Shown here: piece after piece, positions 1 through 64,000 of the stretch
How positions within the stretch are numbered: position 1 is the first letter of the stretch
How the letters are laid out: the number at the start of each line of letters is the position of its first letter
Origin: an uncultured Methylomirabilota bacterium
Lineage (GTDB): Bacteria > Methylomirabilota > Methylomirabilia > Methylomirabilales > 2-02-FULL-66-22
Reading direction: 5' to 3'
Assembly (NCBI GenBank): GCA_963705305.1
Contig: OY970067.1
Coordinates: 2,144,001-2,208,000, forward strand
DNA: 64,000 nucleotides
Made by a program: the position numbers and the translations under genes
Notes under the pieces: model-generated
Told to the model about the DNA's origin: nothing
Database searches by the model: none
What the model saw: only the letters and a program-made list of their open reading frames with translations

Positions 1-13
1 GCTGACCCTCTTC

Positions 14-1303
14 ATGGCTGCCGCGGTGGCGGGGTCTTCGCTGGTCTATCTCTTGGACCCGATCTCTCTCCTCACGCGCACCTACACCTTTGCGCTATTT
101 CCCCTTTTCGTCGGCGTGGTGAATATCCTGCTGGACACCTTCCGCCCTGTGGCCGAGGCGATGCGCTGGATGAACATCGCCAACCTGTCCTACGCGCAGC
201 CCGTGTTCTATATGACGCTGATCACGTTCCTCATCTTCGCAGGCATCATTGCTTTGGGGCGGCTGACCCCCCGCTTCTGGTGCCGATATCTTTGCCCTCT
301 CGGCGCGCTCCTGAGCCTCTTCTCGCCCCTGGGGCGCTGGCGCCGGACGGTCGGGCCGGAGTGTCCCGCCTGTGGGATCTGCCAGGATGCCTGCCCAATG
401 GGGGCAGCCACGGACCAGAGCGGGACGCGACTCGCCGAGTGCATCCAGTGCCGGACCTGTGTTGCACAGTGCCCAGAGGATGCCATCACGTTTCCGGCCT
501 CACCGCGATTGCTCCCCGCGCGGGAAGCCTCGCAGCCGGACCTGTCCCGCCGCGGGTTCCTCTATTCCGTGGCCGGCGGCCTAGGGCTGGGGTTTGTGGT
601 CCAACAGTCGCCCTTCACGCCCCTCCAGAACAAGGCCCAGCTTATCCGCCCGCCGGGGGCCCTGCCCGAGAACGAATTCCTCACCACCTGCATCCGCTGC
701 GGCGAGTGCGCGAAGTCCTGCCTCACCAATACCCTCCAGCCGAGCCTGTGGGAAGGCGGCCTGGCGGGCCTCTGGACGCCCAAGCTGGATCTCCGCTTTG
801 CGGCCTGCGAGCAGGAGTGCAATGTGTGCGGCAAGGTCTGCCCGACCCAGGCGATCCGGTCGCTCAGCCTCGAGGAGAAGACCCACGCCAAGCTCGGGAC
901 GGCCATCCTCCGCAAGGAAATGTGCCTGGTCTGGGCCCAGGATAAGCTCTGCCTGATGTGCGACGAAATCTGCCCCTACCATGCGATCGTCTTCCGCAAC
1001 ATCGACGGATATCGCCGGCCGGTCGTCATTGCGGCCCATTGCAACGGCTGCGGCTACTGCGAGCAGCGCTGCCCCGTCGAGGGCGACTCGGCAATCGTGG
1101 TGGCTCCCATCGGACAGATCCGGATGCGCACCGGCTCGTACGTCGCCGAGGCCAGGAGGCTGCAGCTGGATTTCAAGCCCAATCCGGCCGACGACCTGTT
1201 CATCCTGCGATCCGAGGGGCTCAAGGTCCAGCCGGGGGAACAAGAGGGTGGGCCGAAGGCGACGTCGCCGGCGGGGGAAAAGCCCAAAGGCTTCCTGCCT
1301 TGA
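14..1303 (+). CDS. Membrane-bound polyferredoxin, NapH/MauN + MauM/NapG-type fusion (probably 5'-truncated by the window edge)
   Basis: TM helices, RFWCRYLCPLG motif, many CxxCxxCxxxCP motifs, RPPGA motif of MauM/NapG. Confidence 0.8.
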   Translation: MAAAVAGSSLVYLLDPISLLTRTYTFALFPLFVGVVNILLDTFRPVAEAMRWMNIANLSYAQPVFYMTLITFLIFAGIIALGRLTPRFWCRYLCPLGALLSLFSPLGRWRRTVGPECPACGICQDACPMGAATDQSGTRLAECIQCRTCVAQCPEDAITFPASPRLLPAREASQPDLSRRGFLYSVAGGLGLGFVVQQSPFTPLQNKAQLIRPPGALPENEFLTTCIRCGECAKSCLTNTLQPSLWEGGLAGLWTPKLDLRFAACEQECNVCGKVCPTQAIRSLSLEEKTHAKLGTAILRKEMCLVWAQDKLCLMCDEICPYHAIVFRNIDGYRRPVVIAAHCNGCGYCEQRCPVEGDSAIVVAPIGQIRMRTGSYVAEARRLQLDFKPNPADDLFILRSEGLKVQPGEQEGGPKATSPAGEKPKGFLP

Positions 1304-1358
1304 CCGAACGCACCCGGACCGTCGTTTCCTGAGCGGCATTGACAGGAGGGCCCGATCA

Positions 1359-2555
1359 ATGGAAAAGAAGCTGGTGATGGGGAGAAGGGATTTTCTGAAG
1401 ACGACTGCGACAGGGCTCGGCGGCCTCGCCTACCTGCGCGTCACCTTGAGCCGGCCGCCGGACGCGCCGGAGAAGTTCGAGGGGACCCGCGTCCTCGGCA
1501 GGACCGGTATCCGGGTGCCGATCGTGTCGATGGGGGTGATGAACACCGACAACCCGGAGCTGGTGCGCGCCGCCCTGGACGCCGGCTACGTCTTCCTGGA
1601 CACCGCCCAGAGCTACCAGCGCGGCACCAACGAGTCCATGGTCGGCGAGATCCTCAAGGGCCGGCCGCGGAGATCCTTCATCATTGCCACCAAGGCCACC
1701 CTCCCCAAGGACCAGACCACCGGCGGCTATGGGCCGGACGCCACGGAAGAGGCGTACACCAGGAAGATCGACACCAGCCTGAGGAGCCTCGGGCTGGACT
1801 ACATCGACATCTATCACCACCATGGGGTCTGGACGCGGGGGGCCACGCTGCACGAGCCGATCCTCTCGGCCCTTCAGAAGGCGAAGCAGGCGGGCAAGAT
1901 CCGATGGATCGGCGTCAGCACGCATCGGAACGAGCCCGAGGTGGTCGACGCCGCGACCGACTCCAAGGTCTACAACGTCGCCCTGGTGGCCTACAACTTC
2001 CGCCAGCAGCACGCGGAGGAGGTGGGGAGGGCCATCGCCAGGGCGGCTGGCGCCGGCCTCGGGATCGTGGGGATGAAGTCGATGGGGGGGAATCGCGGAG
2101 GGGCGTATGCCTCCACCCAGATCGACCCGCGCGCATGCATCAAGTGGGTGCTGCAGGATCCGAACGTCGCCACCGTGATCTGCGGCTTCACCACCTTCGA
2201 TCAGATGGCCCTCGACCTCGCCGTCCTCAAGGACCTCACCCTGACCGCGTCGGAGCGCGAGCAGCTCCGGAAGGGGGCAGTAACGGCCGGCCTGTACTGC
2301 CAGGGCTGCGGGGCGTGCGTGGGCCAGTGCGCACAGGCGCTGCCGATCCCCGACCTGATGCGCGCCCGTATGTACGTGTACGGGTACCGGAACCTCGTGG
2401 CGGCCCAGGATCTGGTGCTGTCCCTGGCGCTGCCGGACACGGTGTGCGGAGACTGCGGCGCCTGCCCTGTGACCTGCACGAATCGCTGGAACGTGTCCGA
2501 GCGGGTTCGTGACGTCATCCGCCTGCGGGACGTGTCGCCCGGCCGTGTTGCCTAG
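1359..2555 (+). CDS. Aldo/keto reductase with Tat-like signal and C-terminal Fe-S cysteines
   Basis: RBS AGGAGG before ATG 1359; GRRDFLK; LGRTG, LDTAQSY, SLRSLGLDYID; C-terminal CxxCxxC. Confidence 0.85.
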   Translation: MEKKLVMGRRDFLKTTATGLGGLAYLRVTLSRPPDAPEKFEGTRVLGRTGIRVPIVSMGVMNTDNPELVRAALDAGYVFLDTAQSYQRGTNESMVGEILKGRPRRSFIIATKATLPKDQTTGGYGPDATEEAYTRKIDTSLRSLGLDYIDIYHHHGVWTRGATLHEPILSALQKAKQAGKIRWIGVSTHRNEPEVVDAATDSKVYNVALVAYNFRQQHAEEVGRAIARAAGAGLGIVGMKSMGGNRGGAYASTQIDPRACIKWVLQDPNVATVICGFTTFDQMALDLAVLKDLTLTASEREQLRKGAVTAGLYCQGCGACVGQCAQALPIPDLMRARMYVYGYRNLVAAQDLVLSLALPDTVCGDCGACPVTCTNRWNVSERVRDVIRLRDVSPGRVA

Positions 2556-2576
2556 GCAACCGGGGGAGGATCGCGC

Positions 2577-3443
2577 ATGAAGAGGGGGAGCGCTCTCGCT
2601 GCCGTCCTGCTTGGGGTGGCCCTATGGGGAGGCCCGTCGCTGGCGGCCGACGCAGTGCCGTTCGCGTTTCCTGCGGTGAACGGATGGACACTGGTGGGCC
2701 CGCCCCAGGTGTTCTCGCCCGATACGCTCTACGAATACATCGACGGCGGGGCCGATCTCTACGTGAAGTACGATTTCGAAGCGCTGCAGGTCGTCGAGTA
2801 CCGGAAGGAGAAGATGTCGGTGAGCGCAGAGGTCTACCGCCACCGGGACGCGGACCGCGCCTTCGGCATCTACAGCCAGGAGCGCGTGCCAAGCAGCGAG
2901 TTTCTGGCGCTCGGGACCCAGGGCTACTACGAGAACGGGGTCTGCAACTTTATCCAGGACCGCTATTATGTGAAGCTGAGCAGCGAGAACACCGGCGCGG
3001 ACGACCGGGAGATCCTGCTGGCCTTCGCCCGGCGGATTTCGCAAGAGCTGCCCGCGCGGTTCGCCTTGCCGGCGGTCCTGTCGGTATTTCCAGCCGACGG
3101 GAAGACGCCGAACTCGGAGAAGTTCATCGCCAAGGACTTCCTCGGGTATGGATTCCTCCACGCGGGGTTCCTCGCCGACTACGAGCGGTCGGGTCAGAAG
3201 TATCAGCTCTTCGTCATTGTGGGCGACAGTCTGGAGGATGCCCGCGCGATGCTGGGACAGTACTTGAAGCAGATCAGGCAGGAGGCGAATCTGGCAGAGG
3301 GAGCGTACCAGGTCAAGGATCCCTATCACGGAGAGATGACGCTGTTCTGGAAGGGGAGATACATCTGGGGGACGGTGAAGCTGGCGGACCCCGGCCTCCG
3401 CTCCGCCTATCTGAAGCAGTTTGAGGGCCTTGTGGTCCCCTAA
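2577..3443 (+). CDS. Secreted protein, DUF6599-like
   Basis: Signal peptide; LYEYIDGGADLY and AFGIYSQER motifs; RBS GGAGGA. Confidence 0.65.
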   Translation: MKRGSALAAVLLGVALWGGPSLAADAVPFAFPAVNGWTLVGPPQVFSPDTLYEYIDGGADLYVKYDFEALQVVEYRKEKMSVSAEVYRHRDADRAFGIYSQERVPSSEFLALGTQGYYENGVCNFIQDRYYVKLSSENTGADDREILLAFARRISQELPARFALPAVLSVFPADGKTPNSEKFIAKDFLGYGFLHAGFLADYERSGQKYQLFVIVGDSLEDARAMLGQYLKQIRQEANLAEGAYQVKDPYHGEMTLFWKGRYIWGTVKLADPGLRSAYLKQFEGLVVP

Positions 3444-3626
3444 TCGCCGCCCTAACGGGCGCGATCGTAGATCTATCAGCAGACCGTTTGCCGTTGACAC
3501 GCCCGGCCCGGGGGGCGTAGGCTCCCGTCGGCGGTTCCCGGCACCGCTCCGCTTCCCGCGAACGCAGCAGCGTGAATGCGCCCGCGTCCGGGGGGGTGCC
3601 CCGCGCGAGTTCAGGCAGATCGACGC

Positions 3627-4874
3627 ATGCGATTCCCAACCGGGCTGCGCGCCCTCAACCATCGGGACTTCCGCCTCTTCTTCTCCGGCCAGTTCATCTC
3701 GCTCATCGGCACCTGGATGCAGAGCGTGGCGCAGGCGTGGCTGGTCCTCGAGCTGACCAACTCGGCATTCAAGCTGGGGCTCATCAGCGCCCTCCAGACG
3801 GCGCCCATGCTCTGTCTCGCCTTCGTGGCGGGGGCCATCGCCGACCGGCTCCCCAAGCGCCGCGTCCTCGTCGGCACGCAGTCGGCCCTCATGGGCCAGG
3901 CGCTCCTCCTGGCCGTCCTCGTGTGGGCGGGCGTCGTCCAGTACTGGCACGTGGCCCTCCTGGCGACCTGCTACGGCCTGGCCTTCACCCTCGATATGCC
4001 CACGCGGCAGGCGTTCGTCGTGGAGATGGCGAGCAAGGCGGACCTCCCGAACGCCATCGCCCTCAACTCCAGCGTGGTCAGCGGCGCCCGGATGGTGGGC
4101 CCCGCCATCGCCGGCCTCCTGATCGATCGGTACGGGACCGCGCCGGCCTTCGGGCTCAACGCGCTGAGCTTCCTGCCCATCATCCTCGCCCTGGCGGCCA
4201 TGCGGGCCGACGGCCGGCCGGGCCCCGCGCAGGGCACCACCGTCCGCGAGGAGATCACCGCCGGCCTGCGCTACGCGGTCCGCACCCCGCTTGTGGCCCT
4301 GCCCCTGAGCCTCCTCCTGACCCTGGGGCTCTTCGTCACCAACCACAACGTCCTGGTGCCCCTGCTGGCCCGGGACGTGCTCCACGCGGGGGCCCACGGC
4401 TTCGGCCTCCTCATGGCCGCCGTGGGCACGGGGGCCATCGTCGGGGCGCTGGCGCTGGCGACGCTGCTGACGGGCCGCCCGCCCTTCGCCCTGCTCCTGG
4501 GCACGGCCGGCACTGCCGCGGCCCTCACGCTGCTGCTCGCGGGAATCCGCTCCTTCTGGGCGGCCCTGCTTGCCCTGACCTGCGTCGGGTTTGCCCAGAT
4601 GGTGTTCGTGGCGGCCTGCAACACCACGCTCCAGTTGGTGGTCCCGGACCGGATGCGGGGCCGGATCATGAGCGTCTACGCCTTCGTGTTTGTCGGCAGC
4701 ACGCCCTTCGGGGCGCTCTTCGTGGGCACGACCGCGGACTGGGTCGGGGTCTCGGCGGCGTACGGGCTGGCGGGGGGGCTGGCCCTGGCCTCGATCCTGG
4801 GCCTCGGCCTGCTGGGGTGGGGGGGGTGGGCCGCTTCAGCCCCTCCCGTCGCCGAGCCGCCGTCGGGGGCCTGA
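3627..4874 (+). CDS. MFS transporter (MFS_3/EntS-like)
   Basis: ALNHRDFRLFFSGQFISLIGTWMQ start; about 12 TM segments. Confidence 0.9.
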   Translation: MRFPTGLRALNHRDFRLFFSGQFISLIGTWMQSVAQAWLVLELTNSAFKLGLISALQTAPMLCLAFVAGAIADRLPKRRVLVGTQSALMGQALLLAVLVWAGVVQYWHVALLATCYGLAFTLDMPTRQAFVVEMASKADLPNAIALNSSVVSGARMVGPAIAGLLIDRYGTAPAFGLNALSFLPIILALAAMRADGRPGPAQGTTVREEITAGLRYAVRTPLVALPLSLLLTLGLFVTNHNVLVPLLARDVLHAGAHGFGLLMAAVGTGAIVGALALATLLTGRPPFALLLGTAGTAAALTLLLAGIRSFWAALLALTCVGFAQMVFVAACNTTLQLVVPDRMRGRIMSVYAFVFVGSTPFGALFVGTTADWVGVSAAYGLAGGLALASILGLGLLGWGGWAASAPPVAEPPSGA

Positions 4875-4971
4875 GTGCTCCCTACCTATTTGAAACCCGT
4901 GACGAACTGTTGCGAGTTTCTGAGGTGATTCCAACCAAAGAGTTGGGGTCTTTGCCCCGGGGGTCTTCCCC

Positions 4972-5000
4972 TTGACAAGCCGTCGGGCTCGGCGTAGCGT
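4972..5000 (+). promoter_or_regulatory. Sigma70-type promoter
   Basis: TTGACA-17 bp-TAGCGT. Confidence 0.6.
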
Positions 5001-5244
5001 TTTTTGTGGGCGCGGGTCGAGCCCATACCCCTCGTGGCCAGAGCGTCGGGTTCGCGTCCCGACGCCTGCTCGTCGACGCGTGCCGGGGCAACCCAGCCCC
5101 GCGGTCTTCGCTATCCATCATGCCGACCTCTTCGCCAAGCGGGTGGGGACCGAGACCGCGCAGCCTGGGCGGGTTAAGAGTAGTCCTCCGGCTCTGTTGT
5201 CGTGCAGTCGACGAGGGAGCTCAGGAGGAGCAAGGAGTGCCGCC

Positions 5245-6069
5245 ATGACCATCGTGGCGATTTCCCGGGAAATGGGAAGCGGAGGGTACGAGATCGGCGC
5301 TGCTGTCGCCAAGGCGCTAGACTTCGCGTACGTGGACCGGCAGATCCTTCTGCAGGCCGCGCACGCCATGGGGGTGCCGGAGGCGACACTCGTGGAGGTC
5401 GTGGAGCACCGCCCGTCCCTGTGGGAGCGCTTCGACACCGAGAGAGGGCGCTATGTCATCTTCATTGAGGCAGCCTACTACGCCTTCGCGGAGAAGGGAA
5501 ATCTGGTCACGGCCAGTCGCAGCGGGCCGTTCTTTCTCCGGGGCATTCGGCATGCGGTTCGGGTCAGAATCATGGCCCCCTTCGAAGTCCGTGTGCGTCG
5601 GGTCATGGCGCAAGAAAAGGTGAACCAGAAGGCGGCCACGGCCAAGGTCTACAGGTATGACCGGGAGATGGCCGGGCGTATCGACTATCTCTTCGGGGTG
5701 GACTGGAGCCGGCCCGAGAACTACGACCTGGTGCTCAACACCCAAGATGATGCCTGGGACTTCTACACCGACTTCCTGGTGCGGGCGGCCCGGCACCCCC
5801 GGTACCAGCCTACGCCGGAATCCCTGCAGCGGATCCGCGACCTCAGCCTCGCGGCGCGGGTCCGCGCCGCCATCGCCACGGATCCGGTGGTCAAGAGCCT
5901 CAATGTCGAGGTCGCCGCCCAGGCGGGACACGTGGTGCTGAAGGGGACCGTCTTCAGCGTGGCCATGATGGACGCTGTCGTCGAGGTGGCGAAGCGCGTC
6001 CAGGGGGTCACCAGCATCTCGAGCGAGACCGTGGAGATCCCGCGGGTCTACCCGGGCCCGCTCATGTGA
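5245..6069 (+). CDS. Cytidylate kinase-like protein with C-terminal BON domain
   Basis: TIVAISREMGSGG P-loop-like motif, YDLVLNT; BON-like VEVAAQAGHVVLKGTV; RBS AAGGAG. Confidence 0.85.
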   Translation: MTIVAISREMGSGGYEIGAAVAKALDFAYVDRQILLQAAHAMGVPEATLVEVVEHRPSLWERFDTERGRYVIFIEAAYYAFAEKGNLVTASRSGPFFLRGIRHAVRVRIMAPFEVRVRRVMAQEKVNQKAATAKVYRYDREMAGRIDYLFGVDWSRPENYDLVLNTQDDAWDFYTDFLVRAARHPRYQPTPESLQRIRDLSLAARVRAAIATDPVVKSLNVEVAAQAGHVVLKGTVFSVAMMDAVVEVAKRVQGVTSISSETVEIPRVYPGPLM

Positions 6070-6623
6070 CGCCAAACGAGTTGATGGGCTGGCTGGGGAC
6101 GCGCGGTGCTCCGCCAGAACGTTGTCCATGCTGGCCGGCTTGGAGTCCTTACTGACGGGCACGATTGGGGGACATGGGTCCGGTTCTTACGGAGCAGATT
6201 CAGTGTGTTCGCGGCCCCCGGAAAGAGACACCCAAAAAATCGGTCAAGCGGACAGGAGCCGCGTGGGAGGCTTGCCGGCAAGGCTCCCTCCTCGGTCCGA
6301 ACGAATAGGTGCCTCGGGGGAGCGGGTTGCCCAGACGGGCTCGTCGGCTGGGGAGAAATGCGGACCCGGCACGTGTTGGCATGGGAGGTGGGACGCCCGC
6401 CCCGGGGAACTGGTGCCGCGATAGGCGAGACGACCGAACGGTTCCGGGTCAAATGGTGCGGATCGATGACCAACTCTGTGGGCCTCGGCGACACGATCTC
6501 GCGCAGTGACGGGAACCGAGGGGTCATCGTGGCCGTGGGTTCGATCGCCTCGGTCCCCGGTGCCGAGGCGGTGGAGGCTGGTCCCGATCGGGTCGCCAGG
6601 GCGCAGCGGCGCGAGCCACGGCC

Positions 6624-7766
6624 GTGGTGAAGCCGGCTCGGCCCCATCGCTTTCACACGGCCTTGCGGGTAACGAACGCCGCGGGCTTCCTCTTCAACTC
6701 GTCGAGCGCGTTCTTCCTCCTGTTCCCCATCTACCTCCAGCAGCAGGGCAGCTCCCCCGCCCAGATCGGCCTCGTCGTCGGCCTCCTCCGGGCGGGCTCG
6801 CTAGTCGCCCGCCCGCTGGGGGGCCGGCTCCTAGACCGCCTCGGCCGGCGCCGGGTGATTGAGGTCGGCGCGCTCGTGGCCCTGCTGGCGATCCTGTCCC
6901 TCTTCGTGTTCCCGCAGGTCGGCGGGCCCTTCCTGCTCCTGCGCGTTTTCCAGGGGATCGGGACCTCGTGCATCGACTCCGGGCTGGGCGCGGTGGTGGC
7001 CGACCTGGGCCCGCCCGGCGCACGGGCGCAGGTGTACGCCATCTACACTGTCTCGATCAACCTGACCTCGGCCGTCATGCCCGGCCTGGGGGAAGCCCTC
7101 ATCCGCTGGGCGGGGTTCTTCCCCCTGTTCGGGGCCGCGGCCCTCGCCCTGGCCGCCTGCTTCCTCCTGGTCCTGCGGCTCCCGGAAACGGCGCGGCCGC
7201 GCGTAGAGCGACCGGCGGCCCGGCCGGGGCTCCCGCCCGGCTCGGGCCCGCTCCTGCTGGGGAGCCTGCTGGTCGGGTGGGTCTTCGGCACCCTGTCAAC
7301 CTTCGTCCCCGTGGCCCAGATCGCCGCCGCCCCGGGGCGGGTCGGCCTGTTCTTCTTCGCGTATTTCGCCGGGCTGTTGGCTGTGCGGCTGGCGGGGGGC
7401 CTCGGGGTGAGCCGCCTGGTGCAGCCGACGATGCTCCTGCCCGCGTACGGGGCCCTAGCCATCGGCTTGGCGGCGCTGCCCCTCGGGCATGGCGTGCTCC
7501 GGTTGGTCTTCGTCGGGCTCACCTGCGGCGCTGCGCATGGGGTGGTCATGCCAGTCCTCTATGGCATGCTCCTCGTCGGGCTGTCCCGCGATCGCCGGGG
7601 GTGGGCCGTGGCGCTCTACTCTGGGGCCTACGACCTGGGCGTGGTCCTGGCCTCTGCGGGCCTCGGAGTGATCGCGGAGGGGATCGGCTACCGCGGCATC
7701 TTCGTGGTGGCGGCGGTTGTCATGGCCCTCGGGGCGGGGGCGGCCCACCTGTGGGGGCAGCGGTAA
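6624..7766 (+). CDS. MFS transporter
   Basis: GGRLLDRLGRRR MFS motif A; about 12 hydrophobic segments. Confidence 0.85.
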   Translation: MVKPARPHRFHTALRVTNAAGFLFNSSSAFFLLFPIYLQQQGSSPAQIGLVVGLLRAGSLVARPLGGRLLDRLGRRRVIEVGALVALLAILSLFVFPQVGGPFLLLRVFQGIGTSCIDSGLGAVVADLGPPGARAQVYAIYTVSINLTSAVMPGLGEALIRWAGFFPLFGAAALALAACFLLVLRLPETARPRVERPAARPGLPPGSGPLLLGSLLVGWVFGTLSTFVPVAQIAAAPGRVGLFFFAYFAGLLAVRLAGGLGVSRLVQPTMLLPAYGALAIGLAALPLGHGVLRLVFVGLTCGAAHGVVMPVLYGMLLVGLSRDRRGWAVALYSGAYDLGVVLASAGLGVIAEGIGYRGIFVVAAVVMALGAGAAHLWGQR

Positions 7767-8059
7767 GGGCCGTGCGGGATCGCAGGCGGAGCCGCCGCCG
7801 CGGCGGGCGGCCCCGTCAGAGCAGGTTTCGGGCCATGCCGCCCTCGGCTCGCTCTCCTTTCCCGTCGTAACCACGCTCCGACACCTGCCAGCGACCCGTC
7901 CCCCCGGGGACGGGGCGTGCCATCCATCCGCGGGAAACCCCGAGCCGCCGTAGTATGGAAATGGAATGCGGAGGGCAAGAACGGCGCGCGACTATTCTCA
8001 CGTCTGAAGGAGACGGCATCGATTCGAGTCCGAGCCGGCTCCCCGAGCGGGAAAAATCT

Positions 8060-10018
8060 CTAGCCGTTACACAAAGGTGTTGAATAGCGTCGGGGGTTGG
8101 AGTACAAACCCCTTGTGCTTACTGCGCCGAAGGGGAGCACTGCCCTCGAGAAGATTTCTTCCGTAGGCAAGACGCCGCGGATCCCGCCCCCTGCAGATGG
8201 GATCCAGGTGAACTTCTGTAAGAATCCCCGGTGCCCAAACTACGGGGTGCCGGCCCTTGCGTGGGTCTCGCGTACGCCCATCGCCTTCGGCGCGATCCAC
8301 GACCACTATGAACTGGACCGGGCCACCCCTCCGTCAGTGCCCCTCCTACACTGTCAGTTCTGCCGAGAAGAACCGCCAATCAAGAGCAATCGGGCCATCG
8401 CCGAGGAACAGCGACGACTGTTGGCATGCCTGCAGCTCCGCCCGGCCCCCGCCTGCCCTACCCTGGGGTGCGCGCACGGCAGCGTTCCCATCACCCGCGG
8501 CCCCGGCCATTACCAATCCTTCGGGAGGAGCCATTCGGGATCCCAGCGCTACCGCTGCAAGGCGTGCCATAAGACGTTCTCGGTGGGGATGGCCACGGTT
8601 CGGCAAAGAGCTCCCCATAAGAATCGGACGATCTTCAGCCTCTTGGTGAACAAGGCCCCGTTGCGCCGGATCTGCGAGGTGGCCAGCATCGCGCCGCCGG
8701 CCCTGTATGGCAAGGTGCGGTTTCTCGCGACCCAGTGCCAGGCGTTCATCGCCGAGCGGGAGCGTCGACTCCTCGATGGCTTGGCCTTCCGCCGGTTGTA
8801 TCTCGCGACCGATCGCCAGGAGTACATGGTGAACTGGTCCCAGCAAGCCGATCGCCGGAATGTCCTCCTCCATGCTGTCGGGACGGCCGACACCACCTCC
8901 GGCTACGTGTTTGGCGTGCACCTGAACTACGATCCGGCTCTGGAGCCTGCCGTGGTGGAGGCCGAGGCCCAGGCCTGTGGGGACTTGGGTGCGAAACGCC
9001 CCTTCCGCCGGTACGCCCGTTGCTGGCTCGCGGCGGATTACACGGAGGGCCTCCACCGGAAAGCTCGGCGAGGCCGCCGCGGGAAGGCGCCGCTGTCGGA
9101 GGAGATTCAGGCCACTTACGAGGAGGCGCTCGAGCGCGAGGATGTCGAGGCTTTTGAAGTCCAATCCCCGGATCGGCGGCTCCCGGCCAAGGGGATGCAG
9201 ATCCATGCCGAGTATACGCTCTACGGCCACTTCTTCTATCTGCGGGCGCTGTTCGGCGGGGTCGAGAAGCTCCGGTTCTTCCTCGATCAGGACTCGGGCA
9301 TGCGCGCCGCCTGCCTCGCCGCCTTCCAGCCGGAGATTGCCGCGCGCCGGGCGGACGCCTTCTACGTGCGGATCGCCTCCAAGCTGACGATCGCCGAGAA
9401 GCGCGCCGCCATCGCCGAGAGCCGAGCGGCCTTCCGGGCGGCGCGCCAGCGGCATCCCAGCCTCTCCGACACCGAGGTCAAGCTCCTTCTGATCAAAGCC
9501 CAGATGCGGGAAATGGCAACTCTGGGGAAATGGCAGGACAAGTGGCTGTCCCACCCCTTTCCCCACATGGGGGAGCCCCGCAAAGCCGTCTGCTGCCTCA
9601 CCGACTACGGGGACTACGACGAGGACCACCAGGCGTGGCTCTACAACAAGGCCTCCTTGCATGCTATCGACTGCTTCTTCATGCAGGTGCGTCGCCGGCT
9701 CTCGATGCTCGAACGACCCATTGCCTCGGCCAGCGCGCTCCAGCGAACCTGGTATGGGTACAGCCCGTACGATCCCGAGAGCATCGTGAGACTCTTGACA
9801 ATCTTCCGGGTCTACTACAACTACTGCTTGTCGGGCAGGGGAGGAACCACACCGGCCATGCGATTAGGGTTGGCTAAAGGAAGGGTGAGCCTCGAGGACA
9901 TTATCTACTTCTGACGCAATGTCGACGCAGCATCCCATCAGCCCTTTGGAAGCAGAGGGCGTTCCGTCTCCAGGCCAAAGGGGTCCGAACCGGATCAACA
10001 CCTTTGTGTAACGGCTAG
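8060..10018 (+). mobile_element. Insertion sequence, 1959 bp, IS1-like
   Basis: Perfect 24-bp TIR CTAGCCGTTACACAAAGGTGTTGA (8060-8083 / 9995-10018); 9-bp TSD GAAAAATCT (8051-8059 / 10019-10027); a single transposase ORF. Confidence 0.95.
8097..9914 (+). CDS. Large IS1-like transposase with multiple zinc ribbons (start codon uncertain, non-ATG)
   Basis: FCKNPRC, CQFC, CPTLGC; InsA-like GRSHSGSQRYRCKAC; acidic motifs LATDRQ, FFLDQDSG, HAIDCFF; C-terminal YYNYC...TPAMRLGL. Confidence 0.85.
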   Translation: MEYKPLVLTAPKGSTALEKISSVGKTPRIPPPADGIQVNFCKNPRCPNYGVPALAWVSRTPIAFGAIHDHYELDRATPPSVPLLHCQFCREEPPIKSNRAIAEEQRRLLACLQLRPAPACPTLGCAHGSVPITRGPGHYQSFGRSHSGSQRYRCKACHKTFSVGMATVRQRAPHKNRTIFSLLVNKAPLRRICEVASIAPPALYGKVRFLATQCQAFIAERERRLLDGLAFRRLYLATDRQEYMVNWSQQADRRNVLLHAVGTADTTSGYVFGVHLNYDPALEPAVVEAEAQACGDLGAKRPFRRYARCWLAADYTEGLHRKARRGRRGKAPLSEEIQATYEEALEREDVEAFEVQSPDRRLPAKGMQIHAEYTLYGHFFYLRALFGGVEKLRFFLDQDSGMRAACLAAFQPEIAARRADAFYVRIASKLTIAEKRAAIAESRAAFRAARQRHPSLSDTEVKLLLIKAQMREMATLGKWQDKWLSHPFPHMGEPRKAVCCLTDYGDYDEDHQAWLYNKASLHAIDCFFMQVRRRLSMLERPIASASALQRTWYGYSPYDPESIVRLLTIFRVYYNYCLSGRGGTTPAMRLGLAKGRVSLEDIIYF

Positions 10019-10118
10019 GAAAAATCTGGACACTGGAGGGAGGGAATTTAGGTGGCGTGAAGGATTAACGAATCGCGCCTCAGCGGCAGACCGGGGTGCG
10101 CGCCCCGCGCCGGGTGAA

Positions 10119-11039
10119 TCAGTGCCGCATGAGCACCGCCGCGGCGGGCCGGGACATCTTGCTGTTCTCGTGCGCCGCCCCCTGCACGACCTGGAGTTGC
10201 CACCCGAACGTGCACTTCAGCTCCGTGGCGCGGTGGCCGGCTTCCGTGAAAAAGTTCTGGCCGCGCTCGAAGCGGTAGGCGCCCTGGGCCATCGCCTGCG
10301 GCGTCTTACGGAGCTCTCTGTGGTTGGGGTCCGTGTCCCGGTCGCCGAGCATGAGAATAAATTCCCGACCGAGGCTCGTTTTCAGCGATTCCTCAGTGGC
10401 GGGAGAACCGCCGAGTCCGTAGGGAAAGTTGATGTCGAACCTCGGCATCGTGTACCACCCTGGATTGGCGGCCACCGCTCTGGCATACCGGGCGTCGGGC
10501 AGCAACAGCACGAGGCGATGCACGAACTGGCCGCCTTCGGAGTGGCCGTAGATGAAGTACTTTGCGCTCCGATTGCCGGTCGCCTCCCTGATGGAGTCGA
10601 AGAGATGCTCGATGACGCTGAACGACCACATCGACGCATCCTGAAGCTTGCCGTCCCTGCCGACGACGCTGGCGTAGGAATACCCGCCGCCGCCCCATCG
10701 TTCCGGGTCGAACAGCGGGGCGACCACCATGAATGCGTACTTGTCGGCATGCTCGATCCACGTGTCGCGATAGCCCTTGGCGTTCTTGCCATGGCCGTGC
10801 ATGACGAAGACGATCGGCGCCGCGTCCGGCTTGAGCCCCCTGGGCAGGTACGTGTAGACGGTGATCTCCTTCGACGGGTCGCCTTTCTCGTCTACGAAGG
10901 AGAAGCTGCCGGGTCCCGCGGCGATCCTGATCGTGGGGCCGGCAGCCGACACGGTCTGTGACCATATCAGCGTCCACACGAAAAGCACCAGCATCGGCCT
11001 GCACAGATGCGCGCGAGAAAGAAGATGTCTCACGGGCAT
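10119..11039 (-). CDS. Secreted alpha/beta hydrolase (esterase)
   Basis: PIVFVMHG, nucleophile elbow GHSEGGQ, C-terminal His; N-terminal hydrophobic signal. Confidence 0.8.
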   Translation of the reverse strand: MPVRHLLSRAHLCRPMLVLFVWTLIWSQTVSAAGPTIRIAAGPGSFSFVDEKGDPSKEITVYTYLPRGLKPDAAPIVFVMHGHGKNAKGYRDTWIEHADKYAFMVVAPLFDPERWGGGGYSYASVVGRDGKLQDASMWSFSVIEHLFDSIREATGNRSAKYFIYGHSEGGQFVHRLVLLLPDARYARAVAANPGWYTMPRFDINFPYGLGGSPATEESLKTSLGREFILMLGDRDTDPNHRELRKTPQAMAQGAYRFERGQNFFTEAGHRATELKCTFGWQLQVVQGAAHENSKMSRPAAAVLMRH

Positions 11040-11629
11040 GAAGTCCTCACAGAATAACAGCCCATCTGCTGAACCCGTCTGGACTCTGGAAACACAAGGA
11101 CTTACAGAGGGGGACTGACGAAGTGGGGATGTTATATGCTTTTCGCATAACACCCCGTGGATTGCAGGAGAGCAATCGGGCGAACCATCAGTGGGAGTGT
11201 ATCGCCGGGCTCACGGGCTGTCAACCACAATCCCGCCCCGTCGCAGCAGCCTGGCCGCTTACCAAACATGTTGACAGGCCGGACCGCAGGAGGCACCGGT
11301 GTGGAGAATTACACTCCCATTACCACAGGTTACGGCGCGCCCGCGCGGCGGGATGGCTGCGGAAGAATTGTTCCGGGAATGGCCAATTCTCCTCTGGCAT
11401 GCAAATCGTGCGCTTCCCTACAAATCGCACGGTGGCATCAACATTTTGGTGAACGGCTAGCGCAGGAACAGGAGGGGCGGAAAATATTCCCTGTAGGGCG
11501 TTGTTGACGGAGTGGAATTATCTGCCCGCCGTCCGCCGGGCGACGGGTAGGACGCGAGGTGCGGTCACCTGGGGCATCGACTAGAGAGGTGGAAGACTCC
11601 ACCGCCCGCCCGGTCGAGGTGGACGCTTC

Positions 11630-12520
11630 TCAGAGGCCGATCCCCTGGCTGAGGAATACGACGGCCGAGAAGAAGACGCAGTAATAGCCGAAGTATCTCC
11701 AGCGGCCCCGCTCCAGCCAGGAGGACAGCCACCACAGCGCCACCAGCCCCGCCAGGAAGCTGCCGCACATGCCGAGAACCCCCGGCAAGATCAGGGCGGT
11801 CGGGCTGGCGCCCGTGATCGCATGGACGCCGGAGGCTCTGAGGAGCCGCCGAAGCTCCAGCACGATCACGGGCGGCGTCAGGAGCACCGCCAGAGCGAAG
11901 CTGAAGTCTTCCGCCAGATCTCGGCGAATGCCATAAAGCAGCGCGGCGGAGATCGTGCCCCCGGACCGCGAGAATCCCCGGAACGGGAGGCAGAGCCCCT
12001 GAATCGTTCCGACCAGGACGGACGACACCACATTGAGACCAGCGGGTTTCTCCGCGTTCTCCCAGATCCCTGCCGCGATGATCAGCAGTCCGCCCGCGAG
12101 GAGCGCCGCGCCGATCAAAGGCAGGTTCCGAAAGAGCTGCTCCACCTCTCCGTGCGGATATCCAAGCGCTCCTTCCAGGATCCCCTGCTCGATGATGATT
12201 TTCATGGCCAGCCCGAGGACTCCCGTGCACGCGGTCGCGAGAATGATCATCTTCAAGAAGTGGCCCTTCTCGATGTTGCCCGCCGCATCGGGCGTCACTT
12301 CCGCTGGTGCCAGCAAGCGCTTCCAGCGCCGCCAGAAGTAAATCAGCACCGAGAACATCGTTCCCGTATGCAGCATGACGAGCAGGAACGTCATCTCGGG
12401 CGACCCGGGATCGAGCCCCATGAGACGCTCTGCCACGATGACGTGGGCCGAGCTGGAGACCGGCAAGAGCTCTGTCAGTCCTTGAATCCCCGCCAGGATC
12501 ATGATCTGCAGGACATGCAT
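11630..12520 (-). CDS. uppP: Undecaprenyl-diphosphate phosphatase
   Basis: QGLTELLPVSSSAH and GFSRSGGTI BacA motifs. Confidence 0.92.
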   Translation of the reverse strand: MHVLQIMILAGIQGLTELLPVSSSAHVIVAERLMGLDPGSPEMTFLLVMLHTGTMFSVLIYFWRRWKRLLAPAEVTPDAAGNIEKGHFLKMIILATACTGVLGLAMKIIIEQGILEGALGYPHGEVEQLFRNLPLIGAALLAGGLLIIAAGIWENAEKPAGLNVVSSVLVGTIQGLCLPFRGFSRSGGTISAALLYGIRRDLAEDFSFALAVLLTPPVIVLELRRLLRASGVHAITGASPTALILPGVLGMCGSFLAGLVALWWLSSWLERGRWRYFGYYCVFFSAVVFLSQGIGL

Positions 12521-12735
12521 TTTGCGCGTCTCCCGAACCCCGAGCAAGCAGGACAGGATCGAACGAGCACCGGGGCCCTCAGGCCCAAGACGGTAGCAGG
12601 CTACCGGAAGAAGGTGCGCGGGTCAATGGAAGCGGTCAAGGCGCTCAGTTCGAGGCCGCCTCGGCTCCGCGGATATAGCAATTCTGCGCAATGAGAGGAG
12701 AAGTTTCTGCCGGGATGAAGGGTCAGGCGACTGGC

Positions 12736-13371
12736 TCAATGCTGGCGGACGTGGGCCAGTGCCGCCGTCAAGCCCAGTCCGATATACACGCTGCCGACCA
12801 CGTAGCGCCCTGCCCCCGCGACCGCGGGAGAACGCTTGAGCCACTGCCCGACGGTACCTGCCAACAGCGCATACATGGTGTCGCTGACCATGGCCAGCAT
12901 GATGAAGAGGCATCCCAGGAGGAACATTTGTCCGGCGATGGCGCCTCGGGACGGGTCGACAAATTGCGGCAAGAAGGCGACAAAGAAGAGAGCGGTCTTC
13001 GGATTCAGCGCCGCCACCAGCACCCCTTGCGAAAAGATCCGCCGAAGGCTGTGTGGGCGGCCGTTGCCGGCCACGTGCATAGCCTCGCGGATGAACAGCT
13101 TCCGAAGGCCAAGGTAGGCCAGATAGGCGGCACCCAGGTACTTCACAACCGAGAAGGCGAGGGCAGACGAAAGGAGCAGGGCGGACAACCCGAGGGTCGC
13201 CGCAATGACATGCGAGAAGTTGCCAACCTCAATCGCGCACACCGACACGAGGCCCGCCCGCCGGCCCTGGTCCACGCTCCGGGCAATGATGTACAGGACC
13301 GCCGGCCCGGGGGTGAGCAGCAAAATCACCGATGCGAGCATGAACAGGGACAGATGCGTGAGATCCGGCAC
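12736..13371 (-). CDS. LysE/RhtB family amino acid exporter
   Basis: TPGPAVLYI, GAAYLAYLG, LNPKTALFF; RBS AAGGAG before GTG. Confidence 0.92.
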   Translation of the reverse strand: MPDLTHLSLFMLASVILLLTPGPAVLYIIARSVDQGRRAGLVSVCAIEVGNFSHVIAATLGLSALLLSSALAFSVVKYLGAAYLAYLGLRKLFIREAMHVAGNGRPHSLRRIFSQGVLVAALNPKTALFFVAFLPQFVDPSRGAIAGQMFLLGCLFIMLAMVSDTMYALLAGTVGQWLKRSPAVAGAGRYVVGSVYIGLGLTAALAHVRQH

Positions 13372-13857
13372 AGGGTATCTCCTTGGCTGGTGACGGGACA
13401 GCCCGAAGGCGAACGTCGCAATGCCTCACGTTCTTCGAGAAGTGTCCAAAGAGTCCTTCGGCTATTTGATCGGAGGCTACCGAGGAGCGTGGGCGGTGTC
13501 AATCAGAAACGCCGAAGCACTCCCCGCACCGGCGGCACGGAGGCTTCGGATATCGGATACAGGATGAAGAGGTAGGGGTCTAGCGAGTCTTGGGAGCGAT
13601 CGGCGCGGCGCCGGGCCGTCCTGGCGGACAGGGTTTTGACGGGGGGGGCGAGAGCGCGCGTCGTTCGAGTTCCCTCTGGCACGCCGGGCGGAGCGGCTTC
13701 CGACGGGTTGCAAATCCTCCGTGATCTATCCGCGCGAACCAGTTCGGGCAGGCGGTTTCCTTCGCTCCCTGCCTGTGTTATGATCCGTGAACGCGGCTCG
13801 AAACCGCTGTGAGGGCGGGCGGGCAGCGCGATCGGGGACTGTGCGAAGGAGGCGTGA

Positions 13858-14997
13858 GTGGCTGCCAGGCGAGCGCAGGACATTTCTCCGTTCCTGGTCA
13901 TGGAGGTGTTGGAGCGCGCCGGGGAGTTGGAGGCCAAGGGGGACCAGATCGTCCACCTCGAGATCGGCGAGCCAGACTTTCCGACGCCGGCCTGCATCCA
14001 GGAGGCGGCGGTCCGGGCCCTGCGCGAGGGGAAGACCGGCTACACCCACAGCCTGGGGATCCTCCCCCTCCGCGAGGCCATCGCCGAGCACTACTTCACG
14101 GAGTACGGGGTCCAAGTGTCGCCCGAGCGGATCCTGGTGACGGCCGGCACCTCGCCGGCCATGTGGATGATCTGTTCGGCCCTCCTCGAGCCGGGCGACC
14201 AGGTCATCCTGTCCGATCCGCGCTACGCCTGCTATGCCAACTTCATCCAGTTCTGTGGCGGCGAGTCGGCGAGCGTGGACGTGTTCGAGGAAGATGGGTT
14301 TCAGTTCCGGCCCGAGGCCGTCCGGCAGCGGCTGGGAGCTCGCACCCGGGCGATCCTGATCAATTCACCGGCCAACCCGACCGGAACGCTGCTCTCGGCA
14401 GAGCGGATGGCGGCGCTGGCCGAGCTGGGGTGCCTGCTGATCTCGGACGAGATCTACCACGGCCTCGTGTACGAAGGACGGGCCCACTCCATCCTGGAGT
14501 TCACCGACCGCGCCGTAGTGTTGAACGGCTTCTCCAAGGCGTACGCCATGACCGGCTGGCGTCTGGGCTATGCCATCGTTCCCCCCGAGATGATCCGCCC
14601 GCTTCAGAAGATGCACCAGAACTTCTTCATCTCGGCCAACGCCTTCGTCCAGGCCGCCGGCATCGCCGCGTTGCGCGAGGGGGGGCCGGAGACGGCCCGC
14701 ATGCGGGCCGTGTACGACGAGCGCCGGCGCTTCATCATCCCGGGGCTGCGGCGGTTGGGGTTCGGCATCGCCTGCGAGCCGACCGGCGCTTTCTACGTTC
14801 TGGCCAACGCCAAGCGCTTCACATCGGATTCCCTGTCCTTTGCCTTCGATATCCTAGAGCGGGCCAAGGTCGGGGTGGCGCCAGGCGTGGATTTCGGTCC
14901 GAATGGCGAGGGCTACCTGCGTTTTTCGTATGCGAACTCCATGGAGAATCTGGCCGAGGCCCTGAAACGGTTGGAGGCTTTCCTGGCAGCGCGGTGA
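13858..14997 (+). CDS. PLP-dependent class I/II aminotransferase (aspartate aminotransferase-like)
   Basis: IGEPDF, NSPANPTG, SDEIY, GFSKAYAMTGWRLGY. Confidence 0.92.
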   Translation: MAARRAQDISPFLVMEVLERAGELEAKGDQIVHLEIGEPDFPTPACIQEAAVRALREGKTGYTHSLGILPLREAIAEHYFTEYGVQVSPERILVTAGTSPAMWMICSALLEPGDQVILSDPRYACYANFIQFCGGESASVDVFEEDGFQFRPEAVRQRLGARTRAILINSPANPTGTLLSAERMAALAELGCLLISDEIYHGLVYEGRAHSILEFTDRAVVLNGFSKAYAMTGWRLGYAIVPPEMIRPLQKMHQNFFISANAFVQAAGIAALREGGPETARMRAVYDERRRFIIPGLRRLGFGIACEPTGAFYVLANAKRFTSDSLSFAFDILERAKVGVAPGVDFGPNGEGYLRFSYANSMENLAEALKRLEAFLAAR

Positions 14998-15029
14998 AAC
15001 GCCCGACTGCTCGGGCAGGCGGCCGCCGG

Positions 15030-15223
15030 TAGCAGGCTGCCGAAAAAGGCCCATCTGCGGACACCCGGCCTTCGGCCGGGTACCCCGCGCTCCCGCGACG
15101 CTGCGACGTACCCGTAAGTACGCCTCGCGTCTGCACCCATCCTCACGGATGGGTACCCGGCGCGCCGCCTTGCATCTGGACCTTTTTGAGCAGCCTGGGG
15201 GAAAGTGGGTTTTTCAGCAGCCC
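15030..15223. repeat. Palindromic MITE/REP-like element, copy A
   Basis: CAGGCTGCCGAAAAAGG...CCTTTTTGAGCAGCCTG inverted ends; homologous to 35348-35560; holds two CACCC..GGGTACCC hairpins. Confidence 0.8.
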
Positions 15224-15306
15224 GGTCGGAGAGAGGAGGAACGAGGATGCGCCGTTCGAGGGGACGGGTGCCGGCTTCCAGCCGGCACCGCGGGGGGAGC
15301 AGCGCC

Positions 15307-16743
15307 ATGATCAGGACCAGCGCCAGCTACAGTATCACCATGCGTGTGGAGATCCAGAATCGGCCCGGGATGCTGGGCCGGGTGACATCCGCCATCGGGA
15401 AGGCGGGGGGCGACATCGGGGCGGTGGACATCGCAGGGTTCGGCAAGGACACCATCATCCGGGACGTCACCGTGAACGCCCGCGACGAGGAGCACAAGAC
15501 TGCCATCACCAAGGCCGTGGGGAAGGTCTCCGGCGTGAAGGTGGTGAACGTGTCCGACCGGACCTTCCTGGCCCACCTGGGCGGGAAGATCACGGTGAAC
15601 TCCAAGCGGCCGATCAAGACACGGAACGACCTCTCCATGGTCTACACGCCGGGGGTGGCCCGCGTCTGCTTGGCCATCCACGAGGATCCGAAGCGGGCGC
15701 ACCAGCTCACCATCAAGAAAAACACGGTGGCGGTGATCACCGACGGGTCGGCGGTGCTGGGGCTGGGAAACATCGGCCCGGCCGCGGCCATGCCGGTCAT
15801 GGAGGGGAAGGCGGCCCTGTTCAAGGAATTCGGCGGCGTGGATGCTTTTCCCATCTGCCTGGACACGCAAGACCCGGACGAGATCGTGCGGACCGCCACC
15901 CTCATCGCCCCGGCTTTCGGCGGCATCAACCTGGAGGACATCTCGGCCCCCCGCTGCTTCGACATCGAGGAGCGCCTGCAGCGCGAGGTGAATATCCCCG
16001 TGTTCCACGACGACCAGCACGGCACGGCGGTGGTGGTGCTGGCCGCCCTGCTTAACGCCCTGCGGATCGTCAAGAAGCGGCTGCCGGATCTGAAGGTCGT
16101 CATCAGCGGCATCGGAGCCTCGGGGGTGGCCTGCACAAGGATCTTCCTGGAGATGGGGGTTCGCCAGATCATCGGACTGGATACCAAGGGGGCGTTGTAC
16201 CGCGGGCGCAGGGAGAATATGAACCCGATCAAGGAGTGGTACGCGCGCGCCACCAATCCCCGGAATCTCAAGGGGGACGTGACCAAGGTCATCGGGGGCG
16301 CCGATTTCTATCTGGGCCTGTCCGGGCCGGGGACGCTGCCGCTCAGGGCGGTCAAGAAGATGGGTAAGAATCCCATCGTGTTCGCCATGGCCAATCCGGT
16401 CCCCGAGATCATGCCCGAGGAGGCCTCCCCCTACGTGCGGGTCATGGCCACCGGCCGCTCCGACTACCCGAACCAGATCAACAACGTCTGCTGCTTTCCC
16501 GGTTTCTTCCGCGGGCTCCTGGACGCCCGGGCCTCGCACGTGAACTCGGCGATGAAGAGCGCGGCGGCCAAGGCCCTGGCGGGGCTGGTCGGGGCGCGGG
16601 AGCTGAACGAAGAGTACATCACCCCCAGCGTGTTCGACGCGCGGATCGTGCCGGCCGTCGCCGGCGCGGTGGCCGAGGCGGCCTACCGCACCGGAGCGGC
16701 GCGCCGGGCGCGCAAGTCCGTCGCGAGCTACCCGTCGGTGTGA
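15307..16743 (+). CDS. NAD(P)-dependent malic enzyme with N-terminal ACT domain
   Basis: NRPGMLG ACT motif; YTPGVA, TDGSAVLGLG, FHDDQHGTA, ATGRSDYPNQINN. Confidence 0.93.
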   Translation: MIRTSASYSITMRVEIQNRPGMLGRVTSAIGKAGGDIGAVDIAGFGKDTIIRDVTVNARDEEHKTAITKAVGKVSGVKVVNVSDRTFLAHLGGKITVNSKRPIKTRNDLSMVYTPGVARVCLAIHEDPKRAHQLTIKKNTVAVITDGSAVLGLGNIGPAAAMPVMEGKAALFKEFGGVDAFPICLDTQDPDEIVRTATLIAPAFGGINLEDISAPRCFDIEERLQREVNIPVFHDDQHGTAVVVLAALLNALRIVKKRLPDLKVVISGIGASGVACTRIFLEMGVRQIIGLDTKGALYRGRRENMNPIKEWYARATNPRNLKGDVTKVIGGADFYLGLSGPGTLPLRAVKKMGKNPIVFAMANPVPEIMPEEASPYVRVMATGRSDYPNQINNVCCFPGFFRGLLDARASHVNSAMKSAAAKALAGLVGARELNEEYITPSVFDARIVPAVAGAVAEAAYRTGAARRARKSVASYPSV

Positions 16744-16803
16744 GGGGGGGCAGGCCCGGAGACGGGATCCGAGGCGCCCCATGGACAATAAAGGAGAAAC
16801 GCG

Positions 16804-17187
16804 ATGAGCTGGCAATTTGATCACGCCCACTTCAAGTGCAGCGATCCCGAGAAGACCGTGGCATTCTTCAAGGAGCACTTCGGCGCCGCGGAGGTTTCCC
16901 GGTGGGAGGCGAACGGGATGCCCATCGTAACCATGGACATCGGCGGCCTGTGGTACAATTTTTCCCCCAAGCGGGCCAACGAGGTCGTGGATCAGGGCTC
17001 GGGCACGGTGCGCTACGGCGTCTATCACCTCGGCCTGCGGACCAAGGATCTGGCCGCCGAGGTGGCCCGGATGAAGGCGCGGGGGGTCGCGTTCACGCAG
17101 GAGCTGAAGCAGGTGAACCCCAAGACGAAGGCCGCCTTCATCCAGGGGCCGGATGGCATCTCGATCGAGATCCTGCAGCGGGACTAG
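16804..17187 (+). CDS. VOC/glyoxalase family protein
   Basis: FDHAH, YHLGL, FIQGPDGISIEI; RBS AAGGAG. Confidence 0.88.
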   Translation: MSWQFDHAHFKCSDPEKTVAFFKEHFGAAEVSRWEANGMPIVTMDIGGLWYNFSPKRANEVVDQGSGTVRYGVYHLGLRTKDLAAEVARMKARGVAFTQELKQVNPKTKAAFIQGPDGISIEILQRD

Positions 17188-17218
17188 CGTCCCGTCCCTG
17201 AAAATTGGGCAATAGGTT

Positions 17219-17479
17219 CACCGCCCCCGCGGCCGCCCCTCTGAGCCCTGGGACCACACCCACCCATTCGGGCGGGTACCCGGTACCGCTCGACCTGCAC
17301 CCAGCCTAGCGGCCGGGTACCCGGGCGCCGCCGCCCTCGGAAGGGCGCGTCGCGCCGTGGGCGGGAGAAGGTGGCTCACGGCGAGTCCCCCATAGCCACG
17401 GCGTCCCGAAACCGGCCGACGGGTACCCAACCGTCAGGTTGGGTGCGGTCCGGGCTTTCGGGCCGCCCCCGGGGCGGTG
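17219..17479. repeat. Composite palindromic intergenic element with three CACCC-N4-loop-N4'-GGGTACCC hairpins
   Basis: Outer IR CACCGCCCC/GGGGCGGTG; units at 17257-17281, 17298-17322 and (inverted) 17421-17445. Confidence 0.65.
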
Positions 17480-17612
17480 TTTCTTAATGCGAACCATTGA
17501 GACGGGACACTGGGAGACCGCGGTGTCTGTCTACCCGCAGTCGGCCACTGGCTGAAGAGCAAAGGGAGGGGAGCGGCGTAGCGGGCGCCTTCCCCCGCCA
17601 TCGAGGACGGCA

Positions 17613-18302
17613 ATGACAGCTGCCAGGCGAGCCGCCCAGACGGCTGGCAAGAGTGGCAAGGCGGCTGCCGGCCCGCTCCAGGGCCGGCTGCAAGAGATCC
17701 TCCGGATCCTCCAGCGGACGTATCCGCAGGCGCGCTGCGAGCTGGATTTCCACACGCCCCTGGAGCTCCTGGTGGCGACGATCCTCTCGGCGCAGTGCAC
17801 CGATGCCCGCGTCAACCAGGTGACGCCGGCCCTCTTCAAGAAGTACCGCACCGCCAAGGCCTATGCCGAGGCGGACCCGGATGCATTCGAGCAAGAGATC
17901 CGGACCACCGGATTCTTCCGCAGCAAAGCCAAGAACATCATCGGATGCTGCCGAGACCTCGCCACGCGCTTCGGGGGGCACGTCCCCCGCACCATGGAAG
18001 AGCTGGTGACCCTGCCGGGCGTGGGCCGCAAGACCGCGAACATCCTCCTGTACAACGCCTACGGCCTGCCGGGATTCGGTGTGGACACCCACGTGGTCCG
18101 GGTGACCAACCGCCTGGGGCTGGTGGACACGGAGGACCCGGAGAAGATCGAGGCCGCCATCTGCAAGGTCCTCCCACCCGAGGCGTGGGGGCAGGCGACC
18201 CACTTGTTCATCTTCCACGGCCGCCGGACCTGCCAGGCCAAACAGCCGCGCTGCCCCCAGTGCGACGTACGGTCCTTGTGCCCCTGGCCTGGAAAGCCGT
18301 GA
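17613..18302 (+). CDS. nth: Endonuclease III
   Basis: LSAQCTDARVN, HhH LPGVGRKTAN, VDTHV, C-terminal C-x6-C-x2-C-x5-C. Confidence 0.95.
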   Translation: MTAARRAAQTAGKSGKAAAGPLQGRLQEILRILQRTYPQARCELDFHTPLELLVATILSAQCTDARVNQVTPALFKKYRTAKAYAEADPDAFEQEIRTTGFFRSKAKNIIGCCRDLATRFGGHVPRTMEELVTLPGVGRKTANILLYNAYGLPGFGVDTHVVRVTNRLGLVDTEDPEKIEAAICKVLPPEAWGQATHLFIFHGRRTCQAKQPRCPQCDVRSLCPWPGKP

Positions 18303-18449
18303 CCGACGCCGGGCGGCCCGGCTGCCGGGGATGATCGAAGGGCCCGGAGAGGAATCACGACTGCTGGAATCCCCTTGACAGCCGGGAATCCAGCGGTGTA
18401 GATACAGCCGTGACATCCCCTCCATGCGGACGTCACAGACTGATCCCTC

Positions 18450-18480
18450 GCCTCCCCGACTCGTGGGGAGGCTTTTCTCT
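18450..18480 (+). terminator. Intrinsic terminator-like hairpin upstream of the Fe-S operon
   Basis: GCCTCCCC-gactcgt-GGGGAGGC followed by TTTTCTCT. Confidence 0.6.
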
Positions 18481-18642
18481 CTCCACCCGTCCGCAGCGGG
18501 GTCACCGTTATGGCCACCAGCTGATCTGCCGGTCCGTGAAAGGTGCGGCCGCTCGGGGCCCGCGGGAGTCGATCCGGTTCTGACGTCTCTCCAGCCATGG
18601 CGCCGATCGGCCTGAAACGAGGATACGGGAAGGGGGGCAGCA

Positions 18643-19134
18643 ATGGCAAAGGTCCTAGTGATCCATCCGGAGCGGTGTACGGCCTGCCGGGCCTGCGAGC
18701 TGGCCTGCTCCATGAAGCATCACGGCGAATTCAATCCCAGCCGCTCCAGAATCCAGGTGAATATCTTCCTCGAAGACGCCATGTATATCCCCACGGCATG
18801 CACGCAATGCGACCAGGCGTGGTGCGCCAAGATCTGCCCGACCAACGCGATCGTACGGGATCCGGCGACGATGGCGTATCAGGTCCTGAACGACAAGTGC
18901 GTCGGCTGCAAGATGTGCGTGCTGGCCTGCCCGTTCGGGAGCATTGTTCTCTTTCCCGAGAGGGGGAAGGCCGAGAAGTGCGACCACTGCCTGTCCGTCG
19001 ACGGCGACCCCGAGTGCGTGAAGTTCTGCACCCCCAAGGCGTTGGAGTATCTGGACGAGGACAGCGAGGTGCGGATGCGGCAGATGGCGACGGCGCAGAA
19101 GCTTCGGGAGACCTACAAAGAGGTGGCCGCCTAG
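18643..19134 (+). CDS. 4x[4Fe-4S] electron-transfer subunit (DmsB/HydN/AorA-like)
   Basis: CTACRACELAC, CTQCDQAWCAKICP, CVGCKMCVLACP, KCDHC...ECVKFC. Confidence 0.9.
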   Translation: MAKVLVIHPERCTACRACELACSMKHHGEFNPSRSRIQVNIFLEDAMYIPTACTQCDQAWCAKICPTNAIVRDPATMAYQVLNDKCVGCKMCVLACPFGSIVLFPERGKAEKCDHCLSVDGDPECVKFCTPKALEYLDEDSEVRMRQMATAQKLRETYKEVAA

Positions 19135-19174
19135 CGGGCGGCGGACGGCACCGGCCGAGCAGGAAAGTAGGTTC

Positions 19175-20509
19175 ATGGCCAGGGCAACGAAGAAGCACCA
19201 TGTGATCGTCGGGGCCAGCGCGGCCGGGTTGGCGGCCTTGGAGGCGATCCGGTCGGTGGACCGGGAGTGTGAGATCACTGTCCTTTCCAAGGAAAAGGCC
19301 CCGCTGTATTCCCGGGTGGGCCTCACGCATTTCCTGGACGGCACCGTGAAGGTCGCGGGGATGAATACCCACGGGCCGGAGTACTTCGCCCGGCTGGATG
19401 CGCGCCTGCTGGCCGGGGTGGCCGCCGTCCAGGTGGCGCCGAAGGCCAGAACGGTGAGGCTGTCCAACAGGAGGACGCTGAAGTACGACACCCTGCTAAT
19501 CGCCAGCGGGTCATCGGCGGTGATCCCGCCCATCAAGGGCGTGCACCTGCGAGGGGTCCACCCCTGCATCACACGGGCCGACGCCATTGCTATCCATCGG
19601 GGCCTGGCGCGAGCCCGGCGGGTCGTCGTCATCGGCGCCGGGCTCATCGGCATCCAGGCGGCGGATGCCATGGTGAAGCGGAAACGGAAAATCGCCCTGG
19701 TCGAGCAGATGCCCCACGTCATGCCGGCCATGGTGGATGCGACCGCAGCGCGGCTCTTCGAGGACCTCCTGCGTGAGCACGGCCACGTGGTGCGGACCGG
19801 CATCCGGGCTGCAGAGCTGGCGGGCAAGGCCGGCCGGGTGGCCGGGGTCCGGCTGGAGGACGGCACGTTCCTGCCCTGCCAGATGTGCATCATGGCCGTC
19901 GGCGTCCGCCCCAACGTCGAGTTCCTGGAGGGGACCACGATCCAGCGGAAGCAAGGGGTGCTGGTGGATGCGCACCAGCAGACCAGCATCAAGCGCATCT
20001 TCGCTGCCGGCGACGTGGCCGAGACCAGCGACATGTTCACCGGCCAGCGTGTGGTGATCGCGATCTGGCCGGAAGCCCTCAACCAGGGGCGGGTGGCGGG
20101 TCTCAACATGGCCGGGGTGCCCACGCGGTACGAGGGCTCGATGGCCATGAACACGACCTCGGTCCTGGGGCTCCCCATCGCGTCATTAGGGTTGTGGCAG
20201 GAGACGGACCAGTCCGAATACCGGATTCATGCCAGGCTGGATGAGGACCAGCGCACCTATCGCAAGCTGGTTTACAAGGACGGCCAGTTGGTCGGGGCCA
20301 TCCTGGTGGGCCCCAACATGAACGCGGAGGCGGGGATCCTCCACAATTTCATCCGCACCCGCCAGTCCTTCACGGTCTCGCCGGATCAGCTGGCGGCAGG
20401 ACCGATCTCGTGGGGGCGGATCTTGCGGGACAATCGACTGGCCGGAAGCGCGTGCGGCGGGGCGCTCGCGACTTCGGGCGCGTGGGGCGCCCGAGTTCCT
20501 CCAGGATAA
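19175..20509 (+). CDS. FAD/NAD(P)-dependent oxidoreductase (NirB/rubredoxin reductase/AorC-like)
   Basis: IVGASAAG, IGAGLIG, IFAAGDVAE motifs. Confidence 0.88.
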   Translation: MARATKKHHVIVGASAAGLAALEAIRSVDRECEITVLSKEKAPLYSRVGLTHFLDGTVKVAGMNTHGPEYFARLDARLLAGVAAVQVAPKARTVRLSNRRTLKYDTLLIASGSSAVIPPIKGVHLRGVHPCITRADAIAIHRGLARARRVVVIGAGLIGIQAADAMVKRKRKIALVEQMPHVMPAMVDATAARLFEDLLREHGHVVRTGIRAAELAGKAGRVAGVRLEDGTFLPCQMCIMAVGVRPNVEFLEGTTIQRKQGVLVDAHQQTSIKRIFAAGDVAETSDMFTGQRVVIAIWPEALNQGRVAGLNMAGVPTRYEGSMAMNTTSVLGLPIASLGLWQETDQSEYRIHARLDEDQRTYRKLVYKDGQLVGAILVGPNMNAEAGILHNFIRTRQSFTVSPDQLAAGPISWGRILRDNRLAGSACGGALATSGAWGARVPPG

Positions 20510-20534
20510 CCCGGCTGCGGGGCGGGGCACCGTC

Positions 20535-20792
20535 ATGCGGATCGAGGTCGCCCTGTACGCGGGGCTCAGCCAGTATCTTCCGCCGGGGGCGCAGAACCGC
20601 CGAGCCGCGCTCGAGGTCCGGGATGGGGCCACCGTTCGGGAGGTCATGGATCAGCTCGGAATGCCGCCCGACATCCCGGGCATCCCCGTGGTCAACGGCA
20701 TGCGAGCGGAGGCGGATACGGTCCTGAAGGACGGCCAGGCCCTGGCCATCTTTCCGCCGCTGGCCGGAGGCGGTCCACGGCACCGGGGCTGA
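20535..20792 (+). CDS. MoaD/ThiS family sulfur carrier with C-terminal extension
   Basis: VVNG...LKDGQALAIFPPLAGG followed by GPRHRG. Confidence 0.85.
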   Translation: MRIEVALYAGLSQYLPPGAQNRRAALEVRDGATVREVMDQLGMPPDIPGIPVVNGMRAEADTVLKDGQALAIFPPLAGGGPRHRG

Positions 20793-20954
20793 CCCGTCCG
20801 GTCGTTCTCCCTGGGGAGGTGCCGGTCCGTCGAGGGCCAGGACCCGCGCCTGCCGGCCACCCGGCTTCCACCGCCGGAATCGGAGAGCGATCGACAGGTT
20901 CGACTCCGTACCTCACACCGGCCGCAAGGCGTACCATCGCATGGGGGAGGACCG

Positions 20955-22235
20955 ATGCCGTTCCGTCTGGGCATCATCGCCGATGACTTGACGGGAGCCA
21001 ACGATACCGGGGTGCAATTCGCCCGGCGGGGCGCGCGGACCATCGTGCCGCTGGACTTGCACGACTTGGGCTCCCTGGCGCGCAACACGGACGTGCTGGT
21101 GCTCAACACCGACAGCCGCGCCCTCTCGTCCCAGGCGGCGGCGCAGCGGGCCCGCGTGGCGGCCCAGGCTTTGCGCAAGGCCGGCGTCGAGACGATCTAC
21201 AAGAAGATCGACTCCACGTTTCGGGGAAACATCGGGGCTGAGCTGGATGCGATCCTGGACGTGTATCCGGCCCCCCTGGCCGTTCTTGTGCCGGCGTTTC
21301 CGCCCGCGCACCGGGCCGTGCGCGATGGGATCTTGACCGTCCGAGGCACGCCGGTCCATCGGACTTCCGTTGGCCGCGATCCCGTGGCGCCTATCCGGGA
21401 ATCGCATCTGCCCACCCTCCTGCGGCGCCAGCAGCGGCGTCCCGTGCATCATCTCTGCCTGGCGGTGCTGCGGGGCGGCATTGCCGAGGCCGGCCGCACC
21501 CTGCGCGAGTGGCGGGATGGGCCCGGGGGAATCGTGCTGGCGGACGCCGTGACCCCGCACGATCTCGCCCGGATCGCCCGCCTCATGGTCCGCGAGGAGT
21601 TGTGCCGGGTGACGGCGGGCTCTGCGGGCCTGGCGGCGGCCTTGAGCGGGATGCTCTCCTGGCCCCGGCGCCGTTCCGGTGCGCGGGTGGCGGTGAAAGA
21701 CCCGGTGTTGTTCGTTGTGGGATCTCCGAACCCGGTGAGCCTGGGACAGGTGGCCCGGCTGGAGACAGACGGCCGCGCCAGTGCCGTTCGGGTGATCATC
21801 CGTGAGGTTGTGGCCGGGCGGGACCGCTTTCGCCGCGAGCTGGATCGGGTCGTGGGGAAGCTCTCCGCCGAGCTTCTGGCCGGCCGGAACGCGATCCTGA
21901 CCCTGACCCAGCCGTCCTCCGTAGCCCGGCGGCGCAGCCTGCGGCCCTCGGCCAGCGGGACCCTGAGTGATTTCCTCGGGCAGGCGGCGCGGCAGGCCGC
22001 CCGCAGGAGCCGGCTGGGTGGGCTGGTCTTGTGCGGCGGCGACATCGCGACGGCAGCCTGTCGAGCTTTGGGGGCGGCCGGCATCGAGCTGGTGAGAGAA
22101 ATCGAGCCCGGCGTGCCGTGGGGCCGCCTGGTGGGCGGCGAGCTGCGGGGATTGCCCACGGTGACCAAGGCCGGCGGCTTCGGCGAGCCGGCCGCGTTTG
22201 TCAAGGCCCTCCGGTTCCTCCGTCGAGGAGCCTAG
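20955..22235 (+). CDS. Four-carbon acid sugar kinase (DUF1537, DtnK-like)
   Basis: IADDLTGANDTG, YKKIDSTFRGN, TKAGGFG. Confidence 0.92.
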   Translation: MPFRLGIIADDLTGANDTGVQFARRGARTIVPLDLHDLGSLARNTDVLVLNTDSRALSSQAAAQRARVAAQALRKAGVETIYKKIDSTFRGNIGAELDAILDVYPAPLAVLVPAFPPAHRAVRDGILTVRGTPVHRTSVGRDPVAPIRESHLPTLLRRQQRRPVHHLCLAVLRGGIAEAGRTLREWRDGPGGIVLADAVTPHDLARIARLMVREELCRVTAGSAGLAAALSGMLSWPRRRSGARVAVKDPVLFVVGSPNPVSLGQVARLETDGRASAVRVIIREVVAGRDRFRRELDRVVGKLSAELLAGRNAILTLTQPSSVARRRSLRPSASGTLSDFLGQAARQAARRSRLGGLVLCGGDIATAACRALGAAGIELVREIEPGVPWGRLVGGELRGLPTVTKAGGFGEPAAFVKALRFLRRGA

Positions 22236-22476
22236 TCCTAATCTGAAGATATCTCACCGCCATTCTGGACGATTTCTTGCTTGACACAGAGCCCTGTTCG
22301 GAATACATGTGAAATCTGAAATTTCTCCTATCCCGGACGCTCGGCAAGCGGTTCCATCCCGGCCTCGAAAGGCGTCGGCAATGCCGCGAGCGCGTACCGC
22401 CCACCCACCGACCGTTGCCTTTCCGAGACTTCCACCGGGCCCGGCGGGTGGATGGCAGCTTCTCGCGGGTAGCCCG

Positions 22477-23154
22477 GTGTCCCTCGCGATCCAGCACGAA
22501 AATCTCGAAGACAAGATCTACACCCGCCTCCGCGCCCTCATCGGCAGCCGCCGTATCCTGCCGGGAGAGCGCATTCTCCTGGACCAGCTGGCGCGTAGGA
22601 TGGGTGTGAGCCGGACGCCCGTGTTGAATGCGTTGAAGCGCCTGGCGCAGGAGCGGCTGGTCGAGCTGCTGCCTCGCCGAGGGATCTATGTCCGGCGCTT
22701 CACCAAGCGGGAGATGGCCCGACTGTTCCGGGTTCGCGAGGCGCTGGAGGGGCTGTCGGCCCGCCTGGCAGCGACGCGGATCGAGCGGGCCGACACGGAT
22801 CGGCTGGCGGAGCTCTTTCGGGGATTCGAGGGAAAGCTGACCCCGGCCCTGATCCGGCGCTACGTGGAACGGGACCGGCGTTTCCACTGGCGGCTGGTGG
22901 AGATCGCTGGAAACGAGCATCTGGCCGCGGCCATGGACTCGGTGAACATGATGTTCTTCGTGTACCAAGACGGGCTGGTGCGGCCCCCCGTGGAGACGCT
23001 TCCCGAGCACCGGGCCATTCTGCAGGCGCTGCGCCAGCGGGACCCGGAGGCCAGCGAGGCAGCCATGCGGCTGCATGTCCGGCGGTCGGTGGAGCGGCTG
23101 GAGCAGGAGGCGGACATGGAGGAAGCCGAGGTTGCGCAATCCCAAAACCGCTGA
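22477..23154 (+). CDS. GntR family transcriptional regulator, FCD domain (start uncertain)
   Basis: LPGERI...GVSRTPVLNALKRL wHTH; DRRFH, EHRAIL. Confidence 0.88.
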   Translation: MSLAIQHENLEDKIYTRLRALIGSRRILPGERILLDQLARRMGVSRTPVLNALKRLAQERLVELLPRRGIYVRRFTKREMARLFRVREALEGLSARLAATRIERADTDRLAELFRGFEGKLTPALIRRYVERDRRFHWRLVEIAGNEHLAAAMDSVNMMFFVYQDGLVRPPVETLPEHRAILQALRQRDPEASEAAMRLHVRRSVERLEQEADMEEAEVAQSQNR

Positions 23155-23244
23155 ACGGGAAGGAGGGCGCACGGACGGGAAATCGGCGGGAACGTCATCG
23201 CGAGCGCACCCAGTGTGCGGCACATCCGGAATGGGAGGTGAATC

Positions 23245-24573
23245 GTGAACAGGAAGCGACGGCAGGAGGCGCAGGGCGGACTCGGGCGCCGAGCCTTCCT
23301 CAAGGGCACGGTCGTGGCCGCAGGCGCGGCGGCTCTGGGGGGCATTCCCGGCATCGTGCGGGCGGCCCAGGCGCCGGCGTATGCCAAGGGGACCAAGCTG
23401 CACATGCTGCAGCAGATCAACTTCGTCCCGGCGGGGGACAAGGTGTTCGTCGCGCAGGCGGCGGAGTTCGGCAAGCAGATGGGGGTGGATGTCCAGGTCG
23501 AGCTCATCGGGCAGAACGACGTCCCCACCCGAACCACTTCGGCGGTCGAGATGAAGTCCGGCCCCGACATCATCCTGATCCAGAACAACTTTCCTCTCCT
23601 GATTGCCGACAGCCTGGTGGACGTGAGCGACGTGGCCGAGGCGCTGGGCAAGGCGCAGGGCGGATTCTACGGATTGGCCAAGGCCAACGCGTTTGCCGGG
23701 GGCCGCTGGATCGGGGTCCCGCACGACGTGTACGCGTGGGCCTGGAATTACCGCGAGTCGTGGCTGCGCGAGGTGGGCTATTACAAGTTCCCGGAGACCT
23801 GGGACGAGTTCCGGGCCATGGGGAAGAAGCTGAAGGCCAACGGGCATCCGGTCGGCCAGGCCTTCGGCCACAGCACCAACGACCCCAATAACTACTGCTA
23901 TGCCCTCATCTGGTGCTTCGGCGGTGCGGAGACGGCCAAGGACGGCAAGACCGTGGTCCTGGATAGGAAGGGCACCCTGGAGGCGCTCAAGCTCAATACG
24001 GCCATGTGGAAGGAGTGCATGGATGATAGCGGGCTCTCCTGGGACGATGCCTCGAACAACCGGGCTTTCCTGGCGGGCTCCATCTCTGTGACCGGCAACT
24101 CGCCCAGCATCTACTTCGTGGCGCGCGACAAGTTCCCGGATGTCTATGCCGACATGGACCACGCCCCTATGCCCAATGGGCCGGCGGGCCGCTTCTATCA
24201 GCTGCCCGCCTATACCAGCATCGTGATGAAGTACTCCAAGAACCAGAAGCTGGCCAAGGAGTTCATCGCCTGGTACATGGCCAAAGAGCAGTATCGGACG
24301 TGGTTCGAGGCCATGGGGACGTTTTCGATTCCTCCGACGAAGATGTGGTACGATGATCCGCTCTGGGTGCGTGATCGCAAGTGCACCGTCTTTCGCGATG
24401 TGATCAAAGACTCCCTTTGGGCGGGCTATGCCGGACCTCCCAGCCGGCAGGCCTCAGAGGCCATGGCCAAGTACATCATCGTGGATATGTTCGCCAAGGC
24501 CATCCAGGGCGCCTCGCCGCAGGACGCCTTGAAGTGGGCCACCGGAGAGCTGAAGAAGATCTACAGCGCCTGA
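23245..24573 (+). CDS. Carbohydrate ABC transporter substrate-binding protein (Tat-exported), paralog 1
   Basis: GRRAFLK twin-arginine; WDDASNNRAFLAG. Confidence 0.9.
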   Translation: MNRKRRQEAQGGLGRRAFLKGTVVAAGAAALGGIPGIVRAAQAPAYAKGTKLHMLQQINFVPAGDKVFVAQAAEFGKQMGVDVQVELIGQNDVPTRTTSAVEMKSGPDIILIQNNFPLLIADSLVDVSDVAEALGKAQGGFYGLAKANAFAGGRWIGVPHDVYAWAWNYRESWLREVGYYKFPETWDEFRAMGKKLKANGHPVGQAFGHSTNDPNNYCYALIWCFGGAETAKDGKTVVLDRKGTLEALKLNTAMWKECMDDSGLSWDDASNNRAFLAGSISVTGNSPSIYFVARDKFPDVYADMDHAPMPNGPAGRFYQLPAYTSIVMKYSKNQKLAKEFIAWYMAKEQYRTWFEAMGTFSIPPTKMWYDDPLWVRDRKCTVFRDVIKDSLWAGYAGPPSRQASEAMAKYIIVDMFAKAIQGASPQDALKWATGELKKIYSA

Positions 24574-24780
24574 GCATGCCTCCTCCGGCCCGGGGGCCGC
24601 TTCCGGCGCCCCTGGGCCGGAGATTGTGTCGTCTGATCGAGCGGGGCGCGTGCCTGCCCCGGTTGCGGGTGTCGCGGACCGGGATCCGGCGAAGCCCGAT
24701 GCCCCGGATCGGCCGGGCAGCGGGCCCGTGCGGTGTCCCTGCTTGCGACGCCGGCGCCATCCCCTTCATGGAGGACCAGA

Positions 24781-26124
24781 ATGAATCTGCATCGCTTTCT
24801 GCAGGAACGAGCTGAGGCCAAGCACCCCATCCGCGTCGGCCTGATCGGCGCCGGGAAGTTCGGAACGATGTTTCTGGCGCAGGCCCGGTTCACCCCCGGG
24901 ATCCACGTCCTGGGCATCGCCGACCTGAATGTCGAGCGCGCCCGCGAATCCTGCCGGCGCGTCGGCCTGCCGGCTGAACGATATGGGGCTCCGTCCTTCG
25001 CGGCGGCGCTGAAGTCCGGCGGGACCCACATCACCAATGACGCCATGGCCCTCATCGCCGCCGACGGGCTGGACATCGTGGTGGAGGCCACCGGCGTTCC
25101 GCCCGCCGGCATCCGGCATGCCCTGGCCGCGATCGCCCACCGGCGGCATCTCATCATGGTGTGCGTCGAGGCCAACGTCGTGGCCGGCCCCTTGCTGGCC
25201 AGGCGGGCGAAGGAGGCAGGGCTGATCTACTCCCTGGCCTACGGGGACCAGCCGGCCATCATCTGCGAGCTGGTGGACTGGGCCAGAACCTGCGGTTTCC
25301 CTGTCGTGTGCGCCGGGAAGGGGACCCGCTACCACCCGGACTTTCACGCCTCCACGCCCGAGACCGTCTGGGAGAACTTCGGCTGGAGCGCCGAGACCGC
25401 GGCCAAGGCCGGAGCCAACCCCAAGATGTTCAACTCGTTCATCGACGGGACCAAGTCGGGCATCGAGATGACCGCCGTGTGCAACGCCACCGGCCTCGTC
25501 CCGCCGCCGGACGGACTCGGATTTCCGCCGGTGTCGGCCGTCGAGGTAGCGAAGCATCTGAAACCCAGGGAGGCGGGCGGGGTCCTGCACCATGCGGGGA
25601 CCGTGGAAGTCATCTCCAGCCTGAACCGGGACCGCACGCCTGTTCCGGGGCACCTCCAGATGGGCGTGTACGTGACCTACGAGGCGCCGTCCGCCTACAC
25701 CCAGGGCTGCTTCAACGAGTACTGGCTCCTCCCCGACGAGACGGGCAAGTACGCCGGGCTGTACCGGCCGCTCCACCTGATCGGCCTCGAGCTCGGGGTC
25801 AGCGTGGCCTCCATCATGGGGCGCGGCGAGCCCACGGGCTCCCCCGTCGGGTGGCATGCCGACGTGGTGGCCACGGCCAAGCGCGACCTCAAGGCGGGAG
25901 AGGTGCTCGACGGGGAGGGCGGCTATATGGTCTGGGGGAAGATCATGCCCGCCGCCACGTCGCTGGCCAAGAAGGGTCTCCCGCTGGGCCTGGCCCACAT
26001 GAAGCTGGTGCGTCCGGTGGCAAAAGGCCAGCTCGTCACCTGGGCCGACGTCGAGGCGGATGCCAAGGATCCCACCGTGGCTTTCCGGCAGGAGATGGAA
26101 AAGGAGTTTGCCCCGAAGCGGTAG
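24781..26124 (+). CDS. Homoserine dehydrogenase-like NAD(P)-dependent oxidoreductase with C-terminal SAF domain (COG4091-like)
   Basis: VGLIGAGKFG, YGDQP, DGTKS, AKRDLKAGEVLDGEGG. Confidence 0.88.
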   Translation: MNLHRFLQERAEAKHPIRVGLIGAGKFGTMFLAQARFTPGIHVLGIADLNVERARESCRRVGLPAERYGAPSFAAALKSGGTHITNDAMALIAADGLDIVVEATGVPPAGIRHALAAIAHRRHLIMVCVEANVVAGPLLARRAKEAGLIYSLAYGDQPAIICELVDWARTCGFPVVCAGKGTRYHPDFHASTPETVWENFGWSAETAAKAGANPKMFNSFIDGTKSGIEMTAVCNATGLVPPPDGLGFPPVSAVEVAKHLKPREAGGVLHHAGTVEVISSLNRDRTPVPGHLQMGVYVTYEAPSAYTQGCFNEYWLLPDETGKYAGLYRPLHLIGLELGVSVASIMGRGEPTGSPVGWHADVVATAKRDLKAGEVLDGEGGYMVWGKIMPAATSLAKKGLPLGLAHMKLVRPVAKGQLVTWADVEADAKDPTVAFRQEMEKEFAPKR

Positions 26125-26263
26125 CGGCGGGACCGAGGGCCGGCGGAGAGGGTGAAGCCGGCACGGGATGGAGGACGCAAGGGGAGTGACGGGAGAAGAG
26201 CGAGCAGGGGGATCGTGCAGCGGCTGGAAACGACGTCCCGTTCGGGAACAGGAGGAGGATGTC

Positions 26264-27601
26264 ATGAGCAGAGACCGAGGCCAGAAGAATGCCAGGGGCT
26301 GGGGGGCCATTCCGCGACGGACCTTCCTGAAAGGGGCCGCCGCAGTCACGGGCGCGGCAAGTCTCGGGGGCATCCCGGGGATCGTGGCGGCGGCCACGGC
26401 TCCGGCCTACCCCAAGGGGACGAAGCTGCACCTCCTCACCCGCATCAACTTCATCCCTGCCGGGGACACGCTGTTTCTGGCGCAGGGCGAGGAGTTCGGG
26501 AAGCAGATGGGGGTCGAGGTCCAGATCGAGCGGATCGGGGAGAACGACATCCAGACCCGTGCGGCGGCCGCGATCATGTCCCAGTCGGGGCCCGACATCG
26601 TCATGTTCCAAAACAACTACCCCCACCTCATGGCCAACGGCCTGGCGGACGTGAGCGACCTCGCCGAGGCCGTCGGGAAGACCCAGGGTGGCTACTGGGA
26701 CCTCTCCAAAGCCAACGCCTACGTCGGCACGCGATGGCTGGCGGTGCCCTACGGCGTTCTCTCCAACACCATGAACTACCGCGAGGACTGGCTGAAGGAG
26801 GCCGGCTTCAACACGTTCCCGGACACCTACGAGGAGCTGCGGGAGGTCGGGAAGAAGCTGAAGAGCATGGGGCACCCGGTGGGGCAGTGCTTCGGCCACA
26901 GCGTGAACGACCCCAACTCCTGGTGCTACCCCTTTGTGTGGGCCTACGGCGGCTACGAGGTGGAGAGGAACGGCAAGACGGTGGCCCTGGACAAGAAGGG
27001 GACCCTGGAGGCGATCAAGCTGAACACGGCCATGTGGAAGGACTGCTTCGACGAGGGCGGGCTGTCCTGGGATGATGCCAGCAACAACCGGGCTTTCCTG
27101 GCGGGAAGCATCTCGATCACCAACAACGGCGCCAGCATCTACTTCGTCGCCAAGGAGAAGTTCCCGGACATTGCCAAGGCCATGAACCACGCCCCCAATC
27201 CCCGCGGGCCGGCCGGCCGCTTCTACCACATGGCGACCCACAGCAGCGCGGTGATGAAGTACTCCAAGAACCAGAAGCTGGCCAAGGAGTTCATCCGCTG
27301 GTACATGGACAAGAAACAGTATGAGCCCTGGTTCATCGCCATGTCCAGCTACATGATCCCGCCGACCAAGGTGTGGTTCGACCACCCCGCCTGGACGACG
27401 GACCCGAAGCTGACGCCTTTCAGGGACACCATCAAGGACGCCCGGCACCTGGGGTACGCCGGACCGCCCAGCGCCAAGGCCTCCGAGGCGCTGGCCAAGT
27501 ACATCATCGTGGACATGTTCACCAAGGCCATCCAGGGGACGGCGCCGGAACAGTCGCTGGCGTGGGCCGCCGGCGAGCTGAAGAAGATCTACGGCGCCTG
27601 A
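26264..27601 (+). CDS. Carbohydrate ABC transporter substrate-binding protein (Tat-exported), paralog 2
   Basis: PRRTFLK; long identical blocks shared with paralog 1; RBS AGGAGG. Confidence 0.9.
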   Translation: MSRDRGQKNARGWGAIPRRTFLKGAAAVTGAASLGGIPGIVAAATAPAYPKGTKLHLLTRINFIPAGDTLFLAQGEEFGKQMGVEVQIERIGENDIQTRAAAAIMSQSGPDIVMFQNNYPHLMANGLADVSDLAEAVGKTQGGYWDLSKANAYVGTRWLAVPYGVLSNTMNYREDWLKEAGFNTFPDTYEELREVGKKLKSMGHPVGQCFGHSVNDPNSWCYPFVWAYGGYEVERNGKTVALDKKGTLEAIKLNTAMWKDCFDEGGLSWDDASNNRAFLAGSISITNNGASIYFVAKEKFPDIAKAMNHAPNPRGPAGRFYHMATHSSAVMKYSKNQKLAKEFIRWYMDKKQYEPWFIAMSSYMIPPTKVWFDHPAWTTDPKLTPFRDTIKDARHLGYAGPPSAKASEALAKYIIVDMFTKAIQGTAPEQSLAWAAGELKKIYGA

Positions 27602-27686
27602 GGACGGGACGGCTCCGGCCCAGGGGTCACGCACGCGGCCCCCGGGCCGGCTTTCACCAATTTCTCTCCCAGGGGAGATCGTATCT

Positions 27687-28667
27687 GTGGTCGAATCCGG
27701 ACGCAGCGCCAGCTCGGTATCGCGCGCCAGGTCGGGCCTCTCCGTAGGTTCCGCGCTCCGACGGCTGCGCACCGCCAGCGCGACGGAGCGGCGGGAGTGG
27801 CTGCTCGCCTTTTGCCTGCTCCTACCCGCCTGCATCATGCTGGCCCTCTTCGTGGCCTACCCGTTCGTCCGGGGGATCTGGCTCGGCTTTACCAATACGG
27901 TGGTGGGACAGGCGGGCACCTTCATCGGCCTGCAGAACTACGTGACGCTCTGGCACGACGACATCTTCCGGCGCGCAGCGACCAATACCTTCGTCTACAC
28001 GGGCGTTGCGACCGTCCTGAAGCTGGCGCTGGGGATGGTCGTCGCCCTGATGATGAATAACCTCCTGGGCTTCAAGCGGCTCCTGCGGGCCTCCATGCTG
28101 CTCCCCTGGATCGTGCCAACCGTCCTCTCGGCTCTGGCCTGGAAATGGATGTTCGACCCCACCTTCAGCATCCTGAACTGGATCATGTACCGGTTGGATT
28201 TGATCCGATTCCGGGTGGACTGGCTGGGCGGGCCCATCACCGCCATGACCTCGGTCATCCTGGTCAACGTCTGGCGGGGGATGCCCTTCTTCGCCATCAC
28301 GCTCTTGGCGGGGCTGCAGACCGTCAATCCCGACGTGCTGGAGGCCGCCGCCATCGACGGGGCGACGGCCTGGCAGCGCTTCTGGAAGGTGACCTGGCCG
28401 CTCCTGATGCCGGTTACCATGGTGGTGGTTCTGTTCTCCGTCATCATGACGTTCGCCGACTTCCAATTGGTCTACATCCTCACCGGCGGCGGCCCGGCCA
28501 ACAGCACCCATCTGTTCGCCACCTACGCGTACCAGCTCGGCATTGCCACGGCCAAGCTCGGCGAGGGGGCCGCGGCGTCGCTGGCAATGTTCCCGTTCCT
28601 CTTCCTGGTGGTGCTGTTCCAGCTCTGGTACGTCCGCCGCGGCGAAGGCGGCAAGGGAGGCGCCTGA
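27687..28667 (+). CDS. Carbohydrate ABC transporter permease (MalF/UgpA-like)
   Basis: EAAAIDGA EAA motif; GLQNY; TM segments. Confidence 0.92.
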   Translation: MVESGRSASSVSRARSGLSVGSALRRLRTASATERREWLLAFCLLLPACIMLALFVAYPFVRGIWLGFTNTVVGQAGTFIGLQNYVTLWHDDIFRRAATNTFVYTGVATVLKLALGMVVALMMNNLLGFKRLLRASMLLPWIVPTVLSALAWKWMFDPTFSILNWIMYRLDLIRFRVDWLGGPITAMTSVILVNVWRGMPFFAITLLAGLQTVNPDVLEAAAIDGATAWQRFWKVTWPLLMPVTMVVVLFSVIMTFADFQLVYILTGGGPANSTHLFATYAYQLGIATAKLGEGAAASLAMFPFLFLVVLFQLWYVRRGEGGKGGA

Positions 28668-29524
28668 TGGCAGCGGTGAGCGGGGCGCGGTGGCGGCGCT
28701 GGGTGGGCCTTTATCTCCCCCTCGGGGGGGTGATGGTCTTCACCCTGTTCCCTTTCTACTACATGGCCCTGACCGCCATCCGGCCGGATCGGGAGATGTA
28801 CATCCCCTGGAACCGGCCGAACTTCTCCCCCTTCTGGACCCTCCACCCGACGTTTGACAACATCGCCCTGCTCTTCCGCGAGACCCTGTTCGCGCGCTGG
28901 CTGCTCAACACGCTGATGATCGCCACCATGTCCACGATCATCTCCCTGTTTTGCGGGCTGCTGGCCGCGTATGCATTGGTGCGGCTCCGCTTCCCGGGCG
29001 GCGGCGCGCTGGGGACCGGAATCTTCGTCACCTACCTGGTGCCCCAGACCCTCCTCTTCATTCCGTTGGGGGACGTCATCCGGACCTTTCACCTGGCCGA
29101 TACGCCCTGGTCGCTGATCCTGACGTACCCCACGTTTCTTATTCCCTTCTGCACCTGGCTGATGATGGGGTATTTCCGAACCATTCCCAAAGAGCTGGAG
29201 GAGTGCGCCCAGATCGACGGGGCGACCCGCCTCCAGGCCATGGTGCGGATCATCTTTCCGGTGGCCATGCCGGGGATCCTCTCGGCGGGCATCTTTGCCT
29301 TCACCCTCTCCTGGAACGAATTTCTCTACGCCCTGGTGTTCCTCTCCAGCGCCAGCCAGAAGACGATCCCCGTCGGCGTCGTGAGCGAGCTGGTCCGCGG
29401 GGACACCTTCTACTGGGGCCCCATGATGGCCGGCGCCCTCCTGGGGTCGGTCCCGGTGGCCTTCATCTACTCCTTCTTCGTGGAGCAGTACGTCAGCGCC
29501 ATGACCGGGGCGGTGAAGGGCTAA
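28667..29524 (+). CDS. Carbohydrate ABC transporter permease (MalG/UgpE-like)
   Basis: IPKELEECAQIDGA, WNEFLYA, C-terminal GAVKG; TGATG overlap with the previous gene. Confidence 0.92.
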   Translation: MAAVSGARWRRWVGLYLPLGGVMVFTLFPFYYMALTAIRPDREMYIPWNRPNFSPFWTLHPTFDNIALLFRETLFARWLLNTLMIATMSTIISLFCGLLAAYALVRLRFPGGGALGTGIFVTYLVPQTLLFIPLGDVIRTFHLADTPWSLILTYPTFLIPFCTWLMMGYFRTIPKELEECAQIDGATRLQAMVRIIFPVAMPGILSAGIFAFTLSWNEFLYALVFLSSASQKTIPVGVVSELVRGDTFYWGPMMAGALLGSVPVAFIYSFFVEQYVSAMTGAVKG

Positions 29525-29691
29525 ATCGAAGGCGCCGGCGGCCTTTCCTCCCCCACCATTGCACGTGCAATCGTCCGCGAAATCGTCCGAGCGGCAGCCC
29601 CTCCGGGGGCTGCCGGTTGACAGGCGTGCCGGGCTGGTATGTAATCGCTTCGCCTTCTGGTACCCTCGAAGAGACGGACAAGGAGTGCGTC

Positions 29692-30456
29692 ATGAGTCTT
29701 GCTGGGCGGGTGGCAGTCGTCACGGGTGTGACGAGCGAGATCGGCTGTGCGACGGCGTTGCGACTGGCGGCCGACGGGGCCGCCGTGGCGGTCACAGGCC
29801 AGACCGCCGCCAAGCTGGAAACGGTCATCGCAGACCTGCGGAAGGCGGGCGCCACGTTTCATGCCAAAGCGCTTGACCTGTCGAGGGCCGAGACGGTGGA
29901 CGCGTTTTTCGGGGAGGTGGCACAAACGCTCGGGCCGGTAGACATCCTCGTGAACGCCGCGGCCTGGCGGCAGCGCCAGCACTTTCTGGAGACCTCGCAC
30001 GCCGACTGGCGGCGGACGTTCGAGGTGTGCGTGGACAGCTACTTCCTCTGCAGCCAGGCGGCGGCCAGGCAAATGGCCCTGCGAAAATGGGGACGGATCA
30101 TCCACATCGGCTCGATTGCGGGCTCGGTGCTCATGGTTCCCTTCACGGCCTACACGGCTGCCAAAGGCGCAGTCCACGCGCTGGCGAAGGCCATGGCCGT
30201 GGATCTGGCCCCCCTGGGCATCACGGTGAACGTCGTCGCCCCGGGGGTCGTGGAAACGCGATACACCCTGACCAACCTCACGCCGAAGCAGATCGAGAAG
30301 CGGATGGACAGGATTCCAACCGGGCGCCTGGCCTCGCCGGAGGACTGCGCCGCCGCCGTGGCCCACCTCGCCTCGCCCGACATGGGCTACGTCACGGGCC
30401 AGGTTCTCTACGTGGACGGCGGCTTCCTGAGCGCGGGCGTGATCGCCAGGGAGTGA
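29692..30456 (+). CDS. SDR family oxidoreductase
   Basis: VTGVTSEIG, DILVNAA, YTAAK. Confidence 0.9.
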   Translation: MSLAGRVAVVTGVTSEIGCATALRLAADGAAVAVTGQTAAKLETVIADLRKAGATFHAKALDLSRAETVDAFFGEVAQTLGPVDILVNAAAWRQRQHFLETSHADWRRTFEVCVDSYFLCSQAAARQMALRKWGRIIHIGSIAGSVLMVPFTAYTAAKGAVHALAKAMAVDLAPLGITVNVVAPGVVETRYTLTNLTPKQIEKRMDRIPTGRLASPEDCAAAVAHLASPDMGYVTGQVLYVDGGFLSAGVIARE

Positions 30457-30467
30457 CGGGAATGGAA

Positions 30468-30528
30468 AACTGACAACCGACAATGAAAGACCGGTCAATT
30501 GGGTTGGTCGGTTGTCAGATGTCGGTTG
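30468..30528. repeat. Inverted arrays of 7-bp repeats with no enclosed gene
   Basis: AACTGAC AACCGAC on the left; GTCGGTT GTCAGAT GTCGGTT on the right; perfect 12-bp IR 30470-30481/30507-30518. Confidence 0.7.
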
Positions 30529-30579
30529 CCCGTACTTCATTGTGGCATGTCGTACTGGAGGGGAGAGGAGGACTTTCGC

Positions 30580-31329
30580 ATGGAGTTCGCGGGACAGACG
30601 GCGATCGTGACAGGAGTTGCCCGGGGATTTGGGCGGGCCATCGTGCGGCGGCTGGCGCGCGGGGGCGCCCGGGTGGTGGCGGCGGACATCAACCTGCCCG
30701 GCGCCGAGGAGACGGTGGCCCTGACCAAGAAAGACGGCGGCGAGGCGACGGCGGTGAAGGTGGATGTGGCCTCGGCAGTATCCGTGGATGCCCTGCTCAA
30801 AGAAGCCCTGGCCCGGTATGGGAACCGGGTGGACGTCCTGGTCAACAACGCCGGGATCTGGAAGCTGGTTCCGACGGAGGAGACCAGCGAGGAGGAATGG
30901 GACCGGATCGTCAACGTGAACATGAAGGGGACGTTCCTGTGCTGCCGGGCCGTCATTCCCGTCATGCGGAAGCAGGGCCGCGGCCACATCGTCAATATCG
31001 CCTCCATTGCGGCGCGGAACGGCGGCACCATGGCCGGCATCCACTACGTGGCCTCCAAGGGCGGCGTCCTGGCCATGACCAAGAAGCTGGCCAAGGAGCT
31101 GGGGCAGTACGGCATCGTGGTCAACGGCCTGAACCCCGGCACCAGCGGAACGGAGATGACGAGGGACTGGCCGGCCAGTGTCATGGAGGGGATCGCCAAG
31201 AACACGCCGCTGGGCCGTCTGGTGGAGCCAGAGGATATCGCCGACGTGGCGGCCTTCCTGGCGTCGGATGCCGCCCGCTTCGTGCACGGCGAGACGGTGG
31301 AGGTGAACGGCGGCATCCTCTGCGACTGA
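30580..31329 (+). CDS. SDR family oxidoreductase (FabG-like)
   Basis: TGVARGFG, NNAG, YVASK; RBS GAGGAGG. Confidence 0.92.
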   Translation: MEFAGQTAIVTGVARGFGRAIVRRLARGGARVVAADINLPGAEETVALTKKDGGEATAVKVDVASAVSVDALLKEALARYGNRVDVLVNNAGIWKLVPTEETSEEEWDRIVNVNMKGTFLCCRAVIPVMRKQGRGHIVNIASIAARNGGTMAGIHYVASKGGVLAMTKKLAKELGQYGIVVNGLNPGTSGTEMTRDWPASVMEGIAKNTPLGRLVEPEDIADVAAFLASDAARFVHGETVEVNGGILCD

Positions 31330-31340
31330 GAACCAAGAAC

Positions 31341-31799
31341 GATCCGCAGATTACGCAGATCGCGCAGATAGTGCCGAGGTATCTCAGATGCGAGGCTCCG
31401 AGGATGATCGCAGAACCTTCGCCATCATTGGTGCCGCCATGGAGTATCATCGCATTCTGGGGCCGGGATTCCTGGAGGCAGTTTACCGGGAGGCATTCAG
31501 CAAGGAGCTCCTGCGCCGAGAGATCCCGTTTCGGGCTGAGGTGGAACTGCCCGTCCATTACAAAGGCGAACGGCTGTCGACATCGTACCGGGCCGACTTC
31601 GTCTGCTTCGACTCGGTCATCGTGGAATTGAAGGCGCTTACGCAGGTGACCGGAGTGGAGGAGGCCCAGGTGCTCAACTATCTGAAAGCGACGGGATATA
31701 CAATCGGCCTCTTGATGAATTTCGGGGCGCGATCGCTGCAATACAAGCGCCTCATCTTCTCCCATAGAGAATCTGCGGGTTCTGCGTAATCTGCGGATC
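31341..31799. mobile_element. GxxExxY cassette bounded by 29-bp inverted arrays of 9-bp repeats
   Basis: GATC-CGCAGAT-TA-CGCAGAT-CG-CGCAGAT (31341-31369) matches the reverse complement of 31771-31799 at 27/29. Confidence 0.75.
31388..31789 (+). CDS. GxxExxY protein (PD-(D/E)XK nuclease fold)
   Basis: LGPGFLEAVY, YRADFV, IVELKA, AQVLNYLKATG, GLLMNFG. Confidence 0.93.
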   Translation: MRGSEDDRRTFAIIGAAMEYHRILGPGFLEAVYREAFSKELLRREIPFRAEVELPVHYKGERLSTSYRADFVCFDSVIVELKALTQVTGVEEAQVLNYLKATGYTIGLLMNFGARSLQYKRLIFSHRESAGSA

Positions 31800-31816
31800 C
31801 AGTTGAAGGAGTGGAT

Positions 31817-33001
31817 ATGGCGTGGCTGTTGATGCGGGGCGGGCACGTCTTTGATCCCGAGGATCGGGGCATCGCCGATATCTTGATCGTGGACGGGCGG
31901 ATCGCCGCGGTCGGGCCGAGTCTCGCCGTCCCGACCGGCATCGGCGACGGGGAGACCGTCGTGATCGCTGATCGGGTGGTGCTCCCAGGGCTGATCGACG
32001 GGCACCTCCACGTCATGGGCGCCAGCGGGATGGGTGGGCCGACAACCCGGACGACCGATCTCCAGATCGAGCGAATCGCAGGCGCCGGGGTCACCACTGC
32101 GGTCTCGCCCCTGGGAGCGGATAGCCTGAGCCGGACCATCCCGGCGCTCCTGGCCCGGGCAGCGGCGCTGGAGGCCGAAGGTCTCACTGCCTACTGCTAT
32201 ACAGGCGGGTGGCGGCACCCGGTGCCGACGCTGACCGGAGACCCCCAAGCGGATGTGGCTTTCGTGGATCGGGTGCTCGGCGTGAAGGCGGCCATCTCCG
32301 AGCCCATGGCGCCTGTCTACTCGCTGGAGGAGCTGTGCCGGCTGGCGCATGCCGCGTTCACGGGCGGGCGCCTGGCGGGAAAGGCGGCGGTCCTGCACGC
32401 GCACGTGGGGGACGAGCCCGACGGCCTTACGCCGCTCTGGGAAATCCAACGGCGAACGGGCATCCCGGCTCACCGACTGGTGGCCACGCACGTCAACCGG
32501 AACTCCCATCTCTGGACCCAGGCCCGGGAATACGCGCGGGCCGGGGGGAGCATCGACATCACCGGCATGCAGCGGCCGGAGACGGGGCACCCGAAGGCGC
32601 TGCCTCCGGCCAGGGCGATCCAGGAGGCGCTGGCGGAGCGAGTGCCGCCGGAACGGATCACCCTCAGCACCGACAGCGGGGCGGCCTACCCGCGCACGGA
32701 TGCATCCGGTCGGGTCGTGGGCCATTACATGGCCGGGCCGGAGTCGCTGCTGTTGACCATCCGGGAGCTGGCGCAGGAGGGCGGGCTGTCGTGGGGCCAA
32801 GCGGCCAGTTTCTGCACGGCACACCCTGCGGATCTTCTCGGCCTGTCTCGCAAGGGCTACCTGCGGCCGGGACGGGACGCGGACCTCGTGCTCCTCGGCA
32901 GAGCGGGGAACGTGGAGTCCGTCCTGGCGCGCGGATCCTTCCTGGTGCGGGAGGGCCGCAAGGCGGTCTGCGGCAGCTTCGGTGAAGGCGGGGCGAGCTG
33001 A
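31817..33001 (+). CDS. Beta-aspartyl peptidase (isoaspartyl dipeptidase, IadA-like amidohydrolase)
   Basis: PGLIDGHLH, GVTT, HAHVG, THVNR, STDSG. Confidence 0.85.
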   Translation: MAWLLMRGGHVFDPEDRGIADILIVDGRIAAVGPSLAVPTGIGDGETVVIADRVVLPGLIDGHLHVMGASGMGGPTTRTTDLQIERIAGAGVTTAVSPLGADSLSRTIPALLARAAALEAEGLTAYCYTGGWRHPVPTLTGDPQADVAFVDRVLGVKAAISEPMAPVYSLEELCRLAHAAFTGGRLAGKAAVLHAHVGDEPDGLTPLWEIQRRTGIPAHRLVATHVNRNSHLWTQAREYARAGGSIDITGMQRPETGHPKALPPARAIQEALAERVPPERITLSTDSGAAYPRTDASGRVVGHYMAGPESLLLTIRELAQEGGLSWGQAASFCTAHPADLLGLSRKGYLRPGRDADLVLLGRAGNVESVLARGSFLVREGRKAVCGSFGEGGAS

Positions 33002-33082
33002 GAAGCTGGCTCGTGGGGAGCGCGGCGCCGAATTCGGGCTGCGCCCTTCGACGAAAAAAGGGGAGCAGAGGAGCGGAATCAC

Positions 33083-34165
33083 ATGGCGACGTATGCAATC
33101 GCAGTGCTGCCGGGCGATGGGATCGGCCTGGAGGTGATGGCGGAGGCGTTGAAGGTTCTGCGGGCGGTGGAGAGCGCATTCCCGGGCCTGCGCTTTGCCT
33201 GCCGGGAGCACCCGGTGGGGGCCCGCTGCTACCGGGAGACGGGGACCGACCTTCCGGACGCCACGCTGGAGGCATGCCGGGCGGCGGATGCGATCCTGCT
33301 GGGGGCCGCCGGGCTTCCAGACATCCGCTGGCCGGATGGGACGGAGATCCGGCCGCAGGTCACCCTGCGCTTCCTCCTGGACCTGTACGCCGGCATCCGC
33401 CCCATCAAGAAGTACGCCGGGATCCCCGCCGTGCTGGCCGGTGATCCCCCGATCGACTATGTCATCCTGCGGGAGAACACGGAGGGGTTGTTCGCCGGCG
33501 GCTTGCGGGTGGGCGGGCACGTGGCCATGGACAGCATGGTCATCACGCGGCCCGGGACCGAGCGGATCGTGCGCTATGCCTTCCGCCTGGCCGAAAGACG
33601 AGGCGGGGCGCCGCCGGGCGGCCAGCGGCGGGTGACCTGCGTGGACAAGGCCAATGTCCTGAAAAGCATGGCCTTCTTCCGCCAGGTCTTTGACGATGTG
33701 GCAAAGGGATTCCCCGCCATATCGACCGACCATGCCTACGTGGATGCCATGACGCTGTATATGGTCCAACGGCCCCTGCGCTTCGACGTGGTCGTGACAG
33801 AGAACATGTTCGGAGACATCATCTCCGATCTGGGTGCGGGAACGATCGGGGGGATGGGGGTGGCCCCATCGGCCGACGTGGGGGACGCGCACGGCATCTT
33901 CCAGCCGTCCCACGGCACGGCGCCGGACATCGCCGGGAAGGGCATCGCCAATCCGATCGGCCAGATCCTCTCCGTCCGGATGATGCTGGAGTGGCTGGCC
34001 GACCGGAAGCGGGACGCCCAGCTGGGCCGGGCGGCCGCCGCCATCGAGAAGGCGGTGGAGGCCACGCTGGCCGACCCCCGCAACCACACCGCCGACCTGG
34101 GCGGGAGAGCTTCCACTCAGGCCGTGGGCGACGCCGTGGTTGCGGCACTCCGGCCGCCTCGCTAG
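33083..34165 (+). CDS. Isocitrate/isopropylmalate/tartrate dehydrogenase family protein
   Basis: LPGDGIGLEV, RENTEG, DKANVL, ENMFGDIISD, HGTAPDIAGKGIANP. Confidence 0.92.
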   Translation: MATYAIAVLPGDGIGLEVMAEALKVLRAVESAFPGLRFACREHPVGARCYRETGTDLPDATLEACRAADAILLGAAGLPDIRWPDGTEIRPQVTLRFLLDLYAGIRPIKKYAGIPAVLAGDPPIDYVILRENTEGLFAGGLRVGGHVAMDSMVITRPGTERIVRYAFRLAERRGGAPPGGQRRVTCVDKANVLKSMAFFRQVFDDVAKGFPAISTDHAYVDAMTLYMVQRPLRFDVVVTENMFGDIISDLGAGTIGGMGVAPSADVGDAHGIFQPSHGTAPDIAGKGIANPIGQILSVRMMLEWLADRKRDAQLGRAAAAIEKAVEATLADPRNHTADLGGRASTQAVGDAVVAALRPPR

Positions 34166-34306
34166 CGCGTGTGGGAAGGCCGGTCAATGACGAATGTCCA
34201 CCGCTGTGTTATGTATAAGGAGGATGTTGCGACCGCCGGTTCCCATGGCAACCCTCACGGTGCGTTGCGACGCCCTCGAGAATCTTTTTCCGGGAGGTAA
34301 GACATC

Positions 34307-35350
34307 ATGGATCGACCGATTCTTGGCATTACCATGGGGGACCCCGCCAGCATCGGGCCGGAGATCGCGGCCAAGGCCCTGGCGGATCCCTCGGTGTACG
34401 CGAAGTCCCGGCCGTTCGTCATCGGCGACCGCCGCGCCATGGCCGATGCGCTCCGGATCACCAAGCTCCCGTTGGCCATCGCGACCATCTCGAAGGTGGC
34501 CGAGGCGCGCTTCGCGTCGGGCACGATGGACGTCCTGGATCTCGCCAACGTGGACATGGCCAAGCTGGTATACGGGAAGGTCAGCGCCATGTGCGGCAAG
34601 GCCTCGGTGGAGTATATCGAGAAGGGGATCGCCCTGGCCCTGGCGGGCGAGATCGATGCCGTCGTCACCGGGCCCATCCACAAGGAGTCCATCAACCAGG
34701 CCGGGTGCCCCCACCCGGGCCACACGGAGATCTTCGGAGCCCTGACCAACACCAAGGACTACGCGATGATGCTGCTGGGCGAGGACCTCCGGGTGGTGCA
34801 CGTGTCCACCCACGTCTCGCTCCGCCAGGCGATCGAGCGCACCAAGAAACCGCGCGTCCTGACCGTCATCCGGCTGGCCGATCGGGCGCTCAAGGCGCTG
34901 GGCATCGCCGAGCCGAAGATCGCCGTGGCCGGCCTGAACCCCCACGCCGGCGAGCACGGGCTGTTCGGCGACGAGGAGATCAAGGAGATCATTCCGGCGA
35001 TCGAGGCGGCCAAGGCGGAAGGCATCAAGGTGGATGGCCCGATCGCCCCGGACACCGTCTTCGGGCGCGCCCGCGGCGGCCTCTACGACATCGTGGTCTG
35101 CATGTACCACGACCAGGGGCACGTCCCCCTGAAGACCCTGGGCTTCACGTTCGACAGGGCCACCCAGAAGTGGACGTCGGTGAGCGGGGTGAATGTCACC
35201 TTGGGGCTGCCCATCATCCGGACGTTGGTGGACCACGGGACGGCCTTCGGCAAGGCGGGCAAGGGAACGGCTGCCCAGCAGAGCATGCTGGACGCCATCG
35301 ATGTGGCCGTAAAGCTGGCCCAGGGACGCAAGAAGGGCCTGTCGGCCTAG
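34307..35350 (+). CDS. pdxA: 4-hydroxythreonine-4-phosphate/D-threonate-4-phosphate dehydrogenase (PdxA/PdxA2)
   Basis: TMGDPASIGPEI, GHTE, GLNPHAGE, MYHDQG, DHGTAF; clustered with the DUF1537 kinase. Confidence 0.92.
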   Translation: MDRPILGITMGDPASIGPEIAAKALADPSVYAKSRPFVIGDRRAMADALRITKLPLAIATISKVAEARFASGTMDVLDLANVDMAKLVYGKVSAMCGKASVEYIEKGIALALAGEIDAVVTGPIHKESINQAGCPHPGHTEIFGALTNTKDYAMMLLGEDLRVVHVSTHVSLRQAIERTKKPRVLTVIRLADRALKALGIAEPKIAVAGLNPHAGEHGLFGDEEIKEIIPAIEAAKAEGIKVDGPIAPDTVFGRARGGLYDIVVCMYHDQGHVPLKTLGFTFDRATQKWTSVSGVNVTLGLPIIRTLVDHGTAFGKAGKGTAAQQSMLDAIDVAVKLAQGRKKGLSA

Positions 35351-35560
35351 CAGGCTGCTCAAAAAGGCCCATCTGCCGGGTACCCATCTGATGGGTGCCC
35401 ATCCTTCGGATGGGTACCCCGCCCGCTCGCGCACTCGCTGCGGCGTACCGGAAGTATGCCTTGACCCGCACGTGGCGGGTGCCCCGCGCTTTGCGGGCCG
35501 CCTTGCATCTGGACCTTTTTGAGCAGCCCGGGCGAAGACGAGTTTTTCAGGATCCTGCTA
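35348..35560. repeat. Palindromic MITE/REP-like element, copy B
   Basis: TAGCAGGCTGCTCAAAAA...TTTTTCAGGATCCTGCTA outer IR with CTAG at both junctions; left end overlaps the pdxA stop codon; homologous to 15030-15223. Confidence 0.8.
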
Positions 35561-35962
35561 GCGTAGCGGTCTGAAATCCGCCGGCTTTTCCCGAGCCCCT
35601 GGTCTGCACCAAGGCACCGGACCCGCGACGCCCGGACGGATCTGGGGGCCTGTGCGCCTCCGTGCGCACGGCGTGTCCCGTCCCGCCGCCGCAGTGTCCG
35701 GGCGGGCGGCCCGACGGCCGGAGATTCGTCGCGCGACGTTGGCTCAGGCTGCCCGATCTCCGCTCGGCCCTGGTCGGCAGTACCCCCGATTCTCGGACCG
35801 GACCTCCCCCCTCCCTGGTCTTGTATCCGTAGCCCCCCGTGTTACTGCGACGGGGGGCTTGCCGTTTGAACTCCGCAAGGAGAGGCGCTATATTCGCAGC
35901 CACCTTGCTGTGACCTCTGGTGTCGCGAGCCAGATGGCTTCCCTGCCATAGGAGGTACACCT

Positions 35963-36652
35963 ATGAACGCGTATCCGTATGAAATCCACCTGCTACTCCG
36001 GTTAGTGCTCGCCGTTCTCTGCGGGGCTGCCTTGGGGTATGAGCGGGAGCGCCACGGGCGGAGCGCCGGGCTCCGCACCAACCTCCTCGTGTGCGTCGGG
36101 GCCGCCCTCATGATGGTGCTCTCGAAGTACTTCTACTACAAGCCGGGGGAGGTGGCCGCCACCATCCCGGTTGCCCTCGACCCCGCCCGGATCGCGGCGC
36201 AGATCGTGTCGGGGATCGGCTTCCTCGGGGCGGGCGTGATCCTCAAGGACCGCGGGGGCGCCCGGGGATTGACCACGGCAGCGACCCTCTGGTTCAACGC
36301 GGGGGTCGGGATGGCCTGTGGGGCGGGCATGCTGCTCCTGCCGCTCTTCTGCACGGGCCTCGGCCTGGTGTCCCTCACGGCCGTCAAGCAGTGGGAAGGG
36401 CACATCCGCCGGGACAGCTACAAGACGATCGCGGTGGACTGCCAGGATCGGAATGGCCCGCTCCTGGCCCACCTCACACAGTACCTCACCACCCAGCACC
36501 TCCAGATCCTCAATGTGAATTTCAGCACCACCGCCGCAGACGGGGCGACGTACGAATTCGCCGTCAGAGGCCCCTGGCGGGATCTGGAGCTGCTCACGCG
36601 CCTTAATGACTTGATGGGGATGGACGGCATCGCCCGGGTCCGGGTGGGGTGA
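35963..36652 (+). CDS. mgtC: MgtC/SapB family protein
   Basis: GYERE, AGLRT, DPARIAAQIVSGIGFLGAG, GLTTAATLW. Confidence 0.92.
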   Translation: MNAYPYEIHLLLRLVLAVLCGAALGYERERHGRSAGLRTNLLVCVGAALMMVLSKYFYYKPGEVAATIPVALDPARIAAQIVSGIGFLGAGVILKDRGGARGLTTAATLWFNAGVGMACGAGMLLLPLFCTGLGLVSLTAVKQWEGHIRRDSYKTIAVDCQDRNGPLLAHLTQYLTTQHLQILNVNFSTTAADGATYEFAVRGPWRDLELLTRLNDLMGMDGIARVRVG

Positions 36653-36787
36653 GCGCTACCGGGCGTCGTGAGTGCGCGAGCGCCCGCACGATTGCAGGAC
36701 GAGAGCCGGCCCGCCGGACAGCGGTTTATACTGGACGCTCCGCTGTTGCGCTCGCGGGATTGTTTCCGACCAGTGCCCAGGTTTGCC

Positions 36788-36988
36788 CTACCCGCTACAC
36801 AAAGGTGTTGAAGATTCGCTTGTCAATAGGCGCGATTCCTCTGTGGTTACAGCGCATTCCGTCCTTTTCGGATTGAGCTGACATCGAGGAAGATTTCTTC
36901 CCCGACAAGGCGTTCCGATTCGGTCAACCAATTCATGCCGTTACTAGCGAAACGCCGACCGTTATCAACACCTTTGTGTAACGGCTAG
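36788..36988. mobile_element. 201-bp MITE sharing the ends of the IS at 8060-10018
   Basis: Right TIR identical (36965-36988), left TIR 22/24 (36788-36811); own 9-bp TSD AGGTTTGCC (36779-36787 / 36989-36997); no transposase. Confidence 0.93.
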
Positions 36989-37034
36989 AGGTTTGCCCTG
37001 CTTGGGGAGCCATGCGGGACTCGAACTGTGCACC

Positions 37035-37319
37035 TCATCCGATAGGACCGAGGCCAGGGTCACCACAGGAAGTAGCCCCATCCTGTGAGCCAGCGCCGCC
37101 ACCGATTTGCAGCATCTGGGCCAAGGTGAGCGCGAACACCACCATGATGATGTAGCCCATCGCCAGCACGGCGAACCATCCCAGCAGGTGGAGAAAGGCG
37201 GGGAAGTCCTTGCCTTGCAGCAGATTAGAGAACCACCGATTCCATTGGGTAAGGGGCACCGTCACGAGGACGCTCCCGAAGAGGAGCGAGCCCGGCTTCT
37301 TCTGGACCCGGCGCGCCAC
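37035..37319 (-). CDS. Small hypothetical membrane protein
   Basis: Two to three hydrophobic segments, co-oriented with the glycosyltransferase genes. Confidence 0.4.
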   Translation of the reverse strand: MARRVQKKPGSLLFGSVLVTVPLTQWNRWFSNLLQGKDFPAFLHLLGWFAVLAMGYIIMVVFALTLAQMLQIGGGAGSQDGATSCGDPGLGPIG

Positions 37320-37427
37320 ACCGAATCATCTGAGGCTTATCCCGGGCAGATCGATCTCAAGCCGTAGTGCGGGCGCCTGCCGGCTGCCGGCTGGGGCAAG
37401 GTGATAGCGCGGGCAAACCGGCAGGCC

Positions 37428-38420
37428 TCAAGGGCGACGCCGGTTGTCCGGGCCCACGGCGGTGCCGTTCCTGAAGGCGTTTCTTACTATGAACATCGGC
37501 CGGCCGCGAACCTGTTCGTGCATGCGGCCCAGGTACTGCCCCATAATCCCCAACACGAAAAGCTGAATGCTGCCCATGACCGTCACGACGATCATCAGGC
37601 TCGCCCAGCCTTGGGGGGTCTTGCCGACGAAGAGCCAGGAGTAGAGGATGTAGCCGAGCAGGACCAGGCTTCCGGCCGCAAAGAGCAGTCCGGCGTAGCT
37701 GGCCAGCGCCAGGGGTCGGGTGGAAAAGGCGACTATGCCGTCGAGCGCCAGCCGCAGGAGGTGCCAGAAAGGATATTTGGTCTTCCCTGCGACGCGGCTG
37801 TCGCGGTCGTAGAGAAAAGGCGTCTGGCGGAAGCCGACCCAGCTCACCATGCCGCGGATGAAGCGGTGGCGTTCCGGCATTTGCAGGATCAGCTCCAGCA
37901 CTCGTCTTGAGATGAGGCGAAAATCACCGGCATCGACGGGAATGGGGATGTCCGACAAAGCTCTCAGAAAACGGTAGAAAACCGAGCAGGCCATGCGCTT
38001 TAGCACACCGTCTCCCGGCCGGCTTCGGCGCTGGGCGTAGACGACGTCGGCCCCTTCATCCATCAGCGCGAGCATCCGGGGCAGCAGTTCGGGGGGGTCC
38101 TGCAGGTCGGCGTCCATGATGAGAATCCGATCCGCCGTGCAGTAATGCAGTCCGGCCGAGATGGCAAGTTGATGGCCGTGGTTGCGCGAAAGGTCCAGCA
38201 CCACTACCGCCGGATCATCGCGGCTGAATTGGACTACCTGGAGGAGTGTGTCATCGGTGGAGCCGTCGTTTACAAAAACGATCTCGTAGGCCTTCCCGAG
38301 CGAGTCTCCTACCGCCTTGACGCGGCGATAGGTTTCCGGGAGCGCCGCCGCCTCGTTATAGCAGGGCAAAAGAAAGCTTACGAAAGGGCGGGCGGGATTT
38401 TGCGCGGAAGATACGTCCAT
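37428..38420 (-). CDS. GT2 polyprenol-phosphate glycosyltransferase (GtrB/ArnC-like)
   Basis: PCYNE, VNDGSTD, LSRNHGHQ, MDADLQDPP, two C-terminal TMs. Confidence 0.93.
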   Translation of the reverse strand: MDVSSAQNPARPFVSFLLPCYNEAAALPETYRRVKAVGDSLGKAYEIVFVNDGSTDDTLLQVVQFSRDDPAVVVLDLSRNHGHQLAISAGLHYCTADRILIMDADLQDPPELLPRMLALMDEGADVVYAQRRSRPGDGVLKRMACSVFYRFLRALSDIPIPVDAGDFRLISRRVLELILQMPERHRFIRGMVSWVGFRQTPFLYDRDSRVAGKTKYPFWHLLRLALDGIVAFSTRPLALASYAGLLFAAGSLVLLGYILYSWLFVGKTPQGWASLMIVVTVMGSIQLFVLGIMGQYLGRMHEQVRGRPMFIVRNAFRNGTAVGPDNRRRP

Positions 38421-38430
38421 GTGGACCACC

Positions 38431-39624
38431 TCATTGGATCGCGGGCACGCCGGCAAACGGGCTGTCCGGACGCCGCAGCAGCGAGGCGAGCATCGTGATA
38501 AAAACGGCTGTCATCACCGGGTGCCAAAAGAGGGCGAAGTAATTTCCGAACACCGGGCGCAGCAGGTTGGGCAGAAGGCTCATGGACAAGCAGAGGGACG
38601 CCGCCAGCCATCCGAACCTGCGCGCCGTGGGGGCGCCGATCGCCGCCGTGGCCCAGAGTCCCATGGCCGGGGCGAGAATCACGTAGCTGTTGGCTTCGTT
38701 CATTGGGTTGAACAGCATCAGGTAGGATGTGGTAAGCGCCAGGAGCCACATGGCCCGGAAGGGCTCGCGGAGCCGCTCGGCCCCGATCCACCACAACAGC
38801 AGGGCCACCCCTCCGGCTGCGACGCGCAGGAGTAACGATATGCGGGTCGGCAGCTCCCAGCCCAAGGTCCGGATAACGCCGCCGATGTCCGCGAAACGGT
38901 GCTGGGTAACCGCCGCGCACGCTTGAATGTTCGCAAAAAACGCTCTATGTTGGGCTGCGACGTAAACGGCGGGCGCGAACAAAAAAGGCAGCAAGAACAG
39001 TGCGGCAAGCACCGGAAGGATGCGCAGGCGCAGCGGCGCGTAAACCGCCACCGCCAGAAGCAGCAGCACGGCGCCCAGAGGTTTTACGCCGAGCGCGAGC
39101 ACAATGAAGGTCGAAGCCCGCCACCACTGCCGGCGCGGCAGACACGCCGCGGCGTGCAGGGTGAGCGCCGCAAATATCCCGTTTGCCTGTCCGTTTCTAA
39201 GTGCGTCGAGGCACAGGGGCATCGTGAAAAGCGAAGCATAAAGAAAAGCCCGGGCAATATCGGGGCCGAATTCTTCCCGCTGAAAGCGCCAGACGCCCGT
39301 TGCCAGGAGGGCCACCGTGCACAGGCGCCAGAGGATATCGCCCACCGGCACGGGCAGCCAATGGAAAGGGGCAAACAGCACCGGGAACTGAGGCAGGTAG
39401 TTCATGCCTCCGGGGCCGCGGTAGATGTCTTTCCCGGCCCACCAGTCGGCGCTCGCCTGATGGTAGAGGTGGGTGACGCTGCGGTGCGCGGGGTTTGCGG
39501 CCACCAGGACGGAGATAACCAGGAAGGGGATCAGCCAGATCAACACCCCAAGCCATAACTGCCGGCCCCTGTCGTCGAGCCGGCCCGGCCCTTTTGCCTG
39601 GTCGCGCGCAGCTATTTCGGACAT
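38431..39624 (-). CDS. GT87/DUF2029-like integral membrane glycosyltransferase
   Basis: NYLPQF, NGQAN, KPLG motifs; many TMs. Confidence 0.75.
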   Translation of the reverse strand: MSEIAARDQAKGPGRLDDRGRQLWLGVLIWLIPFLVISVLVAANPAHRSVTHLYHQASADWWAGKDIYRGPGGMNYLPQFPVLFAPFHWLPVPVGDILWRLCTVALLATGVWRFQREEFGPDIARAFLYASLFTMPLCLDALRNGQANGIFAALTLHAAACLPRRQWWRASTFIVLALGVKPLGAVLLLLAVAVYAPLRLRILPVLAALFLLPFLFAPAVYVAAQHRAFFANIQACAAVTQHRFADIGGVIRTLGWELPTRISLLLRVAAGGVALLLWWIGAERLREPFRAMWLLALTTSYLMLFNPMNEANSYVILAPAMGLWATAAIGAPTARRFGWLAASLCLSMSLLPNLLRPVFGNYFALFWHPVMTAVFITMLASLLRRPDSPFAGVPAIQ

Positions 39625-39900
39625 ATGACGACCACGTTGAACAAAAGGCCCGTCCTCGTGGTCAGGGCGAACATCGCGGCGGTTTTTTTCGGGCCCTGGC
39701 CCTGGACGAGATCCGGCAGTTAAGGTAGTAGTTACAGCAAACGCTGACCAGGTAGCCGGCAACGGAAGAAGGAACCGGATCGAACTTCAACCGCTGCACG
39801 AGCAGAATCAGTATGCAGAACTGAATAAGGGTCGCAAGGGCGCCGACGCAGGCAAACCTCCACAACTGGGAGAAGGTCTCGCGGGCGCTGACCGGATAGG
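39612..39900 (-). pseudogene. gtrA: GtrA family flippase, frameshifted/truncated
   Basis: LWRFACVGALATLI...NYYLN; similarity resumes in another frame after the A7 run (forward T7, 39683-39689) as AMFALT...GLLFNVVVI, then stops early. Confidence 0.6.
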
Positions 39901-40198
39901 AAGTTGGAAAACGCCCTCGGCTGGACTCCGGGGCCGGAGGACACGGACCGGCCCGGGGGCGGCCGCACCGACGGGAGAACCCGCGAGGAACGCAAGATGC
40001 GGCGGACGCTACCACCAGCGGGCGAAGGGTGTCAAGCGGAATACCGGGAGCGGTAGTGTATCACTGATCAGTGGGGGCAGGCCAGAGCCAGGCAGGACTC
40101 GAACCGGAGGTCTCGCCTCCAGTGGCCGAGATCCGCGCCTCGGGCCGCCGTCGGCCGGCCTGAGACCCCCTCCGCCTCTGCCTCCAACCTCCGACACT

Positions 40199-40242
40199 CG
40201 TCATCGAACTGTGAGACAAATGTCAACAAATTGTCACGGCGA
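40199..40242 (+). promoter_or_regulatory. Pho-box-like direct repeat array
   Basis: GTCA/GTGA cores at 40200, 40211, 40222, 40233 (11-bp period) upstream of the acid phosphatase. Confidence 0.7.
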
Positions 40243-40324
40243 TTCTCAAGAATTCCCCACGTTCCCCAGACCGTCGATCGCGTCGCATCCCCGCATTTCC
40301 CGTTGGCACTGGGAGGAAAGACCT

Positions 40325-41023
40325 ATGCGAAGGCTTCGGGTCATGGTGGTGTGCGCCCTGCTCGTCGCGTGCCCGGGACTCCTGCCCGCACACGCCGGTG
40401 AGTCGTTCTTCGTCTCCCCCGACACCGTCAACCTGCTCGTCCTGCTCCCGCCGCCGCCTGGGCCGCAGGACCCCGTCACGGGGGCGGAGCTCGACGAGCT
40501 CCGGCAGCTCCAGGCGACGCGCACGCCTGCGCGGGTGGCGGTCGCGCAGGCGGACGCGGAAATAACGGTGTTCCGCCTCCTGATCGTCTTCAACAGGCCA
40601 CTCACGCCCGCGCAGCTCCCGAAGACGGCCGCTTTTTTCAAGAAGCTGATGGCGGATGAGGAGGTCGCCACCGCTCCGGCCAAAGCGGGGTTCGCCCGCC
40701 CGCGCCCGTACGCGGTCGCCAGCGATCTCCAGCCGGTATGTCCCCGCCCCCGCAGTGAGGCGTATCCGTCCGGCCACACGACCACGGGCTACTACATGGG
40801 AGTGGTGCTGGCGGCGATGGTCCCGGAGCAGCGCGCGGCCATCTTCGCCCGGACTCAGGAATTCGCGGAGAGTCGGCTGATCTGCGGCGTGCATTACCGG
40901 AGCGACATCGAGGCCGGACGCACCGCCGGAACCGTGCTCGCCGCAATTGCCATGAATCAGCCGCAGTTCCGGGCCGAGTTCGCCGAGGCGAGAGCCGAGC
41001 TGCGCGCGGCCCTCGGGATGTGA
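40325..41023 (+). CDS. PAP2-family class A non-specific acid phosphatase (PhoC/PhoN-like), secreted
   Basis: KAGFARPRP, YPSGH, SRLICGVHYRSD; signal peptide. Confidence 0.92.
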   Translation: MRRLRVMVVCALLVACPGLLPAHAGESFFVSPDTVNLLVLLPPPPGPQDPVTGAELDELRQLQATRTPARVAVAQADAEITVFRLLIVFNRPLTPAQLPKTAAFFKKLMADEEVATAPAKAGFARPRPYAVASDLQPVCPRPRSEAYPSGHTTTGYYMGVVLAAMVPEQRAAIFARTQEFAESRLICGVHYRSDIEAGRTAGTVLAAIAMNQPQFRAEFAEARAELRAALGM

Positions 41024-41523
41024 ACGGTCGCCCTCCGCGTCTGGCCTGGTCCTGGACCGTCTCGGGGCGGCGCCTTGAGTGCAAGGCGGGGACCGGGTAA
41101 TGCGGATCGCGTTGGGCGGTTCCGAATGAGTGCCAGTGCATTGAGGGGATGGGCCAGAATCTGGAGGTTCCGGTCATGGCGGCTGAAGACTACCGACGCA
41201 TGGCGACGCTGAGTTTTGAAGGGGGAGTGGTAGCGAGGGCGAAGATGGTCGCAATTGCCATGAAGACAATGCGCGCTAAACAGGAGCCCCCATCGCCCAA
41301 CCCGTCCACCCGCCGCTCCCAGGACTCGCCCTTCGAGACGTAGCGCTACGGGCGCCGGAGCTTCGCCGCCACCCCTGCCTGCGTCAGCCCCGCCGCCAGC
41401 CGGGCGTCTCGGGGGGATCCCCTGAGGACGACAACGACAGAAAGAGGTTAGAACGGGTGGGAAGGGGAGCGGGAGACGGCCGCGCCTCAAACCGGTGAGC
41501 GGCCGCGCACGATCCGTTGCCGA

Positions 41524-41736
41524 TCATTGACGGCGCTCGCCAAGGCCCCCCATCCGAGGCGGGGAGACAGCAGCGGTCTGCAGGGCCCCGCGGTACAGGC
41601 GCTGCCAGGTCTCGACGGACTGCCGGTGAAAGGCGTCCTGGAGCCATCCCAAGGAGCCGACGCTGGTCACGGCCAGGACCAGGGCCAGAACGAGCGCCAC
41701 ATGCAGCCAGGTATTGACGGCGGTCAGCTTGAGCAT
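41524..41736 (-). CDS. Small single-TM hypothetical protein (MLKLTAVNTW...), preceded in frame by a CBS-domain-like fragment
   Basis: RBS AGGAGG before the ATG; one hydrophobic helix; upstream MKMVEAMSREVVSLRPEDSIQEAARL resembles the start of a CBS domain. Confidence 0.45.
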   Translation of the reverse strand: MLKLTAVNTWLHVALVLALVLAVTSVGSLGWLQDAFHRQSVETWQRLYRGALQTAAVSPPRMGGLGERRQ

Positions 41737-41909
41737 TGTCGGCACCTCCTGCCGCCCCGCCGGGCGCACACCGCACGGCGTCGCTCCCCTCAGCCGCGCC
41801 GCCTCTTGAATGGAATCCTCCGGCCTGAGGCTCACCACCTCTCGGCTCATGGCCTCTACCATCTTCATCGCCCTGCTCCTTACGGGTCATTCCTCGCGAC
41901 CCGCACCCT

Positions 41910-42386
41910 CTAGTGCAGACTGGGTGCCCTAGGGCCCTGGGGAGTCTCCGCGTCCTCGCCGTGCAGTCCGCGCTGCCCAGCCGCCATGAACCGGCGCTCC
42001 CACCTCTCCAGCTCCCGGACGGGCACATGGCTCTCCGCGGCGACGGCCTCCGCCGGCTCTCCCCGGAGGAGGCGGAGCACCAGGCCCGTCCTCCCTTGGA
42101 CGCTCCCCGGATTGGAGAGATCGCCTCCGCGATCCGCCTGGTGGGCCTCGAAGAGCGCCACAGGATGCTCAAGCGCCGGAGTCCCAGAGGACTGCCAGGT
42201 CTCCGTCACGAGGGCCGCCGCCTGCAGCGTGACGAGGAACATCGCCACGAGACCGAGTACGGAGAGCGTTCGCCAAAAGGGTCCCAGCCTCTCCTGCCGC
42301 CGCGAGCGATCCATGCTCCCGGTCTCTGGATCCTCGAGACCCCCGGTCCCACGGCGGGCACCATTAGACGATCCCTGGGCACGCAT
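41910..42386 (-). CDS. Single-TM protein with C-terminal transposase-type HTH
   Basis: RBS GAGGAGG; TM segment; VLRLLRGE...VPVRELERWERRFMAAG. Confidence 0.55.
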   Translation of the reverse strand: MRAQGSSNGARRGTGGLEDPETGSMDRSRRQERLGPFWRTLSVLGLVAMFLVTLQAAALVTETWQSSGTPALEHPVALFEAHQADRGGDLSNPGSVQGRTGLVLRLLRGEPAEAVAAESHVPVRELERWERRFMAAGQRGLHGEDAETPQGPRAPSLH

Positions 42387-42849
42387 GTTGACCTCCTCGA
42401 AGGAGCCCCTACCCCCGGTTCCACCCCGATCCGACGGGGGGGCGCACCGTAGTGAGGTGAAGCCGCATGGGAGCTCTCCTCTGCCCGCGGGCGGCCCTCC
42501 CGCACTTTCCAGCATCACGATACGCAGGCAGCCGCACGGTGCCTAGTAAAGAGACGCACAAGAAGGCCCCCAAACTCGTCAAGAGCCCTCAATGTCCCGT
42601 GCGGGCGGCGGGCGTCCGGCCGTGCCCAAGATGCCAGGAGTGGTGGGGTGTTGGGCGTGCGGACCCTTGCGGCGCGCACGCCGCTCGGGTGTAAAGATCC
42701 ATCAAGATGGGGGCCCTTTTTACCCCGCGATTCCCCCTCGTGCATTTCCAGTCCTCCGTGTTGCTGGACCTTGAGGCCCCCTCCTGCTCTCGTCATGCCC
42801 ATGGGTATGTGCCCTACCCCATCATGTGGAATGGTGGTATTCTTTCAGC

Positions 42850-43497
42850 ATGAGGAGCCCGTTCCGGATAACAGCGAAGGCTCGGATTTCTTGCAACACG
42901 TGTCACCCGGGCGATCCCTCTTCGCGGCACATTATCCGACTGCAGGTGGCGACCCTCGCCTGGATGCTGATCGAGTGCGGCATCGCCCTGGTCGCGGCCT
43001 GGCGGGCGCAGAGCCCTGCGCTCCTGGCCTTCGGCGCCGACAGCTTCGTGGAACTGCTGTCCGCCACGGTGGTGCTGCTCCAGTTCGTCCCCGCCTTCAC
43101 TCTCGGCGAGGCGCGGGCTGCCCGCTGGGCCGGAATGCTCCTGTTCGTGCTGGCGGGCGTGGTTGCGGTCACGGCTCTCGTGGCGTTGACCGGCAGCCTC
43201 GAGCCGGAGCCGAGCTGGCTGGGGATCGGGGTCACGGTCGCCGCGCTCGTCGCCATGCCGGTTTTGAGCGGGGCCAAGCGGCGCGCGGCACGGCGGCTGC
43301 GCAATAGCGCTTTGGCCGCCGATGCCGTGCAATCGGCCACCTGCGCGTATCTTGCGGCCATTACGCTGCTCGGGCTCGCGCTCAATGCCGGATTCTCCAT
43401 GCCCTGGATCGATCCGGCCGCCGCCCTCGTCGCGGTGCCACTCATCTGCCTGGAGGGGAGGCGCGCGCTTCGCGGGGAAGCCTGTGGGTGCTGCTGA
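42850..43497 (+). CDS. Cation efflux (CDF-like) membrane protein
   Basis: ALLAFGADSFVEL, SALAADA, WIDPAAAL, C-terminal CGCC. Confidence 0.8.
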   Translation: MRSPFRITAKARISCNTCHPGDPSSRHIIRLQVATLAWMLIECGIALVAAWRAQSPALLAFGADSFVELLSATVVLLQFVPAFTLGEARAARWAGMLLFVLAGVVAVTALVALTGSLEPEPSWLGIGVTVAALVAMPVLSGAKRRAARRLRNSALAADAVQSATCAYLAAITLLGLALNAGFSMPWIDPAAALVAVPLICLEGRRALRGEACGCC

Positions 43498-43936
43498 CCC
43501 CATCCCGATAGTGCCTCACCGCCAAGGCGCCAAGAATCGCACGGATGATACGGGCAAGATGCGGAAGACTGGAACCGCGTGACGTCCCCTAAGAGGGCCG
43601 CTGGCTCGAATCGCGGCCGCCGGACTCCTTGGACTGCGGTGTCTCGGCGTCGTGGCGGCCGAAGGGCACTTGCGATCCAAGGGCGCGTCCATCAATTCGG
43701 AGCTGCGGAGGAGACCCAGGGGCGTACCGGGGGCTCAAACCCGGACTCTGTGATCTCTCCCCTGGCTCAGAACTCCTCATCTGCTCCTTGACCCCTCTGC
43801 GATACGGGGGTACAGTCCTTCACAAACGTCCCGGCGGGTATGGCCCGGGCGAGGACCCTGCGGGCCCATACAGACGCCGGGGCGTCCGGCGATACCTGCC
43901 CTCCGGACCCCTCTTCAAGCTGCTTGCGGAGAGACC

Positions 43937-44521
43937 ATGATGCGGTCCACATGCATCGTCGCGCTCCTGTTGCTCTTGGTTCTCCCCTGCACGGCGGCCG
44001 AGTCTCCGTTTCGTACGGGCGTCCTCGAGCCGCCGGCCCCGGCGCCGGACTTCACCCTCCACAGTGACCGGGGCACGACGGTCCGCCTCCACGACTGGCG
44101 AGGCAATGTCGTGCTGCTCTACTTCGGGTACACCTCGTGTCCCGATGTCTGCCCCACCACCCTGGCCGAATTCGCCGAGGTCCGGAAGCAGCTCGGCGCG
44201 GCCGCCCAGCACCTCCGGGTCGCCTTCGTGACCGTCGATCCCGCGCGCGATACCCCGGCGCGGCTTCGCGTATACACCCGCGCCTTCGACGCCACCTTCG
44301 TCGGCCTGACCGGCCCCAAGACCACCCTGGCCAAGGTCTGGAAGGCCTACGGGGTCTATGTGAAGAGCCACCGGGTGCCCGGCTCGTCCGAGGGCTACGT
44401 GGTGGACCATTCGGCCACCACGTTCGTGATCGACGCCAAAGGAGACCTGCGCCTGGCCATCCCGTTCGGGACTCCGGTGGATGACATCTGCCACGACCTT
44501 CAACTCCTATTGCCGAGGTGA
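43937..44521 (+). CDS. SCO1/SenC copper chaperone
   Basis: FGYTSCPDVCP, VDPARDT, VDHS. Confidence 0.93.
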   Translation: MMRSTCIVALLLLLVLPCTAAESPFRTGVLEPPAPAPDFTLHSDRGTTVRLHDWRGNVVLLYFGYTSCPDVCPTTLAEFAEVRKQLGAAAQHLRVAFVTVDPARDTPARLRVYTRAFDATFVGLTGPKTTLAKVWKAYGVYVKSHRVPGSSEGYVVDHSATTFVIDAKGDLRLAIPFGTPVDDICHDLQLLLPR

Positions 44522-44524
44522 CTC

Positions 44525-45001
44525 ATGCGCTTCCCCGTCGTGTGCTCTCTCAGCCTCGCCGTCTGCGTGTTCGGCCTCGCGCCCCTGGCCCGGGGGGCGC
44601 AGATTCCCCGGGCCGCCTCCGTCCGAGTGACTGACGCCTGGGCCCGGCAGGCCCCCATGCTGATGCCCCAGCCGGGCCGGAGGCACGGTGACACCGGCAA
44701 TGGGGCCGTCTACGTGACCCTCCGCAACTTCGTCTCCCACCCGGATGCCCTGCTCCGGGCGACGAGCCCCGCCGCCGAACGGGTGGAGCTGCACGAGACG
44801 CTCCGCGAGGGAGACGTGATGCGGATGCGCCCCGTGGCCAAGCTGGCGGTGCCCGCCGGCGGGGTCCTGGCCATGAAGCCGGGGGGATTTCACATCATGT
44901 TGATCAACCTGAGGCGCCCATTGCATCCGGGGGATCGCATCCCGATCACGCTCACCTTCGCCCATGCGGCCCCCCTATCGCTGGACGTCCCGGTTCGCTG
45001 A
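44525..45001 (+). CDS. Copper chaperone PCu(A)C
   Basis: DAWAR, VELHET, MRMRP, PGGFHIML. Confidence 0.92.
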   Translation: MRFPVVCSLSLAVCVFGLAPLARGAQIPRAASVRVTDAWARQAPMLMPQPGRRHGDTGNGAVYVTLRNFVSHPDALLRATSPAAERVELHETLREGDVMRMRPVAKLAVPAGGVLAMKPGGFHIMLINLRRPLHPGDRIPITLTFAHAAPLSLDVPVR

Positions 45002-45020
45002 CGGGGCGCGGTGTGCACTG

Positions 45021-45524
45021 ATGAGGGTCCGGTGGTTCCCCCTGCTCGGGGGGGTCCTGGTTCTGATCGGTGGCCTGGCGACCGTCGGCTGGCTCGCGCT
45101 GGCACCGGTGGCGCCCCGCCCGCCCGGTGAGCGGGAGCTGGTGTATGTGATCCCGAAGGGAGCAGCCGCCAGGCTGGGCAGCCCCGACCAATACGCCCTG
45201 CCGTCGACCGTTCGCCTCATGATGGGGGTGCGGGACATCCTGGTCCTCCGCAACGACGATGTGGTCCCCATGCAGCTGGGGCCGGTGCGGCTGGCCCCCG
45301 GCCAAACCTACCGCCTTCCCTTCCACCAGCCCGGGGCGCTCCAGCTGGCGTGCTCCTTCCATCAGGGAATCAGCTTCCTCATCCTCATAGACCCCCCGCC
45401 GCCCCCCGGATGGGCGCGACTCTTGTGGCGGCTTGGATGGTCAAACGGATACGGTGCGGAGGACCCGGCCGAAGCATCGCCCGAACCCCAGGGGCTCTTG
45501 TCCTGTGCCGTCTGCTGGGGCTAG
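45021..45524 (+). CDS. Hypothetical membrane-anchored, cupredoxin-like protein
   Basis: N-terminal TM; YVIPKG; ACSFH; in operon with SCO/PCuAC. Confidence 0.5.
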   Translation: MRVRWFPLLGGVLVLIGGLATVGWLALAPVAPRPPGERELVYVIPKGAAARLGSPDQYALPSTVRLMMGVRDILVLRNDDVVPMQLGPVRLAPGQTYRLPFHQPGALQLACSFHQGISFLILIDPPPPPGWARLLWRLGWSNGYGAEDPAEASPEPQGLLSCAVCWG

Positions 45525-45964
45525 GTGGCGTGCGTCCCCTCGACATCCAGCGGGCGAAGGCGTTCGGCCCCGGCGGCTCGGAGAAGTTGCGCGTCCGCCG
45601 CGGCGAACGTGATGTCCTCATCCAGGGCGCGCTTGAGGCTGAGGGCGGAGGCGAGATGGATGGCGTCGAAAGCCCTCAGGGGGTGGCGCTGAATCAGTTC
45701 GCGGGCCAACACCAGGATCTCATCGCGGAGGTCAATGCGGGTGAAAACCTTCCATTCCTCTTCGAACCGACGCACTGCGAGGGCGTATTGGACCCGGGAG
45801 AGATCCCCGGCCCGCTGCTTCCGGGTGAGAACACCGTATGTTTCCGCGTAGGCGATCTTCGCGGTTGCCACCCTCGCCTCGCTGGTCAGGAGCGAATAGA
45901 CGAGGGGAGATCCCGGCTCGACAAGAAAGCGTTTGATCAGCGCGCTCGTGTCGAAGTAGATCAC
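45521..45964 (-). CDS. vapC: VapC PIN-domain toxin
   Basis: YFDTSALIK, LRAFDAIHLASA, AADAQL. Confidence 0.92.
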   Translation of the reverse strand: MIYFDTSALIKRFLVEPGSPLVYSLLTSEARVATAKIAYAETYGVLTRKQRAGDLSRVQYALAVRRFEEEWKVFTRIDLRDEILVLARELIQRHPLRAFDAIHLASALSLKRALDEDITFAAADAQLLRAAGAERLRPLDVEGTHAT

Positions 45965-46239
45965 CGCCGGTCCTCCAGGATCATCTGGGAGGCGAGCGGA
46001 CCTTTGGCACGGATCGGACGGAACCGCGAAGCCTTTCGGGTCGGGAGGGTCAACAAGCCTTGGGCGGCGAGCTGGGCCAGCTGGGCCTCCTGGCTCCTGA
46101 CCTGCCTGGCCGATTCGATCGGCTGGAGCAGGGCGATGGGCTTCCCCCGGTCAGTGACAATCACCTCTTCCCCCCGCATCGCTCGCCGAAGGTAATGCGT
46201 GAGGCGGTTCTTCAACTCCCTGACACCGACGCTGCTCAT
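45961..46239 (-). CDS. Phd/YefM family antitoxin
   Basis: VGVRELKNRLTHYL...GEEVIVTDRGKPIA; 4-bp overlap with the toxin. Confidence 0.92.
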   Translation of the reverse strand: MSSVGVRELKNRLTHYLRRAMRGEEVIVTDRGKPIALLQPIESARQVRSQEAQLAQLAAQGLLTLPTRKASRFRPIRAKGPLASQMILEDRR

Positions 46240-46253
46240 AGCCTGCTCCTTTC

Positions 46254-46288
46254 AGTAGCTATTGTAGCTACTTCAGATGGGAAGTCAA
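46254..46288 (-). promoter_or_regulatory. TA promoter with palindromic operator
   Basis: Minus-strand TTGACT-16-TACAAT overlapped by AGTAGCTA-TTG-TAGCTACT (46254-46272). Confidence 0.75.
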
Positions 46289-46433
46289 TGAGAGGGCGGA
46301 AGGCGATTCAGTTCATGGAGAGGGAGGCCTTGCGCCGGTCCCCGCCGGCAGAATCCGCTTGACGCAGGCGAGCGATCCCGCCAAAGTTACGGTGTCGTGC
46401 CGTAGCAGGCGGCCGCACTGGAGGAGCAACGCC

Positions 46434-47801
46434 ATGGCGACGCTGAGAGAGCTGGAACCGCGGGCACAGGAGATCCTGGCGCGCGAGCAACGTGTCTATG
46501 AACAGAGCAATCCGCGATCGAAAGAGGCCTACCAGCGATCGCGCCGGGTGCTCCCCGGCGGTGTCTCCCGCGGCCTGTGCTTCTTCCCGCCGTTCCCGTG
46601 CCAGACGGCCTCCGGCGAGGGCTGCTGGATGGTGGATATCGACAGCAACCGCCGCCTGGACCTCTTCAACTGCGCCACGACCCTCATCCTCGGTTACCGG
46701 CCTCCGGCCGTCGTGAAGGCGGTGGAGGAACAGCTCGGCCGCGGCACTGCCTTCCAGACCAACAGCGGGCTCGAGACGATCCTGGCCGAAATGCTGGTGG
46801 ACCGGGTGGCCTCGCTCGAGCAGGTCCGCTTCACGAACAGTGGGAGCGAGGGGACCCAGATGGCCATCCGGGCCGCCCGGGCTTTCACCGGACGCTCGGC
46901 GATCGCCAAGATGGAAGGCGGCTACCACGGCTCGCACGATTCGGTGGAGGTCAGCGTCCGTCCGCCCGCCGATGCGTCCGGTCCCGCCAAGACCCCTCGG
47001 GCGGTGGCCGATTCCGCCGGGATCCCGGCCGAGGCCCTGGAGCACGTCGTGATCCTCCCCTACAACGACCTGGAGGCGGCCCGTGCCATCCTCGATCGGG
47101 AGGCCGCCCGGCTCGCCGCCGTCATCGTCGAGCCGATCTTGGGGAGCGTCGGCTTCATCCCCGGCGAGCCGGAGTTCCTTCGGGGCCTGCGGGCGGAGGC
47201 GGAGCGGCACGGCATCCTCTTCATCCTGGACGAGGTGCAGAGCTTCCGGCTGGATCGAGGCGGCGCTCAGAAGCTCTTCGGCCTCAGGCCGGATCTCACC
47301 TGTCTCGGCAAGATCATCGGGGGCGGCTTCCCGGTGGGGGCCTTCGGCGGGCGGAGGGACATCCTGGCGCTGTTCGATACGGCCTCCGGGCCGGCCCGGA
47401 TCCCCCACCACGGAACCCTCAATGCCAACCCCATCACGATGACCGCCGGCATCGCGACGCTCGAACAGCTGACGGAGCCGGTCTATGCCCGCCTCAACGG
47501 GACGGGGGATCGCCTGCGGCGGGAGCTGCGCGAACTGGGGGAGCGCTTCGGGGCGCCCATGCAGATCACCGGGATCGGCTCCATGTGGAAGATCCACTTC
47601 AGCGAGAGCCCGGTGTGGGACTATCGGTCCACCCTCCGGGCCAGCGGCCTCATCCACCGGGCTCTCTTCCTCTTCGGCTTGAATCGCGGGCTGTTCATCT
47701 CGGAGGGCGGGCGCTGCTGCCTCTCGGTCCCCATAGGAGATGCCGAGGTGGACCGGTACCTGGCGGCTGTCGAGGGGTTCCTGGCGGAGCTGACCCGCTG
47801 A
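46434..47801 (+). CDS. Class III PLP aminotransferase (glutamate-1-semialdehyde aminomutase-like paralog)
   Basis: RFTNSGSEG, EGGYHG, FILDEV, LGKIIGGGFPVG, HGTLNANP. Confidence 0.88.
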   Translation: MATLRELEPRAQEILAREQRVYEQSNPRSKEAYQRSRRVLPGGVSRGLCFFPPFPCQTASGEGCWMVDIDSNRRLDLFNCATTLILGYRPPAVVKAVEEQLGRGTAFQTNSGLETILAEMLVDRVASLEQVRFTNSGSEGTQMAIRAARAFTGRSAIAKMEGGYHGSHDSVEVSVRPPADASGPAKTPRAVADSAGIPAEALEHVVILPYNDLEAARAILDREAARLAAVIVEPILGSVGFIPGEPEFLRGLRAEAERHGILFILDEVQSFRLDRGGAQKLFGLRPDLTCLGKIIGGGFPVGAFGGRRDILALFDTASGPARIPHHGTLNANPITMTAGIATLEQLTEPVYARLNGTGDRLRRELRELGERFGAPMQITGIGSMWKIHFSESPVWDYRSTLRASGLIHRALFLFGLNRGLFISEGGRCCLSVPIGDAEVDRYLAAVEGFLAELTR

Positions 47802-48078
47802 GCGTCCGGAGCGGATTCCGCCGCACCGCCAATGAAATGCCCTCCGGGTATCGTACCCGCCGCCGCTCCATCTGCCGGGTCTCGGATCTTCCGGAGTCCT
47901 TGCGGTCGGAATGTCGGACAATCAGCCGCACCAGAGCCGATTCTGTTCAGGGTTGGAAGGGCCGAGTTGTAAGATTAGAATGATCTGGACGCGGCCCCGA
48001 GATCGGGGCCGGCCTGCACCCGTTGCGCGGCCCGGGGCAGAACCCTGAGTCCGCCGCCTCGTGGTTGAAGGGAGAATC

Positions 48079-49467
48079 ATGGCCATTGCGAGTCGTACCC
48101 TGGCGTCGGATCTCCGCCGGCTGGTCCCGGCCGGGCAGGTGCTCGACTCGATCGAGGATCGCACGCTGTACGCCTACGACGGGACCAGCACGAAGGCGCT
48201 GCCCGACATCATCGTGATGGCGCACACGACGCAGGAGGTCTCCACGCTCCTCAAGTTCGCCTCGGATCGGGCGGTGCCGGTCGTCCCGCGGGGGGCGGGG
48301 ACGGGCCTGTCCGGAGGCTCCGTTCCCGCGGAGGGAGGAATCGCCCTGGTGCTGGCAGGCATGCGGGCCATCAAGGAGCTGGACAAGGACAGCATGGTGG
48401 CCGTGGTCGAGCCGGGGCTGGTGACGGGACAGTTCCAGAAGGCGGTCGAGGCGGCCGGCATGTTCTATCCGCCGGATCCCGCCAGCCTGAACTACTGCAC
48501 CCTCGGCGGCAACGTGGCCGAGAACGCCGGCGGTCCGCACGGGGTGAAGTACGGGGTCACCAAGGACTACGTCCTGGGGCTGGAGGTGGTCCTGCCGTCC
48601 GGTGACATCGTGCGCCTGGGGGGCCGGCAGATCAAGAACGTGACCGGCTACAATCTGGTCCAGTTCTTTGTGGGCTCGGAGGGGACGCTGGGGGTGATCA
48701 CCGAGATCATCCTGCGCCTGCTGCCCAAGCCGCCGGCCAAGCGGACCATGCTGGCCGTCTTCGATCGGCTGGACGACGCGGCCACGGCGGTGGCGGGGAT
48801 CATGTCGGGGGGCGTGATCCCGGCGACCCTGGAGATCATGGACCAGATGAGCATCAACTGCGTCGAGGACTACCTGAAGCTGGGGCTCCCGCGGGATGCC
48901 GAGGCCATCCTCCTGATCGAGGTGGACGGCATGCCGGCGGCCGTCGAGGCGGAGGCCGACCTCATCGGCCGGATCTGCCGCGAGAAGGGAACCCGCAGCT
49001 TCCAGGTCGCCAAGGACAAGAAAGAAGAGGACGACCTCTGGAAGGCGCGCCGGTCCATCTCACCGGCCATCTCGGCCGCCCGCCCCAGCAAGATCGGTGA
49101 GGACATCAGCGTGCCGCGCCGGGCCATCCCCGAGATGGTGCGCGAGATCCAGCGCATCTCCCGGGAGTACTCGCTGCCCATCGTCATTTTCGGCCATGCC
49201 GGCGACGGAAACCTGCACCCCAATATCCTGACCGACCGGCGCGATCACCAGGAAATGGAGCGGGTCGAACGGGCCATCGGCGCCATCTTCGAGGCGTCCG
49301 TGCGCCTGGGGGGCACCCTGTCCGGGGAGCACGGCATTGGTCTCAGCAAGAAGCCGTTCCTGGGGCTGGCGCTCAGCCCGGAGACGGTCAAGCTGATGGC
49401 GGACCTCAAGCGCGCGGTCGACCCGAAGAATATCCTGAACCCCGGCAAGATCTGGGGAAGAGCGTAG
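48079..49467 (+). CDS. glcD: Glycolate oxidase/D-lactate dehydrogenase FAD subunit
   Basis: PRGAGTGLSGG, YPPDPAS, GSEGTLG, GHAGDGNLHP, GEHGIG, LNPGK. Confidence 0.9.
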   Translation: MAIASRTLASDLRRLVPAGQVLDSIEDRTLYAYDGTSTKALPDIIVMAHTTQEVSTLLKFASDRAVPVVPRGAGTGLSGGSVPAEGGIALVLAGMRAIKELDKDSMVAVVEPGLVTGQFQKAVEAAGMFYPPDPASLNYCTLGGNVAENAGGPHGVKYGVTKDYVLGLEVVLPSGDIVRLGGRQIKNVTGYNLVQFFVGSEGTLGVITEIILRLLPKPPAKRTMLAVFDRLDDAATAVAGIMSGGVIPATLEIMDQMSINCVEDYLKLGLPRDAEAILLIEVDGMPAAVEAEADLIGRICREKGTRSFQVAKDKKEEDDLWKARRSISPAISAARPSKIGEDISVPRRAIPEMVREIQRISREYSLPIVIFGHAGDGNLHPNILTDRRDHQEMERVERAIGAIFEASVRLGGTLSGEHGIGLSKKPFLGLALSPETVKLMADLKRAVDPKNILNPGKIWGRA

Positions 49468-49468
49468 C

Positions 49469-50785
49469 ATGCAGATCCGGGACGTCTCCTCCCTGTTCAA
49501 GTGCAACAAGTGCGGCTCTTGCACGTCGGTGTGTCCGCTGTACCAGCAGACCGTCCTCGAGGGAATGGCCGCCCGAGGCAAGCTGGCCTTGCTGGAAGCG
49601 GCGGTGGACGGGCGGCTGGAGGCGACCAAGGCCGTGCGCGCAAAGCTGGAGGAATGCCTGCTGTGCGGCGCCTGCGCGCAGAACTGCCCGAGCCTGGTTC
49701 CCACCACCGAGCTGTTCCTGGAAGCCCGCGCCGCCCTGGCGGGGGATTTGGGAATCCCGCTGCCGATTCGCCTGTTCCTGACCGCGCTGGCCACGCCCGG
49801 CCTCATGCGCGCCGGCATGCCGGGGATGCGCCTGCTCCAGCGCTCCGGCGTGCTTCAGGTGGCGGAAACGCGGGCGGGCCTCCTCCTGCCGGAATCGGTG
49901 CGGGCCGCGGTGCGGGCCGCGCCCCCCATCCCGTCCCCGCCGTTTCTGGCACGCCGGCTGGCGTTCGCCGGCAACGGGAAGGGGGAGCGGGGGACCGTCG
50001 CCTACTTCGCGGGCTGCTTCATGAACTGGGGCTACGCCGATGCCGCCGAGGCGACCCATCTGGCCCTCAACCTGGCCGGCTATCGGGTGGAGTCCCCGCC
50101 GGTGGTCTGCTGTGGACTGCCGCACCGCGTGTACGGCGATCTGGAGCGGGCTCGCCGCCTGGCGCGCCAGAATATCCAGACCCTGGAGAAGTACGAAGCG
50201 ATTGTCGCCGACTGCGCCTCGTGCGGGGCGGCGCTCAAGGAGTATGGCGAGGTGCTGGCGGACGATGCGGAGTATCGGGCTCGCGCCCGCGCGCTTTCCG
50301 ACCGGGTCTTCGACGTGTCGGCATTCCTGGTGGCGCAGGAATTCCTCCGGCCGGAGGGCGAGCTGCCGATCCGGGTGACCTACCACGAGCCATGTCATCT
50401 CGGGCGGGTGCAGGGCGTCAAGCAGCAGCCGCGGCAGATCCTGCGGGCCATCCCGGGCGTGGAGTTCGTGGAGATGAAGGACGCCAACGTCTGCTGCGGC
50501 GGGGCCGGATCCTTCTGCGTGCTCCATTCCGAGCTGTCGGAGAAGGTGGGGGCGGCCAAGGTGGAGAATATCCTGGCCACCGGGGCCGAGGTGGTGGTGA
50601 GCGGGTGTCCCTCGTGCATCTCCCAGCTCGCCGCCATGCTGCGGGCCCGCGGATCCGGCATCCGCGTCTGCCATCCCATGGAGCTTCTGGCGGAAAGCTA
50701 CCGGCGCTCCCGCGTCCCTGGCACCACGGCCGTCGAAGAGGAAACGTCATCTTCCCAGCCGGTCGAGGGACGAAAGGCCGGGTGA
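49469..50785 (+). CDS. glcF: Glycolate oxidase Fe-S subunit (two CCG domains)
   Basis: CNKCGSCTSVCP, CLLCGACAQNCP, CCG, YHEPCHL, CCGGAG. Confidence 0.88.
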   Translation: MQIRDVSSLFKCNKCGSCTSVCPLYQQTVLEGMAARGKLALLEAAVDGRLEATKAVRAKLEECLLCGACAQNCPSLVPTTELFLEARAALAGDLGIPLPIRLFLTALATPGLMRAGMPGMRLLQRSGVLQVAETRAGLLLPESVRAAVRAAPPIPSPPFLARRLAFAGNGKGERGTVAYFAGCFMNWGYADAAEATHLALNLAGYRVESPPVVCCGLPHRVYGDLERARRLARQNIQTLEKYEAIVADCASCGAALKEYGEVLADDAEYRARARALSDRVFDVSAFLVAQEFLRPEGELPIRVTYHEPCHLGRVQGVKQQPRQILRAIPGVEFVEMKDANVCCGGAGSFCVLHSELSEKVGAAKVENILATGAEVVVSGCPSCISQLAAMLRARGSGIRVCHPMELLAESYRRSRVPGTTAVEEETSSSQPVEGRKAG

Positions 50786-50892
50786 CCCGGCCGCAGGGCG
50801 TAGAGGAAGTGCGCTTTCGCGTTGGTATTCTCCGATCCCTCCGCTCGCGATGGCGTGCCCGGCCTTCTCCTCGTCAGGGCTAGACCCTCCAC

Positions 50893-51288
50893 TCAATAGC
50901 AGAGCGTGGCTTTTGCCTCCAGGCACTCCTGGACCAGCCGTGCCGCCGCGATCGGCTCGGCGCCATCCATCAACGCCTCTACCCCGATCCGGCGCTCCTT
51001 GATGCATGGCGAGCAGACCAGAAGCTGCCCGCCCTGCTTCACGAAGCTGTCCATCAGGTCCTTGAGCGGGGGAAGGCCGCCGGCAAAGACATGCTCGTTC
51101 GTCCCGTTCACGGCCAGATAGACCCCGTTCCCCTGGAGGGCCACGACTGCCTTCACGTCCATCACCAGGGCGCCGTTTCCCACAACGAAGGGCAGCGTGG
51201 CCCGCTCGGGATCCTCCGGTCCGTGGGTTGCGACGATCACCATCTTCTCGGCCTTGACCTCTTCGGCTGGCATTTCTCCCTCCATCAT
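50893..51288 (-). CDS. DsrE family protein
   Basis: THGPEDPERATLPF, CSPC. Confidence 0.85.
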   Translation of the reverse strand: MMEGEMPAEEVKAEKMVIVATHGPEDPERATLPFVVGNGALVMDVKAVVALQGNGVYLAVNGTNEHVFAGGLPPLKDLMDSFVKQGGQLLVCSPCIKERRIGVEALMDGAEPIAAARLVQECLEAKATLCY

Positions 51289-51362
51289 CGAATTGTCATT
51301 GGACTACCAGACCTGTCGTTCGCCTGCGAAGGTTGCTCCGCTGGCTATCTTCGGTGAGCACG

Positions 51363-51920
51363 TCAAATGAAAAGCGTCGCTTTGCTGGAGCCGGCTTCGG
51401 CCAGGAACGTGGCCACGCCAGCCGCCTTCATGTTCGGGTACTCTATCATCTCCTCCATCTTGTACCCCATGAGGTCCATGCTCATCTGGCAGACATAGAT
51501 CTGCACGCCAGAATCAGCCGCGGTCTGGATGAGCTGCCCCAGACTCATGACATGCTGCTTCTTCATGAGCCACTTTATCATTGCTTTCCCCGCCCCGGCC
51601 ATGTTCATCCTGGAGAGGGAAAGGGCCGCCGCCCCCTTGGGGAGCATGTTCTCGAACATCCTGCCGATGAGGGACTTGGCGACCCTCTTCTTCGGGTCCT
51701 TCAGGGCCGGTATGGCCCAGAAGGTAAAGAACATGGACACCTTCTCGTACATGACCGCCGCGCCTGTGGCTATGATGAAAGCGGCCAGGAGCTTGTCCAG
51801 GTCTCCGCTCATCACCACCATGGAGAGCTTGTCCTGGGGCAGATTGGCCTGGAGCGTCTCCACTTCTTTCTTGAGCCGTTCAACGGTTTCATTCAGTTTT
51901 TGTATCTCAACGGTATCCAT
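51363..51920 (-). CDS. DsrE/DsrF/DrsH-like sulfur carrier
   Basis: SGDLDK, FFTFW, CQMSMDLMG, GVATFL. Confidence 0.88.
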   Translation of the reverse strand: MDTVEIQKLNETVERLKKEVETLQANLPQDKLSMVVMSGDLDKLLAAFIIATGAAVMYEKVSMFFTFWAIPALKDPKKRVAKSLIGRMFENMLPKGAAALSLSRMNMAGAGKAMIKWLMKKQHVMSLGQLIQTAADSGVQIYVCQMSMDLMGYKMEEMIEYPNMKAAGVATFLAEAGSSKATLFI

Positions 51921-52043
51921 ATTTTCTGTTCATCCCTGCCAAAGGCATTGGTCTCATTCGGCGTCCGACCGTTGCAAACGTCCTCCGGGCCGCCCCCGGA
52001 ATCCCCTCTTTTCACCACCCGGCGTCTCTTTTCACGAGCCGGT

Positions 52044-53228
52044 TTATGCACTGGCCGCCCGCAGGCGCCAAAACTCCGTGAACCAGATGGCGGCCGGACG
52101 GTAGAGGATGTGGGCGAATTTGGTAAAGGGCAGGAGCAGGATCAGCTCCATGGCCAGGGCGATGTGGACGAGGAAGATGACCCCCATGGCGACCCCCGCC
52201 CCGCCGGCCAGCGGAACGTAGTCGGCCAGCTCGAGGATGAAGCCCGTGATGCCGATGGGCCAGAGGAACCCCAGGAAGAGCCAATCCGAGAGGCCCGTGT
52301 GCGCATAGTACTTGTCGGGCTTGCGCAGACGCTGCAGGATGGCCACCGTCGTCCCGTAGACGAAGAAGGCCCCGGCCACGGTGCCCAGCAGTCGGATCGG
52401 ATACCAGATCGGCACATAGGATCCGGGCGTCTTGAACAGGTAGTCGAGGACCGTGGCGAGACCCAGCCCGGCCATGCCCATCATGATGGAGTAATGCACG
52501 AACCAGCGGCGGAGGAGGAGCGGCCCGGGGGGCTGGGTCTTCTCCGAGTCGCAGTCGCGGTAGCGGCGCTGTCCGACGACCTCGGCCATGGTCGTCTTGA
52601 GCGCGATCAACGCCGCCCCCAGGGGAAACAGGCCCGGCCGCACCTCCGGCAAGCCCAGGCCGCCGGGAGAGGCCGCCCGCGAGATCATCCAGAACATGTT
52701 GAGCAGTGTGGCGGCGGTCATCGCCGCGACGGCGACCATCACACCAATGCCGAGCCAGTGGATGGTCTCGTACGGCACGAACGTGAGCAGGGCGCTCGCG
52801 TCGGCCGGGCCCGGCGGAAGCCCGGGCGAGCGCGCGAGCAGGATCGCGAGCAGGCCCGCAAAGACAATCGCGAGCAGGCCCGCGGCCAACCCCTTCGACC
52901 GGTACAGGCGCCCCGCGATCGAGGTCGGGTCAAAGCGCGCGATGGCGTAGCGCCGGGCGGAGGCCATGAACTCGCCGGGCTCGGCTTGGCGGGGGCAGGT
53001 GTCGGAGCACTCGGCACAGTAGTCGCACAGCCAGAGCTCGCGGCTCGCCGCGATGTGGTCCTTCTGCCCGAGCTGGGCATAACGAATCACGCGACGCGGG
53101 AAGGCGACGTATTCCTTGGACAGCGGGCAGACCGCCGTACAGTTCCCGCAATTGAAACAGGCGTCGATGTCGAAGGCGCCGAACCGCTTCATGTCTTTCA
53201 GCACGCTGGTATCGACACGCATGGCCAT
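52044..53228 (-). CDS. QmoC-like protein (HdrC-type 2x[4Fe-4S] plus cytochrome b membrane domain)
   Basis: CFNCGNCTAVCP, WLCDYCAECSDTCP; TMs with His; PFTKFAH. Confidence 0.85.
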   Translation of the reverse strand: MAMRVDTSVLKDMKRFGAFDIDACFNCGNCTAVCPLSKEYVAFPRRVIRYAQLGQKDHIAASRELWLCDYCAECSDTCPRQAEPGEFMASARRYAIARFDPTSIAGRLYRSKGLAAGLLAIVFAGLLAILLARSPGLPPGPADASALLTFVPYETIHWLGIGVMVAVAAMTAATLLNMFWMISRAASPGGLGLPEVRPGLFPLGAALIALKTTMAEVVGQRRYRDCDSEKTQPPGPLLLRRWFVHYSIMMGMAGLGLATVLDYLFKTPGSYVPIWYPIRLLGTVAGAFFVYGTTVAILQRLRKPDKYYAHTGLSDWLFLGFLWPIGITGFILELADYVPLAGGAGVAMGVIFLVHIALAMELILLLPFTKFAHILYRPAAIWFTEFWRLRAASA

Positions 53229-53231
53229 CGG

Positions 53232-53543
53232 CTAGTCTCCCTTGCCTTTCTCCTGCACGAGCCGGTAGGTAAAATACTCGCCGTCCTGGGCGTCCTCCGC
53301 CAGCTCGCCGTACTTGCGCATGGCCGCCACATGCCAGAGCACCTCGCGCGCGGTGAGGCCGCAGGCCCCGGCCAGGGTCGGCACGGTCGCCGGTCCCTTG
53401 GCCAACTCGGCCCGGATCTTGCGCCGCGCGGCAGCCCGCTGCTTGTTCTGCTGGGTCGCGGTCTCCAGGATCCCCGCGCGTTCGGCGCGCAGCCTTTTCA
53501 GCGTGTCTTTCAACGCCTGTTTCTGCTCGCTCGTCTGAGTCAT
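53232..53543 (-). CDS. Small winged-helix-like hypothetical protein
   Basis: GPATVPTLAGACGL...WHVAAMRKYG; 4-bp overlap with the upstream hdrA. Confidence 0.6.
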   Translation of the reverse strand: MTQTSEQKQALKDTLKRLRAERAGILETATQQNKQRAAARRKIRAELAKGPATVPTLAGACGLTAREVLWHVAAMRKYGELAEDAQDGEYFTYRLVQEKGKGD

Positions 53544-55480
53544 CTCGCCAGTGCCTCCGAGCCGACAAGGAGGGCATCGACCATGGCATCGTACTGGTCG
53601 AGCGTCCAGCCGGCGAGGTCGATGGCGCGGACCGGGCAGACCGCCACGCACGCGCCGCACCCCGAGCAGAGGGCGGGATTCACGACGGCGCGGGAGCGGC
53701 CGTCGGGATACTCGTGGAGGGCGATGGCGCCGGTGTAGGGGCATTCCTGCACACACAGGCCGTGGCCCTCACAGCGCCCGGCCTCGACGTGGGCCACGAA
53801 CGGGTCGAGCTCGACGTGTCCCCTGGAGAGCAGGGCCATCGCCTTGGCTGCCGCGGCGGAGGCCGAGGCGGTCGTTTCGGTCACATCCTTGGGCCCCTGG
53901 CTGGTGCCGGCCACCAGCACGCCGCCGACGGCGAGCTCGACCGGACGCAGCTTGGGATGGACCTCGAGCAGAAAACGGTCGGTGCCCACCGGCAGCTTGA
54001 GGCTGCCGACCAGCGACGACACGTCGGCCGGCTTCATGCCGACCGCAAGCACCAGCAGGTCGACAGCGGCCTCGACCTCCTCGCCCCAGGTGAGTCCGTC
54101 CTTGCAGCGGACGATCACGGGGCTCGCCTCGCCCGCTGGCGCCTTGGTGACGCTGGGGGGGGATTGAGCGCTCCAGCGCACGAAGACGGTGTCGCTCTTG
54201 GACGCTTTCTCGTAGTAGTCCTCGTGGCCGCGGCCGTAGGTACGGATGTCCTGGTAGAAGTCGAACGTCGCCACATCCGGCCGCTTCTCGTGCAGATCGC
54301 AGATGGCCTGCAGCGTGGCGGTGCAGCACACGCGCGAGCAGTATTCGTTGATCTTGCCGTCGGCCTGCGGCTTGTTCACGCCCTCGGCCTGGCGGCTGCC
54401 CACACAGTGCATGAAGGCGACGCTGCCGATCGGGCGGCCGTCCCGCTCCGGCAGGCCCGCGCCGGCAGTGACGCCGCTCAGCCACTTGATGAAGTCGGGC
54501 AGCGTGATGACCTGCGGGATGCGGCCGTAGCCGTACTCGCCCTTGCCGGGGACGTAGTGCTCGAAACCGGTGGCGACGACGATCGCCCCGGCCTCGAGGG
54601 TGAGGACGCGGCCGCCGGGGGCCTCAGCGGGGGCGCCTCCAGCCGCCGCAGCCTGGGCGCCGGAGGCGGCGCCGTCGAGCGCGTACCCCTCGAACGGACG
54701 GAAGCCGCCCGGAGCCCGGCCGTGACGACGGGCGGCGGCGTCCACCACCTTCCCGTCGGATTCCTGCCTCACCGAGAGCGTGAAGTTGCCCACATACCCC
54801 TCGGCCCGTTCGACCACGGCGCGCGTGTAGACCGTCACGCGGGGATCGGCCAGGACCTCTTCGGCCAGCCGCGTCAGGACGTCGGCCGCGGGCTCTTCGT
54901 TGGGAAACAGGCGGTCGAGGACCGCCACGTTGCCTCCGAGGACGGCCTTGCGCTCGAGCAGCGCGACCTGGATGCCGGCGCGCGCCAGGTCGCGGGCCGC
55001 GCGCAGGCCCGCCACCCCGCCGCCGATGACGGCGGCTCTGGCCGTTGTCTCCACACGGATGGGCTCGAGGGCGGAGAGGCGCGACGCCTTGGCGACCGCG
55101 GCGGCCACCAGGGAGGCCGCCTTGGCCGTGGCCTGCCCGGGGTCGCCGGTCGCCCAGCTCACCTGCTCGCGGATGTTCACGTGCTCGTAGAGGTAGGGGT
55201 TGAGTCCGGCCCGCCCGAGCACACCGCGGAAGGTGGTCTCGTGCAGCTTCGGCGAGCACGCCGCCACGACGACACGGTCGAGATGCTCGTTCTGAATGTC
55301 CTGCACGATCGCGTTCTGCCCCGGGTCGGAGCACATGAACACGTTCATGCGGGCCACCACGACGTTGGGCAGCGCCGCCGCCCGGTCGGCCAGTTGCTGG
55401 ACATCGACCACGTCGGAGATGTTGCCCCCGCAATGGCAGATGTAGACGCCGATGCGCGGCGTGGACTGCTGGGCCGTCAT
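53540..55480 (-). CDS. HdrA-like flavoprotein (CoB-CoM heterodisulfide reductase A family)
   Basis: GVYICHCG, ACSPKLHE, IGGGVAG, CVGSR...YCSRVCC, C-terminal ferredoxin. Confidence 0.9.
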   Translation of the reverse strand: MTAQQSTPRIGVYICHCGGNISDVVDVQQLADRAAALPNVVVARMNVFMCSDPGQNAIVQDIQNEHLDRVVVAACSPKLHETTFRGVLGRAGLNPYLYEHVNIREQVSWATGDPGQATAKAASLVAAAVAKASRLSALEPIRVETTARAAVIGGGVAGLRAARDLARAGIQVALLERKAVLGGNVAVLDRLFPNEEPAADVLTRLAEEVLADPRVTVYTRAVVERAEGYVGNFTLSVRQESDGKVVDAAARRHGRAPGGFRPFEGYALDGAASGAQAAAAGGAPAEAPGGRVLTLEAGAIVVATGFEHYVPGKGEYGYGRIPQVITLPDFIKWLSGVTAGAGLPERDGRPIGSVAFMHCVGSRQAEGVNKPQADGKINEYCSRVCCTATLQAICDLHEKRPDVATFDFYQDIRTYGRGHEDYYEKASKSDTVFVRWSAQSPPSVTKAPAGEASPVIVRCKDGLTWGEEVEAAVDLLVLAVGMKPADVSSLVGSLKLPVGTDRFLLEVHPKLRPVELAVGGVLVAGTSQGPKDVTETTASASAAAAKAMALLSRGHVELDPFVAHVEAGRCEGHGLCVQECPYTGAIALHEYPDGRSRAVVNPALCSGCGACVAVCPVRAIDLAGWTLDQYDAMVDALLVGSEALAR

Positions 55481-56832
55481 GCCGGTACCTCGGCCGCGCT
55501 TCGCGCCTCGGCGGCGCCTGCGGGGTGGGCCCCAGCCGCTCGCCCGCCGAAACCGTGCGCGCGCAGATAGAGACTCGCCTCGGCGGCGGCCGCCCCCGCC
55601 TCCACAATGGCGTCAACGATGTCCTTGGGACCGGTCGCCGTGCCGGCGACGAAGATGCCGTCGACGCCGCTGCGGCAGGGCGCGTCTTTGGGGTGCGGCA
55701 CGCTCACGAAGCCGTCGCTGCCGGTCTCCAGGGCAAGCAGGCGGGAGAGGTCGACGGCGGGCCGCAGGCCCAGCGAGAGCACGACCAGGTCGTGCGCGCG
55801 CTCCTCGACCTGGCCGAATTGATCGATCCGCTCGACGCGGACGGTCACGCCCTGGTCCGCATTCTCCGACAGGCGCGCCACCTTGCCCTTGACGAACTCG
55901 ATGCCCATGGCCTGCGCCGAGCGGTAGAACTCCTCGTATCCCTTGCCGAAGGCGCGGATGTCCATGTAATAGATGGTGATGTCGGCGAAGGGCAGCGCGC
56001 CGCTTAAAAGCATCGCCTGCTTGATCGCGTACATGCAGCAGACGCGCGAGCAGTACGGCACGCCCAGGGTATGGTCGCGCGAGCCGGCGCACTGCACGTA
56101 GGCCACCGACTGGGGGACCTTGCCGTCCGACGGCCGCAGCACCCGGCCGTAGGGGCCGTGCGGCGCCAGCAGCCGCTCCATCTGCGTCGGGGCGAGCACG
56201 TTTGCGATCTGGCCGCCGCGGTACTCGGCCTTGGCCTCGAGGGGAGTGAGCTGCCAGCCCGTGGCAGCAACCACGGCGCCGGCTTCGAGCTCGAAATCCT
56301 GGGGCTGCTGGTCGAGCACGATGGCGCCGGTCGGGCAGGCCGCCACGCAGCGCCCGCACAGGATGCAGTGATCGGGATCGATCAGGGCGGTCTGCGGAAT
56401 GGCGTTGGTGAAGGGGATGTAGGCCGCCCGCCGCGCCCCCATGCGCCCCTCGAACTCGTCCTCGACCTCCACCGAGCAGGCGTACTCGCACAGCCGGCAG
56501 CCGATGCAGTCCGCCTCGTTCACGTAGCGGGGTTTCTTGCGCAGGGCGGCCTTGAATACGCCCCCCTCGCGCCGCACCGAGCGGAGCTCGATATAGGTAT
56601 AGGTGGCGATGTTGGGATGGTGAGCCACGGCCGCCATCTTGGGCGTGGTGATGCAGCTGGCGCAGTCCAGCGTCGGGAAGACCTTGCTCAGGCCGATCAT
56701 GGCCCCGCCGATGCTCGGGTTGCGCTCGACGACCGCCACCGAGAAGCCCTGGTCGGCCAGGTCGAGAGCGGTCTGCAAGCCCGCGATGCCAGCGCCGATG
56801 ACGAGGGCGTCGAACCTGGAATCCTTGCTCAT
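55477..56832 (-). CDS. Second, shorter HdrA-like flavoprotein
   Basis: IGAGIAG, KVFPTLDCASC, internal 2x[4Fe-4S], CAGSRD...YCSRVCCMY. Confidence 0.9.
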   Translation of the reverse strand: MSKDSRFDALVIGAGIAGLQTALDLADQGFSVAVVERNPSIGGAMIGLSKVFPTLDCASCITTPKMAAVAHHPNIATYTYIELRSVRREGGVFKAALRKKPRYVNEADCIGCRLCEYACSVEVEDEFEGRMGARRAAYIPFTNAIPQTALIDPDHCILCGRCVAACPTGAIVLDQQPQDFELEAGAVVAATGWQLTPLEAKAEYRGGQIANVLAPTQMERLLAPHGPYGRVLRPSDGKVPQSVAYVQCAGSRDHTLGVPYCSRVCCMYAIKQAMLLSGALPFADITIYYMDIRAFGKGYEEFYRSAQAMGIEFVKGKVARLSENADQGVTVRVERIDQFGQVEERAHDLVVLSLGLRPAVDLSRLLALETGSDGFVSVPHPKDAPCRSGVDGIFVAGTATGPKDIVDAIVEAGAAAAEASLYLRAHGFGGRAAGAHPAGAAEARSAAEVPA

Positions 56833-57245
56833 GCAGCGACCTCCCGGGCCCCGGCCAGCACGGCGTTCAATTCGTCGATCTCCTTGAGGAACGGCTTGGT
56901 GCAGACCGTGCAGATGGCGCTCAGGCGCAGCCGTTCGGGCGCGATGCCGCGCTCCTTGAGGCCGAGCTTGACCCGGTCGATGCGGGCGGCGAGTTTTTCG
57001 AACGCTCCGACATAGGGGCACTCGTGCCCGCATGACATCACGAGGATGCCGCCCACGCCCTTGGCAAAGCAGCGGTAGTAGAATTCGTCGGGAAAGAGCA
57101 CCGGCGAGGGCACCCGCAGGATGAAGGTGTTGGGGGCGTAGTGGAGATGGGCCTGTCCCGTGGCGTCGGCGGCCGGGTAGGCGCAGGTCGCGGTCGCGAG
57201 AATCAGGATCCTGGCCTGATCCCGCACAGTCGTATGCTCACTCAC
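56829..57245 (-). CDS. MvhD/FlpD-like [2Fe-2S] subunit, divergent
   Basis: CAYPAAD, CGHECPY, GIAPERLRL, CTVC. Confidence 0.8.
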   Translation of the reverse strand: MSEHTTVRDQARILILATATCAYPAADATGQAHLHYAPNTFILRVPSPVLFPDEFYYRCFAKGVGGILVMSCGHECPYVGAFEKLAARIDRVKLGLKERGIAPERLRLSAICTVCTKPFLKEIDELNAVLAGAREVAA

Positions 57246-57333
57246 GGAAGAACTCCTGTGGGACGAACCAATGCGCCCCCGCGCCCCCTATGACACCCAG
57301 GGGGGCACGCAGGCCATCCAAACACTTCACCGG

Positions 57334-57591
57334 CTACTTGCCTCGCCGCACGAAGATCCGGTCGTAGCCCTCGGCCGCCCGGAGGGCGCCCAGGAATTCG
57401 TGGCCGACCTTCTTGGCCCATATGGGGATGTCGTTGCGCGAACCGGCATCGCCGGAGCGGATCTCGACGACCCCGCCCACGCTCACCGTGCCCATGCCCT
57501 TTTTGGCTTCGAGCAGGGGGCCAGGGCAGGCGCTGCCGCGGGCATCCACAACATGATCGGGGGTGATGTCTTCGAGCTCCTCAACGTCCAT
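57334..57591 (-). CDS. tusA: TusA family sulfurtransferase
   Basis: VDARGSACPGP, DIPIWAKKVGH. Confidence 0.9.
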   Translation of the reverse strand: MDVEELEDITPDHVVDARGSACPGPLLEAKKGMGTVSVGGVVEIRSGDAGSRNDIPIWAKKVGHEFLGALRAAEGYDRIFVRRGK

Positions 57592-57777
57592 GTCTGGCTC
57601 CTTTCATGGCGCATGGTTGTCGGCGCGCCCCGGGTGTGAAATACAATCCAAACCCGCAATCCCGGCATCCGGGAGTCCCGGGGCACGGCATCTGGTTTGA
57701 TTCGTACGAAAGGCTGTTGGAGCGCTCCGAAAAGCGTGCGGCGAGCTTCCGGACCTCGGCGGGCGTGCCCGGGGCGT

Positions 57778-58251
57778 TCAGCGCGCTCCGTCAGCCAGGC
57801 GCGATTCCTGGAGGTGCTCTGGTTCGAGGGCCGCTCGAGCGGGAGCGGGCCGAGCAGTCTCCTCGGACGTGCTTGCGCCGTCGAGGAACCTGGCTGCGAG
57901 GAGCGACATCCCTGCGGCCCGATGTTGCTCGACGAGCGCCTTCCGAATCAGCCGGCATCCCTCAATGAACGTCGGATTGGTGATCGAGTAGTAGACGGAT
58001 TGCCCCTCCTTCCGTGGACGGACCAGCATCCGCTCTTTCAGCACGCGCAGGTGCTGCGAGAGGGTGTACACCGGAACCTGGAGCATACGGGCCAAGTCGC
58101 TGACGCACATCTCTCCTTGCGCCAGGTGGTACATGATCGCAAGGCGATGCTCGTTGGCGAGGGCCTTGCAGAACTCGGCCTGCATCCGAAAGACCGTTTG
58201 TAATTCTTCGCGTGACGGAGTATTTGACTCATCATGTATTTGCATATACAT
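57778..58251 (-). CDS. ArsR/SmtB family transcriptional regulator
   Basis: FCKALANEHRL, LSQHLRVLK, RKEGQSVYYS. Confidence 0.9.
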   Translation of the reverse strand: MYMQIHDESNTPSREELQTVFRMQAEFCKALANEHRLAIMYHLAQGEMCVSDLARMLQVPVYTLSQHLRVLKERMLVRPRKEGQSVYYSITNPTFIEGCRLIRKALVEQHRAAGMSLLAARFLDGASTSEETARPAPARAALEPEHLQESRLADGAR

Positions 58252-58261
58252 ACAAATACAT
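58234..58261. promoter_or_regulatory. Probable ArsR-type operator
   Basis: ATGTATTTG-N10-CAAATACAT inverted repeat over the arsR start. Confidence 0.65.
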
Positions 58262-58382
58262 TATTATATCTGTAGTGTCAAGCGGGATTCTTTCTCTTTA
58301 TGGGCTCACCGAGCAGAATTCCGCAGATTCATGCGATCTCGACAGATGAAGAGCCTTGACAGGCGACTGGCATTGGAGTAAC

Positions 58383-58395
58383 TTGTATTGTACAA
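58383..58395. promoter_or_regulatory. Probable MarR operator, copy 1
   Basis: TTGTA-TTG-TACAA, identical to 58901-58913. Confidence 0.7.
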
Positions 58396-58422
58396 ATATA
58401 ACTCAAGGAACGGCTAGGATTC

Positions 58423-58881
58423 ATGCTGACCCTGGATGAAGGGGCCGAGAGGCTCCACCGATTGACTAAGGAACTCATACGACGCTACCAGTTTCGCGAC
58501 TGGAACCAGGTGTGCTGCTACGGGATCACGATCAGCCAGAGCCACATCCTGGACGTGCTGGCGGAGGATGGGGATCTGACGATGCAGCGGCTGGCCCGAC
58601 GGATGTTCAAGTCCGTCAGCACGATGACGCGCGTCGCCGGGCAGCTGGTGCGCAAAGGGCACATCAAGCGGCGGCCGGATCCCGAGGACCGGCGGGTTGT
58701 GCACGTATCCATCACACCGCAGGGGAAGGCCGTCCTGGCCGCCATTCATCGGGACATGGTGGAGAGCCAGAAGGCTATCTTGCAGTCGATCCCGGCGGAT
58801 CAATGGGCGGGCGCCTTCACGATCCTCGATGCGCTGGTCCAGGGCGCACAGCGATGGCAAGACGCGTGCCGCAGTGGCTGA
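58423..58881 (+). CDS. MarR family transcriptional regulator with vicinal cysteines
   Basis: VCCYGITISQ, STMTR, DPEDRRVVHVSITPQG. Confidence 0.9.
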   Translation: MLTLDEGAERLHRLTKELIRRYQFRDWNQVCCYGITISQSHILDVLAEDGDLTMQRLARRMFKSVSTMTRVAGQLVRKGHIKRRPDPEDRRVVHVSITPQGKAVLAAIHRDMVESQKAILQSIPADQWAGAFTILDALVQGAQRWQDACRSG

Positions 58882-58900
58882 GCTTCTTTTCTTTATATGT

Positions 58901-58913
58901 TTGTATTGTACAA
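58901..58913. promoter_or_regulatory. Probable MarR operator, copy 2
   Basis: TTGTA-TTG-TACAA upstream of arsM. Confidence 0.7.
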
Positions 58914-58962
58914 TTACTACTTGTGTTTGCCGGTCATCCAATCCAAGGAGGCTGCTGTGAGC

Positions 58963-60308
58963 ATGAATACGCCGGATGAGCAGGAAATCAAAGAGGCGGT
59001 CAGGGCCGGTACGCCAGGGCCATCCAGCGGCAGGGATCCTGCTGCGGACCGTCGCCCGCCCAGCCGCTGCAAATTACCGGTTCCTGTTGCGGACCGGAGA
59101 TTGTCGCGGCGAAGGGGAATTTTGCCAAGGTCGCCGGCTACGGCCCGGACGAGCTGAGCCGGCTGCCGGCGGACGCCGTCGAGAACTCCTTCGGCTGCGG
59201 AAACCCGCTGGCGTTCGCGGCGGTCCAGCCGGGCCAGGTGGTCCTGGACATCGGCTCGGGGGCGGGGATCGACTGCTTCATCGCTGCGGAGAAGGTGGGG
59301 CCAACCGGCTGGGTCATTGGCCTGGACATGACGCCGGAAATGATCGGTCGCGCCAGCCAGAATGCCAGGGAGGCCGGGATCACCAACGTCGAGTTCCGTC
59401 TCGGTGAGGCGGAGAAGATGCCGGTCGAGGATGCCTCGGTGGACTGGCTCATCTCGAATTGCGTGATCAACCTCAGTCCGGACAAGCCGGCGGTGTTCCG
59501 CGAGATCGTGCGGGTCCTCAGGCCCGGGGGACGAATCTCCATCTCCGACATCGTGGCGGCAGAGTTGCCCGAGGCCGTCCGGCAAAGCCGGGATGCCTGG
59601 ACCGGCTGCCTCGCTGGCGCCATCGACGAGGGGGCCTATGCCACGGGACTCGAAACGGCGGGCCTGCGGGACGTCCGGGTGACCGCCCGGACCGTCTACG
59701 ACGCGAGCCAGCTCCGGGGGTTGTTCGCCAGCACCTGCTGCAGTGTGGGCGACGAGGCCGGAGGCAACGTGGAAAGCCTGGCCGAGGCTGCGGCAGGAAA
59801 GATCTGGAGTGCGCGGTTCGAGGGGGTGAAGCCGCAGCCGGCGTCCGTGGCTACCGAGGTTGCGATCGGGCCTGCGCGGGCAAACGATCTGCCGTCCATC
59901 GAACGGCTGCTGACCGAGGCCGGCCTCCCCACGGATGTCCGATCGCATCTCTCGGCGTTTTTGGTGGCGCGGCGTCGCGGTAAGGTCGTGGGGAGCATCG
60001 GCATGGAGGTTCTGGGGGCGAATGCCCTGTTCCGGTCTCTGGTGGTCTCTCCGGCCTTCCGGGGTGCAGGCACGGGGCGGCGGCTCTTTGACGCCTTGGT
60101 GCGTAAGGCGCGGGATAGCGGCGTCGAACGGGCGTACCTGTTGACAACCACCGTCGCCGGCCTGGCGGAGTCGTGGGGATTCAAGCGCATCGCCCGGGAC
60201 GAGGTGCCGGGGGCCATCCGGGAGACGACCCAGTTCCAGGGCGCCTGCTGCGCCTCGGCGATTGCCATGTGGCTGGACCTGCGGTCGGAGGACGCGATGG
60301 GCGAGTGA
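58963..60308 (+). pseudogene. arsM: Arsenite methyltransferase fused to an ArsN-like GNAT domain, with an apparent 1-bp frameshift near 59006
   Basis: EIKEAVR in one frame continues as RYARAIQRQGSCCG...SFGCGNP, VLDIGSGAGID, SNCVINL, WTGCLAGA in another; C-terminal GNAT LFRSLVV...YLLTTT...CCASA. Confidence 0.82.
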
Positions 60309-60573
60309 TGGTCCCGACGGGAATCCCGCCAGCGGGGCCGCACCGAGGCGTCGCCTGACCCCCGGATTGTCAGGGAACAGGGAGAAAGTCACGCAGGACC
60401 TGGGCAGAAGACGACGCACCTGCTACTATCATCTTGACCGCGGGGGAAGGGGAGCTGCCGGGAGCGCTCGAGGGGTGGTTCGCCCCCGGTCGGACGAAAA
60501 GTCCATCTCCCGGGGCCTGGAATGATCGGAGGTCTCCCGGCCTGAGATCGCGACAGACGGGTGGAGGCTTGCC

Positions 60574-61473
60574 ATGATCGGCATACCGCTTCTTGACATC
60601 GAGGGGCTGACGCTCCGGCGCGCCGGCCGCGAGGTTCTGCGCCGCGTGGGATTGAAGGTCGGCGAGGGGGAGATTCACGGCCTCCTGGGACTGAACGGCT
60701 CGGGGAAGAGCAGCCTCGCCTACACGCTGATGGGATGCTCCGGATACCGGCCGGACAGCGGCTCGATCCGCTTTGCCGACAAAGATCTGGCCGGCACGGG
60801 TATCACGGAGCGGGCGCGCCTGGGCCTCACCCTGGCGTGGCAGGAGCCGGCGCGGATCGAGGGGCTGACGGTCGAAGCGTACCTGGTTGCGGGGATGAAG
60901 GAGCGCCGGGAGGACCGGATGCAGGTCGCCCTGGAGGCCGTCGGCCTTCCGCCCGCCCGCTACATCCGGCGGACATTGAACAGCAGCCTGTCGGGCGGCG
61001 AGCGCAAGCGAATCGAGCTGGCGGCCATCTATGCCATGCGGCCCCGGCTGGCCATCCTGGACGAGCCGGATTCCGGCATCGACGTCCTCTCCCTCGGGGA
61101 CATCACGGCGCTCATTCGCCGGATGGCGGCCGAGGGAACGGCCATCCTGGTGATCACCCACCGGGACGAGCTGGCCGAGGCGTGCGACGTGGCCTCCCTG
61201 ATGTGCGAGGGAACGGTGACGCAGACCGGCGAGCCGGGCGTCGTGCGCGAGCACTATCGCAGCCGGTGCCGGCCGTGCGACGCCCTGCTGGGCCGCCTAG
61301 GGCCGGACCGCGCCCCCGAGGCCGAGGCCGTCGGCGTCCGCCAGGCGGGTTCCGGAGGGGGGAGCGATCATGAGCGACTTCGAAGCCATGGCAGCCGCCT
61401 ACGCCCAGGCCGGCGGCAATCCGAGCCTCCTGGTCCTTCCCACGGCTGCCAGCATGGTGGTCAGCGGGAATAA
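60574..61473 (+). CDS. sufC: SufC/SmsC-like ABC ATPase
   Basis: GLNGSGKS, LSGGERKRIE, LDEPDSGID, C-terminal CRPC. Confidence 0.85.
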   Translation: MIGIPLLDIEGLTLRRAGREVLRRVGLKVGEGEIHGLLGLNGSGKSSLAYTLMGCSGYRPDSGSIRFADKDLAGTGITERARLGLTLAWQEPARIEGLTVEAYLVAGMKERREDRMQVALEAVGLPPARYIRRTLNSSLSGGERKRIELAAIYAMRPRLAILDEPDSGIDVLSLGDITALIRRMAAEGTAILVITHRDELAEACDVASLMCEGTVTQTGEPGVVREHYRSRCRPCDALLGRLGPDRAPEAEAVGVRQAGSGGGSDHERLRSHGSRLRPGRRQSEPPGPSHGCQHGGQRE

Positions 61474-62308
61474 GGTGCTGAACGCGCGCACCGTTCCAGG
61501 CATCGAGTTCGCGTCGGAGGAGCTGCCGCAGGGCATCAAGGCCACGATCCGGGTCCTGCCCCGGACGCGCCTGGCCGAGCCGGTCCACCTATGCTTCGGC
61601 GTGCTGCCGGAGCGGGGCGTGCAGGAAATTGTCGCCAGCTACGAAGTGGGCGAGGATGCCGACGTGGCGTTCCTGGCCCACTGCACGTTCCCGAATGCCG
61701 TGGAGGTCCGCCACGTCATGGATGCCACGATCCACGTCGGTCGGGGCGCCACGCTGCGCTACACCGAGGCGCACTTCCACGGGCCGACCGGGGGCGTCGA
61801 GGTGCTGCCGACCGCCCGGGTGGTGGTGGACAGCGGCGGGCGCTTCCTGACGACGTTCAGCCTGGTCAAGGGACGGGTCGGCACGATGGCTCTGGATTAC
61901 GCGGTGGATGTGGCCGAGGGGGGGATCGCCGAGCTGACCACCCGGGTTCTGGGCTCCGGCCAGGATCGGATCAAGGTGGCGGAGACCATCCGCCTGAACG
62001 GCTCCGGCGCCCGGGGACTGGCCAAGGCCCGGCTGGCCCTCGCCGGCGAGGCGCGCGGCGAGGTGATCGGGACGACCGAAGGGAACGCCCCGGAGACGAG
62101 GGGGCATATCGACTGCATCGAAATCGTGCGCGACCGCGCCCTGGCCAGCGCCATTCCCATCGTCCGCGTGTCAAATCCTACGGCACAGGTGACCCATGAG
62201 GCGGCCATCGGAACCGTGAACCGGAAGGAACTCGAGACGCTCATGGCGCGTGGCCTGGACGAGGCTGCGGCGGTGGATACGATCGTCCGGGGGATGCTGG
62301 GGGCGTAG
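61370..62308 (+). CDS. sufB: SufB/SufD-like (SmsB) Fe-S assembly protein
   Basis: PVHLCFG, AHCTFP, RGHIDC, VTHEAAIG, LMARGL. Confidence 0.85.
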   Translation: MSDFEAMAAAYAQAGGNPSLLVLPTAASMVVSGNKVLNARTVPGIEFASEELPQGIKATIRVLPRTRLAEPVHLCFGVLPERGVQEIVASYEVGEDADVAFLAHCTFPNAVEVRHVMDATIHVGRGATLRYTEAHFHGPTGGVEVLPTARVVVDSGGRFLTTFSLVKGRVGTMALDYAVDVAEGGIAELTTRVLGSGQDRIKVAETIRLNGSGARGLAKARLALAGEARGEVIGTTEGNAPETRGHIDCIEIVRDRALASAIPIVRVSNPTAQVTHEAAIGTVNRKELETLMARGLDEAAAVDTIVRGMLGA

Positions 62309-62335
62309 CGCTAACCCTCTGATCCATTTCACGGT

Positions 62336-62459
62336 CTGGACCCCGGCTTTCGCCGGGGTGACGACAGGCCGTCTGGACCCCGGCCGTCATTCCGGCGGAA
62401 GCCGGAATCCAGTCGAGCCGCGATCTTGGACCCCGGCGAGAGCCGAGGCCGGTGTGACG
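62336..62459. repeat. Cluster of REP-like palindromes
   Basis: CTGGACCCCGGCTTTCGCCGGGGTGACG, inverted CGTCATTCCGGCGGAAGCCGGAATCCAG and two partial copies. Confidence 0.75.
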
Positions 62460-62524
62460 AGACGCCAAGGGATTTTCGAACCAGTCCGGTAGAGAATTCC
62501 GGTCGTAAGAAGCGGCCCGTTGCG

Positions 62525-62564
62525 AGAAAAGAAGAGGGAAGGAGGCGAGCCTCCTTCCCTCTTC
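62525..62564 (-). terminator. Intrinsic terminator of hsp20
   Basis: Perfect 16-bp IR GAAGAGGGAAGGAGGC/GCCTCCTTCCCTCTTC followed on the minus strand by TTTTCTC. Confidence 0.8.
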
Positions 62565-62600
62565 GTATGTGAACAGCTCCCCTCCGTCTCGATTTGGCCT

Positions 62601-63077
62601 TCACGCCACCTCGACTTTGATGGCCTTGGGCTTGGCCTCTTCCTTCTTCGGGAGCTGAATCTCCAGAACGCCGTCCCGGTAGGTGGCCTTCACCCGACCG
62701 GCATCCACCATGGAGGGCAGCAGGATGCTCCGCTCGAACTTGCCGTAGCTCCGCTCGACGCGGTGGTACTGATCCTCGTTGACCTCCTTTTCGAGCTTCC
62801 GCTCGCCTTTCAGGGTCAGCGTGTCGCCCTCGATGGACACCTGGATGTCTTCCTGCTTGATGCCGGGAAGCTCCGCCACGAGCACCAGGCTGTCCTTGGT
62901 CTCGTGGACGTCCACCAGCGGGCTCCACATGGACTCGGTGGCGGCCATCCGGAACGGGGTCTGGCCGAAGAAATCGCCGAAAACGTGATCCATCTCCCGC
63001 CGAAGGTCAGCCACCTCTGCAAAGGGATCCCACCGATTCACCGAGGCCATTCGCGGCTTCCATCTCTCGAGAAACAT
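62601..63077 (-). CDS. Hsp20/alpha-crystallin small heat shock protein
   Basis: WDPF, PLVDV, AELPGI, ERSYGKFERS, ATYRDGVLEI, IKVE. Confidence 0.95.
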   Translation of the reverse strand: MFLERWKPRMASVNRWDPFAEVADLRREMDHVFGDFFGQTPFRMAATESMWSPLVDVHETKDSLVLVAELPGIKQEDIQVSIEGDTLTLKGERKLEKEVNEDQYHRVERSYGKFERSILLPSMVDAGRVKATYRDGVLEIQLPKKEEAKPKAIKVEVA

Positions 63078-63183
63078 CTGACGTTACCTCCTTTTGTCGA
63101 TTTCGATGCAGCCTGGATTTTTTCGTTTTCCAGGCAGTCATTGTCCTCGATCACCCATTTACGCTATACCATGAACGCTTATG

Positions 63184-63212
63184 TTTATATTACATGAGCC
63201 GACTATTGTCAA
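63184..63212 (-). promoter_or_regulatory. Sigma70-type promoter of hsp20
   Basis: Minus-strand TTGACA-17-TATAAA with an AT-rich upstream tract. Confidence 0.7.
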
Positions 63213-63318
63213 GTATCTAATAAAAAAATTCACACACTTATAAATGGTTTATTTTTAATAATTTATACACTGTATGCTTGTTTATGAATGTATTCGAGCA
63301 GACAACTTCAGGAAAATG

Positions 63319-64000
63319 CTACCGGCCACTTTCGAGGATAAGAAGCCCTGAGGAAGCATCCAGCCCAACCCGAAACCGCATGAGATAACTCAATCCGAGC
63401 AAGCCGATAACGTCAGGAGGGGAGGAGGGCAGGTCCAGGATCACGACCGGGACATATCGAGCCACCGCGCCGCCAACGTCCAATTCTTCCAGCAATCCCA
63501 GAGGGGCCTCAACAAGGCCGGTGACCGTCCGCAGCGTAACCCGGCTCTGGCTCTCGGACACGCCCAGCCGGTCGGCCGCCGAGCGGTTGAGCGCCACATA
63601 GGTGGCCCCGGTATCGAGGATGAAGTAGCCGAGCGCCCCCCCATTGACGCGTCCAGGAACGAGAATGGCGGTCCCTCGGGATTGAAATGGAACGGAGACG
63701 GTCAGGCGGGCGGGCTCGCCCTGCGCCGTCAAGGCCTGCTGCGCATCGCGAGCCCGCGCAGAGCCCGGGGCCACATCGAGGATCCGGCGGTAGATGGTGA
63801 CTGATCCGGCCAAGTCTCCCAATTGCCGGTACGACTCGGCGAGGTACCATAAGGCCTCGGGGTTGCGGGGGGATCGCGCAACCGCCTCGCTGAGCTTCTC
63901 CAGCGCCCAGCGGTAGTGGCCGCTCTGGTAGAGATCGACTCCCTCCTCGAATTCCCCCGCGACCGCATGCGCGGCCGGAAGGCCCAACCCGCAGAGGAGA
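63319..64000 (-). CDS. TPR-containing retropepsin-like (clan AA) aspartic protease, 5' end outside the window
   Basis: TPR helices; FILDTGAT; GLLGLSYL. Confidence 0.85.
   Translation of the reverse strand, partial: LLCGLGLPAAHAVAGEFEEGVDLYQSGHYRWALEKLSEAVARSPRNPEALWYLAESYRQLGDLAGSVTIYRRILDVAPGSARARDAQQALTAQGEPARLTVSVPFQSRGTAILVPGRVNGGALGYFILDTGATYVALNRSAADRLGVSESQSRVTLRTVTGLVEAPLGLLEELDVGGAVARYVPVVILDLPSSPPDVIGLLGLSYLMRFRVGLDASSGLLILESGR

Follow-up and report, generated by a model that had tools for sequence, protein, structure and literature searches.

The window, that is, the whole 64,000-nucleotide stretch of DNA that was analysed, contains an insertion sequence (IS) with a single ORF, and the features at and around it are collected in Table 1. 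The clean 9-bp target-site duplication claimed in the initial annotation is borne out, GAAAAATCT being found on either side of the element, and so are the perfect 24-bp terminal inverted repeats beginning with CTAG (8060-8083 and 9995-10018; 24 nt, 100% complementarity). The genome-wide search for the 24-mer that had been proposed returned 20 exact occurrences, namely the two ends of the IS and one end of each of 18 miniature elements (MITEs); ends present 20 times in the genome are not a product of chance. Moreover, in a contig about 94% identical, from another sequencing run, the match begins exactly at 8060 and the flank differs. The ends, the duplication and the RNase H-fold transposase described below support the earlier proposal of a complete and recently inserted element, and we regard it as a genuine, complete and recently active IS.

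Table 1. Features of the insertion sequence and its surroundings (positions within the window).
Feature	Position	Strand	Remarks
IS as a whole	8060-10018		1,959 bp; perfect 24-bp ends; one ORF
Target-site duplication, left copy	8051..8059	+	9 bp, GAAAAATCT
Target-site duplication, right copy	10019..10027	+	9 bp, GAAAAATCT
Left terminal inverted repeat	8060..8083	+	24 bp, starts CTAG; inner TTGA opens the -35 hexamer
Right terminal inverted repeat	9995..10018	-	24 bp
Probable transposase promoter	8080..8108	+	Predicted from consensus: -35 TTGAAT 8080-8085, 17-nt spacer, -10 TACAAA 8103-8108
Transposase ORF	8097..9914	+	At most 605 aa; TTG start; true start probably 8115 to ~8175, non-ATG
Zinc ribbon 1 (C41, C46, C86, C89)	8217..8363	+	Putative metal-binding site
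Zinc ribbon 2, InsA-like (C120, C125, C154, C157)	8454..8567	+	Followed by HTH, ~residues 174-216
D239, putative first catalytic Asp	8811..8813	+	Strand 1 of RNase H fold; D in 270/270 rows with a residue
D397, putative second catalytic Asp	9285..9287	+	End of strand 4; D 264, E 6, S 1 of 271
D525, preferred third catalytic position	9669..9671	+	D or N in family; R532 at +7
E539, rival third catalytic residue	9711..9713	+	Non-helical in model
Hotspot repeat, left half, interrupted by IS	8006..8050	+	Target CCC 8041-8043
Hotspot repeat, right half	10028..10066	+	Triplet 10035-10037 is GGA, one mismatch to GGG
Hotspot repeat, unoccupied degenerate copy	12638..12723	+	nhmmer E 7e-8
201-bp non-autonomous MITE with IS ends	36788..36988	+	Duplication 36779-36787 / 36989-36997

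The ORF had been described as one of 605 aa with no upstream ATG. The ORF and its TTG start are present, and the earliest in-frame ATG (M165) lies downstream of all eight cysteines of the protein; 605 aa is, however, probably too long for the transposase, because a sigma70-like -35/-10 pair overlapping the inner end of the left repeat brackets the TTG, so that translation probably starts further downstream, before the conserved R28-x-P30. In relatives, 11 of 35 left ends but 0 of 35 right ends passed a strict -10 test, and among 62 family loci an in-frame ATG is available in 20, only GTG or TTG in 34 and only ATT or CTG in 8. The four cysteine pairs noted previously are all there, their eight residues being 97-100% conserved (143-row alignment, in which 135-142 rows have a residue), but they most likely form two zinc sites rather than four. 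Folded alone, residues 1-148 (pLDDT 84) gave no structural match above Z 3.3, the value for the NrdR zinc ribbon; ribbon 1 is thus left without an assigned fold, which is no evidence for a new one.

The AlphaFold2 model of the transposase (pLDDT 93.6, pTM 0.93) has an HTH at about residues 174-216, strands at 231-245, 255-265 and 271-276, an insert running to about residue 370 and a strand at 389-397, followed in the C-terminal half by a strand at 419-426, a second insert (about 427-521) and helices at 522-534 and 560-577. The closest fold is that of the ISCth4 transposase (Z 12.3, rmsd 4.0, 241 residues aligned) and the next that of Tn5 (Z 10.4, rmsd 5.8, 274 aligned), and the single match in a viral structure library was an IS4-type transposase. 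In the model the enzyme has the RNase H fold of a transposase, together with an HTH, two inserts and two zinc ribbons. The motifs LATDRQ, FFLDQD, HAIDCFF and TPAMRLGL were all found as first described, and the long insert suspected between the first two acidic residues is seen in the model, although the second insert had been missed. In the structure prediction, which the initial annotation had suggested as a check, D239 stands at the end of strand 1 of the RNase H fold and D397 at the end of strand 4; conservation and model together make them solid candidates for the catalytic Asp pair.

The family to which this enzyme belongs is broad. Among 8,000 scored candidates, 955 proteins matched; at the level of representatives at 50% identity, 1,655 matched with E up to 0.001, many of these probably being zinc-motif matches, and 439 at 1e-30 or better. 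We sampled the family at 77 GTDB loci from several phyla, and both ends were found close to the gene at 36 of them, one false pair (L048) included. The 72 ends of these relatives begin with CAAG (35), CGAG (25) or CTAG (12), that is, with C[ATG]AG, a start favoured by the end consensus used for selection and given identically by pairs found de novo. Some longer relatives carry passengers, a type II restriction-modification pair in one of 4,573 bp (L009), a Fic protein in another (L013) and an exonuclease in a third (L015), each flanked by a 9-bp duplication.

Of 133 records matched in a plasmid search, 100 have a full-length homologue, mostly as one 650-aa ORF adjoining dfrG in Enterococcus, Staphylococcus, Listeria and Lactococcus. 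This ORF (WP_000163792.1) is that of the dfrG transposon, Tn7491; over residues 36-605 it shares 22.7% identity with the IS transposase (E 1e-25), its score on the family profile is 281 bits and the homology extends over its full length (E 2e-87), with D239 and D397 retained, N at position 525 and E539 present. Tn7491 has the same domain order as the IS, xxAG ends and a 9-bp duplication, and it shares hairpin targets with most relatives of the IS, but its ends start with TAAG and measure 27-28 bp, and it has an extra small upstream ORF, a passenger gene and Bacillota hosts. On their sequences, the IS and Tn7491 belong to one family, within which a quick tree joins Tn7491 to a Pontibacillus element as a long-branch pair. 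Ninety plasmid records contain the complete transposon, and two staphylococcal phages contain its ORF; at 12 loci inspected the transposon is 3,276 bp long, with a 9-bp duplication in nine, a 10-bp duplication in one and none in two, which represent one site. The name Tn7491, the identical end sequence, the 9-bp duplication and intragenomic movement have been reported for this element of 3.3 kb, first seen in Tn6198 and registered anew in 2023; the available part of that report gives no family, catalytic motif or target preference (PMC10763498). As far as the accessible text goes, the large ORF is elsewhere labelled hypothetical or 'insertion element protein' (PMC4432960, PMC8638950; Q4H3Y2 in the latter), and RefSeq uses the same labels. 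No curated family covers the catalytic part, in line with the earlier description of the family as divergent and poorly described, but a distant member already had a name (PMC10763498, in the part available).

The third catalytic position is probably D525. In the model this residue lies in the first turn of helix 522-534, with a conserved Arg (R532) at +7; in a local hhalign (P 96%), R209 of an IS1-like protein stands opposite R532, so that D525 falls on that protein's catalytic E202, and a weak IS1595 alignment places D525 opposite E. Over 273 rows, position 525 holds D in 228, N in 24, E in 2 and other residues in 5, with a gap in 14 (259 rows with a residue). With D or N at this position across the family, and E in very few members, 'DD[D/N]' describes the enzyme better than the 'DDD' of the initial annotation, a claim that is partly borne out. 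It is unlikely, though by no means negligible, that the enzyme is instead an ordinary DDE transposase in which E539, within an LERP motif, is the third residue and D/N525 is structural, a reading that would leave the element and its targeting unchanged. Of 257 rows, 240 retain E539, among them Tn7491 and 20 of the 24 rows with N525, and when carboxylates only are counted, position 525 is non-acidic in 28 of 257 rows against 14 of 257 for position 539. E539-R540 also falls on the 'ER' of IS1 in a global hhalign and in the whole-protein alignment, that is, in two of the four profile alignments to IS1-like proteins, and the distance to the later YN motif (36 residues from E539, 50 from D525 and 39 in IS1-like proteins) favours E539, unless the low-confidence loop 541-550 includes an insert of about 11 residues. 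However, E539 lies outside a helix in a part of the model with a pLDDT of 98 and has no conserved K/R at +7; in 14 rows, 11 of which retain D525, its place is taken by G, S, Q, A, R, K or T. Moreover, the segment D525-x-F-F-x-x-x-R-R mirrors the E-x-F-W-x-x-x-K-R helix motif of IS1595 proteins, which argues against E539 and for D525. With the D397 region, hhalign against IS1 or IS1595 gave P under 1%.

The IS works in an IS1-related way, but membership of IS1 or of IS1595 is unsupported by profiles. In none of 72 members was a Pfam catalytic family matched; Pfam and PDB sequence searches gave weak zinc-finger matches only, and the neighbours in the Atlas are unnamed clusters, the nearest with a Pfam family being PF03400 at 0.88. 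The earlier assignment as IS1-like is upheld by the N-terminal zinc ribbon and HTH and by the C-terminal tail, but not by the IS1 profiles: DDE_Tnp_IS1 (PF03400) was found in none of the 72 members, and the IS transposase scored 34.1 bits on the NCBIfam IS1 model NF033558 (cut-off 100), over ribbon and HTH only. That model matched 64 of the 72 members below its cut-off (NF050000, 62 of 72), a strict one, in that two IS1-like comparators scored 52.5 and 36.3. The order InsA-type ribbon then HTH was found in the IS protein, ribbon 2 scoring 28.7 bits on NF050000 against a cut-off of 28 and the HTH aligning with P 71% (hhalign). With the long single-ORF IS1-like transposases, presumably the ISMhu11 group, the family shares the InsA-like ribbon and HTH, a 9-bp duplication and a TPAM tail, the latter aligned by hhalign with P 89-96%; its range of 9-10 bp agrees with the 8-9 bp of IS1. 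Compared with that of IS1, the family's protein is about twice as long and has an additional zinc ribbon and two large inserts, with D/N in place of E at the probable third position; target selectivity is strong, and the ends start with C[ATG]AG (TAAG in Tn7491), those of IS1 beginning with GG. IS1595 resembles the family in the zinc ribbon-HTH-core layout (hhalign P 47%), in a similar helix motif and in K/R at +7; it differs in that the family gives no match to its catalytic-domain HMM, duplicates 9-10 bp (8 bp in IS1595) and has a much longer protein. IS256 (ISCth4, PDB 6xg8) and Tn5 have the best-matching folds and likewise an insertion that follows strand 5 and precedes the last catalytic helix, but identity is 10-13%, there is no whole-protein HMM membership (IS256 HMM matches are confined to the zinc motif) and the IS transposase has an extra insert after strand 3.

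Judged by Pfam and NCBIfam profiles and the literature rather than by ISfinder entries, the family is probably unclassified. That it is already filed in ISfinder, for instance within IS1 in the ISMhu11 group or, via ISSsu9, as a large IS1595 subgroup, strikes us as rather improbable. IS1595 does include subgroups with DDNK and DDHK motifs, in which the third residue is not Glu. None of the 72 members, nor the Tn7491 protein, has the DDE_Tnp_IS1595 domain or an IS1595 NCBIfam match at E 0.01, however, and hhalign of residues 512-605 gave P 0.8% for IS1595 against 94% for IS1-like proteins. In the portions of the papers available to us, IS1595 bears the label DDEK (PMC9778887), and a filing there is favoured by the link of dfrG to 'ISSsu9' and IS1595 (PMC8343405) and by a table that gives ISSsu9 as IS1595 (PMC11366657); but ISSsu9 is described next to blaNDM in E. 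coli too (PMC10160391), suggesting matches through a passenger gene. The new registration of the dfrG element as Tn7491 in 2023 and the RefSeq labels also speak against it, and we retain the reading of an unclassified family.

The host genome encodes this transposase once: at E up to 1, tblastn returned only the query itself. MITEs sharing the IS ends comprise 18 near-identical 201-bp copies, along with 3 other MITEs (201-221 bp) and 4 lone left ends. The 18 copies are of two sequences, 13 identical and 5 identical, with 7 differences between them; their 9-bp duplications are perfect in 16, mismatched in one and absent in one. The MITE within the window occupies, in another copy of the hotspot repeat described below, the same position as the IS, and one MITE interrupts 1 of the 26 copies of a 1.52-kb repeat that, from its motif, we take to be probably an IS1380-type element. 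Five empty copies of that repeat were inspected, and each carries the 9-mer once, so the duplication was created on insertion; an empty site, sought as the initial annotation had suggested, was thus found for a MITE but not, in 20 genomes of the genus, for the IS itself. The interior of the MITE has one 23-nt patch in common with the IS, and the MITE thus stems from a relative of the IS. Its origin as a simple deletion derivative of the IS is ruled out, the interior not being IS-derived, as is a role as an in-frame coding unit, since there are stops in all six frames. Most likely, the 18 MITEs spread recently by means of enzyme provided in trans by the single intact IS copy, although, their interiors not being derived from the IS, a lost relative could have moved them. 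The traces of transposition, empty alleles and multiple insertion sites, are genomic. The MITEs and the target selectivity had both been overlooked initially.

Around the IS and the 18 MITEs, CCC lies 17-19 bp out from the element end (-19 to -17) in 33 of 38 half-sites, against a genome background of 2.9%, and on both sides in 14 of 19 sites, at an offset chosen from the same data among 14 tried. The target in the host genus is tCCCa-N6-[9 bp]-N6-tGGGa, two-fold symmetric, with CCC and GGG 23 bp apart. The best fit to this motif is given by a dispersed repeat about 95 bp long, for which nhmmer gave 31 hits, halves counted, and which acts as a hotspot. Seven of the 19 sites, that of the IS included, were assigned to one position of this repeat, and the same position is filled in four other genomes of the genus (G163, G204, G206 and G079), in G163 by two different family members in tandem with a single copy of the duplication between them. 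Half-sites in sister genomes have CCC in 12 of 23 and TCC in 3 more; in the independent copy about 94% identical there is no CCC at -19 to -17. Hairpin targeting was rejected for the host genome (stem score 5.35, background 4.74), as were flanks in tRNA 3' ends, no site adjoining an ARAGORN tRNA, and an Rfam search of the window and of 11 flank loci gave no match.

In the relatives the target appears to be of another kind. Among 32 relatives with flanks, the exact duplication was of 9 bp in 14 and of 10 bp in 5, and 13 had none that was exact. The distinct duplicated sites, 21 after removal of three duplicates, the false pair L048 and the tandem L001, are of 9 bp in 16 cases and of 10 bp in 5. 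Seventeen of the 21 are centred in a stem scoring at least 8, as against 1.9% of 2,854 control positions, and 16 combine a centred stem with an A/T tract (0.2% of the same controls), though the 21 sites are not independent events because kin are over-represented. To judge from their sequences, these targets look like intrinsic terminators. At Tn7491 the hairpin score is at least 11 at 6 of 10 distinct duplicated sites and at most 5 at two, the 99th percentile of the background being 9.5. Insertion into intrinsic-terminator hairpins has been described for IS1272 and TnSha1, of the IS1182 family, IS1272 deleting part of the hairpin and making no duplication, according to the available part of PMC4923244. 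Unlike IS1272, the family studied here duplicates the 9-10 bp of the loop, and no sequence relationship between the two was found. Since terminator targeting was known from IS1272 and third residues other than Glu from IS1595, neither trait is new by itself; the literature covered, which takes in few subscription papers, gave no classification of the transposase family, no description of its targets and no mention of this combination of traits, of the family's breadth or of its link to dfrG. That the target bias merely reflects selection or ancestry, by survival in harmless intergenic hairpins or in one repeat, is very unlikely: terminators are neutral sites, the sampled relatives are kin and 7 of the 19 host-genome sites are in one repeat family, but beyond that repeat CCC stands at the fixed distance in 21 of 24 half-sites, some within long ORFs or another IS, the duplication lies within 1 bp of the hairpin centre in most relatives, and such a base-level register does not come from selection.

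The explanation that we consider probable is that of an autonomous IS of an unclassified, IS1-related family, with a D239/D397/D525 core, symmetric target choice and MITE partners. A symmetric transpososome would bind the 24-bp ends through the HTH and the zinc ribbon or ribbons, the RNase H core would cleave by means of D239, D397 and D525 (N in some members), the last replacing the usual Glu, and the ends would be joined to the target with a stagger of 9 bp, sometimes 10 bp. Because the sites in the host genome are not hairpins, one mechanism is needed for two types of target. Possibly, contacts 8-10 bp beyond the duplication set the CCC/GGG register in the host genus, and a symmetric reading of the sequence, or of an extruded hairpin, centres the insertion on terminators in relatives; in most relatives and in Tn7491 the target would be the hairpin loop of an intrinsic terminator. 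For reading the target, the candidate parts are the additional ribbon and both inserts. The pathway may follow an IS1/IS256-like route, which can copy the element and leave adjacent deletions, and which we favour over pure cut-and-paste; lone ends, mismatched flanks and tandem insertions fit such a route, but assembly errors or recombination between copies give the same picture, and the case for the route with its adjacent deletions is about evenly poised. The wider proposal is that of an unnamed, multi-phylum family, Tn7491 included, with a D-D-D or D-D-N enzyme and symmetric targets read at a fixed distance, whose specificity would have switched between hairpin and CCC-N23-GGG, probably via the extra ribbon or the inserts; it may equally well prove right or wrong.

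The trimethoprim-resistance gene dfrG owes its spread among staphylococci and enterococci to a transposon that is a distant member of this family. That carrier gains a probable enzyme class, a family and a target rule, which are useful for annotation and surveillance, and passengers such as the type II restriction-modification pair indicate that the family moves genes while being missed by standard IS annotation. A natural Asp or Asn at the position of the Glu would, if true, make the role of that residue directly testable. Close relatives with differing symmetric targets, finally, are a natural experiment in site choice, which bears on tools for integration at safe sites.

The insertion sequence (IS) lies between an MFS transporter gene and a convergent PHB-depolymerase-like esterase gene, and neither gene appears to be interrupted by it. 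The insertion hotspot, which the IS shares with several short non-autonomous elements that have its ends (MITEs), is a dispersed repeat, about 95 bp long, for which Rfam returned no match. Degenerate attC-like hairpins directly follow several copies of this repeat, most clearly at 507159 and 5220673 of the host genome (G000). The same genome carries an integron integrase (G000:C1:851892-854377) that contains one TGA and is split in two frames. It is accompanied by an attC at 851892, and a further attC lies at 2519051. In the hotspot copies at 1617937 and 1269677 of the host contig (G000:C1), listed with that at 2156638, a different sequence, common to both, follows at the insertion position. 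Possibly, this is another element using the same site.

Positions of the features discussed (window coordinates unless a genome is named)
Feature	Position	Strand	Remark
MFS transporter gene	6624-7766	+	family match below cut-off
PHB-depolymerase-like esterase gene	10119-11153	-	family match below cut-off
Hotspot repeat	8006-8059, 10019-10066, 12638-12723; about 20 sites elsewhere in the genome		about 95 bp, dispersed
C-run/G-run hairpin repeat (listed sites)	35835-35857; G000 1828265, 5636896; G206:C44		
12-bp palindrome	8149-8161 (IS); about 100-112 of the MITE		about 89 bp inside left end

Both in a genome of the same genus (G163; L105:1538-3458) and in the host (G000 531996-532206), elements lie in tandem with precisely one 9-bp duplication between them, an arrangement which suggests re-insertion next to an end that was already in place. 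At G000:C1:2108146-2108226, a copy of the hotspot repeat is fused to a left end that is truncated and matches the IS at 91% identity; the empty twin of that repeat copy is located at 961358. Bacillota members of the family have a small upstream ORF of 80-98 aa (L078:5509-5805 and L080:2569-2811), without a match in Pfam or NCBIfam, whose product could possibly be a regulator or a targeting helper.

The IS and all four MITE types have in common a 12-bp palindrome that lies inside the left end, and its pattern, allowing at most two mismatches, recurs no more than 220 bp from the left end in 24 of the 62 relatives; this palindrome may represent a binding site. Two of the less common MITE types, whose ends are variant, are inserted in a short hairpin repeat made of a C-run and a G-run, where they occupy the loop; the window contains a copy of this repeat that is unoccupied. 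A single genome has both hairpin-type and motif-type targeting.

Follow-up and report, generated by a model that had tools for sequence, protein, structure and literature searches.

A GxxExxY nuclease gene between inverted arrays of 7-nt repeats in a bacterial operon, a likely copy of a widespread selfish cassette resembling rRNA intervening sequences

Intervening sequences (IVSs) are found in 23S (or 16S) rRNA, where they are inserted at helices 9, 25 and 45, and the RAYT proteins are HUH Y1 (IS200/IS605-type) transposases. In one paper the IVS of Coxiella burnetii 23S rRNA is described as an insertion of 428-444 nt with a 28-bp terminal stem that is cut by RNase III, and with a 5' end that consists of a purine-rich AGAAGA box and three tandem GACAGAT heptamers (PMC4990558). 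The ORF of this IVS is reported there to be decaying and probably untranslated, and authors cited in the same text proposed either that the IVS is a remnant of transposition or that the ORF is needed for mobility (PMC4990558). The REPIN/RAYT literature deals with long-lived nested replicators (PMC3116915, PMC3337134). In the 2012 survey of the PD-(D/E)XK superfamily the family PF13366 is entered as 'Unknown', and in one paper a GxxExxY gene was called cas4 by another tool. Our search of the literature found no description of a GxxExxY cassette, and searches with the motif strings gave chance primer matches only.

Here we describe a GxxExxY cassette that spans 31341-31799 (459 nt) of the window, i.e., of the whole 64-kb stretch of DNA that was analysed, and that lies within a metabolic operon between two protein-coding genes. 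We consider it likely, although well short of certain, that we are dealing here with one copy of an IVS-type selfish cassette that is widespread and whose nuclease would recognise its own repeat arms. As judged from sequence comparison, the unit is made up, in this order, of a short, probable leader, a left arm of three 7-nt motifs, an RBS, and a RecB/Cas4-like PD-(D/E)XK nuclease gene of about 125-133 aa that runs into the inverse right arm. The features in and around the cassette are as follows:

30577-31329, + strand: upstream host gene, co-oriented, SDR-family oxidoreductase (PF13561/PF00106; GC3 0.90)
31334-31340, + strand: probable left-terminal leader CAAGAAC, outside the inverted repeat, based on three sequences
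31341-31369, + strand: left arm, GATC and three CGCAGAT units with a 9-nt period (31345, 31354, 31363)
31376-31379, + strand: GAGG, likely RBS of the GxxExxY gene as read from the sequence, 8 nt 5' of the ATG
31388-31789, + strand: GxxExxY gene, 133 aa (TIGR04256, PF13366)
31771-31799, - strand: right arm, inverse of the left arm, units at 31789-31795, 31780-31786 (one change) and 31771-31777, and GATC
31805-33001, + strand: downstream host gene, beta-aspartyl-peptidase-like amidohydrolase (TIGR01975, PF01979)

A sequence-only reading of this DNA had pointed to a 133-aa GxxExxY ORF placed 11 bp after the SDR stop and just before the next RBS, and all of these are present in the sequence: the SDR gene stops with TGA at 31327-31329, 11 nt 5' of the left arm, and the amidohydrolase (332.3 bits against a TIGR01975 cut-off of 331.25) has its own RBS, GAAGGAG at 31805-31811, which lies 5 nt past the right arm and is followed by ATG at 31817. 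The same reading had described three CGCAGAT-NN units on the left with their inverse on the right, and a 29-bp inverted repeat (IR) paired at 27 of 29 positions. On recomputation we obtained the same pairing (93%) for two arms of 29 nt that are 401 nt apart; both mismatches fall within the 2-nt spacers that separate the units, and the units are as described except that the middle one of the right arm carries a single change (TTCTGCG). The right arm encodes the final residues E-S-A-G-S-A of the GxxExxY protein, and the TAA stop, said earlier to lie within the right array, is seen there at 31787-31789. In the two elements closest in DNA sequence (L003 and L005), GCAAGAACR directly precedes the first unit, with host flanks that are otherwise unrelated. 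This comparison suggests that the left edge of the element includes CAAGAAC, which would place its start only 4 nt past the SDR stop.

The cassette differs in composition from its surroundings, with a GC content of 0.573 vs 0.665 in the window and a GC3 of 0.71 for its gene vs 0.86-0.93 for the neighbouring genes. Its IR ranks first among the 29 inverted repeats of the window (arms of 20 nt or more, separated by up to 1.5 kb), and its ungapped score of 23 compares with a maximum of 12 in 160 control comparisons in related loci. No second cassette copy, convincing solo array or gene-less hairpin was detected in the 64-kb window; a third array found there by regular expression (43520-43546) was dismissed as a loose match without a partner. 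No Rfam family, rRNA included, matched in the element (E up to 10), in the whole window, or in the 18 loci scanned out of the 80 described below.

The comparison set consisted of 80 related GxxExxY loci from 16 phyla (565 kb). The IR flanking the gene scores above the control maximum of 12 in 57 of the 80 loci, a level that none of the 160 controls reaches, and among these 57 passing arms 56 hold at least two tandem units and 35 at least three. The scan was anchored on the profile match; an ORF-anchored version (56/80) lost arms where ORFs read through the arrays. About ten of the 23 loci below the threshold still show the motif, and four of the 23 have short flanks (L023, L048, L063, L070), although the short-flanked L040 passes. 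A strict motif scan found 232 arrays of at least three units in the 565 kb and one in the shuffled loci. These numbers bear on one alternative, namely that an ordinary resident gene happens to be bracketed by an inverted repeat. In its favor, the window shows no significant enrichment of CGCAGAT by itself (17 matches vs 11.4 expected, with 9 of 100 shuffles reaching 17), but five of the 17 lie in the cassette. This alternative is nevertheless refuted by the 57 flanked loci and by the excess of arrays over shuffles, and the IR is also the best in the window; we give it a negligible probability. The sequence-only reading expected that other GxxExxY copies would carry such flanks and that syntenic copies would not lack the repeats. 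This is what was found, in the 57 loci and at the gltB|gltD junction of three Verrucomicrobiota, where the repeats are kept.

The unit sequence varies by lineage (CRCNGAT, CRCNAAT, CRCNAAG, CAGCGAT, CACAGAA). The mean Hamming distance between cores is 0.54 within an element vs 1.30 between elements, and the distance within an arm (0.50) is close to that between the two arms of the same element (0.56). From one lineage to another the six units of an element change in concert. Arm mismatches amount to 5.0% in cores vs 12.3% in spacers (Fisher p 4e-7); since they are rarer in the cores, the motif itself is conserved and not merely the pairing. The sequence-only reading had suggested a test for co-variation of repeat and protein, and across species the two do go together: on the protein tree (119 columns, 48 of 78 inner branches unresolved) the unit class changes 5 times vs 10.6 times in shuffles (0/500 as low), a clustering whose independence is overstated in that related sequences share labels.

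The 133-aa protein matches TIGR04256 'GxxExxY protein' (E 7e-41, 139.3 bits vs a cut-off of 35) and PF13366 PDDEXK_3 (E 6e-38, 130.2 bits vs a cut-off of 22). The GxxExxY motif itself is G27-F-L-E30-A-V-Y33 near the N-terminus, invariant in alignment A1 and at least 90% conserved in alignment A2, and the nuclease residues E30, D70, E80-x-K82 (E80-L-K82) and Q94-x-x-x-Y98 are conserved in the 79 diverse sequences of A2. QxxxY (Q94/Y98) we take to be a RecB-family motif. An AF2 model made with A2 reached a pLDDT of 94.8 (the shallow alignment A1 gave 49.9 and that model was discarded) and has the order alpha-beta-beta-beta-alpha-beta, as in PD-(D/E)XK nucleases of the PDB. The best Foldseek match of the model is Cas4 SSO0001 (4ic1; E 9e-5, TM 0.58), followed by the nuclease domains of DinG, AdnAB and lambda exonuclease, and the best structural matches also include 3syy, 1avq and 4r5q; a PDB sequence search with the A1 profile gave no match at E up to 1. 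The model thus predicts a fold like that of Cas4/RecB nucleases. A two-copy complex prediction with A2 returned a score of 0.00 ('no answer'), which has no bearing on oligomerisation either way. Among domain fusions of GxxExxY we saw nothing beyond tandem duplicates and, in a single case, a probable read-through into inositol monophosphatase. In six pairs of GxxExxY genes dN/dS is 0.05-0.13 and, by this sequence measure, the protein is under strong purifying selection. The family is very large, with 16,428 cluster representatives (50% identity) matching at E up to 0.001, and is annotated by name only. The earlier assignment to the PD-(D/E)XK fold with no established function therefore stands, on the Pfam and NCBIfam matches and on AF2 and Foldseek, and we found no function in print. 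The curators' comment on TIGR04256 presumably refers to many copies per genome and to a likeness to the IVS-protein family.

The unit recurs as a discrete block at chromosomal sites that are unrelated to each other, in many phyla. Its usual place is a few bases past the stop codon of a gene with the same orientation, in many cases within a housekeeping operon (gltB|gltD, metK|ahcY, gatA|gatB). Neighbor ORFs were chosen crudely, by taking the longest one near the element with a minimum of 80 aa. On this basis 60 of 75 loci have an upstream neighbor that is co-oriented with the element; the figure is 51 of 61 (p 1e-7) when only ORFs with Pfam support are counted, and 26 of these 51 genes end at most 25 nt before the arm. 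Between 30300 and 32300 of the window no promoter-like site was found, nor any terminator-like site on the + strand. The GxxExxY gene would thus have no promoter of its own and be expressed through read-through of the host operon.

In an alternative explanation the element acts mainly as RNA and is no longer mobile, with a stem cleaved by RNase III or by GxxExxY that splits the operon transcript and sets the stabilities of the two halves; the repeats in the DNA would then be a mere by-product. The sequence-only reading had likewise supposed that the arms pair in the mRNA and loop out the gene in the manner of an IVS, and the resemblance to an actual IVS (see below) is closer than that reading was aware of. 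The arms do pair in the predicted RNA fold (MFE and centroid). A stem, however, needs complementarity of the arms only, and neither the likeness of units within an arm nor the change of motif between lineages is explained by it. The arm mismatches cluster in spacers without compensation and G:U pairs are not favored in the sense strand (16 G:U vs 28 A:C), so there is no support for selection on an RNA stem. The co-orientation within operons fits an RNA role, but for roughly one element in five the upstream gene runs in the other direction; RNA nucleases such as tRNA-splicing endonuclease occur in the PD-(D/E)XK fold and among the weaker Foldseek matches, but the best structural relatives are DNA nucleases. 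Also in agreement with an RNA role are the RNase III cleavage of rRNA IVSs of like size and stem length (PMC4990558) and the long residence at gltB|gltD (see below), against which stand a nested insertion and near-identical copies at unrelated sites that it leaves unexplained. We regard this explanation as unlikely.

Several comparisons support mobility. L003 and L005, from two species, have unrelated flanks but are 90.5% identical over 495 nt, a stretch that covers the element itself and extends beyond it by about 10 nt on the left side and by 3 nt on the right. A nested insertion is seen at L046, where a CGCAAAG-type hairpin encloses a GAT-type element. Gene-less hairpins number 38 in 17 loci, have strong single-strand folds (z -3.2 to -11), and form tandem clusters at L015, L022 and L077. 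One and the same operon junction can carry different unit classes in different phyla, as seen after atpA (L044, L068) and likewise at gatA|gatB (L035) and after gatA (L040). At thiolase|HCDH the dS is 3.7 for the element vs 1.1 for the host gene. Phylum labels change 34 times on the protein tree vs a minimum of 15, and Marinilabilia salmonicolor holds at least three cassette copies within about 11 kb. Taken together, the gene-less hairpins, the nested insertion and the near-identical element at unrelated sites appear to mark a discrete, mobile unit. The comparison of flanks, hairpins, nesting and the L003/L005 pair supports the earlier suggestion of a selfish cassette whose protein recognises the arrays and which spreads into intergenic spacers.

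The sequence-only reading had seen no obvious target-site duplication (TSD) and no transposase, and wider scans agreed with it. None of 48 elements has a TSD, flanking direct repeats being distributed close to those of shuffled pairings, and apparent 'TSDs' of 4-8 nt proved to be palindromic arm ends. The element encodes no transposase, nor does one occur repeatedly next to the 80 loci. No vector carrying the cassette was identified among plasmid and phage records; those with GxxExxY comprise eight plasmid records, mostly megaplasmids, and zero phage records, and a Treponema plasmid copy has a weak 16-nt IR containing CACGGAT. The arms might be MITE-like ends moved in trans by an unrelated transposase, with GxxExxY as cargo, e.g., an addiction or defence nuclease that aids retention. 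A small nuclease without obvious strand-transfer chemistry, the common gene-less hairpins, a DDE transposase near one locus (L008), and Bacteroidota cassettes that lie among PIN, DUF3368, nucleotidyltransferase and GIY-YIG genes would all be in keeping with this. The two negative scans count against it, as do the tight pairing, in 16 phyla, of a single protein family with a single repeat architecture and the way in which motif class tracks protein clade; both would be expected of the element's own recognition protein rather than of interchangeable cargo. Moreover, no other cargo gene turned up among the few bracketed candidates tested: in the 80 loci seven bracketed ORFs met the criteria, and the tested ones were host genes, toxin-antitoxin-like or of no family (sugar transferase, SIMPL, PIN, ABC, or no family; none PF05635 or TIGR02436). 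Movement in trans of a cargo nuclease is, in our estimate, quite unlikely.

At gltB|gltD in the three Verrucomicrobiota the element and the host genes have similar dS values (1.2-1.5 and 0.8-1.3, respectively), which points to long vertical residence; movement may be rare. This apparently vertical inheritance, the strong purifying selection, the BIME-like tandem hairpin clusters and the REPIN/RAYT precedent of long-lived nested replicators (PMC3116915, PMC3337134) could also be taken to indicate a domesticated, REP/RAYT-like host module, in which the arrays serve mRNA stabilisation, DNA topology or protein binding and GxxExxY maintains or disperses them at a low rate under vertical descent. 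This explanation is distinctly improbable in our view: the composition of the cassette is foreign, the protein tree intermingles phyla, some copies are pseudogenised or truncated (L045, L009, L055), presence is sporadic even at the same junctions, and the 64-kb window has one cassette with no dispersed arrays.

For the selfish cassette that we favor, the following mechanism is proposed. The GxxExxY protein would recognise the 7-nt units, three per arm, which would be the reason why the six units change together. It would cut at or near the ends of the element, most likely while the arms are folded back on each other, in a hairpin or a cruciform, within DNA that is single-stranded or supercoiled, so that both ends come together, and host replication or repair would then move or copy the cassette; copying into gene-less hairpins with the same arms is a possible route. 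To our knowledge a RecB-like nuclease of 125 aa has no strand-transfer or ligation activity, so GxxExxY would not be a complete transposase alone. In the transcript, RNase III would probably cleave the 29-bp stem, as it does in rRNA IVSs. This would split the operon RNA but spare the downstream gene, which has its own RBS, at low cost to the host. If this is true, thousands of 'hypothetical' genes between housekeeping genes (gltBD, gatAB, metK-ahcY, nuo, atp) all belong to selfish cassettes of a single kind, and it can be seen how a parasite lives cheaply inside essential transcripts. The protein would be a compact sequence-directed nuclease whose recognition motif is legible from its own flanks, and the family would offer a ready-made set of protein/motif pairs in which specificity could be studied and perhaps put to new use.

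Among known systems the rRNA IVS is a close analogue, and the element is thus not without precedent. The earlier description as an undescribed mobility system accordingly holds as far as the lack of any description found in print is concerned, and does not hold in so far as the IVS is known. As described in PMC4990558, the Coxiella IVS is like the cassette in size (428-444 nt vs 459 nt), in its terminal-repeat stem (28 bp vs 29 bp), in a loop that holds a single small ORF of about 120-130 aa, in a GC content below that of the host, in sporadic occurrence and horizontal transfer, and in being transcribed within a host transcript. Its AGAAGA box stands where CAAGAAC does here, and its three GACAGAT heptamers, known from the text of that paper only, may be the counterparts of the three CGCAGAT units. 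The two differ in the unit period, 7 nt in the IVS vs 9-10 nt in GxxExxY cassettes, in the host site, helix 25/45 of 23S rRNA vs the spacer of a protein-coding operon, and in the state of the ORF, reported as decaying in Coxiella vs a protein under strong purifying selection here. The IVS ORF is a four-helix bundle S23p protein (Pfam 23S_rRNA_IVP), whereas that of the cassette is a PD-(D/E)XK protein with no PF05635 match, and RNase III cleavage is proven for the IVS but only proposed, by analogy, for the cassette stem. Because no S23p cargo was found between the arrays, the link to IVSs rests on the text of one paper (PMC4990558). It is possible, and we put it forward tentatively with more doubt than confidence, that GxxExxY cassettes and rRNA IVSs are two cargo variants of one ancient and very abundant class of mobile element, defined by inverted arms of iterated xCAGAT-like units and moved without a transposase, by a minimal RecB/Cas4-like nuclease working on the folded-back arms and by host repair. 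If they are one class, this would be a categorically new mobility system, and the origin of IVSs and their tolerance inside essential transcripts would be explained. On the selfish-cassette reading as such, the 30-year-old question of the nature and spread of rRNA IVSs would become directly testable, because the GxxExxY relative has an intact, conserved enzyme gene.

The REP/REPIN-RAYT system is like the cassette in several ways: a short repeat stands in inverted copies on either side of a gene, palindromic doublets without a gene occur in intergenic or intra-operon spacers and partly in tandem clusters, the target is not duplicated, the elements persist over long times with some vertical descent, and repeat type and protein co-vary. 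It differs in its protein, an HUH Y1 enzyme vs a RecB/Cas4-like PD-(D/E)XK nuclease, and in its repeat, one imperfect palindrome for REP vs three iterated 7-nt units per cassette arm; unlike REP/RAYT, the gene-carrying cassette is itself multi-copy and horizontally spread. The Cas4/RecB/lambda-exonuclease clade shares with the modeled GxxExxY protein the predicted structure and the E...D...ExK...QxxxY pattern, but GxxExxY is half the size and the four-cysteine Fe-S cluster of Cas4 is missing (only C73 is invariant, in A1 only); no cas genes or CRISPR lie near the cassette in the window, where the neighbors are metabolic. MITEs and small IS elements have terminal inverted repeats, short non-autonomous derivatives and nested insertions in common with the cassette, which differs from them in having no TSD, no DDE, serine or tyrosine transposase, and iteron arrays as arms. 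Free-standing homing endonuclease genes, PD-(D/E)XK enzymes included, are also small selfish nuclease genes between conserved genes, and in both cases the same operon junctions are hit repeatedly; homing, however, targets one allele via flanking homology, whereas the cassettes occupy many unrelated sites and bring their own inverted arms.

All features that the sequence-only reading had described for the GxxExxY cassette, which lies in a metabolic operon, were found in the window sequence, as follows:

up to 31329, + strand: SDR oxidoreductase gene (upstream gene, end of)
31334-31340: CAAGAAC leader
31341-31369: left arm (29 nt; 27/29 complementary to the right arm, 401 nt apart)
31388-31789: GxxExxY ORF, 133 aa (TIGR04256 'GxxExxY protein', E 7e-41; PF13366 PDDEXK_3, E 6e-38)
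31771-31799: right arm (29 nt)
31805-31811, + strand: RBS of the downstream gene
from 31817 (ATG), + strand: beta-aspartyl-peptidase-like amidohydrolase gene
further downstream, + strand: isocitrate/isopropylmalate-dehydrogenase-family gene and PdxA-family gene

The left arm consists of GATC and three CGCAGAT units with a period of 9 nt. The right arm is its inverse with one base altered in the middle unit, and encodes the final six codons and TAA stop of the ORF; both mismatches between the arms fall in the 2-nt spacers. When the inverted repeats of the entire window were ranked the arms came first, and no second GxxExxY gene or further arm copy was found within the 64 kb. In base composition the cassette stands apart: its GC content is 0.573 versus 0.665 for the window, a value equally low in just 2.3% of 459-nt windows, and its GC3 is 0.71 versus 0.86-0.93 for four adjacent genes. 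Since the CAAGAAC leader is common to the elements of two related loci, L003 and L005, the window element probably begins 4 nt after the SDR stop.

Other repeats and patches were noted in the window. A MITE-like element of ~200 bp (36779-36999) sits downstream of ORF 35963-36652, where GC is locally low. Its inverted arms are 24 nt long (36788-36811 and 36965-36988, 92%), and it differs from the GxxExxY cassette in having a target duplication, the direct repeat AGGTTTGCC(CT), on both sides (36779-36789 and 36989-36999). At 35353-35528, beginning 3 nt past the PdxA-family stop (35350), is a 24-nt inverted repeat (88%) with another hairpin inside it (35375-35422); Rfam gave no match, and the repeat may represent a small palindromic element or else an sRNA or terminator region. 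The lowest-GC patches (0.43-0.51; 57778-58881 and 62601-63300) are AT-rich regulatory regions unrelated to the cassette, one between divergent small HTH-regulator-like ORFs and the other upstream of an ORF resembling a small heat-shock protein (62601-63077, - strand), these ORFs being named from their translations and not by family search.

Next, we asked whether the arms accompany other GxxExxY genes, as the earlier reading had proposed. A word-indexed search returned 2,787 relatives and an exhaustive search 16,428 cluster representatives (E up to 0.001). In relatives of 66-86% identity the C-termini K-S-A-E/Q-S-A are translated (TCTGCG NNN)n, and a few over-extended gene calls start with P-Q-I-S/T-Q-I, which is translated CCGCAGATT...; thus the arrays travel with the gene. 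The comparison set comprised the best 80 loci (49-72% identity) of 578 relatives confirmed from 605 candidate stretches in one-genome-per-species contigs; the window's own genome is not represented among the 80, of which 73 have a named phylum, with 16 phyla in total. Each gene was scored by the best ungapped inverted match between ~200 nt upstream and ~200 nt downstream, and 160 control comparisons used a right flank that was reversed only or complemented only. The score exceeded 12, the top control score, in 57 of these best 80 loci versus 0/160 controls. Among the 57 loci, at least two tandem units occur in 56 arms and at least three in 35. About ten of the 23 sub-threshold loci retain the unit motif, their arms being interrupted where the period shifts between 9 and 10 nt, and in four the flanks are truncated (L023, L048, L063, L070); the short-flanked L040 passes. 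Under a strict motif scan, 565 kb of loci yielded 232 arrays with three or more units, versus 1 in shuffled loci. By these comparisons the arm-gene-arm architecture is evidently a trait of the family.

The units in most loci nearest the query are CGCAGAT, CACAGAT, CACGGAT or CGCCGAT; many Bacteroidota and Chloroflexota carry CACGAAT or CGCGAAT, other loci CACGAAG, and single loci CAGCGAT and CACAGAA. Their mean Hamming distance is 0.54 within an element versus 1.30 between elements, and the distance within one arm (0.50) is close to that between the arms of the same element (0.56). Unit class requires 5 changes on the protein tree versus 10.6 with shuffled labels (0/500 shuffles as low). The tree has 119 columns and is largely unresolved, and its labels are common to related sequences, so that the result speaks for clustering by protein clade and not for independent co-evolution. 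Arm-to-arm mismatches amount to 5.0% in the 7-nt cores versus 12.3% in the spacers (p 4e-7). This bears on a rival explanation, which we regard as unlikely, that the element is a processing module acting chiefly at the RNA level: a stem by itself, in RNA or DNA, requires complementary arms only, not three like units per arm or protected cores. Because like units and protected cores go beyond the needs of a stem, the simplest explanation is recognition of the arrays by a sequence-specific protein at multiple sites, presumably the encoded GxxExxY protein.

That protein is maintained, as indicated by dN/dS of 0.05-0.13 in six pairs. An AlphaFold model from a diverse 79-sequence alignment reached a pLDDT of 94.8, and its top Foldseek match in the PDB was Cas4 SSO0001 (E 9e-5, TM 0.58), followed by the nuclease domains of DinG and AdnAB and lambda-type exonucleases, with Hjc resolvases and tRNA-splicing endonucleases ranked lower. 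In the same alignment K82, Q94, F112 and R121 are invariant and G25, G27, E30, Y33, D70, E80 and Y98 are at least 90% conserved. The conserved pattern E...D...ExK...QxxxY is what we take to be the RecB/Cas4 motif set. No informative domain fusions were found.

Neighborhoods across loci are mostly non-conserved and certain junctions recur.

Table. Junctions occupied by GxxExxY cassettes (L numbers denote related loci with a GxxExxY gene)
gltB|gltD: L007, L013, L025
metK|ahcY: L030, L043
thiolase|3-hydroxyacyl-CoA dehydrogenase (HCDH): L020, L039
gatA|gatB: L035; after gatA: L040
after atpA: L044, L068
nuoD|nuoH: L031
wzm|wzt: L061
between MetH domains: L026

Phylum and unit class differ between the occupants at atpA and at gatA, which argues for independent insertions there. 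At thiolase|HCDH the dS of the element is 3.7 versus 1.1 for the host gene. For gltB|gltD the two values are similar, 1.2-1.5 for the element and 0.8-1.3 for the host genes, as would suit prolonged vertical residence; both behaviors thus occur. A REP-like module domesticated by the host, which the gltB|gltD residence would suit, is the least probable of the three main rivals to the selfish-cassette reading. In P0218 (411 aa), a relative from the protein search, a GxxExxY domain that ends ~9 profile positions short continues in frame into an inositol monophosphatase, probably a cassette reading through into the downstream host gene. The close relative P0014 bears the public name 'NADH:ubiquinone oxidoreductase', a misleading name that may stem from cassettes within nuo operons, as seen in L031 and in L032 (upstream of nuoJ).

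The elements of L003 (Terriglobia MAG) and L005 (Acidobacteriota MAG) are 90.5% identical across 495 nt, a stretch that covers the element, ~10 nt on its left (GCAAGAACR) and 3 nt on its right; the genes on either side differ, L003 having one for a TPR-repeat protein and gcvT, L005 those for a beta-eliminating lyase and for a transglutaminase-like protein. A nested arrangement occurs in L046, where a cassette of the CGCAGAT type (~1568-2011) occupies the loop of a CGCAAAG-type hairpin (arms 1519-1539 and 2074-2094). We counted 38 gene-less hairpins, each a left and a right array joined by a loop of 3-128 nt, in 17 loci, often beside the gene or in tandem runs (e.g. L015, L022, L077, L021, L037); two complete hairpins bracket the gene in L021 and L037. 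As single strands, gene-less hairpins give strong folds (z -3.2 to -11). Four of 65 bp lie immediately upstream of the gene in L022 (3560-3882, period 86 bp) and at least eight of 59 bp in L077 (4430-5445, spacing 85 or 145 bp), runs reminiscent of BIME clusters. Such hairpins might be expected of a MITE mobilized in trans with the nuclease as cargo, an explanation that we consider improbable. Decayed copies also occur: the gene copy of L045 (4001-4354), which belongs to another order than L046, shares ~89% DNA identity with the L046 copy, has an in-frame TAA where the latter reads CAA, and looks like a recent pseudogene; L055 holds a C-terminal fragment; and L009 (3440-4600) holds a truncated 3' remnant with its array at ~4500-4590. 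L009 appears rearranged: it lacks a clear left array, and behind each of its four right-type arrays comes a repeated module containing CCGCAGAC units. In Marinilabilia salmonicolor (NZ_PVTS01000004.1; L055/L056) three or more copies or fragments of GxxExxY genes occur within ~11 kb of a polysaccharide-export (wzm/wzt) locus, with PIN, DUF3368 and Schlafen/AlbA_2 genes among their neighbors, and a 90-aa GIY-YIG ORF (7442-7711) directly precedes a PDDEXK_3 C-terminal fragment (7711-7989). Phylum labels require 34 changes on the protein tree versus a minimum of 15. None of 48 well-defined elements showed a target-site duplication; plasmid copies are few (8 records) and phage records number 0. Overall, the comparisons point to a discrete element that is able to move.

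The upstream neighbor is co-oriented in 60/75 loci, and in 51/61 loci with a Pfam-supported upstream ORF (p 1e-7; hand tally), while the downstream neighbor is co-oriented in 49/75 (p 0.01); a simple longest-ORF rule picked the neighbors, which weakens these counts. For 26 of the 51, no more than 25 nt separate the upstream gene from the left arm (median 23 nt). Neither promoter-like sites nor terminator-like sites on the + strand were found at 30300-32300 of the window, and GAGG stands 8 nt upstream of the GxxExxY ATG, so the cassette looks built for transcription by read-through, with the RBS of the downstream gene left intact.

Taken as a whole, comparison lends the selfish-cassette reading good support; its mode of movement, enzymology and RNA step are what we infer. 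A selfish IVS-type (intervening-sequence) cassette whose own nuclease recognizes the iterated arms is the reading we hold to be fairly probable, one akin to known IVS-like or REPIN-like nested elements. A categorically new, transposase-free mobility system that would also explain rRNA IVSs is a less probable proposition. The accessible literature gives no function for the GxxExxY family, uses the name 'GxxExxY' in 3 papers, each time in passing, does not mention TIGR04256 and enters PF13366/PDDEXK_3 as 'Unknown'; it held nothing relevant on a nuclease with inverted repeats in an intergenic selfish element, and the unit motif strings gave primer matches only. The window element falls outside three definitions: that of a TIR transposon (no TSD, and no transposase in the element or recurring beside the 80 loci), that of Cas4 (Fe-S cysteines and a cas context both absent) and that of a bona fide rRNA IVS (outside rRNA, other ORF family). 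REP/REPIN-RAYT, as far as the sources consulted in part describe it, is a second analogue with the same logic and a different enzyme class and repeat anatomy. The closest described object is the rRNA IVS, whose S23p ORF family is also met outside rRNA genes, e.g. in cas loci. According to the accessible part of PMC4990558, the Coxiella IVS is 428-444 nt long with one small ORF, has terminal inverted repeats forming a 28-bp stem at which RNase III cuts, and starts at its 5' end with AGAAGA and three tandem GACAGAT heptamers; its GC is below that of the host, it is regarded as horizontally acquired and as of unknown origin, and the proposals cited are a transposition remnant or a mobile element with an ORF for mobility. 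Compared with this text description, the window element is unlike the IVS in host site, ORF family and unit spacing (9 nt versus 7), and alike in size, stem length and composition, and apparently in the triple xCAGAT repeat.
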